A stretch of 63,793 bases of DNA, filler included, from Lenisia limosa (taxonomy: Eukaryota > Protista > Breviatea): NCBI GenBank assembly GCA_001655205.1. It is 11 parts of 11 records of this genome, joined end to end, with 100 filler letters (N's around TTAATTAATTAA, not from the genome) between each part and the next. Parts side by side here need not be neighbours in the genome. Positions count along the whole stretch, not along the records: positions 55,096 to 59,321 come from LPNZ01003440.1; 10 more parts are not named here. The stretch is one strand, 5' to 3'. Shown here piece after piece: positions 1-63,793 of the stretch. Position numbers and translations under genes: made by a program. Numbering within the stretch: position 1 is the first letter of the stretch; each line of letters starts with the position of its first letter. The notes beneath the pieces are model-generated. The model was not told where the DNA came from and did no database searches. It saw nothing but the letters and a program-made list of their open reading frames with translations.

Positions 1-114
1 GTCCACACCATCACGATTATAGAAGGAGAAATAAAAAAGAATTGGCGAAGCCGTCCATAACATTACGCTATGTAGTACATATACAGATAGCATACTACTA
101 CTCCCTCCCCTCCC

Positions 115-2040
115 ACGCCCTCCGGACTATACGCCGAATTGGGGTACTTCTCAGTGCCGTAGTGGTCAATACAATCCCGGCAAATTGCCAGGCCTTCGGA
201 CGGGGCAAATGTGTTGGACGGGCACAGTTTGCATTTTGACAAACCTGGTTGTTGGTTATTACTCTTGTGGTGATAATAATAATGACAAAGGTGAAGAAGA
301 AGAAGAACAACAACAAGAAGAAAATGGTGATGATAAGGATTTAACCCCCCACCCTCGACATCCGCATATGTTCCAGTGGCGCATTTAGTGTTACAGTGCG
401 TCTGGCCGTATTTAGGCGCATAGTGACCTTTCGGGCACTTTTGGCACTCAAATTGGCTGCCCCCACTGGTGAAGGTCCCGGGACGGCACCTTCTATATAT
501 GGTAAGTCGAAGAGGCCAGTTGCCCGTTATGGCAAGTGAAATAAATAATTGTCTGAAGTATCCGTAGCCCCCCCCCCCCCNNNNNNNNNNNNNNNNNNNN
601 NNNNNNNNNNNNNNNNNNNNNNNNNNNNNNNNNNNNNNNNNNNNNNNNNNNNNNNNNNCAGGGCTGGGGGTCCACCTGGGGTGGGGGTGGTGATTTTTGC
701 AATAAGTCTATAGAAACTATGAGAATAAAGATCAGGCGGTTGAACTAGACACACAAAAACCCCCCACAGAAAACGATAAAAAGGGGGTTGGGGTGAATTG
801 GTGTGTATACACATCATATGCTGTATGTAGTTTTCCGAAATATTATTCCAGGCCAAAAAGCCTTTGTGCAGTAAGTTGAAAAAAGAAGTGCACAATTTGA
901 AGTGATGCACATTGTAATATAAACTCCATTTCACACTTTAGCTTCAAATTTTGGCAATTAATTTCTTCAAATCAACCAACCTGGCCAAGCTCGCAGAAGA
1001 ATCCTGGGGGGCAGAGGGTACACTGATCTTCTGTTGTGTTCTTTGACGTATAGCGGCCTGGGGGGCATTATTACGGGGTCATTATACGTGCCTGCTGTGG
1101 GAGTAAAATTGGAAAATTTATGAAACAAAAAAGCCCGAATCAACTCTGTTGGCTGACAACACACGAGGGTTGATAACAATAAAACAAAAAAAACCCAGGC
1201 CAGTCGCTTCGTTAATATACAGAGGGGATAGAAGGGTGAGAAGAATGTTGCGGGATCAACCCGCGGTTATTAAAAGGTTATTGAGGATTGATTAAAAATT
1301 GAGATTTATTGAGCATTTATCGAGGATATAGACCCCCCTCCCCGCACCCGGTTGGCAAAGGGTGCAATCAGGGCTGCCGGCGGGGGNNNNNNNNNNNNNN
1401 NNNNNNNNNNNNNNNNNNNNNNNNNNNNNNNNNNNNNNNNNNNNNNNNNNNNNNNNNNNNNNNNNNNNNNNNNNNNNNNNNNNNNNNNNNNNNNNNNNNN
1501 NNNNNNNNNNNNNNNNNNNNNNNNNNNNNNNNNNNNNNNNNNNNNNNNNNNNNNNNNNNNNNNNNNNNNNNNNNNNNNNNNNNNNNNNNNNNNNNNNNNN
1601 NNNNNNNNNNNNNNNNNNNNNNNNNNNNNNNAGCTGATACGTTAGTAGGGGGAGGGATGGTAAAATTGAAAATTTATGAAATAAAAAAAGCCTAAATCAA
1701 CTCTCTTGGCTGACAACACACGAGGGTTGATAACAACAAAACAAAGTCAAGGCCAGTTGCTTCTTCACACATCCCATCACGCGTATACCCACATTATTAT
1801 ATCAAATGCATTTCTACCCCCACTCCTACCACACAATACCCCCCCCCCACTATCCCGAGCCGGGAAGGCTGCTATAAGTTCNNNNNNNNNNNNNNNNNNN
1901 NNNNNNNNNNNNNNNNNNNNNNNNNNNNNNNNNNNNNNNNNNNNNNNNNNNNNNNCGTCTCTCCGGCCGGGCAAAGGGAATAACCTGACGCTCCTGCCAC
2001 GCAAAAGGCGCCGAGAGGGCAGGTGGTGCAGAACTTGCTT
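115..2040 (-). CDS. Multi-exon Cys-rich surface/receptor-like protein with GCC2/GCC3 (ephrin-receptor-like) CPxG repeats; partial
   Basis: Spliced minus-strand exons translate to FCTTCPLGAFCVAGASGYSLCPAG (~1956-2036), AGSPDCTLCQPG (~1347-1386), GRYTSKNTTEDQCTLCPPGFFCELG (~986-1058), CRPGTFTSGGSQFECQKCPKGHYAPKYGQTHC (~351-500) and CKLCPSNTFAPSEGLAICRDC (~120-243), bounded by GT-AG. Confidence 0.8.
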
Positions 2041-2559
2041 CCCTCCCAGGATTGGTAGCTTCCTAATTTGTTAAGTTCAGTTTTCTTCCTTATTGGGTAA
2101 GTATGAAACAAAAAAAGGAAGGTTTTAAGGCCAAACGCTATTATTGATTGAAATGTGCTGTTGTTGACATCCATAAATAATACAGACCACACAATGATGC
2201 ATGATGGATTGACAATGATGCATGATGGATTGGTAGAGTGGCTACACAATGATGCATGATGGATTGATAGAGTGGATGATGGATTGAGTATTAGTAGTAC
2301 TTTACCCCAACCTTTTTCACAGGGTTCACAGATGAGAGATTTGCTAAGGAGGGCAAAGTATCCAGGCTGAAAAGTGAGTGTATCGTCTCTTCAATATTCC
2401 TGTTTAAATGACCAATACTAATGCCTCATTACAACTCCCCCCAACAACTTTGTTTATTTCTCATTTCCCTTGTTGAACAAACTCATTGTACTTAATATTA
2501 AAGCCCCCCCCCCCCNNNNNNNNNNNNNNNNNNNNNNNNNNNNNNNNNNNNNNNNNNNN

Positions 2560-2571
2560 TTAATTAATTAA
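2560..2571. other. Artificial contig linker TTAATTAATTAA inside N runs (also 5369, 36655, 39581, 43701, 46577, 52152, 55040, 59366, 62288)
   Basis: The identical palindromic 12-mer, with stops in all six frames, is flanked by N runs at ten places; this is typical of pseudomolecule assembly spacers. Confidence 0.95.
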
Positions 2572-3767
2572 NNNNNNNNNNNNNNNNNNNNNNNNNNNNN
2601 NNNNNNNNNNNNNNNCCCACCACTGACATTCACGTCAATCCACTCGGCATCGCCACGAAAGAAGTCCTCCATCTGAATAAAGTCATAGACTGATCCTGGA
2701 TGGCAGAGCCCTCTCTGAGTACACTCTCGGTGCCTCCTTCAGCCTCGACCGAACCACCCAGCTCTACAACATGCTGCAAGAGGGATGGTATTTGATGGGA
2801 GGTGATATGAAAGACGCTTTCCACATTGTCCCACTACGCACCTCAAAATACAACCGAGTCTGGTTCAAGACCCCATCCGGCATATGCCTACCAATGGTTG
2901 TGAAGGACTGTCCCATCATCTTCGACCTCATCTCCGTAGCCTCCAATTAAGTTGTCAAGTTCCGTATCATGAACGGTCACATCCTAAATGGTGACTACGA
3001 TTTCAAGCACAACGGCATTTCTCAACACGAACGACAGCAGGAGATGTCGTTCTTGGGAGCCGCATTGAAGTTGAAGAGGTACGCATCAATCTTTTCTTCG
3101 GGGAGGCTTGCGGCCATTGAAAAAGTATCAAAGAGAAGACTTAAGACGATAGATCTCCTTGTGGGGGAGACATCCTTATGGGGGATTTTTGGGGTGGATT
3201 GAGTTGAGATACTACAAAAAAACCTATTATCTTACATGTAGTTTCAATGTGAGACAAATAATATAGATATATAATAATATACTGACCGCGATAAGTCCTG
3301 ACACGAATATTAAGCTTGCTTCTTAAGTTCTTGTAAAAGCAGCAGATCTTGTAAAGAGATAAAGTGAGCAGGAAAAGTATTAGCACAAGGGATTGTGAGA
3401 CGTACAATTTAATTTGAGCAAAATGTACGTAAAAACTGAAACCCCGAAGGAGCTCAACTAGAGTTATTTGAGACATAAACGCACTTGGTGGCACGCTTAG
3501 TACGGAATAGGAGGAATTGAGACATTGACGACACCCAAGGTTCCATATCTTAATAAAAGCGCGATGTTAACTACACACTTCCACGTGTTTTGTTTTTTTG
3601 GTAGTTTACCCTCATTTTCAAGGACACACCACCCGTGCATATATGTATGATACGTGTCGATAATAGATTATCGTAGTATTTTTCTTCAATATCTAACACA
3701 GAACTCCTGTCAACAATCATATGTATTTTTTTATTATTTTTTTTTTGTTTTTTGTTTATCGTTTTAG

Positions 3768-3900
3768 ACTTTTGGAAGATATTTGTATTCTACTGGGTAT
3801 GATTCAACTATTAAAGTTTGGTCAGCGCATGACTGGAGTTTAATTAAAGAGCTGACATGCTCATCTCAAAAAATTCTCTCTCTGGCTGTTTCAGAATCCT
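3768..3900 (+). CDS. Isolated WD40-repeat exon (host gene not resolved)
   Basis: Between ttttag and gtacg: TFGRYLYSTGYDSTIKVWSAHDWSLIKELTCSSQKILSLAVS, a typical WD40 S-x-D-x-TIKVW motif. Confidence 0.55.
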
Positions 3901-5710
3901 GTACGATTGATTTGATTTGGATGAAAGCATATCTATATGATTATCTATGTAATATGTATCTATTTATCTCAAGGTCCTAAATGAAGTCATTAATTCGTTA
4001 ATTCAGTATGTTCCAAGAGAACACTATTTACTGGAAATTTGTTTAGGAATCGTTTAAACAAGAAAAAAGTAGGAAAAACAACTTTTTGAAAAATCGATTT
4101 TTTGACGAGATCAGCCCTCCTTACAGTCCTCCACCTTTATTCCATTATCTCCTTCTTGGTCAAGAATCATGAGGGAATACTCGTCTATTGTTGGATGTCA
4201 GGTTCGAAATGAACACTATCAGTTTGTCAAAGATTCAAAGTAGTCTTAGTTTTCTTTGATCGGAAGAGAAAGACTGCTAACATGAACCAATGGTTCAATG
4301 ACTCCAGTTTTAGGTACGATTGATGAATTTCATTGAGTCTTGAATGTAAATTGATGTTAGTAATCGTTAGCAGTTTCAGATATTGCACAAGGTCACGCGG
4401 AAGCCAAGGTTATTGGGGGGTGACCTTCGTAATATCCGATTTCTTCACTAATCATCTAATGGTAACTTGGTGGGTTTCATCCAGAAAGTATTGATAGATT
4501 ATGGCCGAATTTGTAGCCAAACTTGTAGTAGGATGTAGATGTGGCATTCTTGGAGGGTGGGAGGGACGAGGATGAAGTACTCCTCAAAAATATGAACTTA
4601 TTTGTGCGTTGTTGGAAAAATATAATTCGGAGTTATAAAATTCGGAGTTTTGGCGCTCCAGCATATGTATTGTATATGATATATGGTCAGAATTATTATT
4701 ACATAACTCCGAATTATATTTTTCCAACAACGCACAAATAAGTTCATATTTCATGAAAACAAAGAAAAAATGTACANNNNNNNNNNNNNNNNNNNNNNNN
4801 NNNNNNNNNNNNNNNNNNNNNNNNNNNNNNNNNNNNNNNNNNNNNNNNNNNNNNNNNNNNNNNNNNNNNNNNNNNNNNNNNNNNNNNNNNNNNNNNNNNN
4901 NNNNNNNNNNNNNNNNNNNNNNNNNNNNNNNNNNNNNNNNNNNNNNNNNNNNNNNNNNNNNNNNNNNNNNNNNNNNNNNNNNNNNNNNNNNNNNNNNNNN
5001 NNNNNNNNNNNNNNNNNNNNNNNNNNNNNNNNNNNNNNNNNNNNNNNNNNNNNNNNNNNNNNNNNNNNNNNNNNNNNNNNNNNNNNNNNNNNNNNNNNAA
5101 AGCTCAACTTTTTTCACCCCTGTAAGTTGGAATGTAGTTTGTTTTCGACTCCGCTCCCTGTCTAATATTGAGCATTGCTATTGTAAGAAGCTCTCTATGA
5201 GAGGAAATCACCCACTCACGCTTCTCTATCTGATTCATCTTTTTAACAGTCAACTTTTTGCTACTACCATTTGACCTTATTCAGTGGCACCATGGGGAGG
5301 AAAAAGGCAGTTCTTTACTTTGAGNNNNNNNNNNNNNNNNNNNNNNNNNNNNNNNNNNNNNNNNNNNNTTAATTAATTAANNNNNNNNNNNNNNNNNNNN
5401 NNNNNNNNNNNNNNNNNNNNNNNNATGTGCGTATATAATATCATATAGTATATCATATATATCATATATTATTGATATGAGGGTGTGTGCAGATGTTTAA
5501 TTAGCACGGGCGGTAACTTAGGCCATCGTCATGTAGTATACTATATAGAATTTTGCTAGGTAGGGTGTCAGAGGCCAACTTCAAATGTATGGAAAATTTA
5601 TATACTGGATGACCCTCACTGTGTCATATATGGACCATTGCCATAATTTGCCAAACAAATGATCTTCTTTTTTTCTTCTGGTCTCCTCCGCCTCTTTTTT
5701 AATCCGTTAG

Positions 5711-6508
5711 ATTTTCCTTGCTGTCACGATTGGATGTTTTGAAACCATGACTTCATTTTGTACTCACACACCAGTCACTCATGTCTCTCAAAAACCTGGT
5801 CACCAAGCCTGAGAAGTTTGCCATGACGTACTCTCTAGGTATCCTCCTGACTCTCGCGTATGTTCGGCTTTGCTTGTGTTGAGGAAGGAAAATGAAAAGA
5901 GTCAGAAATTTGGAGGTCATTATCGATTGTTCATTAAAAAGGCAAGGTTTTAAGCAGAGAGGACTTTATTATCCTGATTTCTGACCCCTTGTGTATATTT
6001 TCCACTGACTGTTGAAACGGTATTGATATTGATAACAGATGTCCTCTTTATTTTTCCACAGCTCATCGCTCTTTCTGATGGGCCCAATGCAGCAAATAAA
6101 AACCATGTTCGCTCCTGTTCGAGCGGTTNNNNNNNNNNNNNNNNNNNNNNNNNNNNNNNNNNNNNNNNNNNNNNNNNNNNNNNNNNNNNNNNNNNNNNNN
6201 NNNNNNNNNNNNNNNNNNNNTTGAAAAATATTATAAACAGCTTGTTGTATTGGATTTGTGTGTGTGGGGGAGGGGGGTACTGGAATATCATTTCATCTCT
6301 GAACATCCATCACGTCAACTAGGTAGCTACCAGTATCTTCCTTGGTTGCCTCGCACTCACCATGTAAGATTGAAAACCGTGTAGCTGTTGATATTTTTTC
6401 TTTGAGACCATAGCTCTTACCAAAAAGATACTCTGTTTTCTTTGTTCGCCCTGTGAGCCGAGGCTTTGTGCTGCTTCTCCTCGTCTCTCAAGCTCTGTCT
6501 TTCTTCTG
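5711..6508 (+). CDS. SFT2: Got1/Sft2-family vesicle transport membrane protein (multi-exon, partial)
   Basis: Exons give LVTKPEKFAMTYSLGILLTL / SSLFLMGPMQQIKTMFAPVRA / VATSIFLGCLALT, matching the SFT2 P-x-KFA-x-x-Y-x-LG and FLMGP-x-x-Q-x-K-x-MF motifs. Confidence 0.8.
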
Positions 6509-7069
6509 GTGGGTGGAATGCCTTTATCGATATCACTTCTGGTCTGTTGGATTTTATGGGCTCATTGCCAGATAAATCCAATGTCTTCTATTTCCTCTTG
6601 ACTCTTCTCATTGTTTGATTCCGTCTTCTTTGTCCCCCCCCCCCNNNNNNNNNNNNNNNNNNNNNNNNNNNNNNNNNNNNNNNNNNNNNNNNNNNNNNNN
6701 NNNNNNNNNNNNNNNNNNNNNNNNNNNNNNNNNNNNNNNNNNNNNNNNGATATAGTGGGACGAACATTCAAGTTTATGATCGGTGCCTAGCCGCTTCTCT
6801 GTATATTACGTTCTTGCTTGCAAAGAGTACTCTAACTCATATTGTGATTCTTGTGAAGCTCCTTTGAAGAGCGGCAAAAAATAAATAATACACAACACTA
6901 CTTGCTGTCGTGATAGGTGAAGATACTGTTGAATTGGAACTTTGACAGTCGAACCATAGCACCTTAAGTATTAGAGGGGAGGTTTAGATATCAACCACCA
7001 AGGAAACCAATCTAAAGCGTTTGAAAACAGTCAAGCAAATCCCTGCCAACCCTCGGCTTCCACCAAGTT

Positions 7070-10000
7070 AGTAACTTTGGAGTCGACATGAGAGTACACC
7101 GTCCTTGACTACGGTGTAAAACAATGTGCCGAATATAGCCCTCTCCAACAAGAATGTGATCATCCATCAAAGACACAAGCCACAAACCTCAGCTCGTTTG
7201 CTGCAGACCCAGCCGTCAGACTTGTGGTGTGCTGCCACCTCCTGGAAGCCCAGCGTCTCTCTGTACGGATGAATGTGATAGGAGAATATCGACAATCATC
7301 AAGCACTTATTGACAACTTCAGTATTGTAGTTATACATACAATAGTATATGATATATTATAGCTATACTCTTCCATTTCTCTGTAATAAGCACCCGCCCA
7401 CGAATCCATTTGGTCTCGAACTTGGTTGAGAAGTGACTGGATCACTGGGGACACTTTGATGCTAAAATTAATTAAAATGGCTGGCTTTCTAGTATTGGTT
7501 TTCAGTCTTGCACGACATGAAATGAAACAACGTCTGGCTTGAAAGGTCGCGATCCCTCCACCCCTCATCAGCCCCGTCAAAACACCCCGCATACCTGCCA
7601 TTGGAGTGGGCATCAAACGTCGTCTTGAATGCCCGGTTACTGGGGTTGAAGTAGGCGTATCGCGAGAGGTCTTCCCTACAGTGCCAATGTCAATGTTTAT
7701 CAAGCGATATAGGTCTTAACTTGCAACCACCCCCACAATTGTCAAGATTTGCAACCACGCCCACAATTGTCTAGACTTGCCTGTCTTGGCAACAGACGGT
7801 AAGCTGTCAATGGCGTCGATGCTACGATCGCTTAAGAGGGTCGCGGTTTTAACATAGTCTTCGTCCGTTAACATATGGTCCGCGGACAGGATCAGGACCA
7901 CCACTAGGCGACCGTACTGAATACTGGTTATTTCGTGATGGTTTCAAGACGCAAAATGATAGAGGATATAGTATTAATGCGAATTATAGTTCCAAAAGCC
8001 TGGCTCGGTCGAAGGACAAAAAGGAACGTAACCAAGCGTGACTTGCATGATTTAGATTTAGTAATAAAAGTAATTATTATTGACATAAGGGAACAACAGT
8101 TATGATTATCATACTGACTAAGATCATTTAGTTAAATTCCAGTAAAAGTAGTAAAAAGATAACGGCACCTTAAGGTTGTGTTCAGCGTGACGATTTTCTC
8201 GAACTATGTAATATTACCTGCTTTAAAAGAAGACGACAAAAAGGGATCTAAAGAAACAGAACGGCCAAATTCCAGTACCAAACCTGGTATATGAGGAAAC
8301 GGGCGGGGTCATCAGGTCCAATAAAACAAAGGTCTAAAGGGTGAAGAGGAAAGTTACGTTGAGAGATCTGCGCCAACGTGTCCCTAATAAATACCTGGTG
8401 GAGGGGGTGGGAGAATGACAGATGCTCTTGAATTGGCCGAAATTGGGGAAACTAAAGCAAATGAGAACCTTTCTCGTGTTTTGAACGCTTCAAAAACGTC
8501 TCTGCCCATACACCACCTAGTAAAGGGTCAGCATTGATGTAGGTTCCACGGGGATGCTCGGGGACGGAAATGCCATCCCAGTTGACTCGTTCGTCCTAAG
8601 GTGTTGGCCAATTGGGCAGATTACAGAAATAGTTTATTTTGGGTAATACCTAAAAGCACTACATGTTCAAAAGGGACACACTGTTTCTTACAAGATTGAT
8701 CCTTTTTGTGATCAGAGCAGTTACTTACCAAATCCTGCATCAATGCACAACACTGGTCGTAGCCAATTCCGCAATAGGCAAGTTTGGCATCGCAGAACAC
8801 AGCGGAAGCCCGGACCTTCTTCTCGCCACTTGGCCCTACTAGCAGCTTCTCAACCAGCTGAATTCTTATGAAACAAAATCCCTCCAAAAATCAACTAGTA
8901 GTATATTAGCAAACATTTGAGGCTCCTGTGTTAGAAATGGGAACAGAAAGATCCCATTCCCAGTTGCCAAGAGTTATTGCAATAAAACCCCACATACCTG
9001 GCACATATCACTGAGTTTCTCAAAGACGTCACGACCGACGGGTAAATACCGCAAACCGTTNNNNNNNNNNNNNNNNNNNNNNNNNNNNNNNNNNNNNNNN
9101 NNNNNNNNNNNNNNNNNNNNNNNNNNNNNNNNNNNNNNNNNNNNNNNNNNNNNNNNNNNNNNNNNNNNNNNNAGAGTAAAGAAATAAAAATGATGTCTGT
9201 ATCTCAGTTCCAAGTGAATTTCCCTCTAAAAACAAATAAAAAGCGCCTGATAGTTATCCAAAATACAATATGATATACTATACAATGATATATGATATGT
9301 TGTCCACACAAGGATCAGGTACAGGGGCTTTACTTGGTGAAAGTATATGATATATAGTTATACTAATATGTACATATATCAATATATCATATGATGTATT
9401 ACACAGTATAATATTGAATTTTTGTTTTTGTTTTTGAAATGATTCAATAAAACAAAGCTTTTTCCCTCAACACGAAGGTCTTGTTTCGCATCCAAGAAAT
9501 GCATTTGCATCTCAAGCCCCACCCACAGTGGACCATGAGATCTTGGGTATTCTCTCAGTGTAGAAGCTGTTGAGACGATGCCTCAAACCGTCCGCTTCCC
9601 TGCCCAAAACATGGCGTTGGGCAGGACCGTGACAAAACTAGATATAAGAACCAAATAATCTGAACTCCCAATCAAAAATGAAGAATTATCAACATAAACA
9701 AAGTCCAATCTCTTTGAATAGTCCCATAACTGCCTCATCACAAATATACTTTTGCATTCAAATATAACGTAATATGCATTCAAAGGATACAAACGTTGGG
9801 AAAGAAGGAAAAAGGTTACAAAAGCAAGATATTCTGTTTTACTAAGGGAGCGTTGACATATCCAGCACCACAGCAAGGTCCCCACCTGGAAGTGCAGCAC
9901 CAGTGAGTTGATGGCGGCGAAGAGAGCTGTGGTTGAGAGGAGATCAGGCCGATACTGATCGTGCTTCTTCTTTGACTCAGCAGGTTGGAAGGGGATCGTG

Positions 10001-10330
10001 AAAACCGTAACAATCCAGAAGTCCTTTTCAAACTGTAGAAAGATCCTTCGGGTTTTCTTGGTGTCAAGAACCTGGATGTCTTTGGAGGGGTTGAAGGTAC
10101 TAGAGGGTGAGTTGTGGGAAAGAGACCAACGAGACGAGAGTGCGAGCAGCTTCACAGAACCCGACTAGGGACTGTTGTTTGAAGATATGGCGATCAGTTG
10201 GCCAATGATAGAGGACCTGCAGGGTAAGCAGCAAGAATCGAGGACGCAAAACCGCCAACCTTGTCCTTCTCATCTTCTTCTCGATCGCCTGCAAGCTCCG
10301 AATTGAATATCACAAACGACTGGAGCGTTG
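7070..10330 (-). CDS. CCZ1: Vacuolar fusion protein CCZ1 (longin-domain Rab7 GEF subunit), multi-exon
   Basis: N-terminal SFVIFNSELAGDREEDEKDKVLYHWP...VGFCEAARTLVSTFNPSK...FEKDFWIV; middle GLRYLPVGRDVFEKL...VRASAVFCDAKLAYCGI; C-terminal YAYFNPSNRAFKT and EVAAHHKSDGWVCSKR. All are colinear with the three longin regions of CCZ1. The HPS4/INTU paralogues cannot be fully excluded. Confidence 0.75.
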
Positions 10331-10829
10331 TAAGCTCAAAAGAACTTCCACCCATTACAACATCAAATTTCACCTCAAAATTAAAAAAAAAAAATCCTGA
10401 AAACNNNNNNNNNNNNNNNNNNNNNNNNNNNNNNNNNNNNNNNNNNNNNNNNNNNNNNNNNNNNNNNNNNNNNNNNNNNNNNNNNNNNNNNNNNNNNCTT
10501 GTTTGGACGACTGTCTTTGGATCTTTGCAGGATCGTTGGTTGTGATTTTATTGGGAAAATTATAAATCCACTTTGTCAGGTTGTCGGGGAGTGGGGGGAG
10601 CTCTTGCCAGAATCATATAGCATGTAACTTCTGGGTAACATTGTTCCATGTCAATTTCACTACTTTTGGTCACCTTGCCACCTTGCTGTTTTGTAACCTT
10701 CTCTTGTGTAAATCATCATATGCACCTCCCAACCATCTCATCTTCCATTATACTTCTGTTACAAGGGGGTTACTAGTACATTTACACATTCTACAGATCA
10801 AATACCATGTTTGTCCTTGACTCCAGGCT

Positions 10830-13800
10830 ACAATAATGAGCACAGAATCAAATGTCGAGAATAAATCTCCAAACTCACCTCATCAGTATCAGAGGAGTCT
10901 GTCATTCGTGACGATCTGATGTGCAAATGAGAATAATGGGCTTTCAGATATGAAAAAAAATGATGATTCGTCCCCTATTGTTGATATTTGGTATCACGGC
11001 TTGAGTCTGTTTGGTGTCAAATTCCCCTCCTTGTTAGCTCAAACCATTTTATCATATATTTAACACAATATTCGATACCAATATCTTGAAAAAACACTCC
11101 CCCCTCACGAGGTGGCAATTATTGAGCCGGCACGTTGGACTCGTCGCGGTCGGAAGGGCTAATATTTCAGTCAAGGGTTCATGTATCCCCATGTTTCAAA
11201 CTTAGTTCATGTTTCTAAATGGGAATACTCTCCTCGGATACCTTATCTATCCGCCTGCGCTGATACACGTCATCGGAGGCCTTGCCACGTTGCCGCTCCC
11301 CGATCCGATTCGGTACAGAGCCGCTCAATGATCGGTATTGACTACTTCGGCCAAGATAGCCCTCGGCTGAAGCCTTCTTCACGAGCTGGCCGAAGAGACC
11401 GATGGAGAGTGCTGAGGGGTGGGAACTGTGGAGTTTTTTGCGATGGTATCTGAATTAATACTGCCTTTCAACGATAGGGTAACACCGGCATTACAGCATT
11501 ACATGAATATCATATTATTATAGATATTATAATATTATATGATATCATATGTAGTCGATTAATCCTTAAAATTCCATCTTTCTGAGGTAAACAGTTGACC
11601 CACCTCCAATCAACAGTGTTGAAAGCGCAATACCGATGTCATAAAAGTCGAAGTACGTCCTCGATGATCCCTGGTTCTCAGTTCCACTCGAAACTTGTCT
11701 AAGCGGTCAGAGGGGAATCTATCCTTTTTGAGAAATCTGACTCAAGTCTAAGAATCTCTATGTTATCAAAGGGCCCATAACCAGACTTGATATCTCGGAG
11801 CCATCGTCGCTGCAAAACGTTATAAAGTCCGTGTTGACGGATGGTGGAGATGATATGATTGAGATTAGCACGGAAGACTGGAGGAAGGTCATCTTGCGAT
11901 CGCGAGTGCTGGAGAGTAAGATATGAACATGTCCAATGGAAAATCCAAGTTTTTCCTTATCCTAGAGGTGAAACAACATACTTCTCATTTAGCTATTATA
12001 TCCTAAAAACTAGAACAGCCGTTTCAGCCTACTTTCAGTGAGATAGCCTCATCAACCGCATGGTATTGGTCAGGATTGGGGAAAGGGTTCTAAATTGTCA
12101 GAGAAGACTGGAGGCTTCTTTTGCAAGCCAAAGTATCTCACCTCTCCTTCTCGATATGGAAGGACTATATGAAGGTACGCAGTCTCAAGTTCATCCTAAA
12201 TCCATGAAGGTGCGCACATCGTTTATTAGCAGGAGGGAAATAACAATCAAAGGAACAGAAAGTATTGATGTAAGCACGACCGCCGAGATTGCCCCTCCTT
12301 ACTTGCACAATGTAGAGGTCATGATTTTGGTTCTGCAGCACGAAGTTGGCAAGCCTTCCCTCATCATGGACAATGGCAACAATCTCTTTATTCAAAAGTG
12401 CTGAAAACCTGGGTGGAGTGAAACCATATACGTAGCTATTATATTGTAAAAAAACGTAACTAGAACAGAGCCCCTTAATGTTCTCTATCAAAGCTGGAAG
12501 AAACAATATCAGCAAAATTGGCCATCATACAGTTCTTTCTCCGAGGCAAATATGACGGGTATTGTTGAGGACTCTCTCACATAAATCGCCGCCAATGTGT
12601 CTTCTAAAGCTCCGACCTGCACTTATGATTTCGGTTTGCACTGTAATGAAAAAAGAGCGCCATCCAACACAAAAGATCTTCCATTCCTGTAACAAACCTT
12701 GCGTCCGACCATATCCGACGCTTGGTCAATGTTGGGTGTGGCACTCGTCGACGTCAAGTGCGCCATCAGACCAGCCGTGTAACTTGCTATGAAGAGCGCC
12801 TGACGTGTGAGTTCGTTAAACCTCGCTGTGCAATATTGTTGAAGTTACGATATAGCTGACCTTTCAGTTGTTCCAACCAAAACAAAGAATCTTGATATTT
12901 CTTCAAATAACGACCTTAATATTCCCACGCCACATACCTTCACAACATACCACGCTGCCGCAAAAATACGGCCTCCAGTAGCTATGTGTGTTACAAAAAG
13001 GGGAGGAAAAAAAGCAAAGAATATATCATATGGGGGTGAGAAATAATAAGGACTTATAATATTCAAAATTTCAACCCAATCATTCCAGTAATAAAAACAT
13101 CACATGTCTCATGCTTCCTGATCATTTAACCAAGAAACAAAAGAAGGATTTATAAATGGATGGCAGTGCAAACATACTAATAATATCGCCCGCAGGATTG
13201 ATGAAGAGCGTTGTAAACGACCACTATACAGTCAGTTGAAATCCGGAAAGACCAGATCTACGATGCTACAATTTCTTTTGATCGGCTCAAAACAAGATCC
13301 CCGTACCCAGACAGCTTGTTTGAAGGAGAAAATCTTTCCATTCTTCCAGAACATAATAGAGTTAGAAGACTTCTCAAAATGGACACAAAGCAGTGCAACA
13401 AGGATGATCTGGAAGGTTGGTAAATGAAGAGATATTAATTACACAAGTGTGTTGAAATAAGAAATAAATAAAGGGCATTTGGCCGAAGCTATCCACACTT
13501 ATTAGTTAATTCACCAATCATTTGCCTTACAACTCTATGCACACAGCTTATAGTTCAGACATCATTCACCTTTATCTTAAGCTCAAAATAGTAGTCAGGA
13601 TGTTTTGGGATAACATTCCTCCATTTAATAGGATATACAAGAACGCCCAAAAACTAACTGATATAGTCCCCACAAACTGCAATAAAATAGAAAATCCAGA
13701 GTCCAGTTGAAAAGGGCCTAAAAAGTCAATGCTTAGTCCACCGAAATCAAGGGGCAAATGGGGGATGACAACAAGGCAGTGAAACAAAAGGCTATCAAGT

Positions 13801-14701
13801 GATAATTAATTAGTAATAATTCTTGAATATGAAAGGTCACGAATATAGTGACTACTATGAACAATTCTAAATTAATTATACTCAAATATATCATATGTAT
13901 ATCATATCGATATATAATCGATATATACCAGCAGATTTCGACTCAAGATGAGTGTAACCCACTTGAACAGGACAAACGCATCAGACTCCCTCTCAGTGAT
14001 AGTGAGAATGCGAAGGCTGCTCCGATAAAAATTCGTTGAAACGTCCACTAAACGAAGATAGTCCTCTGTGAGGGGGAATGCTGGGGGGTGAGATAGTCCT
14101 CTGTGAGGGGGAATGCTGGGGGGTGAGATATCCTGTACTATTTCGCCACTCAATACATAAAGACCAGCAGAGAATCAGGAAGATCAATTAACATAAAAAA
14201 AAATTGACTTCGAGTGACTATTTGACCCATCAACATACATGGAAGACCAACGCGCATGCCTCCAGCCCGCACACGGAGAATTAAATCCACGTTAGAATCA
14301 ACAATCGTGAATTCTGGTTAAAAAAAAAAACAAGGTACTAAAAGGGTTGTCAAGGTACGAAGCAATTTGTCTCCACATATCAACATTAAATCCCGAAATC
14401 TTGGTACCTGATATCATGAGCATTCAGAGTATAATAAGTTTTTGTTATAAAGTTTGACATGCTCCCCATTACCCTGGTCACTGTGAGAGACATTGCAGAA
14501 GGGAGGGTCATGAGTCAGGACCACTTCAATTGTGTCATTGACGCCGTCTGAGCCAATGTGCATTGGAAACTCCACTTCACCTTCAAATATTGATGGTGAT
14601 GCTGTGGCAGTTTTCAAAAGAAATAAAGGCACGTAAAAGGACTGGGCAGCTATTGTTGCTGTGATGCTTAGCAGAAGCAACAACAAGACCTTGAGAAACA
14701 T
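10830..14701 (-). CDS. Probable multi-exon secreted or type II membrane protein of unknown function
   Basis: ATG at 14701 is followed by hydrophobic MFLKVLLLLLLSITATIAA. Several GT-AG-bounded open segments lie downstream (e.g. EFTIVDSNVDLILRVRAGG, EDYLRLVDVSTNFYRSS, FSALLNKEIVAIVHDEG, NPFPNPDQYHAVDEAISLK). The exon chain was not fully resolved and may be more than one gene. Confidence 0.4.
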
Positions 14702-15083
14702 GCTGCACCAGGAAGAGAACAACAAATAACTCCAATGATCACGATTTGTTTAGGTTTTCAGTAAATTAATATTTTTTGTATTTATTTTCTGTTTTTTTTT
14801 ACATTATATATGCAAAAAGTGGAAAAAGGAGGATCGATGGGAAAGGGTAGAATGGTGAGAAAAAAGAAAAACGGAAAAAAAAAGCCACCCGGGTACACTC
14901 GGGGTTAAAACACAATGTGTTATGTGGTAAATTCATACTTCCTCTTATTCTAATATCGTATTGAACTGAACAGAACTGAACTATTTTATTATTTAAGCTT
15001 TGATTCCCCTTTTTTTTGTTCCTCTTCCTATTCCCATTTGGATTGAAAAGGTATGTTGGTTAACTTTTATATTGCTTGAGAAT

Positions 15084-15170
15084 GTCTGTGACGAATAGCT
15101 TATCTGAGTGTGTGCATAACGATCAATACATGCCTCCCACTGATGCTTTCTAACGCTTGGCTACTGAGAT
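15084..15170 (+). ncRNA. Box C/D snoRNA candidate 1 (LSU rRNA guide)
   Basis: Box C GTGACGA 15088-94; CTGA at 15140 and 15164. The D guide AACGCTTGGCT (15152-62) is complementary to conserved LSU AGCCAAGCGUU. Confidence 0.7.
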
Positions 15171-15291
15171 TACTTGCTTCCTCATCAAAATATGTCTTTC
15201 AAATTCCCTCTCACTTTTTTCAGGAAGAGCGGCGGTCTCTGACCCGCACCAACTCTGGAGGTGAGCTTCATCAATAACCGTACTATTCTTC

Positions 15292-15366
15292 TGCCTGTGA
15301 CGATAAAACATGTTCATCACACCAATGACAACTGATTATTAAAACATGCACCACCAACTGACGGCA
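15292..15366 (+). ncRNA. Box C/D snoRNA, snR55/U33-like (SSU Um1269 yeast numbering)
   Basis: Terminal stem TGCC/GGCA, box C GTGACGA 15297-303, box D CTGA 15358-61. The guide CATGCACCACCA is complementary to SSU UGGUGGUGCAUG, and the D+5 rule lands on the U equivalent to yeast U1269. Confidence 0.85.
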
Positions 15367-15505
15367 TCATTTCTTATTAACATTTTCCAACTCGGATCCT
15401 CTTCTTATTATTTTAGCGAACCGCTCCAACCACTCAAATGAGTGACCAATCAGCAGTCCAATATTCTAATTGTAAGCCACATGAACTTTTCCTTCTTTCG
15501 TCCCC

Positions 15506-15591
15506 ATTGATGATGAGACTATACGACGGTATATGAAGTGTTCTACTGTTTATTATGACAGTGGTTACCTGATTTTAAAGCCTTCTGAAAT
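15506..15591 (+). ncRNA. Box C/D snoRNA, snR79-like (SSU Cm1007 yeast numbering)
   Basis: Box C ATGATGA 15510-16; guide TACGACGGTAT (15522-32) complementary to SSU AUACCGUCGUA, followed by D' ATGA; terminal box D CTGA 15585-88. D'+5 falls on the second C of AUACCG. Confidence 0.8.
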
Positions 15592-16136
15592 TCCTTTTTA
15601 AAATTCACCTAATTCCTCTTTAACCTCATTAACGTATTTAGATTTAAAGCCGTCTCGCATGCGTCAGAAGTTGCCTAGTAGTATTTCTATTAATACACAT
15701 CTATTTAGTCATACACCGATTTTCTGGATTTGTTTTTTAAAAAAAGAGAGTCGGTTTTGTTGCCAGAATCGTGGGGCAGCAGACTGACAGTGAACGTAAA
15801 AAAATTTGGGAAAACCAAAAAGAGTAGATGCCTCCTGGGAATTGTATATTACATAAATGGTTGACTGCGAGTTATTGATTTTTGGATGTTACGTCGTTCG
15901 ATTTGTTTTGATACCCATGATATATTAGATATGCACGCCATTCACTGCTTGGAAAGGCTTCAAAGAAAGGCCAGTAAATTGTAATGTACAAACAAGAAAT
16001 CCATTGGAAAAGAGAAACTTACTACTGTCAAACCGAAAATCAAAGCTTACATGCCTAAATCGTGAATCCAGAAAGAATTTTCAAAAATGTATGAACATTT
16101 TAAAGAACCTCCCAGCAATCATGACATGAAAATACT

Positions 16137-16973
16137 TCATAGTCTCATCCACATACGAGGGGGCATTTGAGGCATTTGAGGCATCTGGGGCATTCCCATG
16201 GGCATGCCACGGCCTAAAAAAAATGTCAAACAATCCTCATAACAGCATCGATGCAAAGAGGCAAGCTAACCTTGAGGCATCATAGCGGCAGCGGCGGGGG
16301 CACCAACACCAGGGGCAGCGCCAGTCAAACCCTGAAAGCTCAGAAAGGTTGCAGAAAGGGAGAAAAGAAACTGCGAATGGATTACGTACCCTGACATACC
16401 TGAGGAGCCTGAGCAGCAGTAGCGGCAGGGGGAAGACCACGACCAGCGGGACGACCCTGACCAGGGAGTACCGCAACAGCTGAACAAAGGTCAGTCCTGC
16501 TCCAACAAAAACCAGCAAAGGGTTACAATTCAAAAGCGTTTCCTTATTGTGACCAACATACCAGCAGGGTTAACTCGAGCCTTGGCTGAATCGTTGGGAG
16601 GAGGACCGAACACTGATAGAGAGACGATTGTATCACCACGAACAATCACAAATCCGACTGTTCTCTTCTCCTCACGCTCTTTGCCGTTCTTAGGCTTAAG
16701 TTTCCTGGGAAAAGGTAAGGAGAGGCAAAGAAGAAGTATCACAAACCTGTACTCATCAGTATCTGCCATTACGATGTTCATATGACGATCAAATGCCATG
16801 AATTTGCCAATCAGAACCCTGCCGTCAACCATCGTGGCTTTCATACGATAGTTCACGTAGCTCAAGAATTTTGAAGACTTAGTCATTGCCTGTAGTGTTA
16901 TTAAACGAATCAAATAACAAAAAAAGCAGGTCTGATGCAAAGTTCCCTCAAAAAAATCCAAACTTCTTACCAT
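16137..16973 (-). CDS. SNRPB: Small nuclear ribonucleoprotein-associated protein B (SmB), multi-exon
   Basis: ATG|gtaag then AMTKSSKFLSYVNYRMKATMVDGRVLIGKFMAFDRHMNIVMADTDEYR...EKRTVGFVIVRGDTIVSLSVFGPPP, followed by a Pro/Gly/Met-rich tail (GRGMPMGMPQMPQM). Confidence 0.95.
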
Positions 16974-17374
16974 TTTGAACGGTATCTAAAGAAAAACGAT
17001 GAAACAACACAAAGAGACAAGATCAAGACAGATGAAAACGTTAAAGAGGATGAAATCGGAAAAACACAAAGATTAAATAATAGTTAAACCTGGGGGAGGG
17101 GGTGGGTCACAGACATCATTCTTGCAGGTTGTTTTTGATTTTTTGGGTCCAATCCAGTTTGAATCCAGTTATATATTATTTTAAAAATTAGAACGGTTAA
17201 AGAAACAACATTGAAGCCAAAAGGTGACAATCAAATTTGAATATCCTGCCTCTCACCAATTCTGCCTAACCTCTCCTTAGCGTGCACTAATAAATAATAA
17301 TCACTATAAATTGACACTACTAAATTCAAAAAATTGTCAAAAAAAAACATCTGGGAAGTTGCTTATACTCAAAC

Positions 17375-19598
17375 ATGAGTTTTGATGATCATTGTGGCTC
17401 TTTGGGTGCCAATATGTACCCAGATCAGTTGGTGGGGTACCAATTCTTGGAAAAACTGGATAGATATAGTTATAGAAGGAGGCGTTTGGTTTAATCATCA
17501 TAAGTTGTGTTTTCTATCTTCCCCCTTTGTAGACGTATGATGGAGATCCTAATCCAGCAGGTCTCCCGGGTTTTCCCACGGCTACGTACCGGAATCACAG
17601 GGCACCAGACAGCAACCGAATATTCTCCTAATGGGATTGAGACGGTGGGAGCATGTTCACTCCTTTGCTTTGATCACCAATATGCTCTTTATATTCCGAT
17701 TGAATGCAAGATGGGGGGGGGGGGGGNNNNNNNNNNNNNNNNNNNNNNNNNNNNNNNNNNNNNNNNNNNNNNNNNNNNNNNNNNNNTAAACAATAGCTTC
17801 AGGTAAATATTTAACAGGGTGCACCCGTGTACCTCATTTCCAAGGTCTGGCAAGTCGTCTATCCAGAGGGTGGTCTTCGAGAAAATGTCCCCAAACGAAA
17901 CACAATACCTTGAAAGCACTTCGAAAATCGACAAATCAAGTGGGGGCCTTGTTTTGTTTTGACTTCCTTTGAACATTATTCCAGATCAGAAATGCAGAAT
18001 TCCATAATGGTTGTAGAAGTAGAGCACAGCAGCTTCGTGCAATTCCAGATCTGGGATATCCCGGGCCAGCTGGACCATTCTGACCCGAAAGTCTTCAATG
18101 CCGAGCGAATGTTTTCTTCTTGCGGTGCCGTAGTGTTCGTTATTGATGCGCAGGTATGCTGGAGCTCAGTGTCATTTATGTGTTTATACTATATCATAGT
18201 AATATATGATACTATGTCTTGGACTTCAAAATAAGTACACCCAATATCACCTGTGGTCCATTACCAACATTAGGACGAATACAACAGTGCGATCGAGAAA
18301 CTCCAGCACACCATCCGGTCTGCGTATCAGATCAACAAGGACATCTCCTTTGAGGTTTTTGTGCATAAGGTTGATGGCCTCTCTGACGACCACAAAATCC
18401 GTAGGGAGGCATTTTGCGTTTGTATTTCTCTTAATAATTGGTAACAGTACGTAACGTTTTAGAATGCCAAAGAGACATTCAGGGCCAAGTTGAGGACGAG
18501 CTCCTTGGTGTGGGCTTCTCTCCCATTCTGAACTTCTATCTGACTTCGATTTACGACCACTCGTGGGGAGGGGGGGGGTACTAGCCTGGCATAAAACCCT
18601 AAGAATAACTACATTGCCAATATGTTGGATAGGTTTATAGAAGGCTGAACTCTGAATTGTGAGGAATGACGTGGTAATACAGCAACTGCATACCCTTTGT
18701 TAACGAGATAGAGGGTGTAGCTTCGCCAGGTACACAACCTCTTTTATAGTATTGATAATTTAGAATTTTTGAGGCTTTTTCGAGGGTCATCCAAGGCCTC
18801 CTCCCCCAAATTGAAACTCTTGAAAATCTTCTTGATAACCTGAACGAGGTGGGAGGGTAATCAAGTTCATTAATGTGCATAATTACATACAATTTCTGGA
18901 TAGTATCTTTTTGAACCTCTCTGTTTAACACTACAGAAATGTGGAATGGAAAAGTCCTTCTTATTTGATGTGTCAAGGTTTGTGGATATTATTATTTTAA
19001 ATTGACGGTCAAAAATTTAGACCTTGGTTTCAATCTTTTCCTCTCACATCTTCAGTAAGGTCTATGTGGCCACCGATTCCTCCACAGTGGAACTACAGAA
19101 GTACGAAGTCTGCAGTGATCTTGTGGATCTGCTGTTTGATATTGCTTACATCTACGGCGGCGGCGATGATGATGAACTGAACTACGTGGCAAACTCCTCG
19201 GCTGTCGTTCGTCTCAGCAACGGTCCGCGGAGGAGCTGGTCTTCGGATAATATGCATTTTCGGGCCTGTCAATTTGAATGATCAGAAATGGGAAAGGGAG
19301 TATTATTTCTTAAACTAAATGTCTGTCTAATTTGATACCCCACTGACCCTTCAGGCTATATCCTCCTCTTGATTGAGGTCTCAGAGTACTTGGCGCTTGT
19401 GTCCATTATTCGAGCTGACACTTTCGATAATAGCAAGGGTTGGGGGTTGAGTCTCTAATTGATTTACTGTCAGAAACAGCCTGTCATTTTATTCCTTTTG
19501 AATGTCTCGCATTTCTCACCCTCCCTCCAGGCCTCATCCTGAGCAATATGAAGTCATTTAAGGAGGGCGTGTGTGAACTATTTGAGACTGACATTTAA
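17375..19598 (+). CDS. RRAGC: Ras-related GTP-binding protein RagC/D (Gtr2), multi-exon
   Basis: [72 protein letters not shown] and KVYVATDS...YEVCSDLVD; stop TAA at 19596-98. Confidence 0.95.
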
Positions 19599-19716
19599 GT
19601 ATTTCAGCCGCAAGATGCATCTTCACTCCTGGTTATTTGCCACAAAACATAATCGAAAATTAATATAAATATTTTAACACCAGTCACTTAAATAAATGCA
19701 TCAAATAAACAAAACA

Positions 19717-22700
19717 CTATGCACTTTCACCATGTTTCCTTAAGAACCTTTCCCTCGCTTGCTGCTTCAGTAACTGCTGTCTTTCTCGAAGGTTCTGTGC
19801 GCGTTTCTGCGCAGTCTACATAATAAAAAGGAGAGGGGCTTCAACTGTGAAAAACACCCATCTCAAAAGATCACCCACTCCAGCAAAGGATGATGACTGC
19901 GGTCGTGATGGCGATGAAAGGGGGGAGGCTTGAGGGGCTGGACGATGAGAAGGAGGGTGGGGGGCAAATTTGCAGTAAGAGGTACACATGACCGTAAAAA
20001 AGGAATACAGTCTTGGGTTTGGTGCAATTATTGAATTGTGGACAGGTGATATGAGCAGAAGATGCTTAAAAAAAACACACACACACAACATACAGGGTTG
20101 GGTAGGAGGGGTTGGTGAGACCGGGGCAGGGGCAGACTCTTGGGAGTGTGTTGCTTCTTCTTCAGGGACACTCTACAGTGTAAAGTGTTGCTATTTCAAG
20201 TAGTGGGTAGTTACGCTGAATCGTCCTTCAATACCACGAAGCAAGAAGATAGCCCGCAAACACTTTGCAAAAGAGCGCCTGCTGCCCTTTCAACGTTATT
20301 GTTGTTTTCTTGTAGCGCCACTTGGAGACGAGCTGCTGTGAATTGCGGAAAAATGTTCTGCAAATATTGCTTGAGGAGTCAAAAAAGGGAAGAAAGTATC
20401 CCCACCAGGTCTTTGTTCTCCAAAGTTTCCGTAGCAGGTTGCGACTCCAAACTCAATCGGCACGTGGGGCATGTGGTCTGGGGGGATAGTGATAAAATGG
20501 CTGGGCATGTGAGGGCTTTGAGGCGTATTCTCCATGTTCTTAAATATTGTCTTACTAAACGTAAAAACCCATGCAAGTTAATCATGTAGCTGCTTACCTC
20601 CTCTCTAAAAACATACAATTTGATTAAATAATATCAGGGCCCCCTTTTCCACACAACACGTCCCACCTGATGCTCCACCCAGCCTCTCAGACAAGCCAAA
20701 TGGAACAAATGGCTGCATGGCAGTTTCTTGATGCACGAAGTACCATAAACTAGGTCCTCACGACAAATGGCGCAGGTGTCCGCGTAACTATTTCGTGAAA
20801 CTTTGTCAGTGTGAGAAAAATCGACGTTTAAAATTGTGTGAAGTCTGTTTCATATCATAGTGAAGTAGCAGTACAGTGGGATTTCGCCCCCCAAATATCA
20901 TTATCATACCCCCTCACTCTGTGACGTCACTCTCGGAAGCGTCAGGGAACTGCGACTTCAGATTATACATGGCTCGTCGGAATGACTTGTAGGACTGGAA
21001 CTTTCGGAGCAAATTTGTTGTAACCGCCTGATGAATAAATGAAACAAAAAGACCAAGGGGGGGGGGGGGNNNNNNNNNNTTCCCTACGGTCCCAAAAAAG
21101 ACCGAATCTCTCGATAAATCCTCGATAAATATTGATATTTTGACGGACCGTAGGGGAAGCCCTATCCATATACCCCTCCCCCCCTCACTGTTTCTCTTCC
21201 GGCCGATCTTGGATCATCAATTCCTCCGGTGAAGCCAAGGTCACGTGACCATCTGTCGACACGCAAATCAGCAAACTAGCATCGTCATTGAAACACGCCC
21301 GAACCGTAGGGTGGAGCTTATTCTGTGCGGGTGAGGAAGGATTGTAGGGGGGGACGAAGGAAATTTTGATGATGAATATTGGCGTAAAGGTACTAATCAC
21401 AAACCGAATAATCTGAAACTCCAAACAAACAAAAAACAAGCAATAACAAACACGAGCAACCAACACACGAGGGATGAAAAAAAAAAACCTGCATTCCGCA
21501 TCCCATCACTCCAGCGTACATAAAAATAGAAATGGAAGAAAAATAACTGAATTTGTCTCACGTTGATGTGAAAGATGACAATAACGTATGAAGATAGAAT
21601 CAACTCTAATACAACAGGAATCAAACAGATTGGAAAAGCCAAGAAGAGGTGAAAAGGATAATATGGTTCTATAATATTTTTCAACTAGTATAATCATGTA
21701 CTAGCTATGTAATATATATGATATATATCATATATGTATGTACATGTATAATATATATATATACATACAATAACCGGGATAAGTCATGACCGATTTTTCA
21801 TGGGAAATCATAGAGCAAATTGGTCAAGACTTATCCCGGGCAGTGTCTATTTAGGAATAGTTGCATATTCTTAAAGGCCTACTTTGACGTTCAAAAAGAG
21901 GGCAATATCCACGACGCTGAAAGAATCGAATCCCTTGTAGAAGAGAAGGTGCAGTAAATGGACTACAACGTCAGCATTGATCGTTTGGTTCTCTATTATT
22001 CTCCAATGTAACTAAAACACTTACGTAAAGTCAGGCCGAAGACGAGAGACTCACAGACAAACTCGGTGTAGAAAATTAGGTTCCCCCTAAGGTAATAAGA
22101 CTGGATTTCAATGGAAAGAATCGATACTCGCCTCCATTTGACAATTATAAACTTCAAAGTTCAATTCAACTTCCATTGTAGCTTAAAAAATACAACCAGG
22201 AGCATAAATAGTGCAAAATTTCAAAAATAAGCGCGACTTTGAAAAAAGAAACCATACTGCACGCAGACATACCTGACATCCCAACTTTGTCCTCGTGCCG
22301 ATTTGGAGAGGTCAATGAGGTGGATGCTGATCTTGATGGCAGTTTGCGCAGTATCAATGAGAATTGTGAAGGTCTAAGAGCATCAAGGAGTACGTACAGA
22401 AATGAGAAATTTGTCCAAAGTATGACCTGAACCGCTATCATATCAGATGGAATAACTCCAACATGGAAACCAGACTTACCTCCAATTGAGTCAGAAGTAA
22501 GTAAGAATAACCAGCGTCGAGAAGGGAGATCCAGCAGAACCCTCCGATGATGATGTCGAAAAAGGCAATAACTCCCAAAAAGGACAGCAGGCGATAGTAT
22601 GTCGCCACTACCGTGTTTGGAAAGAGAGAAAGCTGGGACATCAAACAGAAACGGGTTATATCCTCTGAAAATATATATCCATATTATATCCATATTATTC

Positions 22701-23430
22701 TTTCCTGTTTTTTATATTTATGCCAAGAGCTTTTGAATTGAAAACCGGCTTACATAATCAAATCTATCCCGGACGGCAAGAGACCAGAGCCGAACTGATC
22801 CACATAAGCAGAAGAATACTCCCCTAGAAATGTCAAAAAAGTATAAAATTAAGGGTCTCATTGAAGTAAACTCACAAAAGTGTCATATCAGAAGTTCTGT
22901 CTGAATCACTTCAATATTTAAAGAGAAGCAAATCCTACCCAGTTACCAAGCAGCGTATTCGACAAGGAAGCCTTTAGGGACTATGGCAAGAATGAAGAAC
23001 ACGCGGAACACAGTGTATGATGTCAGTCGCTTGACAAAGAGCTGTACGCGTGATGGGGAGTTGAGGGGTTGTGAAGTAAGTATACAAACAAAGCAGCTAT
23101 TGTAACAACCAACTTAGAAACGATAACAAAAGGTTGCGTTAGGCTGATGGCATCCGCTTACATCTCTTTCCTGTCTCCTGTAACTAAAGAAGCAGTAGGA
23201 CTCAATGAACTTATGCAGACCAACAAGGGACGTCATGAACGCCATCCAGAAGACCTGGGGTGTCAACACTGAAATCGCATATCCCACAACAAACCATAAT
23301 CAAGGAGGGGGAAGTCTTAATAAAATGAAAGGTGCCAGTCCACCCATACTCCTCGTACATGTCATAACACCTAATCGTTAAGGAATACTCTTGCCGATAC
23401 CAATGATTGTAAAAAAACGACAAACTCATC
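19717..23430 (-). CDS. AMFR: gp78/AMFR (RIN2)-type ERAD E3 ubiquitin ligase: TM region, RING-H2, CUE, G2BR-like tail; 5' end unresolved
   Basis: TM exons (RLTSYTVFRVFFILAIVP; YRLLSFLGVIAFFDIII); FRRAMYNLKSQFPDAS; RING-H2 CAICREDL...KKLPCSHLFHLACLRGWVEHQTTCPTCR; CUE YLQNIFPQFTAARLQVALQENNNNVERA; C-terminal AQKRAQNLRERQQLLKQQARERFLRK. Confidence 0.85.
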
Positions 23431-24105
23431 TTTGACTTCGCATTTCAGAACATATGATACGGAAATACAATATCCCAAATCAAAGCCTTTCTACTTAAGA
23501 AGTATTCCCAGATCCCGCACACCTAAAGTATGCCAAAACAGTGGCCAATAACACTATGATTGTTACCACATTCGGATGGAAAAAGAGGAACAGTGACCTT
23601 TCCCAAGCCATTGCAATTCAACCTTCAATCCTAAATTCACATAAGACCTTCACATGTTTCCTTCAATTACTTATAGAAGTCGACTAAAGATGACTTACAC
23701 GCCAACCTTTTGGGGAGTGATTCTCTTACTCTGAAGTTGTGTGGTACCAAAGACCTACTCCATTCTCATGCAAAAATAATAACTCTAGATACTAAGCACT
23801 GACTGAGTTGGCTAAAAAGGCCTTAAAAAAAGGCGGGTGGTGCTGGCAGGATGAGAGATCATTAGATCAGTTACATTTTAAAAAAAAATCCAAAAAATCT
23901 CTCTCCTCCAGGCTGCATTTGTAATGAATCAAAACTACTAAGGTGATACTAATCAACACATGTTTAGAACAGGAAAAAAAGTGTCATAAGTTGTCATTAC
24001 CTGAACTTCCAAACTTGGAGGTTCCCCTTTTATCTTCCTAGTTCCGTTTATCAATAGAAACAAGCTCACGCAAGAGTCAATCTACCCATTATCTCCAAAT
24101 TCGAA

Positions 24106-27100
24106 ATGCAAAACCTGGTTGACAGCGGTTCTTGTGTTGATCCTCTTCGGAGCGGTACCTTCAACCCTCTCAGCTCCTATCTTTCAAACTTACAACAGCA
24201 GCGAGATGTCCAGCAGAACTCAATATCTGTAGGCAAGTAACTGAGTGTCTTCTTCTTTTTTCTATCAATTTTATTCAGTCTATTCTTCTGATTAGAATTT
24301 CAGCCAACTTTCCAAACATAATTGTTATGTATTAATACTTAATAGTGTTTTTTTTCTATTTCGCTCTCTTGTTAAGTGTAAAATGGAGTTACTTTCTCAG
24401 TCTCAAATGTCAACGTCACTTTTTTTAAAAAAACCAGTAACAACCATCCAGCCATTCCAGGGCATGCGAATACCCTCGGCAGATGACCGGTTTTTGGATT
24501 CAGGTGAGAGGCTCTCATAATTCTTGAAAAACGTCGTAGTCTGTTCAATCTTTGCTTTACTTAGATATTCAAAACACGTTTTTGAAGACCTATTTTTTAT
24601 GGGTTGTGATTATTGACTTCAGCTCGGATGGCGAGCGGTTCGTACTCCCAGGGTTCACTAAACCAAGCTCCTTCTGTTCCAATGGTCTGCTGGTGTCTAT
24701 ACATACATATAAAGTGACCGGGATAAATCTTGACCGCTGGTCACTGTATTTACATATGTACATAATATGATACTATATTGCGTCTTTTTTATCAATAAAA
24801 GCTGAAATTGGCCTTACAGCTCCATTCAACATCTTGTACTCCCATCCATTTTACTCCTCCAGACTGCGCAGTCACCCAGCCTTATCCCCTCCGTTCCAGT
24901 TCAAGGCCCTTCTTTTGCTCGAACTGTAGGGTCATTATAGGTTTTCAATTTGCTTCCTGTGTAATAATTATCGTAGAAGGACAAATAACATTCCATTAGT
25001 GTATAAAGCTGTATATATATACTAGTATATATGTATATCCAGCTATATATGGATATCGTATCATATGTACATTTTTTATCGAATGCTGTTGCCGCATTAT
25101 CTGCAATAGGGTGTTTGAAAAAGTATTTTTCCTGCAAAGAGTACTAAATGAAGATCAAAACCCTGCTCTTGAATTGTTTTTTTTTCAAGCTTACTCTGCC
25201 AGATACCCATGAGAACGCACATTCAGAGCCCCATGAACACTCCAGTTATGCAACCACCGCCCACTGCCCCGAGGGAAAAGGAAAAGGGTGTGTTTCGACT
25301 GAGCTGCACTTTGACAGTATTGGAAATATTGACATTGATTGAAAGTCCAGTCTTGAATGCACTGAGGGGGACCTTTAAATGCCCTGATGTTGGTGACTTA
25401 CCCCGTTAGTGTCAAGTCGCGAGCAGGGTGAACGATGGGCAAATGAGTTTTCGACGCAGAGTCGTCTCCAGGTATATGGAGGAAACATATGTTATATTGT
25501 ATCAATTGATACATTTCGGTGTTTTCATGGAAATGAGATATAATAAAAGGCATTTGTAGTGTAGAAATTGAAATTGGATAAGTATGTTGCCAAATATATT
25601 ATAGAATATCAATCATCTCACTACACCGTCACCACTAATTTTTTAGAGTGAAGCAGCAGAACTCTCGGCGAAGCTTCAGGCGGATCCCCACTTAAAAAAC
25701 AATATGCTCAACAAAATGACCTCAGCTGTAGGGGGGACGATTAGTGGTTCGTTTTTTAATAGAGAAGTTAGCTCGATAAGCAGTATTAGACATATGATAT
25801 TGTATTATGATATGTACTATAAATCGGTAGTATATCACGATATATCACGATATATCATATGATATAAAACTGTATGCAGAGAGTTGTAAGGCAAATGATT
25901 GGGTGAATTAATGTACAAATCAAGTGATGGTGTGGAGCTTCGGCCAGGTACAACCTTGTTCAGCACTAGCGATATGAAGATACAATTTTTGTTTTTAGTC
26001 AGAAATCATTTGACATTTCAGATTGCGACAAATGAAGCTCAGATTCAGGGGGGCGAGCTTGTAGATCGTAGGAGGGCTTGCTTCTGTGTGAATACTAGAG
26101 TCATATTCCTTCTATTGCTCCTAATCCCTTCCAGAACAAGGCAACACGATAGATGAGACTGATGATCTCGACTATGTTAGAGGTTAGTAGGCGAAGTTTT
26201 CTCGTTGGTCTGTCAAAGCTTCATTTCTTTTGCTCCTCCATTTTGTTTGTTCCCATGACGCCGCAGCCTTGGAGGCGGAAATGGCGTCGGAAGCCCTGGA
26301 TGCTGGCGACGCGTTCGACCTGAATGACCAAGAGTGGTTCGAGGACTTCGACGGCGGCTTCGGTGTGGGGTGTTTTTACCACATCCTGTTTTATCAAACA
26401 GTATTATCAACTTATTTTCTATTCTTGATTGACCAATTCAGAGGTGAATGCTGAACTAGCAGACCATCTTGGTGACGCTTTAAGTGGGTTGGCGAACTAT
26501 GTGGATTCTTCTACTCTGGCAAGCAGGCAATGGTGATAGATATTATCTTTTCGGTCCTTAGTACATCCTCTTTAGCCTGAGTGAAAGTGATTTCCTTTTA
26601 CCTTTTAGCTCGACAAGAGAAATTTGGGCAGTTTATTCAAAACAACCCGTACAGTCTTGTTGAAGACGCGTTGGCTCGTGGCAAGGACCTTTTCGATAGA
26701 GGGTAGGCTGCTTGTGGCCGATTCATTTTTTGGATTGTTATATTTTTTCAGAACTATTAATAACATCAAATATTATTTGCTATTACGTGATATTATACTG
26801 TCTTGATTAAACCAGAGCAACTTGTGCAAAAAAATGATTGTTCTGACCCTTCAGCTATTCTGTTGAGGCGGCACTTGCCTTCGAAAGCGCTGCCCAAAGC
26901 ACTCCCTCCAACCCCGAGCCGTGGTATCTTCTCGGCCTTGCCCAGTCTGCCAACAACAACGATGAGAAGGCTTGCCACTCCTTCCGTCAAGCCATCGAAG
27001 CGGACCACTCATACCTGCAACCGTATATTGAGCTTGCCACTTCCGCCCTGGTAAGCCCCCCCCCCTCTTCCAAGGCTCTTAGTTGCTTCCTCATTTAACT

Positions 27101-28680
27101 ACTTGAAATGTATTTTAAGTTATTCTGTGTTTTGCCTCTCGCTTTCTCTTTTTATCATCAAAAATGTTACCCATCACAGAATGAAGGGCGTATTAGCGAG
27201 GCTGCCACGGCTTTGGACACATGGTTACGGCATAACCCTAAGTACAACGCCGATGAGCTGCATCGAATTGCCAGTGACGAGTTAGACGCTCAGGAAAACG
27301 GCAGTGCTGATATCGACCCCTTTTTGTCCTTCTTCGACAGAGACTCGTTACTTGTTCGGTTGGCTGGCTTGATGGCCTTGCGATAACTCACTCAGTGGTT
27401 TCCTCTCCTTATATCCAGGCTGGAGCGAGTGTTCATAGCGGCCACTAAGCAGACAATGGAGCCTGACGCCGGGATCCAAATTGCGTGGGGGNNNNNNNNN
27501 NNNNNNNNNNNNNNNNNNNNNNNNNNNNNNNNNNNNNNNNNNNNNNNNNNNNNNNNNNNNNNNNNNNNNNNNNNNNNNNNNNNNNNNNNNNNNNNNNNNN
27601 NNNNNNNNNNNNNNNNNNNNNNNNNNNNNNNNNNNNNNNNNNNNNNNAATATACTGTCAACCTCAGATTGGAAACTAACTGTTCAGCCTGGGACTTGTGT
27701 ACGACATGCTTGGTCAAGGTAACAACAGCCTCGACTGCTTACAAAGGGCGGCGGTGGTCGAGGGCAATGTGGGCAAAGCAGGTACAATGAATGCTTGGTA
27801 TTTCACAACCACTGAATAGAAATACAGAAATGTGGTGAATAAGTATATATATATAGTAATGGACCCCTTATTAACGCCATTGCTATTATTAACACATTAA
27901 TTTTCAGTTAGATAATATTACATCTATTTTCTCTCTTTTTCACTTCATTTATTAAAATTATAACGCAAACAGAACGCCAGACTTTGGAACAGGGCAGGAG
28001 CAATGGCTGCAAACTCAGGCCACCCCGACCAGGCCCTTTCGAACTACTTCAAGGCACTCAACGCTAACCCAAAGTGGGCGATGTTCGATGTTTGGCAAAG
28101 ATTAATGAGGATATCTTGTTTAAGTCACTCTCTAGCTTCACTCGCGCCCATGTCAACGCAGCTTTCACGTACATTAACCAAGGAAACGCCAGCTCAGCAG
28201 CCCACCACTTGGCCCTTGCGTATGACCTCATTACCAACACCTCAGTGACTGAAGTTCGCGGGGGGAGGGGGAGGCTTGTTTCTATTTTTATTATTGTGCA
28301 ATTGTGATTTGGTTGTGATAGGTGTCACGCGAGATCGATCATGTCTTTTTTACGGATTTGGTTCCATAGAATGGAATGGGAATTGATTAAATGTGTTTTT
28401 GGTTCCTTAATTTATCTCCTAGGGTGGAGGGTCTGAGACTGAAGCGGGTATACTGCTGATGCTGCAGCAAGTGGCAATAATGGCTGGAAGGTTGGCCGGA
28501 ATCGTCATCACTCTAGTATCATATGAAAGGCTTCACATATTTCAATTCCTGGTGCCCCCTCTTAGTTCATTCATCATGAACACTCAACTTTTATTGAATA
28601 GGGAAGACCTGATACCGCGATTGTCACAGGGCCATGAGGCTATCCAAAATGTGGTCCAGCAAATCAGAAGCGCCTCGTAG
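24106..28680 (+). CDS. PEX5: Peroxisomal PTS1 receptor PEX5, multi-exon
   Basis: N-terminal MQNLVDSGSC...NPL with the conserved Cys; WxxxF motifs (WANEF, WFEDF); FIQNNPY; TPRs AALAFESAAQSTPSNPEPWYLLG and NRAGAMAANSG...FTRAHVN; stop at 28680. Confidence 0.9.
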
Positions 28681-29109
28681 TCCTGTTCTTTTTGTCTTGC
28701 TAGTGTTTTTGTTTGTTGTCTTTCTTTTCCTTTCTTAATAGGAATCATATTTATTTATAACTTTTCTGATATTCCAAAGTATTGATGATAAGGGTAAAAA
28801 AGATTCCATGGGGGTTCAACCAATATTCTATTTTCACTCACTTTTCCAATCGTTAAATTCTAAATTCTTCTTTGATGCCTTTTATGATATGATTATCAAA
28901 ATATAGCTAATTGAAAACGAATCAACTTACCATAGAAAGAGCTACATCATACAAGCTCATGAAATACCGTAGAAGCAAGACTATTTGCCAACAGAAAAGA
29001 CTTCAGCTATCAGCCCTTGAGGAGACAAAGACCAGTCCATTTGCTAGAGAGGGGGGGGGGCGTCATGGTAGAAATAGGGTGTGTCATCTTAGATCTAAAA
29101 ACAAAACTA

Positions 29110-31078
29110 TTACATAGAGAGGCGCCCAAAATAACGTTCTAATTGTGAAAACCACATAAAAACAAAACGAAGACTCACCCCACCTCATTTCCATTTCGAT
29201 CTATGATCCGCCAGTTGAGCACAAGACCGTCAAAATGAAGGCTATGCTGGTCGTCACAAGCCTCTGACCCGATCTTGTTGGAGAAGATAGTGCGGGGGTC
29301 TATCAACAGGGCTTGCTTAATGGCTTTCTTGAGGGATGTTTCCTAGGGTAGGATGATTACTTTTCGACTATCTTGAAAGAGAAGGTGTGATTTGCTGTCT
29401 CCCACATCATTTTTGTAGAGCTTTGACCTTTTGGAGTGTTTATCCAGAATTACGTTCACACAGTCAGCTATCACAACGTCACTGAAAAATTAGAAGCAAA
29501 TATTTAGAAAACACCAGAGAGACTGGGCACTGGTGTGTGAAAACTATCCAACAGTAAATAATAAGAAGAACACATTTGCTCACTCGAACTCATGATGGAT
29601 GCCTTGGTCCACCCAGGATGCCTGTGTGCAGTCCACAGCCTCAACGGCCAGGTAGGGCTTGATGTCCACAATCTGAACGCGTGGATGTCAAGACTGACAA
29701 AAAGAAAATGTCAGAAAGAATTATATGATATTGTCTCAAATACTATTATCACTGTGAACGGTTTATACCTGGCAAAAGGTTATTTTCATACTTATCTCAA
29801 ATTAGAGTGTCAAAAATTGTAACGGAGTTATCTATATAGCCGTCACTTTCACGTACCGGAGTGTCATTGATGAGGTCGAGGCCTGAGATCAAAAGATCAC
29901 CATTTGGGAAGACTGAAACCGTGAGAAGCGCGCTGTCGATGTTGCTATATACATATTTTACATATATAGCTACATACATAATACCTATGTATAATACATA
30001 ATACATATCATAGTAGCGAGAGTACACCATATTATACATACTATAATATATCATATGCATATAGTATATTTTATGTACCGGGAAGTCCAATTCAAAGACG
30101 TAACATTGCTCGATTAATCCTAAGAGAACTATAAATCAGACCTTGGGAACCCTCAGACTTTTTTCAATTTTGACTAGCGTGAGGCCAAGGGGATTGGGGC
30201 GATGAGGAGTGCGGCATGCAAAATGCCCTGTGTGATAAGAAAAAGTGAAGAGTGGCTGAAAATAGTCTGTTGGTGTGAGCTCATGCATACCAACTCTTTT
30301 GCCGTTAGAACGAGGCGGTACAACTTTGGCTTTAATTTCACCCTAGAATTGGTTATCCACCACAAATTCATTCCATTCTAATCCTCACACACACATCCGA
30401 TTTGGTAAACACAATATAGAACTTCACCTGATATACTTCTCAAAGTATTAAAGATCGAACTTAGGATTTTACCAAAAAAAAAGCGTAATTGAAGTTTCCT
30501 TGTCTGCACTGTCCCACCTTGTGCATATTTGTGTTGGTGTGGAATAAGAAGGTCAGCCAAAGATGGCTGTAACCTTCAAGACCATCGGTACTGTGCTTGC
30601 CGTTAACATCTAGATGTCAGACGCAGTCCTCATCATGGATACTCTATACTGGCCAAATTGGCAGATTTCTTGTGATATGATGATATTAGATTTCTTCAAA
30701 ATAAATATTTTTCTCCAAAAGAGACACACAGAATCGCAAACATTTTTCAAAACGAATTGCTCCCCTGGAAGCAGGAACAAAGGTACCTTGTCTTGGGCAT
30801 CCTAAAAGAGATAAGCAATGTGGGTTTGGTTTCTTGTAAAATAATATTGGTGTATTCCAGAGTTTTCTGAAGAGACTTTTCTGAAAAGGCAAACCAAATC
30901 TTCTCTTAAAGCAAGACTCCACTCTGCCAATGATCTTGATGTCTACTGTTTCAATGACGGGTTTCGATTTGCTTTGCCGGGTGCTCTCTTCATTCTTACC
31001 ATCAGTTTGTGTAGGTTTATTGAATATATACCCTAGAACTAGGCAGATAAGCCAGGCAATCAAGGCATAGAGGATCAT
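29110..31078 (-). CDS. TRMO: tRNA m6t6A37 methyltransferase TrmO/TsaA, multi-exon; 3' end approximate
   Basis: IGRVESCFKRRFGCPRQG, KAKVVPPRSNGKRVG, FACRTPHRPNPLGLTLV, LLISGLDLINDTPV and IVDIKPY are the TsaA/YaeB signature motifs. Confidence 0.9.
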
Positions 31079-31307
31079 GTGAAGGGGGTCAGCGTCCCCC
31101 GTAATTATTTCAAATTGGTTGGTGGCTACTGCAAGTGTGCAAGCAATCTAAAAAAGAGGCAGATGACAGGCAGCAGTCAAGCAGCAGTAAGCAGGGCTGA
31201 GTGCATTTTTAAATTCGTAAAATGAACTGAACTGAAGTCACCTATTTACTTTTATTTTGATTTCTGAATAAAAAAGGTCCCTTTTATACCCGTTTAAAGT
31301 AAACACA

Positions 31308-32462
31308 ATGCGTGGATCGTAAGCTAACCCTTTTATCATTCTTTTACTCTCTAGTTGCAAGTCTGAGCGTAAGGAACTTTTCTTCACCACTCTCTCTGAT
31401 TTCCTCACTGAGTACAAGCGCATCCTCCTCGTTGATGCTGACAATGTCGGTTCTTCTCAGATGCAGAACGTTCGGCGTTCTCTCCGTGGCCAGGCCACCA
31501 TCCTCATGGGAAAGAACGTAAGCAGATAATTGGAAGGAAGGGGAAAACTCATATTTTTAGACCATGATCCGTCGTTGCATCCGTGGTCTCGTCTCTGAGC
31601 GCCCCGAGTTTGAGCCTCTTCTCAAGCTCATCAAGGGCAATCTTGGATTCGTTTTCACCAACGAAGACCCCGCCACCATCAAGGACGTTCTCGACCAGAA
31701 CCGTGTTGAGGCCCCTGCCCGTGTTGGCTCTTTCGCTATGGTTGACGTTATCGTCCCCGCCGGTAAGCTTTTGGATTTTAGATATAGTGCACACTATGAT
31801 GATTATATAGATTCCCCTTCTGAAATCATGAAGATTAATCTGTCCAAATTGAGTGTTTTTGCCGATTTCTTGGATAATTTTTTATTTCTAATTTCGAATT
31901 GTTATCTTTTCCAGGTCCCACCGGTCTTGAGCCCACTCAGACCTCTTTCCTCCAGGCTCTTGACATTCCCTCCAAGATTTCTAAGGGACAGATCGAAATT
32001 GAGAAGGACGTCAAGCTCCTTACCATCGGTGACAAGGTCGGCAACTCCGAGGCTGCTCTCCTCAAGAAGCTCAACATCAACCCCTTCACCTACGGTCTTG
32101 AGGTTGTCCACGTCTACGACGAGGGAACCATCTACGGCGCTGAGGTCCTCGACCTTACCGACGAGATCATCTGTACTCGCTTCGCTGGCTACATCCAATA
32201 CGCTGTCTGCCTTGCTCTCGGTGCTCATTTCCCTACCGCTATGACTGTTCCCCACACCATCCGCGATGCCTTCAAGAACCTCCTTGCCATCGCCGTGGAG
32301 ACCGACTACGACTTCCCTCTCGCCGAGCCCGTCAAGGCTTACCTTGCCGACCCCTCTGCCTTCGCTGCTGCTGCCCCCGCCGCCACTGAGGCTGCTGCTG
32401 AGGAAGCCGCTGCTGAGTCCGAGTCTGAGGACGACGACATGGGTTTCAGCCTTTTTGATTAG
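31308..32462 (+). CDS. RPLP0: 60S acidic ribosomal protein P0 (uL10), multi-exon
   Basis: [70 protein letters not shown]; C-terminal [15 protein letters not shown]. Confidence 0.98.
31791..31856 (+). ncRNA. Intronic box C/D snoRNA candidate in an RPLP0 intron
   Basis: Stem ACAC/GTGT, box C ATGATGA 31796-802, D' CTGA 31820-23, C' ATGAAGA 31828-34, D-like TTGA 31849-52. The D' guide AGATTCCCCTT is complementary to LSU AAGGGGAAUCU. Confidence 0.7.
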
Positions 32463-32723
32463 GCATCTGTGTTTGCTCTGAATCATTGATATAATTATTA
32501 TGTCAACAACGGTTGTATTCCAGGTTTCTTGTGAATATCAAAAGGTCATTTTTAGTTTATCTTTCATAAATGCAAAAACGCTCCAAGTTTATCTTTCATT
32601 AAAAAACTCACGAAAACAGAGGTAAATGAGTGTAACGCATACGTTGGATATCATCAGTTGGCATTGATCATCAAGATCTGTTTTTATTCCAAAAAAAAAA
32701 CAAAAGAAAGCCTCCCTAAACAA

Positions 32724-35700
32724 ATGCCGCCCAAACAAAGTAATAAAGGAAGTTCTTCGAACAAAATGCCGAAGAAAGGAGGTAAAATGAAGCCTAAGAC
32801 CAATGGTAAAGGCAAGGCAAAGAAAGATGAAAGAAAGAAGCCGAATCCTTTCCAGAGGAGGGTTGTTGTTGATAAAGACACTTCAAAAATCCATAAATCT
32901 CTTTTCAAGAAAGGTAAGACTGCCGAGGAAAAAGAGTTAGAAAACATGTTGTTTGGAAGCCATTTTGAAAGTGACTCCATTGAGTATGCCCTTGGCCATG
33001 TCCCCGAGGTTTGTGAACTTGTTTGGCTTGACACTGTGTATAGGAGGCGACAGAAGACACCCCAGACGAGCAGGCTGGAGAGAAGACTGGTATGTCAGGA
33101 GGTATTTGTCACTGTTCAGATGTGGAGACCAAGGGGAAGACTGTTCAAGACAGGGCTCGTCTTGATATGATTGAAGCTTTTAGACAATATAGCGACTCAT
33201 CAAAAGGTTTTTTTTTTCCCATTTAATCAGTGGTAAACTTGTCACGGCACCCTTCTTTGTCGGTTCTGAAAAAACATCCATCAGAGAAGATCATTTCTAC
33301 ACTGGAGTTTGTGATCAGGCAGCATGATTATGCCTTTAAGAAGGGACAGGAGCTTGCTAAGTTGAGAGGTAATGGGGTTGGGGTGTTGACACAACTTATT
33401 GGGAGCTTTTGAATGCATCGGTTGCCAACCTAGTTTCCTTTTATGTTGCTTGTTCCTTTACGGCCCCTAGAGAAAGCCTTTTTGAAGCAAAGGAAGGAGA
33501 AGGAAAGGAAAGAGCTTGAACTAATTGGTGAAGATGTAGGGGAGGGGGTTCTGCCTCTTAGTATTTAAGAATGCACTTTACAATGACGCTTTTGTTTTCG
33601 TCACAAATGCAACTTGTTGAGCAATATTGTCGCCTTTTTACATCGCAACAACTCATACACCAGATTCCATCAGACTTAGAAAGTGACTATGAAGATGATG
33701 CCCGAGTGTTTGTGTCGCAGGTTTGCAGCTGTGTGATATAATGTCGAGTTCCTTTATTCTCATTTTTTTGTCACTCTTCAGCGCAAGAATCAACTCCGTT
33801 TGGACAGTGGACAAATTTCGATCACGCAAATGAAGCACGCCACAACCAAGAGCGCCAACGCAGCAATCAACAACGTTGAGTTCCATCCTGAAGTGCCTCT
33901 TCTCCTTGTCGCGACAAGGGACAAACGTCTTCAGCTCATTAACGTTGGTGTGGTCACTAGTCTTTTGGAGCTAACAGACCAGGATTGAAGTCTGTAGTTT
34001 AATCAAACAATGTACCCACAGCAAATATTATATTGATCCGTGTCATAACTAATCGCGATCACTGTACATATAATAGATGAGATATGATAATTCCAAGCAT
34101 ATTATGTATCATTTGAGCAAATGGAGAGAACATATTTTCGATATTTGATTCCCTTATCCTGAAAACGGCTCCTCAACCGGTTTAGGATGACGGAAGAAAG
34201 AACGCCATTCTGAAGACGATTTTCATCAAAGACTTCCCTATTTTGTCAGCGCATTTCTCAGGCAATGGCGATGAAGTTTGAGGATGCCGTTTGCTGCTTT
34301 GTGTCACCCCCCTCTCTCTTTGTGTAATAATAGGATGCGTATAGTCTGACACGTTGCAGGTCATCATGTCGGCCGACCGAGGCTCTTACATTGTTTACGA
34401 TATCCCCTCCGACGAGACTGAGCGTTACGCCAGACCTCATTGTGAGTGCCTTCCTTCTAGCTGTCCTTGCATCTGACCCCTGCAGTCCACAAGCATTTGA
34501 CATACCGCAACTTTGCCGCGTCTCCCAATGGCGATCTTATCGTGTTTTACGACTATAAAACTGGAAGAGTAGGGCGAGGGGGTCAGAACTATGGAGGCAA
34601 ATGATTGGATCACTCCTCAAGGCTTTTTCTCATTTCCCCTCGCCATTGTGTTACCCTGCAGCTCCAACTCGTTGATGCAAAGACAAAACGGTGGATCAAA
34701 GAGATCCGAAACGACTGCGAAATGGATCATGTTGCCTTCTCCGGCGACAGCTCTTTCTTCCTTGCTATTGGAGGTGGGGACTCTTTCTTCCTTGCTATTG
34801 GAGGAGACTTATCTGGTCATGAGATACATCACGATATATCCTACATTATGACTGGAGCTCACACTTCAGATGGACAGGTGTTCCACTTCGATACCGCCAC
34901 TCACGAGCTGAAGCACCGGCATGACGACTACGCCACGCTCAAGGCCTACTCCGTTGCAGTGTCACGTGACGGCTCTCTCTTCGCCACTGGGTGGGTCTTG
35001 GATAATTGTGCTCTATGCTCATCTCTTGGATAGTTGTGTTCTACGTTATCCTCAAGATTTACTTGAACTGACATTGTAGCGATAAGTCCGGTATGGTGAA
35101 TCTCTACCGCACTGCGGACGCTCTTCTCTCAGCCAAGCCCACCGTGAGATGGTTGATTATTTAGGATATTATTTGCTGCACAAATAGTATCATGTCATAT
35201 TACTGGGACACCCCTCAAAATAGCCGAGTTGGCCTTGTGGGAATTCTTTCTTTGTGACCACCTCCTCCCTTTCCATCACCCCTTTGCCTTCTATTTGATA
35301 TAATATAAATTGATTTTTACCTTCATGCTAACATTGCTGATACCCCCCCCNNNNNNNNNNNNNNNNNNNNNNNNNNNNNNNNNNNNNNNNNNNNNNNNNN
35401 NNNNNNNNNNNNNNNNNNNNNNNNNNNNNNNNNNNNNNNNNNNNNNNNNNNNNNNNNNNNNNNNNNNNNNNNCCCCGCCCCCCACAGCCGCTCCACGTGT
35501 TCAAGAACTTGACAACAGTTGTTGACTCCCTCGCTTTCAGCCACGACAACCAGGTAAGGGGGAGGTTTTTGGGTTATTAGGTTTCGTCTCAACAGTTGCC
35601 ATCATATTCAGTAAACAGTCCCCTTCACCCCTCCCCCAGCTTTTGGTTATGGCATCATCTCACGAGCGCAACGCCGTGCGTATTGCGCACACGCCAAGTC

Positions 35701-36031
35701 TGTCCGTGTACGGCAACTGGCCAACTGAGGTGTGTCTCATGTTCATTTACTTGGCGATAGAGCATTTGATGCTGACGGCTTTAGAAGGACTACTTGAACC
35801 GCGTGATGTCAATCGCCTTTTCACCAACATCTGGCTACTTAGTGCTTGGTAACAGGTTGGGAGGCTGGCTATTCTTTTGTTGCCCGAGTGAACATCTCAT
35901 TTCTTGTTATCATTGCCACATATAAACGTTATAGCTGGTGTCAGATTATTTTATGTTTCAAACCATCAAGCCACTCACACCGCAGTCATGGACTGGCGCT
36001 TCAATACCGCGTGGATTTCTACAAGGTGTAG
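32724..36031 (+). CDS. UTP18: U3 snoRNA-associated protein 18 (WD40), multi-exon
   Basis: Basic N-terminus then KTAEEKELENMLFG; INNVEFHPEVPLLLVATRDKRLQL; KTIFIKDFPI; ERNAVRIAHTPSLSVYGNWP; IAFSPTSGYLVLGN; GLALQYRV*. Confidence 0.85.
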
Positions 36032-36877
36032 GTGTAGTTCTTTTGTCGTTTTTTCATGGTATCTAAATCTATATGCATTCTTGTTTTTTATAATGCTCAG
36101 ACGGAATCACTATCGTGCTACCATGCCTCCCACACATCATCCAAGACAGTTGGACACAGTTAAAATAATTTGAATGAAATAAATATAAAATGCAAAAATG
36201 ATACCATTGAACTTCACGAAAAGCCCACAAACTGAAGAAACAAAGAAAAGAAAATAATAAATATCTTGAATTGAAGCGGGTCACATATGATGGTTCTGCA
36301 GCTCAGCCTTTCTGCCCTTCCGTGTCTGGCGTCGGTAAAGTCTGCGGCGAGTTGGCTCGTCATCCTCAACTGGCGTGCTAACATGGTGCGAGAGGTCCGC
36401 TGATGTTGCCTCCGTGCACTGCGGTTATCAGGATGATGTTGGAAGCGGGGGAGGGGGGTACAGCGTGTCCTACAAGAAATATCCCAAAAGATCAAATCCC
36501 CGTCCACAGCCCAGGTACCTCGAGAGTTGGTAGTTTGAAGTCAGAACTGGCCTTGAGAGACTCCGACATGGAAAAAAGACCCTGGGGGGGCACAGTACTG
36601 GTGGTACGTANNNNNNNNNNNNNNNNNNNNNNNNNNNNNNNNNNNNNNNNNNNNTTAATTAATTAANNNNNNNNNNNNNNNNNNNNNNNNNNNNNNNNNN
36701 NNNNNNNNNNTTCAGTAACGACCAGCCTGCCCAGGTCAGCTTCACCACCCAGAGAATGGCCGACTTGGCTGTTGTCGGGTTCAGGTGAGCGCTGAGTTGC
36801 CTTGTTTTCAACACTGTTGCTAAAATAACAACAACTAAAGATCAAAACCCTGCCTTTATGTGTTTCTAAAATCCACA

Positions 36878-39536
36878 GTAACCCGAGCTCGGACGTCAAG
36901 CATGGCGCCACTATCAGCTACACCATCTTCCTTATCAATGGTGGTCCGTCTGTTAATATTGGTGTCGGAGAGAAGGTCACCGTCACCTTCGATTCCGATG
37001 TCACTGTCGACTCTTTCACTGATGTGGGGGGTGGGGGTATATTAAAGCCTCATCCACAAATGTCTGTTGTCTACTGTTAATATATGGGTGGCAACAAGCA
37101 CCCGATCGTTGGGATTTTAACTGTTCTTCCGCTCAACCAGCTCTGACAATGCCAGTGTTATCTATTAAAACCGAGTTAACCACTCAGTTCCCCGGAATGA
37201 CATGCACGGCTACTACACCCCTTCTTTACGAGTGCACTACCCTTGTCGTCATCCAGCCTGGTATGCAAGCGGACAGTTTGGTTTGATCACACCCCCACTC
37301 TTCGTAATTACCTTCAGGGTTGATTTACCCTCCCCCCTCTCCCCCCGAATCAGTGTTCAAGATTTTCCATTTATTTTGATATTTCAAATATGTCTCCCAA
37401 AGTGTTTATTCATACTTACCCCTTAGCTGCTCGTCTTGAGGCCCTTGCTACTGTCACTGTCTCGCCCCTGAGTACTAAGAAGACCATCAAGACCGTTTGC
37501 CTTGTATGAGGGGAGTGGGTTCTGTAAAGTTGCTGCATTGGATCAAACGAAAAATTATCTGCTTATGGTTGTGGGGAAGAATGGATTTATTCAGTATAAT
37601 AGGCAATGTGTAGACTGTTCACCCCCGTAGGTTGAAGGCCTTCACGACAACAGTGCGCAGTCTGACGAATACACCATCTCCACTTCGGTGGATTGGAGTG
37701 CCGATATGCTGGTCACTCTTCAGGATTACCCCTCTTACGTGGGAGGGAGGGTTGTAATAATGGTTTTTAGATGAAATTAGTACGGGGTATCTCAGCAGCG
37801 CAACTTCAATGCTAATGAATAAAAACCTTAATCGCAAAAAAAAAGTTATTTTCCCGTTGTACTTACCATATTAGGAAGTTACCCCGGGAGACTACCTCCG
37901 CCATCTTGTCATTGTGGTCAACCAAGGCCCCACTACTGCCGATAGTGGGGGGGGGGNNNNNNNNNNNNNNNNNNNNNNNNNNNNNNNNNNNNNNNNNNNN
38001 NNNNNNNNNNNNNNNNNNNNNNNNNNNNNNNNNTTGTCCATTTCCTGTCCCCGTATCGCTGCTGACCATCAGACGTGGAGGTTGTCTGCCCTCGTGCCGT
38101 GCCCTCCAAGCTTCTTGACGTCCGTACCCAGGATGGCCTTGACCTTGTTGAGTCCGGCGTTTGCACTGTTTGGGGGGGGGGGGGGNNNNNNNNNNNNNNN
38201 NNNNNNNNNNNNNNNNNNNNNNNNNNNNNNNNNNNNNNNNNNNNNNNTCGTAATCATTTGCCCGCTTGTGCACATTGAAGCCCATGCAATTACAGCCCCT
38301 CTCACTTCTCACTCAACAGTTGACCGAAGAGTCGGTTCGCTGCACATACCTTCAGATGCTTCCGCTCCTCGAAACCAACGACTTCGTTGTCACCTCCGAG
38401 GTGAGCATGCCTATTGCTTTCTCTCCGTTCACGGCATAATACATATTCAGAACCACGCACTTACCTCTATTAGGTATCAAGAGACGCCCGTATAGACACC
38501 CACGTTTCTGTCAACATGACTTGCACTGTCAGTGCCCAACAAAACGATCTCAGATCCGCCAACAACTACGATACCACCAGAACCAGTATGGGGGGGTGCT
38601 GGTATATTTCTCCACACACTAACCGGTCAGGCATTGTGGAGAACACTGATGTCACACTTATTGCGACGTCATCACCCTCCTTCACTGCCACTGGTGGCGA
38701 GGCCGTCTTCACCTTTAGAATCAAGGTATTTTTGAGAAAAAAACAACAGAAGCTATATACAGCTAGACTCCTTGCTGTCACCCTGTAGTGTTCAGATGTA
38801 GCAATACAGTTCATGACACACATAGCCAACAGTAAATGACACCTTTAGGCCCAGGGACCAGCCGCCGCTCGTAACCTTGCCTTTGAATTGCAGTTCCCTG
38901 ATGGTGTTGAATCTGAGTACGGGGGCTATTCACATACTCTTTCGATAACTGTCAATCTCCACTTCAGATCTCACTCACCCCCCCCCCCTAGNNNNNNNNN
39001 NNNNNNNNNNNNNNNNNNNNNNNNNNNNNNNNNNNNNNNNNNNNNNNNNNNNNNNNNNNNNNNNNNNNNNNNNNNNNNNNNNNNNNNNNNNNNNNNNNNN
39101 NNNNNNNNNNNNNNNNNNNNNNNNNNNNNNNNNNNNNNNNNNNNNNNNNNNNNNNNNNNNNNNNNNNNNNNNNNNNNNNNCTGAGCACCCAATATATGAC
39201 GGCACAGGTCGGATACGACGTGTCTGTGCGCGTTCGTGTGTACACCAACTTCAACACCACGCTCACTGGAGTTGATACCCAGGAATGGAGCATGCTTGTT
39301 TCCAGTATGCCTGCCGGGTGTATCTTGCTTCGTTTTATTTGTCCTCGTGTTTATATTTGACAAGATGATGGTCTCCCGAATCATTTTTGCGTATCTTTTA
39401 TCTACTAATTGGTCCAACACTGACCCACCCAGCTTCCGCTGAGAACGAGGAGCTTGCCGACATTGGCGACAACACCATGACGATGACCACCACCACCCGG
39501 CCCGACACGTGTGACGTTGCCGTTACCAAGGCCTCC
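36878..39536 (+). CDS. DUF11 / conserved-repeat-domain (Ig-like) extracellular protein, partial, multi-exon
   Basis: Repeats such as VKHGATISYTIFLINGGPS, VTPGDYLRHLVIVVNQGPTTA and DNTMTMTTTTRPDTCDVAVTKA resemble the DUF11 pattern D-x-x-V-x-K...G-x-x-I-x-YT-x-x-V-x-N-x-GP. Recognised by eye only. Confidence 0.6.
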
Positions 39537-39695
39537 NNNNNNNNNNNNNNNNNNNNNNNNNNNNNNNNNNNNNNNNNNNNTTAATTAATTAANNNNNNNN
39601 NNNNNNNNNNNNNNNNNNNNNNNNNNNNNNNNNNNNTTTGGGCTTTTTTTTTGTTTCATAAATTTTCCTATTATCACCCCCCCCCCTGGCAGTTT

Positions 39696-41029
39696 TGGCA
39701 ACTTCAGATGACTTGGCATTCTTGCACGAAATCCTGGAGGACCAGGGCACCCCGGGACCCCTGAAAGATATGCCATCTGTTTCTGACAGGAGTTTGGAAG
39801 CCAAAACCGCATCTCCCAAAATTAATTCCAAAGGTGATGGATGTATAATGAGTTATTAGCGTGATGTTATGAAGTTTTTCGGCCAGATATTTGTTTTATT
39901 TCTCATCTTTACCCAAAATAATGTGAAAGTGAGTTCGAAAATTAATTATAGACCAAATTGAAGCCCTAAGTAGTTATAAGCGTGGTGATGTTGACAGTTT
40001 AGGCCAGATAATGCCTGGTTTTATTTCTCTTTTCTATTCATACTTTTAATACACTGACCATAATAAGTCCTGACACATTTAACTATATCAGTGTGATATA
40101 CATGATATGTTTGTTGACCGATTTTATCTGAGAGGATCTCTGATCATATCAATCTCGACTTATAATAGTTACTCTATCATATAATGTGAGGATGTAATAG
40201 TAGTTGAAATATCATACTGAATGACAAACCTAATACCATTCATTCTCAATGACCTCCTAGAGTGTCCGTTTTTCAGCGAAAAAGGAGAAGAAGAGAGTCC
40301 TGTTGTTCAAGACACAGAGGAGACAAAAGAGGCTTCAAATGAAAAAGGTATGTATCGCCGTAGTGAGACTTATTTGAGTGAAAAATCTCGGGGAGCAAGA
40401 AATACTATATCATATGATATATATATATATAATATATATATAATATACTATATAATATGCACATGATATAGTATATTATACAAATGATATACTATATTAT
40501 ATCATTCCAAAATTATGTCGTTAATTATTTCCGGTCGCCAAATTAGCTATTCCCCTTCAAAACAGTAATATATTTCTGAGATAATTATACACACTTTATT
40601 TTATGAAAAAAAAAAACCTTTCAAAATTTTCCTTTTTTTTGTAAGATCAGTTAATTTTTTTGGCGCCACGCTCGCGCAATTTTTTTTCAGTTTATGCTCG
40701 CATTTTTCTCATACGTCCTTTTTTACGAGTCAAAATGTTGTGAAGTTGACCGTAACATGAAAAAGAGACAGTCACACAAAATTGAATTAACGACAATAAT
40801 TCGAATTAACGACATAGTTTAGGACCTCGAGCATATATACATAGAATGATATGTACATAATTACATACATGCTATGACATATACTATATGATTCTCACAT
40901 AGCAGCGCTCTGGTCCCTTCGCAGTTTTCAACGTCCTCCCTGGCTTGAGGTCTGGAGTGGCAGGCTGAGCAGGTGGGAGTGATGATGATAATGATGGTAA
41001 TGATGATGATGATGGTAATGATGATGATA

Positions 41030-41116
<87 letters not shown>

Positions 41117-43560
41117 GGGATGATGATGATGGTAATGATGATGATGGTGATGATGATGGTAATGATGATGATGATGATGACGATGACGATGTACATGTAA
41201 TATATGTATTATATTTATCAATATATGTATTCTATATCATTGTAGATTGATTTGTAGACTTCCTTATGACGAGTAGATGGATTTGCATAGACCCTCAAGC
41301 CTCAACTGTCAATGCTCCTATGTCTCTTCTCCCCAATAGGTTTGACTTATGCCTTCCCTTCCCAAAACAGAATTAATTCTCGATAAGTATCGATATTGGC
41401 TGTCTTTTTTGGACCGTAAGGAAATCTTAGCAGGTACTGTCCATACTTCCCCAGTAGGTTGGAATAAAGCTGGTAGTAGTTAACTTATATTTCTCCCGCA
41501 AACTATCACCAATACAAGCGTGACGGTGTGAACGACTTTTGCTAGAACCTTCTTTTTTATTTATAACCTTCTGTCTATGTAATGTTCTGATCATCTAGTC
41601 AAACCGCCTATGTAATAGCAGCGGAATGTTTGATGCAAAAGGTAAGGAGGATGATGACGCAAGCAAAATATTGAGTTGTTGTGTTATAACAACAGAATTG
41701 ATTTGGGCTTTTTTGTTTCATAAATTTTCCAATTATTCTCCCCAGTATTTATAACCCCCAGACCCGAATTACCGACGTAACTCTCCGATACACCAACCAC
41801 TGGTCTTTGATCTTCAGATCTCGTCTCTCGCTGGAAAAGTCCCAACAGGTGCGAGGAAGTGGGGGCTTTGGTTTTCCATCTTTTTCAGAGTAAAGGCAAA
41901 ATGTTGAAATACAAAAATGTATTTGTTGTGTTTATTCATACTCTATATTTTATTGGGAGTCTTGTTTTTAAAATTGTTCTTGAGATAGAAAATATATATC
42001 TATTATACATAATAACATTTAGGAAGAAATACACAGTATTCTGCAACTAGATTTGTTGATATTCTCTATCTTTTTTCCGCTTTGCTTTATGGGATTTATC
42101 TTTTTCCTTTCATCATGTTTCAAAAAACAAATTGAAGTTGTCTTTTGAGAACCGGAAATCAATCATTTAAAATAAAATATCATGTACAAATGACGTCTTT
42201 TCTTGTTTGAGCGTTGACTATCTAGATTATGACTGGAGCCTCTGGAGGCTGGATGGACATGAGGGAGTGGGAGTTCTTTTCAGATTCAATCGTAGGCTGG
42301 ATGGACATGAGAGGGGTGGGAGTTCTTTTCAGAGTCTGTCGTATTTTATGCTCATCTAGCAATAACTGGTATCAAAATGTGGTTCAACTTGAAACAATAG
42401 CTTGAAAATAAAACCTTTAGTTATCATTTGTATAAACAAGAGACTTGTTACCCTTTTTTAATGCAGACAATACAACTACATCCATTTTTAGATGAGCTAG
42501 ATTAGAGATAGAGAAATCAAGGGACATACTAGGGGTACCACTCATAATTACCATAATACCCGCAGAGTTGATGAATTAATATTATACTAATATCAAATAT
42601 CTCTGAAGAGTGATTGTTTTCTTTTATTTCTCATTTCAACATAAAAAGCACCCCTACGTTCCCTATTATATTTGATGAAAGGAAGGTCTTTCAATATTCC
42701 TGCCTAACTTTACAGAGGAATGAAAGTCTTCCCAATCGCCTGCAAGATCTCATAGGTCACCCCACTTACGTTGTGGAAAAGCAAGTAAGCTCTCCGTTTA
42801 ATGAATTAACAAAAGTGTATATCACATGAGTTTCACTCCAGTACCAAAAAATGACTGAAATTTTTGATAAATCTTCGAATATTGTCTTGTACGGACCTGA
42901 AGGAATTTTAATACAGTGACCGCGATAAGTCCTCTTGGCACAGATATTGAGCTTTATCTTTAATCAATCGTATCAGGACTTATCGCGGTGTCTTGTATTT
43001 CTTGTTCTCAGAATAAAAACTAATTGTCCAGTTGAAGCAATATGAGGCGCTAACCAATGAGGCATCTTCTCATATTGTTGTAGGAGGGAGCCAAAATGAG
43101 TGTATTGGTTCTTAGCTGCTGAAGGTTTGGGAACTGTCGCAACAAAAAGTTCGACGACTTTTCTTCTCAAACCCCCAAATACCATCTCAAAGATGGACCT
43201 TTTCTGATTGCTTTTGCTGCAAAATTATTGGACTTTTTGGTTCCGCCCAAGTGCCACAATAAATGTCTCTAGGCCTTTTTTGAGGAATGGTTGATTATAT
43301 AATGAAACCAACAGCTTGTTTACAAACATTCACAACTTATATGTATATATATGACATAATTCTCATTATTCACGCACTCTTGCGGCATATTCACTATCAG
43401 GGCTATGTCCAAGGCGTGGCAGTGTACCGTCGCGAGTTCGTAGCAGTTGTGAAGTCAAGAAATAATTGGCTCACACAGCATGGAAGGGAAATTCTGAGGA
43501 ATGAAGTGCCTGTTAAAGTGAGGGAGGATGAAGAATATCATGTGGGATTGAGGCGAGGGT
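39696..43560 (+). CDS. XPC: DNA damage recognition protein XPC/Rad4, partial, multi-exon
   Basis: PPWLEVWSG...RWICIDP, ITDVTLRYTNHW, ESLPNRLQDLIGHPTYVVEKQLKQYE and GYVQGVAVYRREFVAVVKSRNNWLTQHGR follow the XPC TGD-BHD1-BHD2 order. Truncated by the linker at 43701. Confidence 0.85.
40979..41191 (+). repeat. (GAT)n microsatellite (~70 units, with GGT/AAT variants) inside an XPC intron
   Basis: Directly visible; it starts just after the donor GTGGGA. Confidence 0.95.
42914..42990. mobile_element. MITE family C, representative copy (~75 bp, Tc1/mariner-like TA|CAGTG termini)
   Basis: TIR GACCGCGATAAGTCCT / AGGACTTATCGCGGT. Other copies at 50286-50361, 21773-21847, 24713-24748, 3281, 34040, 40051, 54835 and 56103; several show TA|CAGTG or CACTG|TA. 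Confidence 0.8.
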
Positions 43561-43589
43561 AAAGGGGGTAGCTGGATTTTACTCATGGC

Positions 43590-43656
43590 TTCACCATCAT
43601 CATCATCACCACCACCACTACCATCATTCATCATCATCATCACCACCACCACTACC
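43590..43656 (+). repeat. (CAT/CAC)n trinucleotide repeat running into a gap
   Basis: catcatcatcaccaccaccactaccatc..., directly visible. Confidence 0.85.
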
Positions 43657-46600
43657 NNNNNNNNNNNNNNNNNNNNNNNNNNNNNNNNNNNNNNNNNNNN
43701 TTAATTAATTAANNNNNNNNNNNNNNNNNNNNNNNNNNNNNNNNNNNNNNNNNNNNAAAACAACAAAACAAACAAAGCCCATGTCAGTGGCTTCTGCAGC
43801 ACCGCATCCCATAACGAGGGGGGAAATATGAAAAATGTAAGCACGCGAATACAGGTTGGGGGTTCATGAATGTTAATCAATTTCAATGAACATTGATAGA
43901 GTACAATATTAATTCACCCATCATTTGCCTTACAACTCTGTGCACACAGCTTTCTGCGTGCCTCCCAAATATACATATTTTACATGTATCATCAGCTGCG
44001 ACCTTGTGTAATATGATGCGTTCAAATACCAAATCTCAGCCCTTATGCATCCTTAGCATCAGTTCGATTATTCCGACTTGATTTATTTTTTTATGAGGCT
44101 TTACTTTGGTTTCAAAATATCAACTGACTTTAATACAGATAGATAACACAGTCGTTTATGTCAAGTGCAAATTGAAGTTCGTCAAAGTTATTGCTTCATA
44201 GAGAGAACCAAATCAAGGCCTCATACCTTATGGCCTCCGACTTTCTTAGGAGTGTGAAATTCCAATCCTCGCGAGACCTGGCGATATAAGGGTCATGAAA
44301 AGCAGTGCAATAGAAAATATGTTTAAAAATGTAAAAACCAACCACACTTTTTCGCACACACCCTAATCCAACCCTTATAAGCTGCTCTGTGACGGGAGGT
44401 AGACCGGTAGATGGTGAAGCGGCCAATCCAGCTCCCTGCAATGACGTGGCCTCCACCATTGAGACCCAGCCGGCAGGACAGTTTTTGGAGGGCAGCTGGG
44501 AAGCCTCGCAGATTTCTGTCTGTTTCGGAGTGAAAACATATACTATATCATATGAATGTATTATGTAGCTATTATCTATGATATTACATCGTGGTAGCTA
44601 TCTGAGAAGTGGAAATAGCACCTGACCTGTTTAATGGAGCAAACAAATATTGTGAAGAAATATGCTATTATCGCTTTTCCCGTAACCATCTCAATTACTA
44701 TATATCAAATACTGAAAAGAGAAACAGATTCAGCCTCACCTTATAGCGATTACGGCTTAACTACGTTCCAAAACAAATGCACTTCTCGATCTTCCATATA
44801 TAATATCGATACTATACAGGCCTTGTTCGGACTTGGGTAAGCCCTAATATCGACAATCACACAAATATACTATTGAAGGTATAATATGGAATTAATAAAA
44901 TAATGGGAGATCTAATTTTTAGGTAAAGAAGAAACGACTTCATTTCCCAAAATTCCGACTTAATTATCTGGTCAGGTCCTAGCAGGAACAACAAGCACTG
45001 AACCTTCTCCCCTTCAATACGCACCTCGGGATCCTGATGGGACACGGAGATTGGAAGTCCGTTGGGGCTCCTGAAGGACTCCGCTGAGAACCATCTTACG
45101 AATTAATTAGCCAGTGAATGTAAAATGTAATAAATGTAGGTTGTGTAGTTTCGCTTTTGGTTCTAAATAAGGCCCCACTTTCGCCTCCACCCCCCTACCT
45201 TGCCTCTCCCAATTGCAAGTCGTCTATTGTTGAAGGAAATGGGGATGCGGGAAGAGTTGTGTTTCTGGTTATTAATAAAGGTTGTAAAATTATGGTCAAT
45301 CGATATTTATAGAGAATTCACTTCTTTAAAACGAAAAAAGTTTTGTTTATAGTGAAATGTTCAAGTTTCCAAAAAAAAGCAAAAAAAAAAACACATATTT
45401 ATCAAGAAAGAAAAAAGCGGAGAGAGAGAGTTTCAATGTGGTCAAAACAGAACTCCACAAAGGCAAATAGACCCCCCACCCTACGCATTTCACAATTTGT
45501 GATATGTACAATGTTTATCCGGGTAAATATCTGAACACAACAACAAAACATAAAACACAAAGCTCACTTCAAAAGTCCCTCAAAACAGTCAGTAACGGTC
45601 CGGTCAAGACCCGTGTTATTGAGCCACCAGTCGAATCCCTGAAATATGAGTGATGGCTGAACTTTGTGCGGTAAATTGCGACATTTATCAATACACTCAC
45701 AGTTTCCCTCTTTAAGGCCTTTTTTTTATTTGGGCATCCCAGAAAAAAGACCTGAAAAGGATGGATATTATGAGGATATATCGAGATATGCGTCTTTTAT
45801 TGGGATGGTTAAGGAAGCCCTTTTGCGTAGTCTATTACTACAACTTGTCAAGGATTTGAAGAGAAATTCAGTTTTGTGGGATAATCGGTTTTCACTTCAG
45901 AGTAATCAGATTTTCTTCATTTCGGACAGTGAATGTGAAATACATTTGATATCATGTTTCATGTTTGCCGGAAGACCCACGAACTTGCGCTGTTGCCGCA
46001 GGCCGGGTGGTGAGGGGTGCCCTGGAATGTCAAAAAAGAAGAAGAGGAAATAAAAGAGAAAACCAAAATGGATTGGAAAAAAAACTATCCCATCGCCAAA
46101 CACCAATTTCAGTGTTGAGGCATTTTCTAGAGTGGAGTAGGGGAGTGGAGTAAAATTTAACAATTTAGAAAAAAAAAGCCCAAAATCAACGCTGATGGAT
46201 TGGAGCACATGAGAGTTAAGAACAACAAAACAAACAAAGCACAATCCAGTCACTCGCTTCTTCAACATCAAAAGTCGGAATTTACTAACAGTGGAACATC
46301 CATTATTGTCACAAATACGACACATCACATAATACCCCAGATAAGAGAACAAAACAAATTATTGTACAAAAATTACTAAAATGATATGTACGCAGAGCTT
46401 GTTAATTGGAAATAAATATATTGCCTCCCCCTCCTCTCAAAAAAATAGAAGTTATTCATACCTAGGGGTTGCAACAGCCTTCGGAGTATCGGATTGTAGC
46501 GGAAGGTTTGGGATTGTGGACAGGTTTGATGTNNNNNNNNNNNNNNNNNNNNNNNNNNNNNNNNNNNNNNNNNNNNTTAATTAATTAANNNNNNNNNNNN

Positions 46601-46808
46601 NNNNNNNNNNNNNNNNNNNNNNNNNNNNNNNNCAAAGCCCAGGCCAGGAGGGGGGGTGAGAGAAGAAGAGCCCTGATCCTCTGGCCTGGGAGTTTCATAT
46701 TGACATGTGAATTATCACGGTTGAATTGAAAATTTATAGTTTTATATCATAAGAACCGAAAATGTAGTGTACTATGGATTGGGGGGACGGGGCCAAAATA
46801 AGGCCATC

Positions 46809-46905
46809 TAGGGCTTCACTTCGGTTCGAAAAATGACTGAATTTCTCGATAAATCCTCTAAACTATCGATATTTCATCGGTATCTTTCGAACCGAAGTGA
46901 AGAAA
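46809..46905. mobile_element. MITE family B, representative copy (~95 bp, 18-bp perfect TIR)
   Basis: CTTCACTTCGGTTCGAAA (46814-31) and its exact reverse complement (46885-902). Related copies at 21080, 41355, 42830, 45732, 47380, 48567, 50515, 51380, 51600, 51879, 53496, 54617 and 56520. Confidence 0.85.
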
Positions 46906-46909
46906 CCCC

Positions 46910-49900
46910 CTCATAAATAAAGTCCGCTCGCCTACAGCCCAGAACTGAGTTGTTCTCAGGATGTCTTAGAAGAAGGCGACTATTTGGGCCGATCAGATAG
47001 AGACGGTCACTAACATCGCCGGCCTGGGTGGTGGTACGAGTTAGGAGTGATCGGAGTGATGGGAGTGATAGGAGTTATTGGAGTGATCAGAGTGGTACGA
47101 GTTAGAAGATTTATAGGAGTGATCGTAGTGGTACGAGATATAAGATTTATTTGAGTGACAGAAGTGGTAAGAGAGAGAGGATGGTGTGTATATTATACAC
47201 TGGGTGGGTCACTCACATCACCAGCCTCAGTATTACAAGTAAAGATGAGAAATAAAACAAGATGGTACCTGGCCGAAGCCGTCCACACAATCACGCTTAT
47301 AAAAATATTGAATTATAGAACAACTCTGTATATACCGCTTTCTAGGTCAATGAAGAAGGACTGTTTGGTGAAACAGAATCAGGGCTTCACTTTGATTCGA
47401 AAAGGTGCGAAATATCGATAGTTTTCGAGGATTTATCGAAAAATTCAGTCTTTTTTTTAACCGAAGTGAAGCCCCATAGAATGCTCTGACCATTTTTTAG
47501 GGAAAATATTGAGTAAAAAGAGCCTCGCATACAAAAAAGACGTAGTCATCAGCGATAGCAAATGAGGCTTTCAAGCATCGAGCAACTAGAGGGGGGGGGG
47601 GNNNNNNNNNNNNNNNNNNNNNNNNNNNNNNNNNNNNNNNNNNNNNNNNNNNNNNNNNNNNNNNNNNNNNNNNNNNNNNNNNNNNNNNNNNNNNNNNNNN
47701 NNNNNNNNNNNNNNNNNNNNNNNNNNNNNNNNNNNNNNNNNNNNNNNNNNNNNNNNNNNNNNNNNNNNNNNNNNAACAAGTATGAACAAGTGTGCAAGTT
47801 GCGAATTCCCATCCCCAAGGGATTGTATAGTCCACCCCACCAGCATGAATAATACCCGTTGGCAGGCCCTTGAACAAGGGGTTCATAGAGAGAAGGTCAG
47901 AGTGCAGCGAAATTCGAATATCGGACACCAGGTTTGAAGGAATCCCGTGTAGAATGTCCCCTGAAACAATGAAACAATTGTCAAAAAAATAAATCCAAAA
48001 AAAGTATTTGTTCCTGGGTAACCACTTTTTAGTCAATTTTGACTTTTATGTCTGAGCTCTCCTATCAAGTCAAGAAGATGGTGAAAAACACGTTGAATAT
48101 CAGAAAAATCCCTTTTATAAGCAGGCTATTGAAACCGTCATGGTAATTTACGGTATTATATCCCATGTATTTTATTTTATACTTAAATATATTGACCTTC
48201 ACTCAAAAAGAAAATCAGTTCACAAGTATTGTTGAATTTGGTGACTGAACCATCGTGTTTACAGCCCTATTTATAAGGAATGTTAAATGGGGTGATGTTA
48301 CTTACCTTCAGAGAGCCCACGACTTCTCTCCCAGCTATGTGCAGTATAGATTCGTAGCCGATGGGCCACCTGAGAGGGGGTGGGATAAAATTGGAAAATT
48401 TATACAAAAAAAAGCCCAAAATCAACTCTGTTGGCTGACAACGCACGAGGGTTGATAACAACAAAACANNNNNNNNNNNNNNNNNNNNNNNNNNNNNNNN
48501 NNNNNNNNNNNNNNNNNNNNNNNNNNNNNCAATAAATTTCGAACTTCAGAGTCCAACTCACAACCAAGGCTTCATTACGGTACCAAAAATAGCGTTAAAT
48601 TCAGATAATTTTCGAGAATTTATCGATGATTCAGTCTTTTCCTAAAGTGAAGCCCTCAGGCTTTCTCTTTGACAATAAACCAGGCTGAATTTCTCAATAA
48701 ATCCTCCATAAACATTGATAATTGCATATTATGGTCAATATACGCATTATGCCTACCAAAGGGTCCAAGTCATTATGTTTGATGTACTCATTGACCTGTT
48801 GAATCTGGGTAGGTGAGTCAAAGTTCGAATAATTGGGTAAATAATTGGGAATTATGTGTTTAGATACATTCATAAATAATCGATAATTTATAATGATATA
48901 ATAGGTATTAAGGGGAGGCACATAGAAAACTATGTAAACAGAGTTGTAACGCAAATGATTGGGTGAATTAAAGTACCTCAAATAGCGTAGTGGTATGGAC
49001 GGCTTCGTATGACATCATACGGAAAAAAGTGACAAATAGCCGCTTACAAGAACTCAGTATTTGAAACCTTACTCATTGCTGCCCCAGGTTTGAGCTTTTA
49101 AAACTTGAAAACTCCCACCTTTTCTCTATAGCGTCTGTGCAGCGCATCGTAATTCTGTGAAGTAAATGGGTGCCAAAACAAACTCAATTTTTCTAGGAAT
49201 AATGCCTATTGGGCACACAGAAAGATACTACTCCACTCAATACCTATGACTTTTTATTGCTCATTTACACGTCAGAATAACACGAAGAATAATAATAGCA
49301 TTTGAAGCTCCAATGCTGCATCATGATTTCCTTCCATTGCACCCTCAACTACAAACAAGATTCTAAGATGCCAGAAAAAACTACTCCCCTCAGCCAACGG
49401 GGTTGATTCTGATTTTTTGTTTCATAAATGTCCAACTGAACCCCCCCCCCCCAATGTACGCTGAGAATGCTGGTAATATTTGCTGTGAGCGTGGCGTATC
49501 CAATAGTACCTGTCAAAAAGACCTGTTTGGTTAATTACTGGAAAACAGTTTCCTGGAAATATCATCATGTATGTATACTTGCTTTATGCCATCCATAATA
49601 GCACCATTCATGTAAGAGGACCAAAAAGTTTTCGGGTTTATGGTTTAATTGTGTTTCTGGTTTCCCTATGTAGTATTATTGTGTAGTTCACTAGATTTTA
49701 TTTTGAGGGTTTTTTCTCTCTTACAAAACAAAGTGTGGGTAATACTCTTCCTGCCATAATTTAACCCTCATATAATGACAAGTCTTGGCCATTTCAACCA
49801 TCAAAATGNNNNNNNNNNNNNNNNNNNNNNNNNNNNNNNNNNNNNNNNNNNNNNNNNNNNNNNNNNNNNNNNNNNNNNNNNNNNNNNNNNNNTCCCACCA

Positions 49901-51850
49901 ATATCAAAAATCGTTGTTCAAGGAAGTTGGTGGCAGAGAAGTCTCCAAACCCGACAGTTACAATGGTGGTCTAAGGAGTGATTATAACAAAGTAGGGATC
50001 ATAACATATCATATCATATGTATAAATGGTTTAAGTAGGGATTATAACATATAAAGGGTATATGGAGTGGTTATATCACTTACCTGGTGGTCTATGGAGT
50101 CATTTTATAAATTGAAGCATTTAAGTTTCTCTTACCATTGCGAAGTAGAAGGCGGTTGTGAACGTGTCGTAGTTGGAGCTGTCAGTCATTCCAAACTCCA
50201 CCAGCCAGCCGTCGCCATTTTGTTTCCACTCATAGTGCCCCAGAACATACCACAGGCATCTACAGAGTTATCATAATAACATGTTCACTGACCACGATAA
50301 GTCCTGACACGGATATTGAGCTGATACTTAGTCAATCATATCATGACTTATCGCGGTCATTATAGAGAGACCAACTCAAGGTCTGACGTTGGTACAATAC
50401 CATTATTTTCTCATTAAAGTGGGTCAGACCTTTTCGGGTTCAGTATTGCGTGTTACAACAAGACACCAATGCCTTTATCACAAAAAAAAAAAAAGATAAA
50501 CTGGCACCATCTGGCGCTTCACTTTAGGTTCCAAAAGAGGAGAAAAATATCGATATTTATCAACGATTTGTCAAGAATTCAGTCTATTTTGGAACCGAAA
50601 CTGAAACATGGGGGCACGACCCACCCACGCAATCCAATGGCCGAGCATGATGAAAATAACGAACAGGCCGAGAATGCGCGTAGTTTTCATGTTGAAGAAG
50701 GCTGCCAGGCTGTCACTCTGTACCAAATGCCCTAGAAAATTACACAAGGTTGAAGGAAATTACTCAAGGTTGAAGGAAATCACACAGGGTTGAAGGAAAT
50801 TACACAAGGTTGAAGGAAATTACACAAGGTTGAAGGAAATCACACAGGGTTGAAGGAAATTACACAAGGTTGAAGGAAATTACACAAGGTTGAAGGAATT
50901 ACATAAGGTTGAAGGAAATCACACAAGGTTGAAGGAAATCACACAGGGTTGAAGGAAATTACACAGGGTTGAAGGAAATATACAGGGTTAAAGGAAATTA
51001 AACAGGGTTAAAGGACGGTAAATAAAACCACTGGCAAATAAAGTTGCAAGGAACTACATAACAAAATTCCAAAAAAAGTATGATAATGCTACATGATTAA
51101 CAACCCATCATAGCCAAGTATAATCCATTGATTAAGCCTATCAAATAATAGCACTCACCAAGGCGCAAGAGACGTAAAAGTCTGAACATTGCAAGATAGG
51201 TGCCGCTAAAGCCCAGGATAAACCAGGCCATCAAATTGAAGGGGAAGGCTGAGGCAAAGTCAACCCAGAACCTGGAGGGGGGGGGGGTAAATGAAGAAAA
51301 TTTAGATAAAGATTANNNNNNNNNNNNNNNNNNNNNNNNNNNNNNNNNNNNNNNNNNNNNNNNNNNNNNNNNNNNNNNNTCACGAAGGAAATTCAGTCTT
51401 TTTCGGACCGAACAAAAACCTTAAAGACCAGCCAAAGAGATGCCCTGCTTACCATCCTTTCATGTAGCGCTGTCTAATGATTTTGGGATCCGAAATGATC
51501 TGAAAGTGTCAGTATCATAAACAACTGGTCTGAAGGGAATACACTCAACAAAATCAAGACACATCCATGAATTATCATCAATGCATGAGGAACTGTAAAT
51601 GGAAATCTCCGAAAACTATCGATATGTTACCGGTCTTTTTCGTCTCAAAGTAAGGTCCCTCGCCACAAACCGTGACTAGTCCATCGTAGAAGGCAGTATG
51701 GAAGTTAACATAACAGTCGGTGAGGAACACGCCATCAAGGATACTGTCCACGATCGCTACCGAGTCTTCGGAAACGTCAAAAGAAACCACATAGGGCACT
51801 GAGAAGGCCGAGTACACCGTCAGGAAGAGGATTAGGATGGACCTGGATGA
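46910..51850 (-). CDS. Voltage-gated K+ channel with cyclic-nucleotide-binding domain (EAG/KCNH/plant Shaker-like), multi-exon, ends unresolved
   Basis: S1-S2 VYSAFSVPYVVSF...DGVFLTDCYVNFHTAFY; IISDPKIIRQRYMKGWFWVDFASAFP; S4 FRLLRLLRL; S5 MLGHWIA; pore TAFYFAMTTIVTVGFGD; C-linker VAHRLRIYTAHSWERSRG...IPSNLVSDIRISLHSDLL; CNBD AGDVSDRLYLI. Confidence 0.9.
48935..49010 (+). repeat. Intronic family D, representative copy (CAGAGTTGTAA(C/G)GCAAATGATTGGGTGAATT...TGGACGGCTTCGGCC)
   Basis: Copies at ~41-75, 13480-13550, 18712-18740 (partial), 25875-25950, 43908-43952, 47268-47330, 53215-53275 and 56355-56420. Confidence 0.8.
50738..51015 (+). repeat. 20-bp minisatellite (T/C)ACACA(A/G)GGTTGAAGGAAAT, about 14 copies, in a K+ channel intron
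   Basis: Head-to-tail copies with no spacers, directly visible. Confidence 0.95.
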
Positions 51851-53107
51851 TGAGCATTACAATCATACGGGTAGCGATTAGGGCTTTCCTAAGGTTACAT
51901 CCAAGAATATCAGAATTCTTGATAAATCCTCGAAAACTATTGATATTTTACCGAAGCCCCACTAGCGATGTAGGGTTGTTTGGTCTCGCGATTTGCTATT
52001 TCAAAATACCTAGTTGTTGTATTAGTACACTAGTAATAGCTATATGATATATATGGTTATATATACATATGATATACAATTATATATATATCCCCGTCCA
52101 CAAAAACNNNNNNNNNNNNNNNNNNNNNNNNNNNNNNNNNNNNNNNNNNNNTTAATTAATTAANNNNNNNNNNNNNNNNNNNNNNNNNNNNNNNNNNNNN
52201 NNNNNNNTGTGTATGATTCGTTTTTTCTTTCTCATAAAGTTCTTTCCTGTATCCTCCTCCGGTAAGCCTATCAATACCACACAAAAAAATTTCATCGAAT
52301 TTTCCTTCGTTTCACCTCCCAGCAAGCCTACCTCTGTGAGCACATGGCTCGAACCTTCTCAGCCGACTATTGGACACAGGAAAAACTGGACCTTACTGTT
52401 GGCCCTCGTGAGGCCTGCTGCAATGAATTTTGCCCATCTTACAGGTGAGTGGCGTTTGGCGTTTGGTTGATGTTTAGAAAAAGGTTGTAAACTCTGTTTC
52501 TCNNNNNNNNNNNNNNNNNNNNNNNNNNNNNNNNNNNNNNNNNNNNNNNNNNNNNNNNNNNNNNNNNNNNNNNNNNNNNNNNNNNNNNNNNNNNNNNNNN
52601 NNNNNNNNNNNNNNNNNNNNNNNCATATTAAATGATATTTATTAACCTTCAAAATGTAGCAAATGATGTTTTTCAAACTTGAAATTGATGTTTCAGTGAG
52701 TCCCTCTCCCAAGGTGCTGCGGGTACAGCTTCTGATTTGGCCACGGTCACGGCTATCCGCGCTCTCTTCCACGAGGTCTACCCCACAAACCCCCTCAAAG
52801 GCCTTCCCACTGCTGACAGTGAGTGGGCTTTGGAATTTGACTCGACCTACAGAGTCAATGAAAGGCCAACAATGGGGCATTGTTGAATGAATATTGTTGT
52901 AAGGACTTATCATTTACTCCATCATTTAAGGACTTATGGAAGAGCAATCATATATTAGTGTGGAGCTATATAGTTATATATGTAGCTATGTATTACATTG
53001 AGTGACTTTGAAGGCTTATCGTCACTGTTCACATTCGAATCACTATTCTAGAACAAAATGGTTTTATTCACATACTGTGATACTTTCTTATTCGTTCAGT
53101 GGAGTCT

Positions 53108-54812
53108 ATGGTTGCCGTTCTTACTGCTGCCGGTGTATCTGAGACTGATATTCAAACGGTTTGTGCAAACATACATTATAGATCACAAAACATGCATATT
53201 AGCGAGGCATGCAGAACAGAGTTGTTAGCAAGTGATTGGGTGAATCTCTTGATGGTATGGACGGCTTCGGTCGGATAGAACCTTTTATTTTTTTTCTTAT
53301 TGAATATGTCATCAGTCCCCAGTGCAAACTCAAATTTTTGGGATTGGCAAACACCCAATTCTTGCAAATTTTACAAATTCTTGTAGATGTCGGAAAACCC
53401 CAAGGTGAACCCAGAATACCGCCTTGCCCCATGGGACCGTCACCAGTACCTTGACTGCGAATCCGAATGGTGGGACGAGGGGGTGAGGATGAATGTAGAG
53501 CTTCACTTCGGCTCGAAAAAGACCGGTAAATTATCGATAGTTTTCGAGGATTTATCGAGAAATTTTGTCTTATTTTGAACCGAAGTGAAGCCGTATGAAT
53601 GAGTCTTATTTTGAACCGAAGTGAGGCCCTATGAATGAGTCTAATTTAGAAGTTCTTTATTCTTATATCATCTGTTTTAGTTGCATGGATCACCACCATT
53701 ATAATGTACCACTTTTCCTTATAAGAGCTCTTTTACCTTACAACGTGTTTCTTATTTTTCCTTTACAGTCGCATGGATGTCCCTCTTGCTGAGCAAACTG
53801 AGGTGTTCCTTACTCCTATTGCTGACGTTACTGTAATCAACCTCATGTGTAAGCGAGGGGTCTTCAAACTGTCCATTTTTTCATACCTGGGTCTTGCTTG
53901 TTTTGTTACTTTGAACCTTTGTGGGTGTTTCTCAAATGGTAACAGAGTTGCTTCTTGGTTTTTATTTCGCTTTAGTTGTTATCAGTCCTCGTGTGTTGTC
54001 AGCCAACAGAGTTGATTTTGGGCTTTGTTTTGTTTCATAAATTTTCCAATTTCACCCGCCCCCCCTCACAGATCAAAACAGGGCTTACGCGCACGTTGAC
54101 GCCCCTTTTGCGTCCCATATGCTCAAGTCACAGGTTGGCTGGATTCCATTTCTCGCTTTAAGATCTTCCTCAATTTGATCACAACATCATATAATATCTA
54201 AGTGTCTGGATTATTTATTTTCTTCCACTTTAGATAAGAATATTGTTATACCGAAAATGAGAAAATAGATCAATAGATTATCCAACTAGTCTAAACAAAA
54301 TTCGGGTTTTTTTAAAAAAAGAATGACCCACAACCTCCCCAGGTTCCCCTTTCCTACTATGCAATTCATCACAATCTCGCTGACATCTTTAATGCTTCCT
54401 GCAAAACGCTCGACCATCCTCTTGTATGTTGAGCTGGGAATCGGGCAAGGCTTCTATATGGTCTGAAAAGGACCAGTGAATTGTCGATATGTAACATTAG
54501 TGCTTCTATCTTTCAAAATAGAATTGAGAATATTTCATTTACCTCTCCAACCCAGCTTGGATCCGCGAAGCAATGGCTGCCTTCAGACCCCCACACCGTA
54601 AGCTGGACTAATATTAGAGCTTCATTTTTAGATCTAAAATAGACTGATCGAGAAGTACTCAAATCCTCGATAACGATAAAACAATATTTTACATATGTTA
54701 CTGCGTGTTTTCTTCAAGATTACTTGCTCCCACCACCTTCATATATTTTGCAGGAAATTGCCAATGCCGTGAACGCTGCTGATGTTGAAGTTGAAAAGAG
54801 GGAGGAAACAAT
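53108..54812 (+). CDS. Multi-exon protein of unknown function (partial)
   Basis: ATG 53108 MVAVLTAAGVSETDIQT, then GT-AG-bounded exons SENPKVNPEYRLAPWDRHQYLDCESEWWDE, RMDVPLAEQTEVFLTP, VPLSYYAIHHNLADIF and EIANAVNAADVEVEKRE. No family recognised. Confidence 0.5.
53496..53594. mobile_element. MITE family B copy flanked by an ATGAATG direct repeat
   Basis: ATGAATG at 53489-95 and 53595-601; the right end plus flank is tandemly duplicated to ~53640. Confidence 0.8.
53975..54071 (+). repeat. Intronic family A, representative copy (hairpin plus U-rich tract ending at the acceptor AG)
   Basis: Near-identical copies at 1103-1210, 1661-1762, 48386-48468 and 63495-63592 (opposite strand). Partial copies at ~2100, 8862-8895, 21036-21060, 39637-39694, 41688-41743, 49402-49450, 55096-55160 and 62344-62365. 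Confidence 0.9.
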
Positions 54813-55307
54813 CGTAAGTGGGCTATTGTATATACAGTGGCCAGGATAAGTCATAACAGATTTGCTCTGTGATTTCGCAAGAAAAATAAGTCAATATTTA
54901 TTCCTGTGTGATATGTTGTACTATATAAATAACTATACTATATGATATTTATGTGTGCTATGGGGCAAAAACACTGCCATTAAATCATTTTTCCGNNNNN
55001 NNNNNNNNNNNNNNNNNNNNNNNNNNNNNNNNNNNNNNNTTAATTAATTAANNNNNNNNNNNNNNNNNNNNNNNNNNNNNNNNNNNNNNNNNNNNACAGA
55101 GTTGATTTGGGTTTTTTTTGTTTCATAAATTTTCCAATTTTACTCCCCCCTCCCCCTCATCTTCAATCTAAAAATAGTGCAAATCAGCAAGCGTTCCCCC
55201 AAAAAGTTCATATTTCTCGTTTCTTGACATCGGATTATTGGGGAAAATTTTGAGTAAAGAGGTTCAGCCGTGAGCTTAGACATACGTTGTTAATTGTCGT
55301 ATTAACG

Positions 55308-57107
55308 CGATCAGGCAGTGAATTGTTCCGAGGCTACGTTGGAGAGGGTGAAGCACTTATCAGAGAAACATTCGCAGAAGCAAGGAAGGTGGAGGGGTAC
55401 GAAGAAAGGAAGTGTGTGGAGGTTATGGAAACAAAAACTGATTCCTCCTGTGCCATTTTTTGAAGTATTCTTGACAATTTGACAATTCTGTCTCATGATA
55501 CTCTTTCTAATGAGCTTAACCTCTTCAGGAATCCCCGTCGGTTGTTATTTTGGACCATTTTGAGTTGATTGCCCCTACCAGAGGCAAGGGGGGTTCTAAT
55601 ACATATCGATATACGATATGATACGATGGACTATACTAAAGTATACGATATGATATGATGTGGTAATTTGTGTTTATAATCCCAAAGTATTTTATTATTC
55701 TCGTATCCCTAGGTTTTATTTATTGCTAAATTTTTACTCGCAAACTTTTTTTATATACAGAGTTGCTGAATGAATAAATATAACCCCCTGTCTTGTCGGA
55801 TGACCACATAACAACTGCAGGATTAGGAGAAGGAGCGTGTTCGTCAGTAGCAGGCCGTTTGCTTTCAATGCTTCTCAATGAGATGGATGGAATCAGTGCC
55901 ACGCTGGAATGCCTTGATTTTGAAACTGTTGCNNNNNNNNNNNNNNNNNNNNNNNNNNNNNNNNNNNNNNNNNNNNNNNNNNNNNNNNNNNNNNNNNNNN
56001 NNNNNNNNNNNNNNNNNNNNNNNNNNNNNNNNNNNNNNNNNNNNNNNNNNNNNTCTGTTCGAAGCTGTGGATCGGTAGATTATTCACTCGTCAACTTCAG
56101 ACTCAGACTGACCGTGATAAGTCATAACATGGATAGGGAGCAGTCAATCTCAAATAAACATCTTTTGAGAAGAAAGCATACATGCTTTTTACCGCCTTAG
56201 AAGAGTTCAAGTGATTGGAGTCACAAGCCGGCCGGATCTCTTGGATCCTGCTATTCTTCGTCCAGGTTGGAGAGAAATTATACCATTCAGGGAAATTTTT
56301 CCCATTTATTATGTGATCACTCATCATAATGTAACAATTTGTTACTAGGGTGTAACTCAGAGTTGTGTAAGGGACATTAAAAAACCCATATAAATGTGAG
56401 GGTGTGGACAGCTTTGGCCACACACCCTTATTTTTCTTGTACCAACAAACAATGATTTTGTTAGGGCGTCTGGACCTTCATGTGGGCTTTGATTGGCCAA
56501 CTTACGATACTCGGTGGGGGGCTTCACTTCAATGAAAACGGAATTTCTTGCTCAATAGTGTATTCGTAAAACCCACGGCCATTTTGTTACTTCGCAGGCT
56601 CGAGATGCTTGCCTATTTGATGCCCAATGAAGACGCAACGTTTCTGTCAGTTGCTGCTGAGGCCTCTGAAGGCTTTGTGTTCCAAGACCTCTTTTCGGCT
56701 GTAAAGTGAGCGGGTCTCTTTTTGGCAGTTAAGGGGGGGAGGTAAACCTCCTTTGAGTAGGATGTTGTTTTAAAAATGTTTTAGCATTGGGATTTTAGAT
56801 ATTGATCCTAGGGTTGACCAACAAGCCCTTTTCAGTATAATTTCAAATACAGCTCTCCTCCTTGATACTGTAATACCTTTAGAGCTTCCCTGCTCAAAAA
56901 ATATCAATATTTTAAGTCTTTTTCGACCGCAAGCCCAAAATAAATACCTTCCCATTCATTGAATCTAACTTGTTAAGCAAGTTGAAGATTCTGGGACTGC
57001 CTGGAGCTGCAGAGAAGCTTGCTTGTCTGTCTGCCCATGTTCCAATCTATTCACCTGATGAGGTGCAAACAATGAAGGACAAGTTTGCGCCATTTCAAAG
57101 CAAGTAG
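55308..57107 (+). CDS. CDC48-family AAA+ ATPase, C-terminal (D2) module; SPATA5/AFG2-like subfamily uncertain; 5' part missing
   Basis: GSELFRGYVGEGEALIRETFAEAR, SPSVVILDHFE (degenerate Walker B), RLLSMLLNEMDGI, VIGVTSRPDLLDPAILRPGRLD; stop TAG at 57105-07. Confidence 0.85.
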
Positions 57108-57357
57108 CTTTCGGAGTGAAAGTGATTGCTTTCTTTTAAACTTGATAGATAAGTTTTTTAGAATGTGTGCTTATTTCCCTATTTTGCGAAGTTTCAACTA
57201 AATGGTGCTGCAATGCCTTTACACTCCAACGTTGGTCCAAACGAATCTTTCAGCGATCTGAGTCCAGTGCTAGTCCAGTGCTTATTATAAGGCCCGACAC
57301 AGATTATCAAGGCAGGAATGATAAGAGTAAATAAGTATATTCGCAACTAGAGACGGT

Positions 57358-58529
57358 TTAGATCTGAAGAGCGGGGATTTTGCCGCGGAGGGGCATGGGG
57401 TGGCCAGCGAAAGACTTGGGGACACATTGGGCGTGGGTGAGGTCACAGGAGTATCCCTTGGGGCAGCAAGAGGTCNNNNNNNNNNNNNNNNNNNNNNNNN
57501 NNNNNNNNNNNNNNNNNNNNNNNNNNNNNNNNNNNNNNNNNNNNNNNNNNNNNNNNNNNNNNNNNNNNNNNNNNNNNNNNNNNNNNNNNNNNNNNNNNNN
57601 NNNNNNNNNNNNNGACTAGTCAATCGCAACCCCATTGATAACAACGAAAAAAAAAAGAAGAATAGCCAACAGACCAGCAAGTGGCTTCAGGGTAGGGGCA
57701 GCAGCCGTAAGAGCCAGAAGAGAGCATGCAGCAGGTGGTGCCGTCCTAAGCAATCACGAAAACTCAACTAATCATGTAATGTCATCTCAATCTTACTAAA
57801 CTCATTAAAGCCTATCATTAGCCATAGAAGTTTAACTTCCCAAGTATGCCCATTTGATGAGTCCTTATTCCAGAGATAGAACTTAGAATATGAAATGCCA
57901 AGTCCTGATTCCAGAGCAATAAAACAGTCAAAAATGATGTTTGGTCCGCTCCACAAACAGGGCAGGCAGACTTCTCGTCACACTCAACGTTCATGACCTT
58001 CTCGGGCTTGCAGAGCTTGATGGCTTCGCAAACCTAAAGGGTGAATTCGGGTCTTTTGAATAAACAAAAGCCAGGATCGGGCTGAATAAAATATGCTGTT
58101 GTTTCGGGGAGGGAGGGGAAGTGGGCTCACCTTTTGGGGTGGTAAATCGTCATAAAGGTAGTCAATGATAGAAGGAGCGTAGAGCTGGACAATGGTGGCA
58201 CAGAGACCAGACTCGGACTTAGGGAGCTTCTCGCAGAACTATGGTGTCAAAAATATGTCCAATTTTCACATAAAGAGAATATTTATCAAGCTAAAGTACG
58301 TCAAAGCAGATTAAACCCAAACTAACATCGTTGATCAAAAAGTCCTCGAGTTCGCCAATTCCATGGTCAATAATGAATTCCTCAGTTTTGTTGGCAACCT
58401 GGAGACTAAAAAGGTCAAGAAACACCGGGCAAATGAAAAGCAATAGAGCACTACGTACCAGAGCTCGCAGTAGGGTGACGCAACTGTGAAAGAGATCAAA
58501 GCAAAGAGTAAAACAAGAACTTTAAACAT
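57358..58529 (-). CDS. Secreted saposin B-granulin fusion protein, multi-exon
   Basis: Signal peptide [17 protein letters not shown]; six-Cys saposin [15 protein letters not shown]...[44 protein letters not shown]; granulin [31 protein letters not shown][gap][17 protein letters not shown]. Confidence 0.85.
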
Positions 58530-58717
58530 CTTGAAGTGTTTTTTTCATTTTCATTTTTTGTTTTTATACTCGACGTGAGCGTCAACGCCAAAACTTCTTT
58601 TTCTAGCAAAAACCGCCCCTCCAACACCCCTCTCTTTGTATATGTGTAATAAAGAAGTGTGTTGACCGGTGGCTGAGAAGAATTAAAGAAAAGCAAAGTC
58701 GGCACCTCATTTTCATC

Positions 58718-59050
58718 ATGAGTGAGGAAGCTAAAACGCTTCCTCCTATGTGTGCAATAGAGTTCCCTGGCTATTTAAAAGATCCAAATGACCCATCACT
58801 TGCACTTAAAGCACTGGGAGGAGAAAAAGTTATTGCCCAGGTTGGTTGACTTATATTTTGTAACAGATTGTAATTGTAGTATTCTGTTAGATTAAGACAA
58901 GATCATATGATATGCGTTGTTCTGAGTGCCTAGGCCGAATTAAACGTTTCTGTCAACTTGCATCCCAACGATCCGGTGGCAAGATCATCACTTCGGCTCA
59001 GGCGCGAGAGAATTGAGCAGAACAACACGTTTCTTCTTTCAGTTTCGTCT
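58718..59050 (+). CDS. GTF3C5: TFIIIC subunit tau95/Sfc1 N-terminus (partial)
   Basis: MCAIEFPGYLKDP...ALKALGGEKVIAQ...NLHPNDPVAR...NTFLLSV matches the tau95 N-terminal IEYPG...LGG...P-x-DP pattern. Confidence 0.75.
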
Positions 59051-59620
59051 GACTCTTGTGGGGAAGCTGTCTTGGTTTCGTATTTGATATTTCTATTTTC
59101 CACTCCTCCCCCTCCTTTTTTTGTTATTTGCTTTTTTTGGAGTTTCAGATTATTTATTATGTAGTGGTAGTATTTTTTTCTGTGTTTCTTTTGTTTACTG
59201 TTTTGCTAATTGAGTTGATTATTCTGTTTTATATTTTACAGTAGCCCCCTTCCCCCTTTGGTAAGTTTTCATTGTTTTTGTTCCATTGTTCATTTGCTGT
59301 TAAAGCTTATTTTTTAGTTGTNNNNNNNNNNNNNNNNNNNNNNNNNNNNNNNNNNNNNNNNNNNNTTAATTAATTAANNNNNNNNNNNNNNNNNNNNNNN
59401 NNNNNNNNNNNNNNNNNNNNNGACCTATTCTCCCCTGGTGACTCCATCTTCCGCATCTAGTCCTCTCTATATTGTATTTTTGTATAGTTTCTTCTTGGTC
59501 TCCGGAGATGGGAATAAGAGCGCATCCATGATCATGGTCTTGATGGAGAAAGCGCGCCAAAAAAACAGTCAGAAAAATAAAACTAGTATCGAGAAGATAT
59601 CCGTGAGCTTAGAATTTGTC

Positions 59621-59693
59621 GGGGATGTAGCTCAAGTGGTAGAGCGCTCGCTTAGCATGCGAGAGGCACTGGGATCGATGCCCAGCTTCTCCA
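59621..59693 (+). tRNA. tRNA-Ala (anticodon AGC)
   Basis: GGGGATGTAGCTCAAGTGGTAGAGCGCTCGCTTAGCATGCGAGAGGCACTGGGATCGATGCCCAGCTTCTCCA: cloverleaf, G3:U70 alanine determinant, eukaryotic Ala-type T loop, oligo-T terminator immediately downstream. Confidence 0.97.
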
Positions 59694-60856
59694 ACTTTTT
59701 TTAGTTTTTTTTTTGGTTTTTTTTTCGTTTATTGTTTTTTTTCTTTTTGTTTTTTCAATTCTAACTTGTATAGGGCAGCCACCACGTCCCTCTGGCTCAG
59801 CAAGGAGAGTTGGTATGCTGAAGGGATGGATGCCAATTTGAGAATAAGTTTATACATCAAAATGAAAGATATTCGAGAGAGGGATTATTGATATGATATA
59901 GTTTTTATGTACTGTACTGTATAACTTAGAAACAGCCACCGACTTTTGTTGTTCGCTTGATACATTACTCATTTCTACCCATTAACACTAATAGTAGGGT
60001 CACGGCAATGTGGCTGTGGGCATACATTTGAGTCTTACGCCCGATTCTGTGCCATTTGTGGGTCTCGAAGGACTTAGTGTATGTTTTGTTCCATTCTATT
60101 AGGTTTCTAAATATTGTTAGTTATATTTATGTATGATATCTTGCTTGATTCAAGTGAATTGTAAGCTACAACGAAATACAATTATAGGTATTTATATTAC
60201 CTATGTACAAGGAAGACAGGTCTCTCTTAGTTATATGCACCCTTAGAATTGCAACACACTAGGACAAGGACCAGCCTAACTAGCTGGGAGATCGGAATAT
60301 TCAATGTGTACAGAACCTGCAAGAGCATTGTTTTGCAATTTGATTCAATTTCTTGATGAACTTGGCAGATCTGTGACAGATTGGAACTAGGGGCAAAAGA
60401 AAGGAGGATTCGGATAAAGTCAAGATAAAGTTAAGTCGGATAATTTTTTTGTCTCGGATGAAACTATTTAGACGCCAGACTTGGCAGCTATATCAGACCA
60501 CGCATATTCGACACAAATTCACAAATTCATACGCGTATTTTTTCCCATCAATCACTGCAATCAAGCAATCAAACACCGGATAGTTGTCTGCGGACCAACC
60601 ACGGTGTGCAGAAAATCGGAATCGGAAAAGGAGAAAAAGTCAGCGTCTGCTGCTCTGAATTGGACACTCTTGCAACTCTTGCGTTTTTTTAGTTAGATAT
60701 AGGCATCAGATAAGTGGTTTGCTCAGTCCTCATCATTTCTTTATTGTGCGTAGGCTTTCGCCTCTAATTCGCGCAACTGATATATAAATGCTTGAATAGT
60801 GTGTTATTGTAATTATATAGTAGTTAAAACCGCTTACTCTGTTTGCCGAATACACA

Positions 60857-61376
60857 ATGGATTACACGCTTCACCCTGTTCCTCTGAGCATTCCTCCGCC
60901 TTCAGCTGATCAGTTTACGGTAGGAATCAGCTTATAATCCATTTTAACTTGGGACCGAAAACGATAGGTCGTAATTGTGTTTTCATTGGTCTTCCATTAA
61001 TTTCTCCTCAGGCGAACCGCTTCAAACGGAAGCGTGTAAAGGTTGCATGTGTTGTCTGCGCAGCCAGAAAGCAAGTCTGTGACGGCCAAAGACCATGTCA
61101 CCGCTGTATCAAACTCGGTGTGGTTCGGCATATTACTGCTAAAGCATGTGAATCAACTACCTTCGTGTTCTTGTTCTTCTCTTACCGTCTTTTTTGCGTT
61201 TAAATAACGTTTTGAGTTCCAGAGCCTTGTTATTCTCTTCTCCTTCTGACTTAACGCCTCCAGCCTGCCCTGAGAAGTGTGTCGACAAGATCCACAAGAA
61301 GCCTAAGACACGAAAGCTGCACGAAAACAGCGCCAACCCCGCTTACCAACAAAACATTGTGTTCCCGTCAAACGGT
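60857..61376 (+). CDS. Zn(II)2Cys6 binuclear-cluster transcription factor (partial, multi-exon)
   Basis: RKRVKVACVVCAARKQVCDGQRPCHRCIKL...CPEKC (C-x2-C-x6-C-x5-C-x2-C-xn-C); the motif is split by an intron. Confidence 0.85.
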
Positions 61377-63793
61377 AGGCAGGCGAGTGGGCGTAGAATT
61401 CCTATGATCAAGGAATGTAGAGTGGAAGGGATGGTTTCCGTGGACTCAGACTGATTTAAATGCTGGTCTACTCTTGAAGCTCAAAGGGAAACTGTTGTTT
61501 TATGCATAAAATAGGGAAATAAGAAACTCCTTTTTTGCAACTATAGCCGTTTTTTATTGGTTCTAAGCGACTGCCGTTTATAAGGGCTTTTCTTGTAGTC
61601 AAAGCAAAAATTTAATTTCCCGCTTTTTCGGNNNNNNNNNNNNNNNNNNNNNNNNNNNNNNNNNNNNNNNNNNNNNNNNNNNNNNNNNNNNNNNNNNNNN
61701 NNNNNNNNNNNNNNNNNNNNNNNNNNNNNNNNNNNNNNNNNNNNNNNNNNNNNNNNNNNGAAAATCGAAACAAGATACTTAGTATTTAATTTTATTTTTA
61801 CATTTCTAAATATTATATTACTACCGTTTTGGTTTTCTTTAAGGATAATGTTGAGTGTGTAGTGTTTCAATAGATTGGCCCCTCTCCCTTATAAATACTC
61901 AGCCCAATCACCTCGGGCCTGTAGGTATTGTAAACTAAGGCTAAATGATTCAGTGCATTAATATCTCTCAAATGGTGTGGACCGTGTATTTCTCATTTCA
62001 ACATATATGCACAGTCATCAAAATCGTTTCATATGTTCTTGAAAATAATTGCATTTCTAATTAGAGTATTACATATTCATCCGTGTCATATCAACATGTC
62101 AATTTAATCTGCCAATTAAACGTGTCAATTTGATGCGGACTTCTTTTTACCCCCGCAGCCCCCAACTTCGATTGTCTCCCACTGGTTGCTGGACTCAATG
62201 TAAGGGGGGGAGGGGGGATTAGTCTGGATTACTAGTACTGCGGNNNNNNNNNNNNNNNNNNNNNNNNNNNNNNNNNNNNNNNNNNNNTTAATTAATTAAN
62301 NNNNNNNNNNNNNNNNNNNNNNNNNNNNNNNNNNNNNNNNNNNTGAAACAAAAAAGCCCAAACTAAATAATATCCCCTCCCCCCAAAATAAAAAATAAAT
62401 AACAATAAATAAATCAATAAAAAAATAATAATAACAAAAAAATTCTGATATTGATAGATAGAATAATAATCATAAAAATAATAATAAACAACAAAAATAA
62501 AAACGACTTGGTGCATTCTCGACGGCGTTAGGAGACCCTTAAAACTTCGAATACACCCGGTAAAGCATTGTGTATCTCTAAAGTGTGTGTGGAACAGGGA
62601 TCATCTCCAAGATGGTGAAAAAGATCCGTGCGTGTAACTAAAGATTACAATCCAAACCAGTTTTTGAGATAGCTGTCTTCTTTAAATGACTTTCACAATA
62701 TTGTGTTTCTTGTGCTAACCATCTAGAAAGAGCAGTTTAATTACTTTTCAGTGAAATGACATTTGGTTTGACTGACACGACGTCTAGTTATATTCAAAAG
62801 TCGAGACAGGGAGTACTTGCGAGAATCCTGAGAGGTATATGCATGTCTCCGTTATGCTCGATCATTAATCTATCTCTGATTCTATTAACAAATATTCTCT
62901 ATTTACAACAGAGTTGGTTTTTATATATTCACTCTAACTTGGTTAATCATATTTAGCCTTGAAGATAGATGGGCATCCATAGCTTCAGTAAAAGAATCCC
63001 AAGATCAGCATCAAATGACGCCTACCAGGAACTTATTCGATAGATTGATAGAGTGGGTGGTTGTATCTTTTGGCATTATCTGCAACCAGCTCATGTCTGT
63101 TGTTATCAAGCGCTATCCGGAGGTTGGAGACTTTTCAAAGAAAATGTACGAATCTTCGGAAGTTCCTGCTGCTGTGTTCCGCCAGATTGTGAGCTTAATA
63201 ACCCTGAGAGATATAATGCTGGCGGAGCCAAGCAAGGTGAGTATTAATGCGCCAAGGTGAAAAAAATAAGTAAAAAACAAAACAAAAAAAACTCAAACGA
63301 AAGAAATAACACCATTCCCCCCCAACCAGCCGGTTCCGGGAGGGGCATTTCTGGTTCTTCTGCTGGTGTCATGGAGGGGTATAGGGACTGGTCTTCATTG
63401 AGAACAACCTGGGGAGTGAAACGAAGGAAATTTCGTTGAAAAATATTGGAGTAAGGGTATTAAAGAATATTTATGAAGAATAGGTTGCTGAGGGGGGGGG
63501 GTAAATTGAAAAACTATGAAAACAAATAAATATCCCAAATTGACGCTGTTGGCTGACAACACAGGAGGGTTAACAACAAAACAAACAAAGTAACAACCCA
63601 TTGTAAAAGAAGAAAGTTGCGTAGAAGAATATTGGCGCGAAGGTATTAAATAACCTTACGAATAACCTGGACCCTCCTAACTTGGAAATCAGTACTGCCT
63701 CCTCCCTGCAGATTGTTGAAGTCGATATTTCCGAGAGCTGCGGTACTGAAGTTCACGTTGATGTCGAAGTTGGCTCCCATCTAAACAAAAGGG

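Follow-up and report, generated by a model that had tools for sequence, protein, structure and literature searches.

Within the window, a stretch of 63,793 nucleotides of DNA of the anaerobic protist Lenisia limosa (filler included) along which all positions are counted, we found a locus that most probably represents a UHG/GAS5-like snoRNA host gene, i.e., an independently transcribed unit of ~0.7-1 kb with four short exons and three intronic box C/D snoRNAs. The useful products of such a gene would be the three snoRNAs, one per intron. A preliminary description had already read the locus as a UHG/GAS5-style non-coding host, a reading that is supported here by the pairing of the snoRNAs with the organism's own rRNA, by exons that hold no ORF longer than 59 codons and by neighbouring genes on the opposite strand. 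From the sequence we infer that the host transcript is spliced and polyadenylated, that the snoRNAs accumulate and that they direct rRNA methylation. The features of the gene model are listed in Table 1.

Table 1. Features of the putative snoRNA host locus of Lenisia limosa, with positions along the window.
Feature	Position	Strand	Details
Upstream promoter motif (putative)	14963..14982	+	four tandem pentamers, GAACT-GAACA-GAACT-GAACT; like the tandem motif upstream of P0 (31224-37)
TATA-like element	14990..14998	+	TATTTAAGC, direct reading; TATTTAAGC/TATTTAAGT also after (GAACT)n at L027, L041 and L052
Exon 1 (predicted)	15006..15050	+	begins in pyrimidine tract CCCCTTTTTTTT (initiator-like CYCTTTT; predicted transcription start); end AAAAG/GT
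Intron 1, 173 nt	15051..15223	+	GTATGT...CTCACTTTTTTCAG; 3' end TTTTTTCAG
snoRNA 1, box C/D	15084..15171	+	C GTGACGA 15088-94; D' CTGA 15104-07; C' TGATGC 15141-46; guide 15152-62; D CTGA 15164-67
Exon 2, 37 nt	15224..15260	+	65% G+C; sequence model
Intron 2, 156 nt	15261..15416	+	GTGAGC...TTATTATTTTAG; 3' end TTATTTTAG
snoRNA 2, box C/D	15292..15366	+	C GTGACGA 15297-303; D' ATGA 15325-28; C' TGATTA 15333-38; guide 15345-56; D CTGA 15358-61
Exon 3, 55 nt	15417..15471	+	first ATG of spliced model at 15438
Intron 3, 170 nt	15472..15641	+	GTAAGC...ATTAACGTATTTAG; 3' end GTATTTAG
snoRNA 3, box C/D	15506..15592	+	C ATGATGA 15510-16; guide 15522-32; D' ATGA 15533-36; internal hairpin ~15543-64; C' TGATTT 15570-75; D CTGA 15585-88 (preferred)
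Exon 4	15642..15800	+	firm start; predicted end short of the convergent SmB gene's 3' end

At the sequence level, each of three consensus GT-AG intervals holds one snoRNA at a fixed position. The 5' splice site lies 37, 36 and 38 nt from the C box in introns 1, 2 and 3, respectively, and the D box lies 56, 55 and 53 nt from the 3' splice site, such that the placement of the snoRNA within its intron is constant to within 3 nt. The intron coordinates given in the preliminary description proved exact; the internal exons are short, as it had stated, yet measure 37 and 55 nt rather than 38-56 nt, each length having been one too many. The splice signals of the three introns match those of proven Lenisia introns in the SmB and P0 genes, and in both sets YTNAY branch-like motifs lie 8-15 nt upstream of the YAG. 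Ordinary Lenisia introns, with identical splice signals, span 36-82 nt, and the host introns are 90-100 nt longer because each contains a snoRNA, which accounts for the extra length. The cluster is single-copy within the genome, with no paralogues. The protist origin of the DNA was borne out by the exons of the neighbouring SmB gene, which are identical to a Lenisia limosa transcriptome protein, and none of the metagenome contigs encoding SmB relatives (~50% identity at best) carries any of the three snoRNAs.

A box C and a box D (or D') could be located in all three introns, as had been claimed. The D box is CUGA in every unit, and the C box is AUGAUGA in snoRNA 3 and GUGACGA in snoRNAs 1 and 2, the latter departing from RUGAUGA once, at position 5; this variant recurs in snoRNA copies on another contig of the genome, C8858. 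Terminal stems had been claimed for two introns, and here the evidence was mixed: snoRNA 2 possesses the only clear stem of the three units (UGCC/GGCA, 4 bp, -6.4 kcal/mol), that of snoRNA 1 is marginal (-1.5 kcal/mol), and snoRNA 3 has none. No significant external stems were found around the three snoRNAs.

The Lenisia rRNA used to examine the guides was gathered by short patterns, which recovered ~2 kb; about two thirds is missing from the assembly, and rRNA models run on the genome returned nothing for the eukaryotic LSU and only fragments for the SSU. An insertion was observed in the Lenisia rDNA after SSU ...GATACCGU. When checked against the ~2 kb of own rRNA, the proposed antisense elements indeed paired with LSU or SSU contigs over 11, 12 and 11 bp in snoRNAs 1, 2 and 3, respectively (the target of snoRNA 3 being reconstructed across a contig break), giving one convincing guide per snoRNA. 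Under the fifth-nucleotide rule, all three predicted sites are equivalents of sites methylated in other eukaryotes, as judged by landmark spacing and published tables: Um1269 (snR55/U33) and Cm1007 (snR79) are known methylation sites (PMC2780460), as is Cm2837 (snoR24) in plants (PMC8583080, PMC8053127).

The 11-nt guide of snoRNA 1, AACGCTTGGCT, is a perfect complement to LSU contig C66 (L024), and its duplex with the LSU segment CAGCCAAGCGTTC has a predicted energy of -19.0 kcal/mol. Its predicted target is an LSU C equivalent to Arabidopsis Cm2837, E. coli C2467 and yeast C2836. The spacing of this C from two landmarks, 21 nt on the 3' side of the middle G of CAGGGAUAAC and 85 nt on the 5' side of the A-loop U, is that of Arabidopsis LSU positions 2816, 2837 and 2922 (PMC8583080, PMC8053127). 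As regards a second guide, the D' spacer of snoRNA 1 is just 9 nt. The guide of snoRNA 2, CATGCACCACCA, forms a perfect 12-bp complement with SSU contig C6123 (L001), and its predicted target is an SSU U equivalent to yeast Um1269 (snR55; human U33; plant U33, snoR34). Its D' element pairs over 8 bp only, with the LSU beside the A loop, and resembles a degenerate copy of its own D guide.

In snoRNA 3, the 11-nt guide TACGACGGTAT is extended by 4 additional pairs from 15517, and the duplex with GATACCGTCGTAGTCC likewise has an energy of -19.0 kcal/mol, the predicted target being an SSU C equivalent to yeast Cm1007. This target straddles an assembly break, with contig C10892 ending in ...GATACCGT and C6123 starting with TCGTAGTCC; the contiguous target, GATACCGTCGTAGT, is present only in a degenerate rDNA copy. 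The D box of snoRNA 3 is ambiguous, and we prefer 15585-88, 53 nt from the 3' splice site (compared with 56 and 55 nt in the other two introns), over 15569-72. The D spacer is just 9 nt, and the complement of the alternative D guide has no match in the recovered rRNA. The earlier assignment of the two SSU sites to the equivalents of Um1269 and Cm1007 agrees with the Lenisia rRNA: the m1acp3-pseudouridine landmark is found at a spacing of 78 nt, and 263 nt separate the two sites, versus 262 nt in yeast.

Single 11-mers complementary to rRNA are common, with ~10 in every 31 kb when 2 kb of rRNA is the target. When both strands of the 31-kb piece that carries the locus were scanned for a guide with an adjacent box and an upstream C box, no place other than these three had the combination; shuffled sequences yielded it 0.05 times per strand, i.e., a chance expectation of ~0.1 per piece. 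The full pattern (5' splice site, C box, D box and 3' splice site) was found in exactly the three host intervals, and 0.0 times per shuffled 31 kb. Genome-wide, the pattern of a 5' splice site, 31 nt, a C box and a D box was enriched, with 46 matches versus 19 for the control. The Rfam search that had been suggested as a check was less favourable: the whole piece gave no match at gathering thresholds, and at E <=10 there were weak matches for snoRNAs 2 and 3 alone, with none for snoRNA 1. Those of snoRNA 2 were full-length, to sn1502 (25 bits, E 0.016) and to SNORD33 (20.4 bits, E 1.6 in a 1.5-kb search), both below gathering, while that of snoRNA 3, to sn3071, was partial (17 bits, over the C box and the guide).

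Elsewhere in the genome, contig C8858 carries a second, larger host gene with the same geometry, in which at least seven more introns (156-165 nt) bear snoRNAs. In at least six of its units the distances to both splice boundaries agree as they do in the three units of the host locus, and a GUGACGA-type C box is found in at least six copies of its repeated snoRNA, whose predicted target is the exact equivalent of yeast Am2946. Stops are present in all reading frames along the whole of the C8858 host.

The host locus is flanked on both sides by minus-strand genes, at 14414-14725 and at 16152-16889, the latter encoding SmB, with its convergent stop codon at 16149-51 on the minus strand. The database SmB gene model reads through introns. 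With opposite-strand genes on either side, the unit cannot belong to a longer coding gene as its 5' part, and together with its own (GAACT)n, TATA-like and CYCTTTT motifs, these flanking genes mark it at the sequence level as an independent unit. The promoter motifs are common to the P0 and RPL27 genes, with (GAACT)n and CYCTTTT separated by 26 nt at the host gene, 42 nt at P0 and 44 nt at RPL27. Searching the genome for TGAACTGAACWGAA gave 313 matches, versus 3 for the reversed control, and CYCTTTT followed the tandem motif on its 3' side, on the same strand, in 11 of 23 loci, with none upstream and none on the reverse complement. No Pfam match was obtained for the ORFs downstream of other (GAACT)n copies, so the motif is not to be regarded as ribosomal-protein-specific; small units behind some of the copies gave no Rfam or tRNA match. 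Occurring at many unrelated loci, the pyrimidine motif is a putative general promoter feature of the Lenisia genome, not one specific to translation genes.

We propose the following pathway for the locus. RNA polymerase II would start in the pyrimidine tract near 15006-15017, downstream of (GAACT)4 and the TATA-like box, and the three 156-173-nt introns would be spliced out, with each snoRNA lying 36-38 nt inside the 5' splice site and 53-56 nt short of the 3' splice site. As for intronic snoRNAs in animals and fungi, core proteins would assemble on the pre-RNA, and exonucleolytic trimming of the debranched lariat would free the snoRNAs. The mature RNAs, of ~70-85 nt, would then guide fibrillarin to 2'-O-methylate the three sites with which they pair (each preceding the asterisk): the LSU C in GGCAGCC*AAGCG, which adjoins the peptidyl-transferase centre (snoRNA 1), the SSU U in UGGU*GGUGCAUG (snoRNA 2) and the SSU C in AUACC*GUCGUA (snoRNA 3). 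The spliced exon RNA, with its 59-codon ORF, would most likely be a by-product, as are those of UHG/GAS5 and the Neurospora cluster hosts.

The same ORF could be taken to mean that the host is protein-coding, producing a 59-residue micro-protein while the snoRNAs ride in its introns, as they do in ribosomal-protein host genes. The first AUG of the spliced model does open this ORF, the longest of the model, and its stop (15785-87) falls in the last exon; however, its sequence is low-complexity and Cys/Phe/Ser-rich with no recognisable domain, and its exon-4 part (47 codons, 15644-15784) has no Pfam match at E <=10. Moreover, the ATG comes after two of the three introns, the ORFs of Neurospora hosts judged non-coding measure 159-267 bp, a range that includes the length of this one (PMC2780460), and the C8858 host is interrupted by stops in every frame. 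We therefore regard a micro-protein gene as quite unlikely, in keeping with the earlier statement that the exons contain no credible ORF.

A different proposition, which we consider unlikely, is that the three snoRNAs derive from a polycistronic precursor of the kind known from plants, trypanosomes and certain yeast clusters, released by RNase III-type cutting and exonucleases with the GT...AG boundaries being incidental. Three same-strand snoRNAs within 500 nt do look like such a cluster, and snoRNAs 1 and 3 are without good terminal stems, yet all six boundaries fit the splice consensus of Lenisia introns, YTNAY motifs included, and the boundary distances hold to within 3 nt in all three units as well as in at least six C8858 units. 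The genome-wide enrichment of the spacing from 5' splice site to C box (46 vs 19), and the absence of the full pattern from shuffled sequence, likewise argue against incidental boundaries. The reading of the units as snoRNA pseudogenes in decay, or as chance resemblances, without a function today is favoured by the non-consensus GUGACGA boxes of two units, the weak or absent terminal stems of two, and the want of an Rfam match above threshold. Against this stand guides that are perfect over 11-12 nt and lead, by the fifth-nucleotide rule, to known methylated positions in three of three cases, a chance expectation of ~0.1 per piece, and the recurrence of the GUGACGA-type box in at least six Am2946-type copies on C8858; furthermore, the cluster being single-copy, no other genes would serve these three sites, of which two are widely conserved. 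Loss of function or chance is thus highly improbable, and the intronic, non-coding host gene is the reading that we retain.

More broadly, it is possible, though doubtful, that splicing-coupled, one-snoRNA-per-intron non-coding hosts are the default in Lenisia, that they have a pyrimidine (TCT/TOP-like) initiator in common with ribosomal-protein genes, and that they keep the snoRNA at a constant distance from either splice site. In that case, the ancestor that breviates and apusomonads share with animals and fungi would already have had the UHG/GAS5-type arrangement, along with its link to the promoters of ribosome genes, and animals and fungi would not have acquired the arrangement independently. 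Protist snoRNA annotation is acknowledged to be very poor (PMC11028025), and a literature search found no paper on breviate or apusomonad snoRNAs. The host locus and C8858 offer concrete gene models in a lineage that branches just outside animals and fungi, and would place the gene type of 'useless exons, useful introns' in Breviatea, with an unusually rigid geometry. The sites are informative for the ancestral rRNA methylation map, one being universal, one mainly fungal so far and one tabulated in plants. In practical terms, the fixed spacing (37 and 53-56 nt) and the UGACGA C-box variant can serve as a straightforward rule by which to look for the rest of the Lenisia snoRNAs, to which ORF-based annotation is blind; both also point to gene models in which introns are read through, the database model of SmB among them.

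Host genes of the UHG/GAS5 type are already known from animals and fungi (PMC2780460). The Lenisia locus resembles vertebrate UHG (SNHG1) and GAS5 in its multi-exon structure, its lack of a meaningful ORF, its introns with one box C/D snoRNA apiece, placed a short and constant distance upstream of the 3' splice site, and a first exon that starts, in Lenisia by prediction, in a pyrimidine tract. It differs in belonging to Breviatea and in being far smaller (exons of 37-55 nt, introns of 156-173 nt). The distance from snoRNA to 3' splice site is ~55 nt in Lenisia, whereas in mammals it is reportedly ~70-80 nt, as Hirose and Steitz are said to have found in 2001. The UHG-like clusters I-V of Neurospora crassa are similarly non-coding hosts with short ORFs and canonical splice sites around each snoRNA, and include intronic snR55- and snR79-type snoRNAs (PMC2780460). 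Their composition is not shared with Lenisia, and their splicing was confirmed by RT-PCR (PMC2780460), while that of Lenisia is read from sequence.

With regard to the individual snoRNAs, snoRNA 2 aligns end to end with the models of SNORD33/Z195/U32-U33 (RF00133) and C. elegans sn1502 (RF01189), and its D-box guide is in the same register as in these and in yeast snR55, and therefore points to the same target U. It scores 20-25 bits, well short of the gathering thresholds of 44 and 60; at 20.4 bits against the 44 of RF00133, it is U33/snR55-like in predicted function but is not assigned to the family by sequence. Since the similarity lies mostly in the boxes and the guide, common descent with SNORD33, sn1502 and snR55 is plausible, not shown. 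Yeast snR55 travels with snR57 and snR61, whereas the neighbours of snoRNA 2 are of the snR79 and plant snoR24 types. SnoRNA 3 has the same predicted target C as yeast snR79 (18S Cm1007) and, as in C. elegans sn3071 (RF01166), its guide directly follows the C box, although the match to that model is partial, at 17 bits; N. crassa CD18 uses a D guide for the Cm1007 site (PMC2780460), in contrast to the D' guide of snoRNA 3. SnoRNA 1, finally, is predicted to methylate the same LSU cytidine as Arabidopsis snoR24 (25S Cm2837), to which it has no detectable similarity outside the guide. As this site is tabulated without a yeast or human counterpart (PMC11542601), predicting it for a lineage related to animals and fungi adds something new.

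The preliminary description had placed three consecutive GT-AG introns in the candidate host gene, and we compared their boundaries with six proven Lenisia introns (36-82 nt) obtained by mapping the SmB and P0 genes of the same genome. The proven introns begin with GTTTGT, GTATGT, GTATGT, GTTAGC, GTAAGC and GTAAGC, and each carries a YTNAY motif 8-15 nt ahead of YAG. The host intervals agree with these splice signals at their boundaries, their 3' ends consisting of a pyrimidine-rich tract followed by CAG or TAG. Segments of 37 and 55 nt lie between them, and the intervals exceed ordinary Lenisia introns by about one snoRNA length. The distance from 5' splice site to C box is 37, 36 and 38 nt in sno1, sno2 and sno3 (the box C/D units of introns 1, 2 and 3), and that from D box to 3' splice site is 56, 55 and 53 nt when the sno3 D box is placed at 15585-88. 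From these boundaries, the extra length and the near-invariant placement, we infer, at the sequence level, that all three intervals are introns, as originally proposed.

Features of the candidate host gene (window positions) and of a second host on contig C8858
Feature	Position	Sequence	Remark
GAACT repeat	14963-82	(GAACT)4	upstream of host
Upstream motif	14990-98	TATTTAAGC	upstream of host
Upstream tract	15006-17	CCCCTTTTTTTT	at putative start
Intron 1	15051-15223	GTATGT	start
sno1 C box	15088-94	GTGACGA	
sno1 guide	15152-62	AACGCTTGGCT	
sno1 D box	15164-67	CTGA	
sno1 internal boxes		CUGA ... UGAUGC	
Intron 2	15261-15416	GTGAGC	start
sno2 C box	15297-303	GTGACGA	
sno2 guide	15345-56	CATGCACCACCA	
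sno2 D box	15358-61	CTGA	
sno2 internal boxes		AUGA-CAA-CUGAUUA	
Intron 3	15472-15641	GTAAGC	start
sno3 C box	15510-16	ATGATGA	
sno3 guide	15522-32	TACGACGGTAT	
sno3 D' box	15533-36	ATGA	
sno3 internal boxes		AUGA ... hairpin ... CUGAUUU	
Second host	L168 (G000:C8858:8000-17000), about contig 12700-15300		minus strand; larger, non-coding

C' and D' boxes are discernible inside all three units, and two of the three C boxes (sno1 and sno2) are off consensus at position 5. Terminal stems had been claimed in two units; only that of sno2 is convincing. Second guides are short, or without assignment against the partial (~2 kb) rRNA. The halves of sno2 (15304-15328 and 15339-15361) resemble an internal duplication (AAAACATGTTCATCACACCA-ATGA versus AAAACATGCACCACCAA-CTGA). 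The sno2 D' element has just 8 bp of pairing with LSU, immediately 5' of the A loop; because plant snoR34 is reported as a guide for both 18S U1273 and 25S G2918, this element may be a decayed second guide.

With the assembly comprising 49 Mb in 11,727 contigs and its rDNA shattered, ~2 kb of rRNA was recovered as pairing target. Of the checks suggested earlier, the comparison with Rfam gave matches far below threshold. The guides do pair with the organism's own rRNA, all three of them. The sno1 target (GGCAGCCAAGCGTTC) is present in LSU contig C66 and the sno2 target (GGGTGGTGGTGCATGG) in SSU contig C6123; that of sno3 straddles a contig break, C10892 ending in ...GATCAGATACCGT and C6123 starting with TCGTAGTCC, and is seen unbroken (GATACCGTCGTAGT) in a degenerate rDNA copy. 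Duplex energies are -19.0, -23.8 and -19.0 kcal/mol for sno1, sno2 and sno3, respectively.

The SSU rDNA assembly breaks right after ...GATACCGT, within the sno3 target (end of L054 on C10892, start of L001 on C6123). Contig C8705 (L057) runs from that break-point U into non-rRNA sequence (TGATGGTGCGGAGCG...), which holds a GCGG able in principle to pair with the exon end. This stretch, for which Rfam returned no intron match, may be a group-I-like intron or other insertion in some rDNA copies. Degenerate, internally deleted SSU rDNA pseudogene pieces also lie within ordinary contigs (L021, C2871:~700-830; L056, C6212:24382-25480).

Target nucleotides were taken as the fifth upstream of the D or D' box. 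For sno2 the second U of UGGUGGUGCAUG is selected, and the U in UUUGACUCAAC is found 78 nt to its 5' side, as yeast 1191 is relative to 1269; the predicted site is the equivalent of yeast Um1269. For sno3 the rule selects the second C of AUACCG, which precedes the sno2 site by 263 nt and is the predicted equivalent of Cm1007, guided by snR79. Both spacings bear out the earlier assignments to Um1269 (snR55) and Cm1007 (snR79): the Cm1007-Um1269 distance is 262 nt in yeast and 261 in Neurospora. The guides of Um1269 are yeast snR55, human U33 and plant U33/snoR34 (PMC2780460; PMC8053127). The LSU site, previously left without identity, can now be assigned as a predicted Cm2837 equivalent, guided by AtsnoR24: sno1 points to the second C of AGCCAAG, with the middle G of CAGGGAUAAC 21 nt to its 5' side and the A-loop U 85 nt to its 3' side, which reproduces exactly the spacings of Arabidopsis 2816/2837/2922. 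Cm2837 and AtsnoR24 are tabulated without yeast or human counterpart (PMC8583080, PMC8053127, PMC11542601).

Lone 11-mers complementary to rRNA are not rare: with just 2 kb of rRNA to match, ~10 occur per 31 kb. A guide with an adjacent box and a C box at most 110 nt upstream turned up at three places when both strands of the 31-kb piece (the window part from LPNZ01009409.1) were scanned, always in the host, versus 0.05 per strand in the shuffled control. A pattern that required both splice sites, the C box and the D box, spaced as in the host, returned exactly the host's three intervals, versus 0.0 per shuffle. Genome-wide, GTRWGY-N29-33-RTGAYGA-N55-85-CTGA gave 46 matches versus 19 in the reversed control, and one of them, on C8858, led to a second snoRNA host gene.

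This second host spans ~2.8 kb, has stops in all frames and is interrupted by assembly gaps. Its exons (~55-75 nt) end in CAAG|GTTTG, and its introns (156-165 nt) hold one snoRNA apiece, with 36-41 nt from 5' splice site to C box and 51-55 nt from D box to 3' splice site. The commonest snoRNA (at least seven copies, C box GAUGACGA) pairs with the organism's own LSU at GUGAGCUGGGUU; its target A, 25 nt beyond the A-loop U in the 3' direction, corresponds to yeast Am2946 (snR71/U29). Another box C/D-like RNA, with a poor C box (UAUGAGG) and the guide ...GGATACCWAGGGATTCAA-CTGA, is present in at least five copies, and a third in two. This host repeats the architecture and geometry as well as the UGACGA box variant, which are thus properties of the organism rather than accidents of one locus.

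In line with the proposed lack of a credible ORF, the exons, when joined in a script, are interrupted by stops in every frame. Their single ORF comprises 59 codons, from the first ATG at 15438 (exon 3) to 15785-87, and its exon-4 part had no match in a Pfam search; at 180 bp it falls within the 159-267 bp of the ORFs in those Neurospora cluster hosts that were judged non-coding (PMC2780460). Nor is the host the start of a longer gene, given the minus-strand ORF ending at 14725 upstream and the convergent SmB gene (16152-16889, minus strand) downstream. The SmB exons are residue-for-residue identical to EukProt EP01086_Lenisia_limosa_P014800, which assigns the genome to Lenisia limosa (Breviatea) or to a very close relative. 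Four SmB introns (about 42-82 nt) were mapped, and another probably separates the first codon from the second; as the public model P0001 (206 aa) reads through introns, it is mis-annotated when set against the 164-aa transcriptome protein. SmB-bearing metagenome contigs were only ~50% identical and lacked the host's snoRNAs. A short N run (assembly gap, about 17750-17815) lies in the neighbouring Gtr/Rag-type GTPase gene region.

Tandem GAACT also stands ahead of P0 in the window (31224-31290) and of RPL27 elsewhere in the genome. TGAACTGAACWGAA has 313 genome matches versus 3 in the control; CYCTTTT follows (GAACT)n by 20-47 nt, on the same strand only, at 11 of 23 loci, often with TATTTAAGC in between (loci L027-L053), a directional architecture. 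Because the host carries (GAACT)4, TATTTAAGC and CCCCTTTTTTTT upstream, this shared motif supports a putative independent start near 15006-17, with an exon 1 of ~45 nt. Since this motif occurs widely, ahead of many unidentified genes or units too, we interpret it as a general architecture of strong promoters; it does not prove co-regulation with ribosomal-protein genes. Behind the same promoter lie units of ~110-130 nt (L027, L031, L034, L039, L041, L052) that carry GGATCGAGCC, which resembles a tRNA B box, and terminate in a T run; Rfam and ARAGORN gave no match for any of them, and they may be a small-RNA gene family not known before, or a SINE.

Our literature search found no paper on snoRNAs of this lineage. 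Judged by sequence features, the locus has the defining features of vertebrate UHG/GAS5, upholding the initial reading, and shares those of the Neurospora UHG-like cluster hosts (PMC2780460); it would work as they do and belong to a kind already known. The finding is sound and helps annotation and the reconstruction of ancestral snoRNA organisation; it is no surprise to a specialist. Its local peculiarities are the very small exons with rigid snoRNA placement, the recurrent UGACGA C box and, in a lineage related to animals and fungi, the predicted LSU site of plant type, Cm2837.

Follow-up and report, generated by a model that had tools for sequence, protein, structure and literature searches.

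In the breviate protist Lenisia limosa, a single spliced gene encodes a saposin B (SapB) domain and a granulin module in one polypeptide. The gene lies on the minus strand of the window, by which we mean the whole stretch of 63,793 nucleotides analyzed here (assembly GCA_001655205.1, filler included), and falls within the part of it that comes from record LPNZ01003440.1 (55,096 to 59,321). An assembled RNA contig passes through all of its exons, which confirms that the expressed fusion gene is real and that a single mRNA encodes both domains. With respect to the pairing of the domains, our searches were limited and their negatives are weak; within that scope, the protein represents a new combination of two known modules, of which no second instance was found.

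The gene runs from an ATG at 58529 to a TAA stop codon at 57360-57358 and comprises six exons, which together provide a coding sequence of 531 nt for a protein of 176 residues with 18 cysteines. Exon 1 (58459-58529; this and all further exons and introns on the minus strand) carries the start codon (58529-58527), a signal peptide of 17 residues, the first saposin cysteine and two nucleotides of the codon for the second. Intron 1 (58406-58458, 53 nt) is followed by exon 2 (58327-58405), which encodes the region of saposin helices 1-2 together with an NKT sequon, and intron 2 (58239-58326, 88 nt) by exon 3 (58131-58238), in which saposin Cys 3 and Cys 4 are located. Beyond intron 3 (58034-58130, 97 nt) lies the junction exon, exon 4 (57959-58033), where the last two saposin cysteines (C-x5-C), a linker of nine residues between the last saposin cysteine and the first granulin cysteine, and granulin Cys 1-2 succeed one another uninterrupted. 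The domain junction is thus contained within one exon, and the fusion depends neither on splicing nor on the assembly gap described below. Intron 4 (57746-57958, 213 nt) separates granulin Cys 2 from Cys 3, and exon 5 (57675-57745) encodes granulin Cys 3-7 along with two nucleotides of the Cys 8 codon. Introns 1-4 are all of the GT..AG type with consistent phases. Intron 5 likewise opens with GT, its visible start occupying 57614-57674, and its acceptor, with roughly the remaining 200 nt, falls in an assembly gap (57476-57613, written as 138 N) that conceals the 3' part of this intron and the first nine nucleotides of exon 6. The visible part of exon 6 (57358-57475) encodes granulin Cys 9-12, a tail of 21 residues past the last cysteine (57361-57423) and the stop codon.

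The gene model was compared over 57100-58800 with contigs from two sequencing runs of a single study, one of DNA and the other of polyA RNA; the RNA evidence consists of one assembled contig and not of raw reads. This contig, 569 nt in length, spans 58501 to 57319 with five joints, every one of which falls exactly on a predicted exon border (the first at 58405/58459). It leaves out the first 28 nt of the coding sequence, ATG included, and covers 58501-58459 only of exon 1. The initial annotation had proposed one gene with one spliced mRNA and had considered that transcripts might end before about 57750, with saposin and granulin exons in separate mRNAs; the contig continues through every exon, and the single mRNA stands. 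At 57319 the contig stops and sequencing-adapter letters come next, from which the 3' untranslated part (57319-57357) measures at least 39 nt.

The gap is bridged by both contigs. Between 57675 and 57475 the RNA contig has nine letters that are absent from the window, reading on the coding strand ..TG/C GAG GAC AA/G.. (Cys-Glu-Asp-Lys), and the sequence it gives across the gap is ..ATCCEDKTSCC.., in frame. Since the nine hidden letters are in frame, the reading is continuous over the gap and the granulin module gains the CC-x5-CC step that it would otherwise lack. The contig from the DNA run also crosses the gap, with 209 letters against the 138 N of the assembly, and this length indicates that intron 5 measures about 261 nt and that exon 6 begins nine nucleotides inside the gap. 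The word depth of the RNA contig is 1886, against 31 for the contig of a neighboring gene in the same run, and by this poor measure of expression the saposin-granulin mRNA appears abundant. The RNA library is labeled metatranscriptomic, which suggests that mixed organisms contributed to it.

With the gap closed in this way, the product begins with a signal peptide and goes on to a SapB domain and a granulin module, both complete. The initial annotation had read these three parts, with a portion of the granulin in the gap, and both the cysteine pattern and the coordinates given there were correct. The leader is a hydrophobic signal peptide of 17 residues with the n-region MFK, a hydrophobic core and a cleavage-type site, TVA/S. 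The six cysteines that follow are spaced 2-27-10-24-5 (C-x2-C-x27-C-x10-C-x24-C-x5-C), and the saposin region is acidic, with a pI of 4.4, 15 D+E against 7 K+R, and the one NKT sequon. The granulin cysteines are spaced 5-5-0-8-0-6-0-5-0-5-6, nine letters having been taken from the RNA contig, and thereby form a canonical 12-Cys module of the pattern C-x5-6-C-x5-CC-x8-CC-x6-CC-x5-CC-x4-5-C-x5-6-C. The tail that closes the protein is basic, its final 19 residues having a pI of 11. There is a single SapB domain with no further Cys pattern, and the protein is not a tandem-saposin chain of the prosaposin kind; nor is it a granulin-only chain of the progranulin kind, as its single granulin module has a SapB domain before it.

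A Pfam scan had been suggested as a check on the domain assignment and, conducted exon by exon, matched both SapB_2 and Granulin. Exon 3 alone matched SapB_2, the profile for the C-terminal part of the domain (E 2.5e-4, 21.6 bits against a curated cut-off of 21). Exon 5 alone matched positions 1-20 of the 42 in the Granulin profile (E 1.5e-6, 28.7 bits against a cut-off of 20.9), and exon 6 alone matched positions 26-42 at a score just below the cut-off (E 6.6e-4, 20.2 bits); the five profile positions that separate the two matches are those given by the RNA contig. [quoted passage not shown] In that alignment, the spliced SapB region pairs without gaps, over all six cysteines, with residues 113-188 of P0031, a "saposin-related" repeat (46 bits), which provides independent support for the splice chain.

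Compared with solved structures, exon 3 was most similar to human saposin C, aligning to its residues 35-69, and exons 5 and 6 were closest to human granulins. By sequence, the saposin part would be classed as prosaposin-type rather than as obviously amoebapore-like. The granulin module aligns locally with P0132 at 79 bits (38 of 55 residues identical) and with a module from a Hartmannella vermiformis EST (supplement of PMC4527844) at 35 of 53, or 66-69% identity to protist progranulin modules; over the small protist progranulins compared, its identity is 56-69%. Scores close to those of the H. vermiformis modules are also reached by tick and JGI proteins. The nine hidden letters restore the CC-x5-CC consensus, with D-K as in relatives.

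One of the closest granulin relatives, P0124, is a two-module progranulin that is intronless in six JGI metagenome contigs (L121-L126, 3001-3501), where it sits beside AMPK-beta-like and protein-kinase genes; its tail also has ..FPLRQIK... The lack of introns and the different neighbors indicate that it belongs to a different organism, an intron-poor eukaryote that recurs in those samples. Multi-module granulins (P0111, P0112, P0120, P0157) were also seen in the EukProt transcriptomes of Mantamonas plastica, the ancyromonad Fabomonas tropica, Paradermamoeba levis and Dermamoeba algensis, a spread among protists wider than that in the 2015 survey (PMC4527844).

The protein differs from known systems that contain either module. 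With human PSAP/saposin C and the Anaeramoeba flamelloides protein KAJ3427530.1 it shares a six-Cys SapB domain that is acidic, predicted to be secreted and furnished with an N-glycosylation sequon, but it has one saposin domain in place of 2-21 repeats, lacks SapA domains and continues into a granulin. With the small protist progranulins (Hartmannella/Vermamoeba vermiformis EST, Capsaspora Grn, Mantamonas, Dermamoeba, Fabomonas) it shares the 12-Cys module, the signal peptide and a short end tail, whereas its module is single, is preceded by a saposin domain and is split by introns at other places. A split at the Cys 6/Cys 7 boundary is common to animals and slime molds (PMC4527844). That split into N and C exons, which a granulin domain need not have, is not seen in this gene, whose granulin introns lie after Cys 2, between Cys 2 and Cys 3 (phase 0), and inside the Cys 8 codon (phase 2); accordingly, either the classical N/C exon pair was not intact when the module arrived or the introns have since moved. 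The slime-mold Grn consists of a leader, a short N-terminal polypeptide and one module (PMC4527844), and Dictyostelium Grn (130 aa) is similar to the present protein in having a leader, a non-granulin N-terminal part and one granulin module. The likeness ends with that N-terminal part, described as a short polypeptide, since the 130 aa of Dictyostelium Grn in total leave no room for a full saposin domain, while the present protein has a complete SapB domain there and a tail at its other end.

Granulin modules joined to non-granulin parts are on record in a plant papain-like protease, a choanoflagellate SGNH/lipase-like protein and a Thecamonas BPI-like protein (PMC4527844, Palfree et al.); the plant papain-like proteases with a granulin domain, which the initial annotation had listed as established, are thereby confirmed. 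The text of the same survey does not mention saposin (PMC4527844). The present protein resembles the plant RD21-type proteases and the choanoflagellate and Thecamonas examples in that a secreted or vacuolar-lysosomal protein bears one C-terminal granulin. The Thecamonas partner is likewise a lipid-binding, antibacterial-type fold, but the partner here is saposin B; and the plant module has two extra cysteines, whereas the module here is of the animal/protist 12-Cys type. Saposin-like domains, for their part, are fused to another lysosomal/vacuolar protein in the plant-specific insert (swaposin) of aspartic proteases (PMC8683733). The swaposin is circularly permuted and inserted in a protease, in contrast to the standard-order, N-terminal domain found here, which is accompanied by no enzyme.

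Several searches were made for the same architecture elsewhere. An exhaustive profile search with exon 3 returned 110 matches, all of them multi-repeat saposin proteins (2-21 repeats), and a granulin motif was present in none of the 110; the same search gave no match to the protein itself or to an orthologue, so that the library searched lacks the proteome of this organism. The mature product, bearing X at the gap, was also used for a word search of a large protein collection, and none of the five candidates was significant. Even strong granulin relatives escaped this search, and its outcome means no more than that a close relative of comparable length is not recorded there. Three H. vermiformis modules (PMC4527844), joined without linkers, served as a granulin query in a further word search that yielded 381 matches, among them proteins of Mantamonas, Paradermamoeba, Dermamoeba, Fabomonas, Capsaspora and many animals. 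The 120 of these that were listed are all granulin-only and have no SapB similarity, a weak negative in that single-module fusions would rank lower. Exon 3, exon 6 and P0124 were each queried against the ESM Atlas and recovered saposin, granulin and protease-plus-granulin sets only, with no mixed saposin and granulin set among them, and a degenerate exon-3 pattern had zero matches in a metagenome scan. A metagenome scan by Cys spacing (SapB C-terminal half plus granulin N-terminal half) was less discriminating, producing at least 120 loci that were discarded as chance matches, as none of their frames resembled SapB or granulin. We did not find a saposin-granulin fusion described in the literature.

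As to what such a protein might do, we think it probable, arguing by analogy, that this genuine protein-coding gene specifies a SapB protein with a C-terminal accessory granulin, and that its role is endolysosomal/phagosomal or extracellular. The product would enter the secretory pathway and reach the endolysosomal or phagosomal lumen or the outside of the cell, where its acidic SapB domain may bind or lift membrane lipids in the manner of lysosomal saposins. The granulin module and tail could then act as a C-terminal accessory for sorting, stabilization or protease modulation, comparable to that of plant papain-like proteases and the Thecamonas BPI-like protein, and the short linker may be cut to yield separate saposin and granulin peptides. 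The fusion would most likely have arisen via lineage-specific domain shuffling of prosaposin-like and progranulin-like genes. Because granulin is known behind unrelated secretory/lysosomal proteins, its reading as a generic accessory module is at least as likely as an ancient coupling to saposin. The list of C-terminal-granulin proteins (protease, lipase-like, BPI-like) hereby gains a second lipid-binding fold, which points to a general endolysosomal accessory role of granulin; should the architecture be confined to one lineage, it would represent ordinary protist domain shuffling.

Prosaposin (PSAP) and progranulin (PGRN) are lysosomal precursors. Current work on GRN-linked dementia and lysosomal storage disease has their mutual binding and joint traffic at its core, and to our knowledge the reason why the two are partners is not understood. 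A natural protein with one saposin and one granulin is a small testable object in this regard, in which contact between the folds, joint sorting by the tail and lysosomal cleavage can be approached together. That PGRN and PSAP bind and co-traffic, which the initial annotation had quoted as established, is confirmed in the literature (PMC12297828), and with this published binding the present case has the form of a Rosetta stone, i.e., two domains fused in one genome whose separate homologues interact in another. The covalent link might report an old physical and functional partnership, as between animal PSAP and PGRN, in which each would help to bring the other to lysosomes and both would handle lipids together. 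In favor of this, the fusion exists and is expressed, its SapB part is prosaposin-like, and PGRN and PSAP do carry each other to lysosomes (PMC12297828). Moreover, the last 11 residues of the tail are faintly like the sortilin-binding end of human PGRN, ..PLRDPALRQLL (PMC3115958), but this likeness is weak, since 418 of 20000 shuffles reach the alignment score (p about 0.02), and other small granulin proteins vary in their tails. Mammalian PGRN, however, contacts the stretch of PSAP that links saposin B to saposin C and not a saposin fold (PMC12297828), so that the fusion and the known interface do not correspond, and the joining of granulin to unrelated partners marks it as a promiscuous C-terminal module. 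We consider this reading unlikely. The data permit it and do not support it: the "ancient functional coupling" put forward by the initial annotation finds no backing in an architecture that was met only here, in one instance, and that was absent from the 110 closest saposin-repeat proteins, from the 120 listed small granulin proteins of several protist lineages and of animals, and from the ESM Atlas sets.

Proteins of the amoebapore/NK-lysin type are stand-alone, pore-forming peptides of about 77 aa that are usually cationic or His-switched. The SapB domain of the present protein might be such a pore former, employed in killing ingested bacteria, with the granulin serving as pro-piece or inhibitor until its removal in the phagosome. 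Pore-forming saposin-like proteins are many in bacterivorous protists (PMC5890168, PMC11542183), the Thecamonas BPI-like protein of antibacterial type has a granulin module (PMC4527844), and the protein itself has a signal peptide and, in the RNA library labeled metatranscriptomic, expression that is apparently high. Set against this are the charge and kinship of the domain, which is acidic and bears a glycosylation sequon, and whose nearest kin are prosaposin-like proteins of the multi-repeat kind and human saposin C, not known pore formers. Judged from its composition and relatives, an acidic prosaposin-like domain would fit a pore-forming role less well, and we likewise hold such a role to be unlikely.

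Frontotemporal dementia and ceroid lipofuscinosis are conditions in which the PSAP-PGRN complex for lysosomal delivery is of importance. It is conceivable, if rather improbable, that SapB and granulin folds are natural binding partners whose pairing was kept or reinvented here in one chain and that the basic tail is a Vps10/sortilin-type sorting signal comparable to the end of human PGRN; were both to hold, this 176-residue protein would provide a minimal tractable model of the complex. Finally, an artefact, whether from sequence wrongly joined at the N gap, from an RNA contig that is chimeric or from the reading of two adjacent genes as a single one, which is very improbable even with a gap inside the gene whose length is written wrong (138 vs. 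209) and RNA support that is an assembled contig and not reads, is already contradicted by a saposin-granulin junction within one exon (57959-58033) far from the gap, by the position of the granulin N-terminal half on the saposin-exon side of the gap, by the independent bridging of the gap by DNA and RNA contigs, by hidden letters that restore a consensus step with the D-K of relatives, and by joints that all fall on predicted borders in a single frame with GT..AG at introns 1-4.

A SapB protein with an accessory granulin is the reading that we favor, and its gene sits in a tight cluster. On the plus strand, a multi-exon AAA-ATPase-like gene (55287-57107) is identified by a weak Pfam AAA match on one exon and by the motifs NEMDGI and SRPDLLDPAILRPG in others; it has an N gap of its own (55933-56053) and ends near 57107, tail-to-tail with the saposin-granulin gene and about 210 nt from the 3' end of the latter. 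On the other side, an open frame on the plus strand (58718-59016), with a faintly Tau95/TFIIIC-subunit-like N-terminus (E 0.23), is divergently oriented at about 190 nt from the saposin-granulin ATG, and a separate RNA contig, that of depth 31, covers 58650-58800. Short introns and short spacers together point to a compact, intron-bearing eukaryotic genome, probably that of a protist. Within the divergent spacer, TATAAAA on the minus strand (58562-58568), 33-39 nt upstream of the ATG, is a possible core promoter, as judged from the sequence. Two out-of-frame ATGs (58546-58554, minus strand) precede the start codon by 17-25 nt, in a region without RNA cover, and would open a 10-codon overlapping frame; given the position of TATAAAA, transcription may begin downstream of both.
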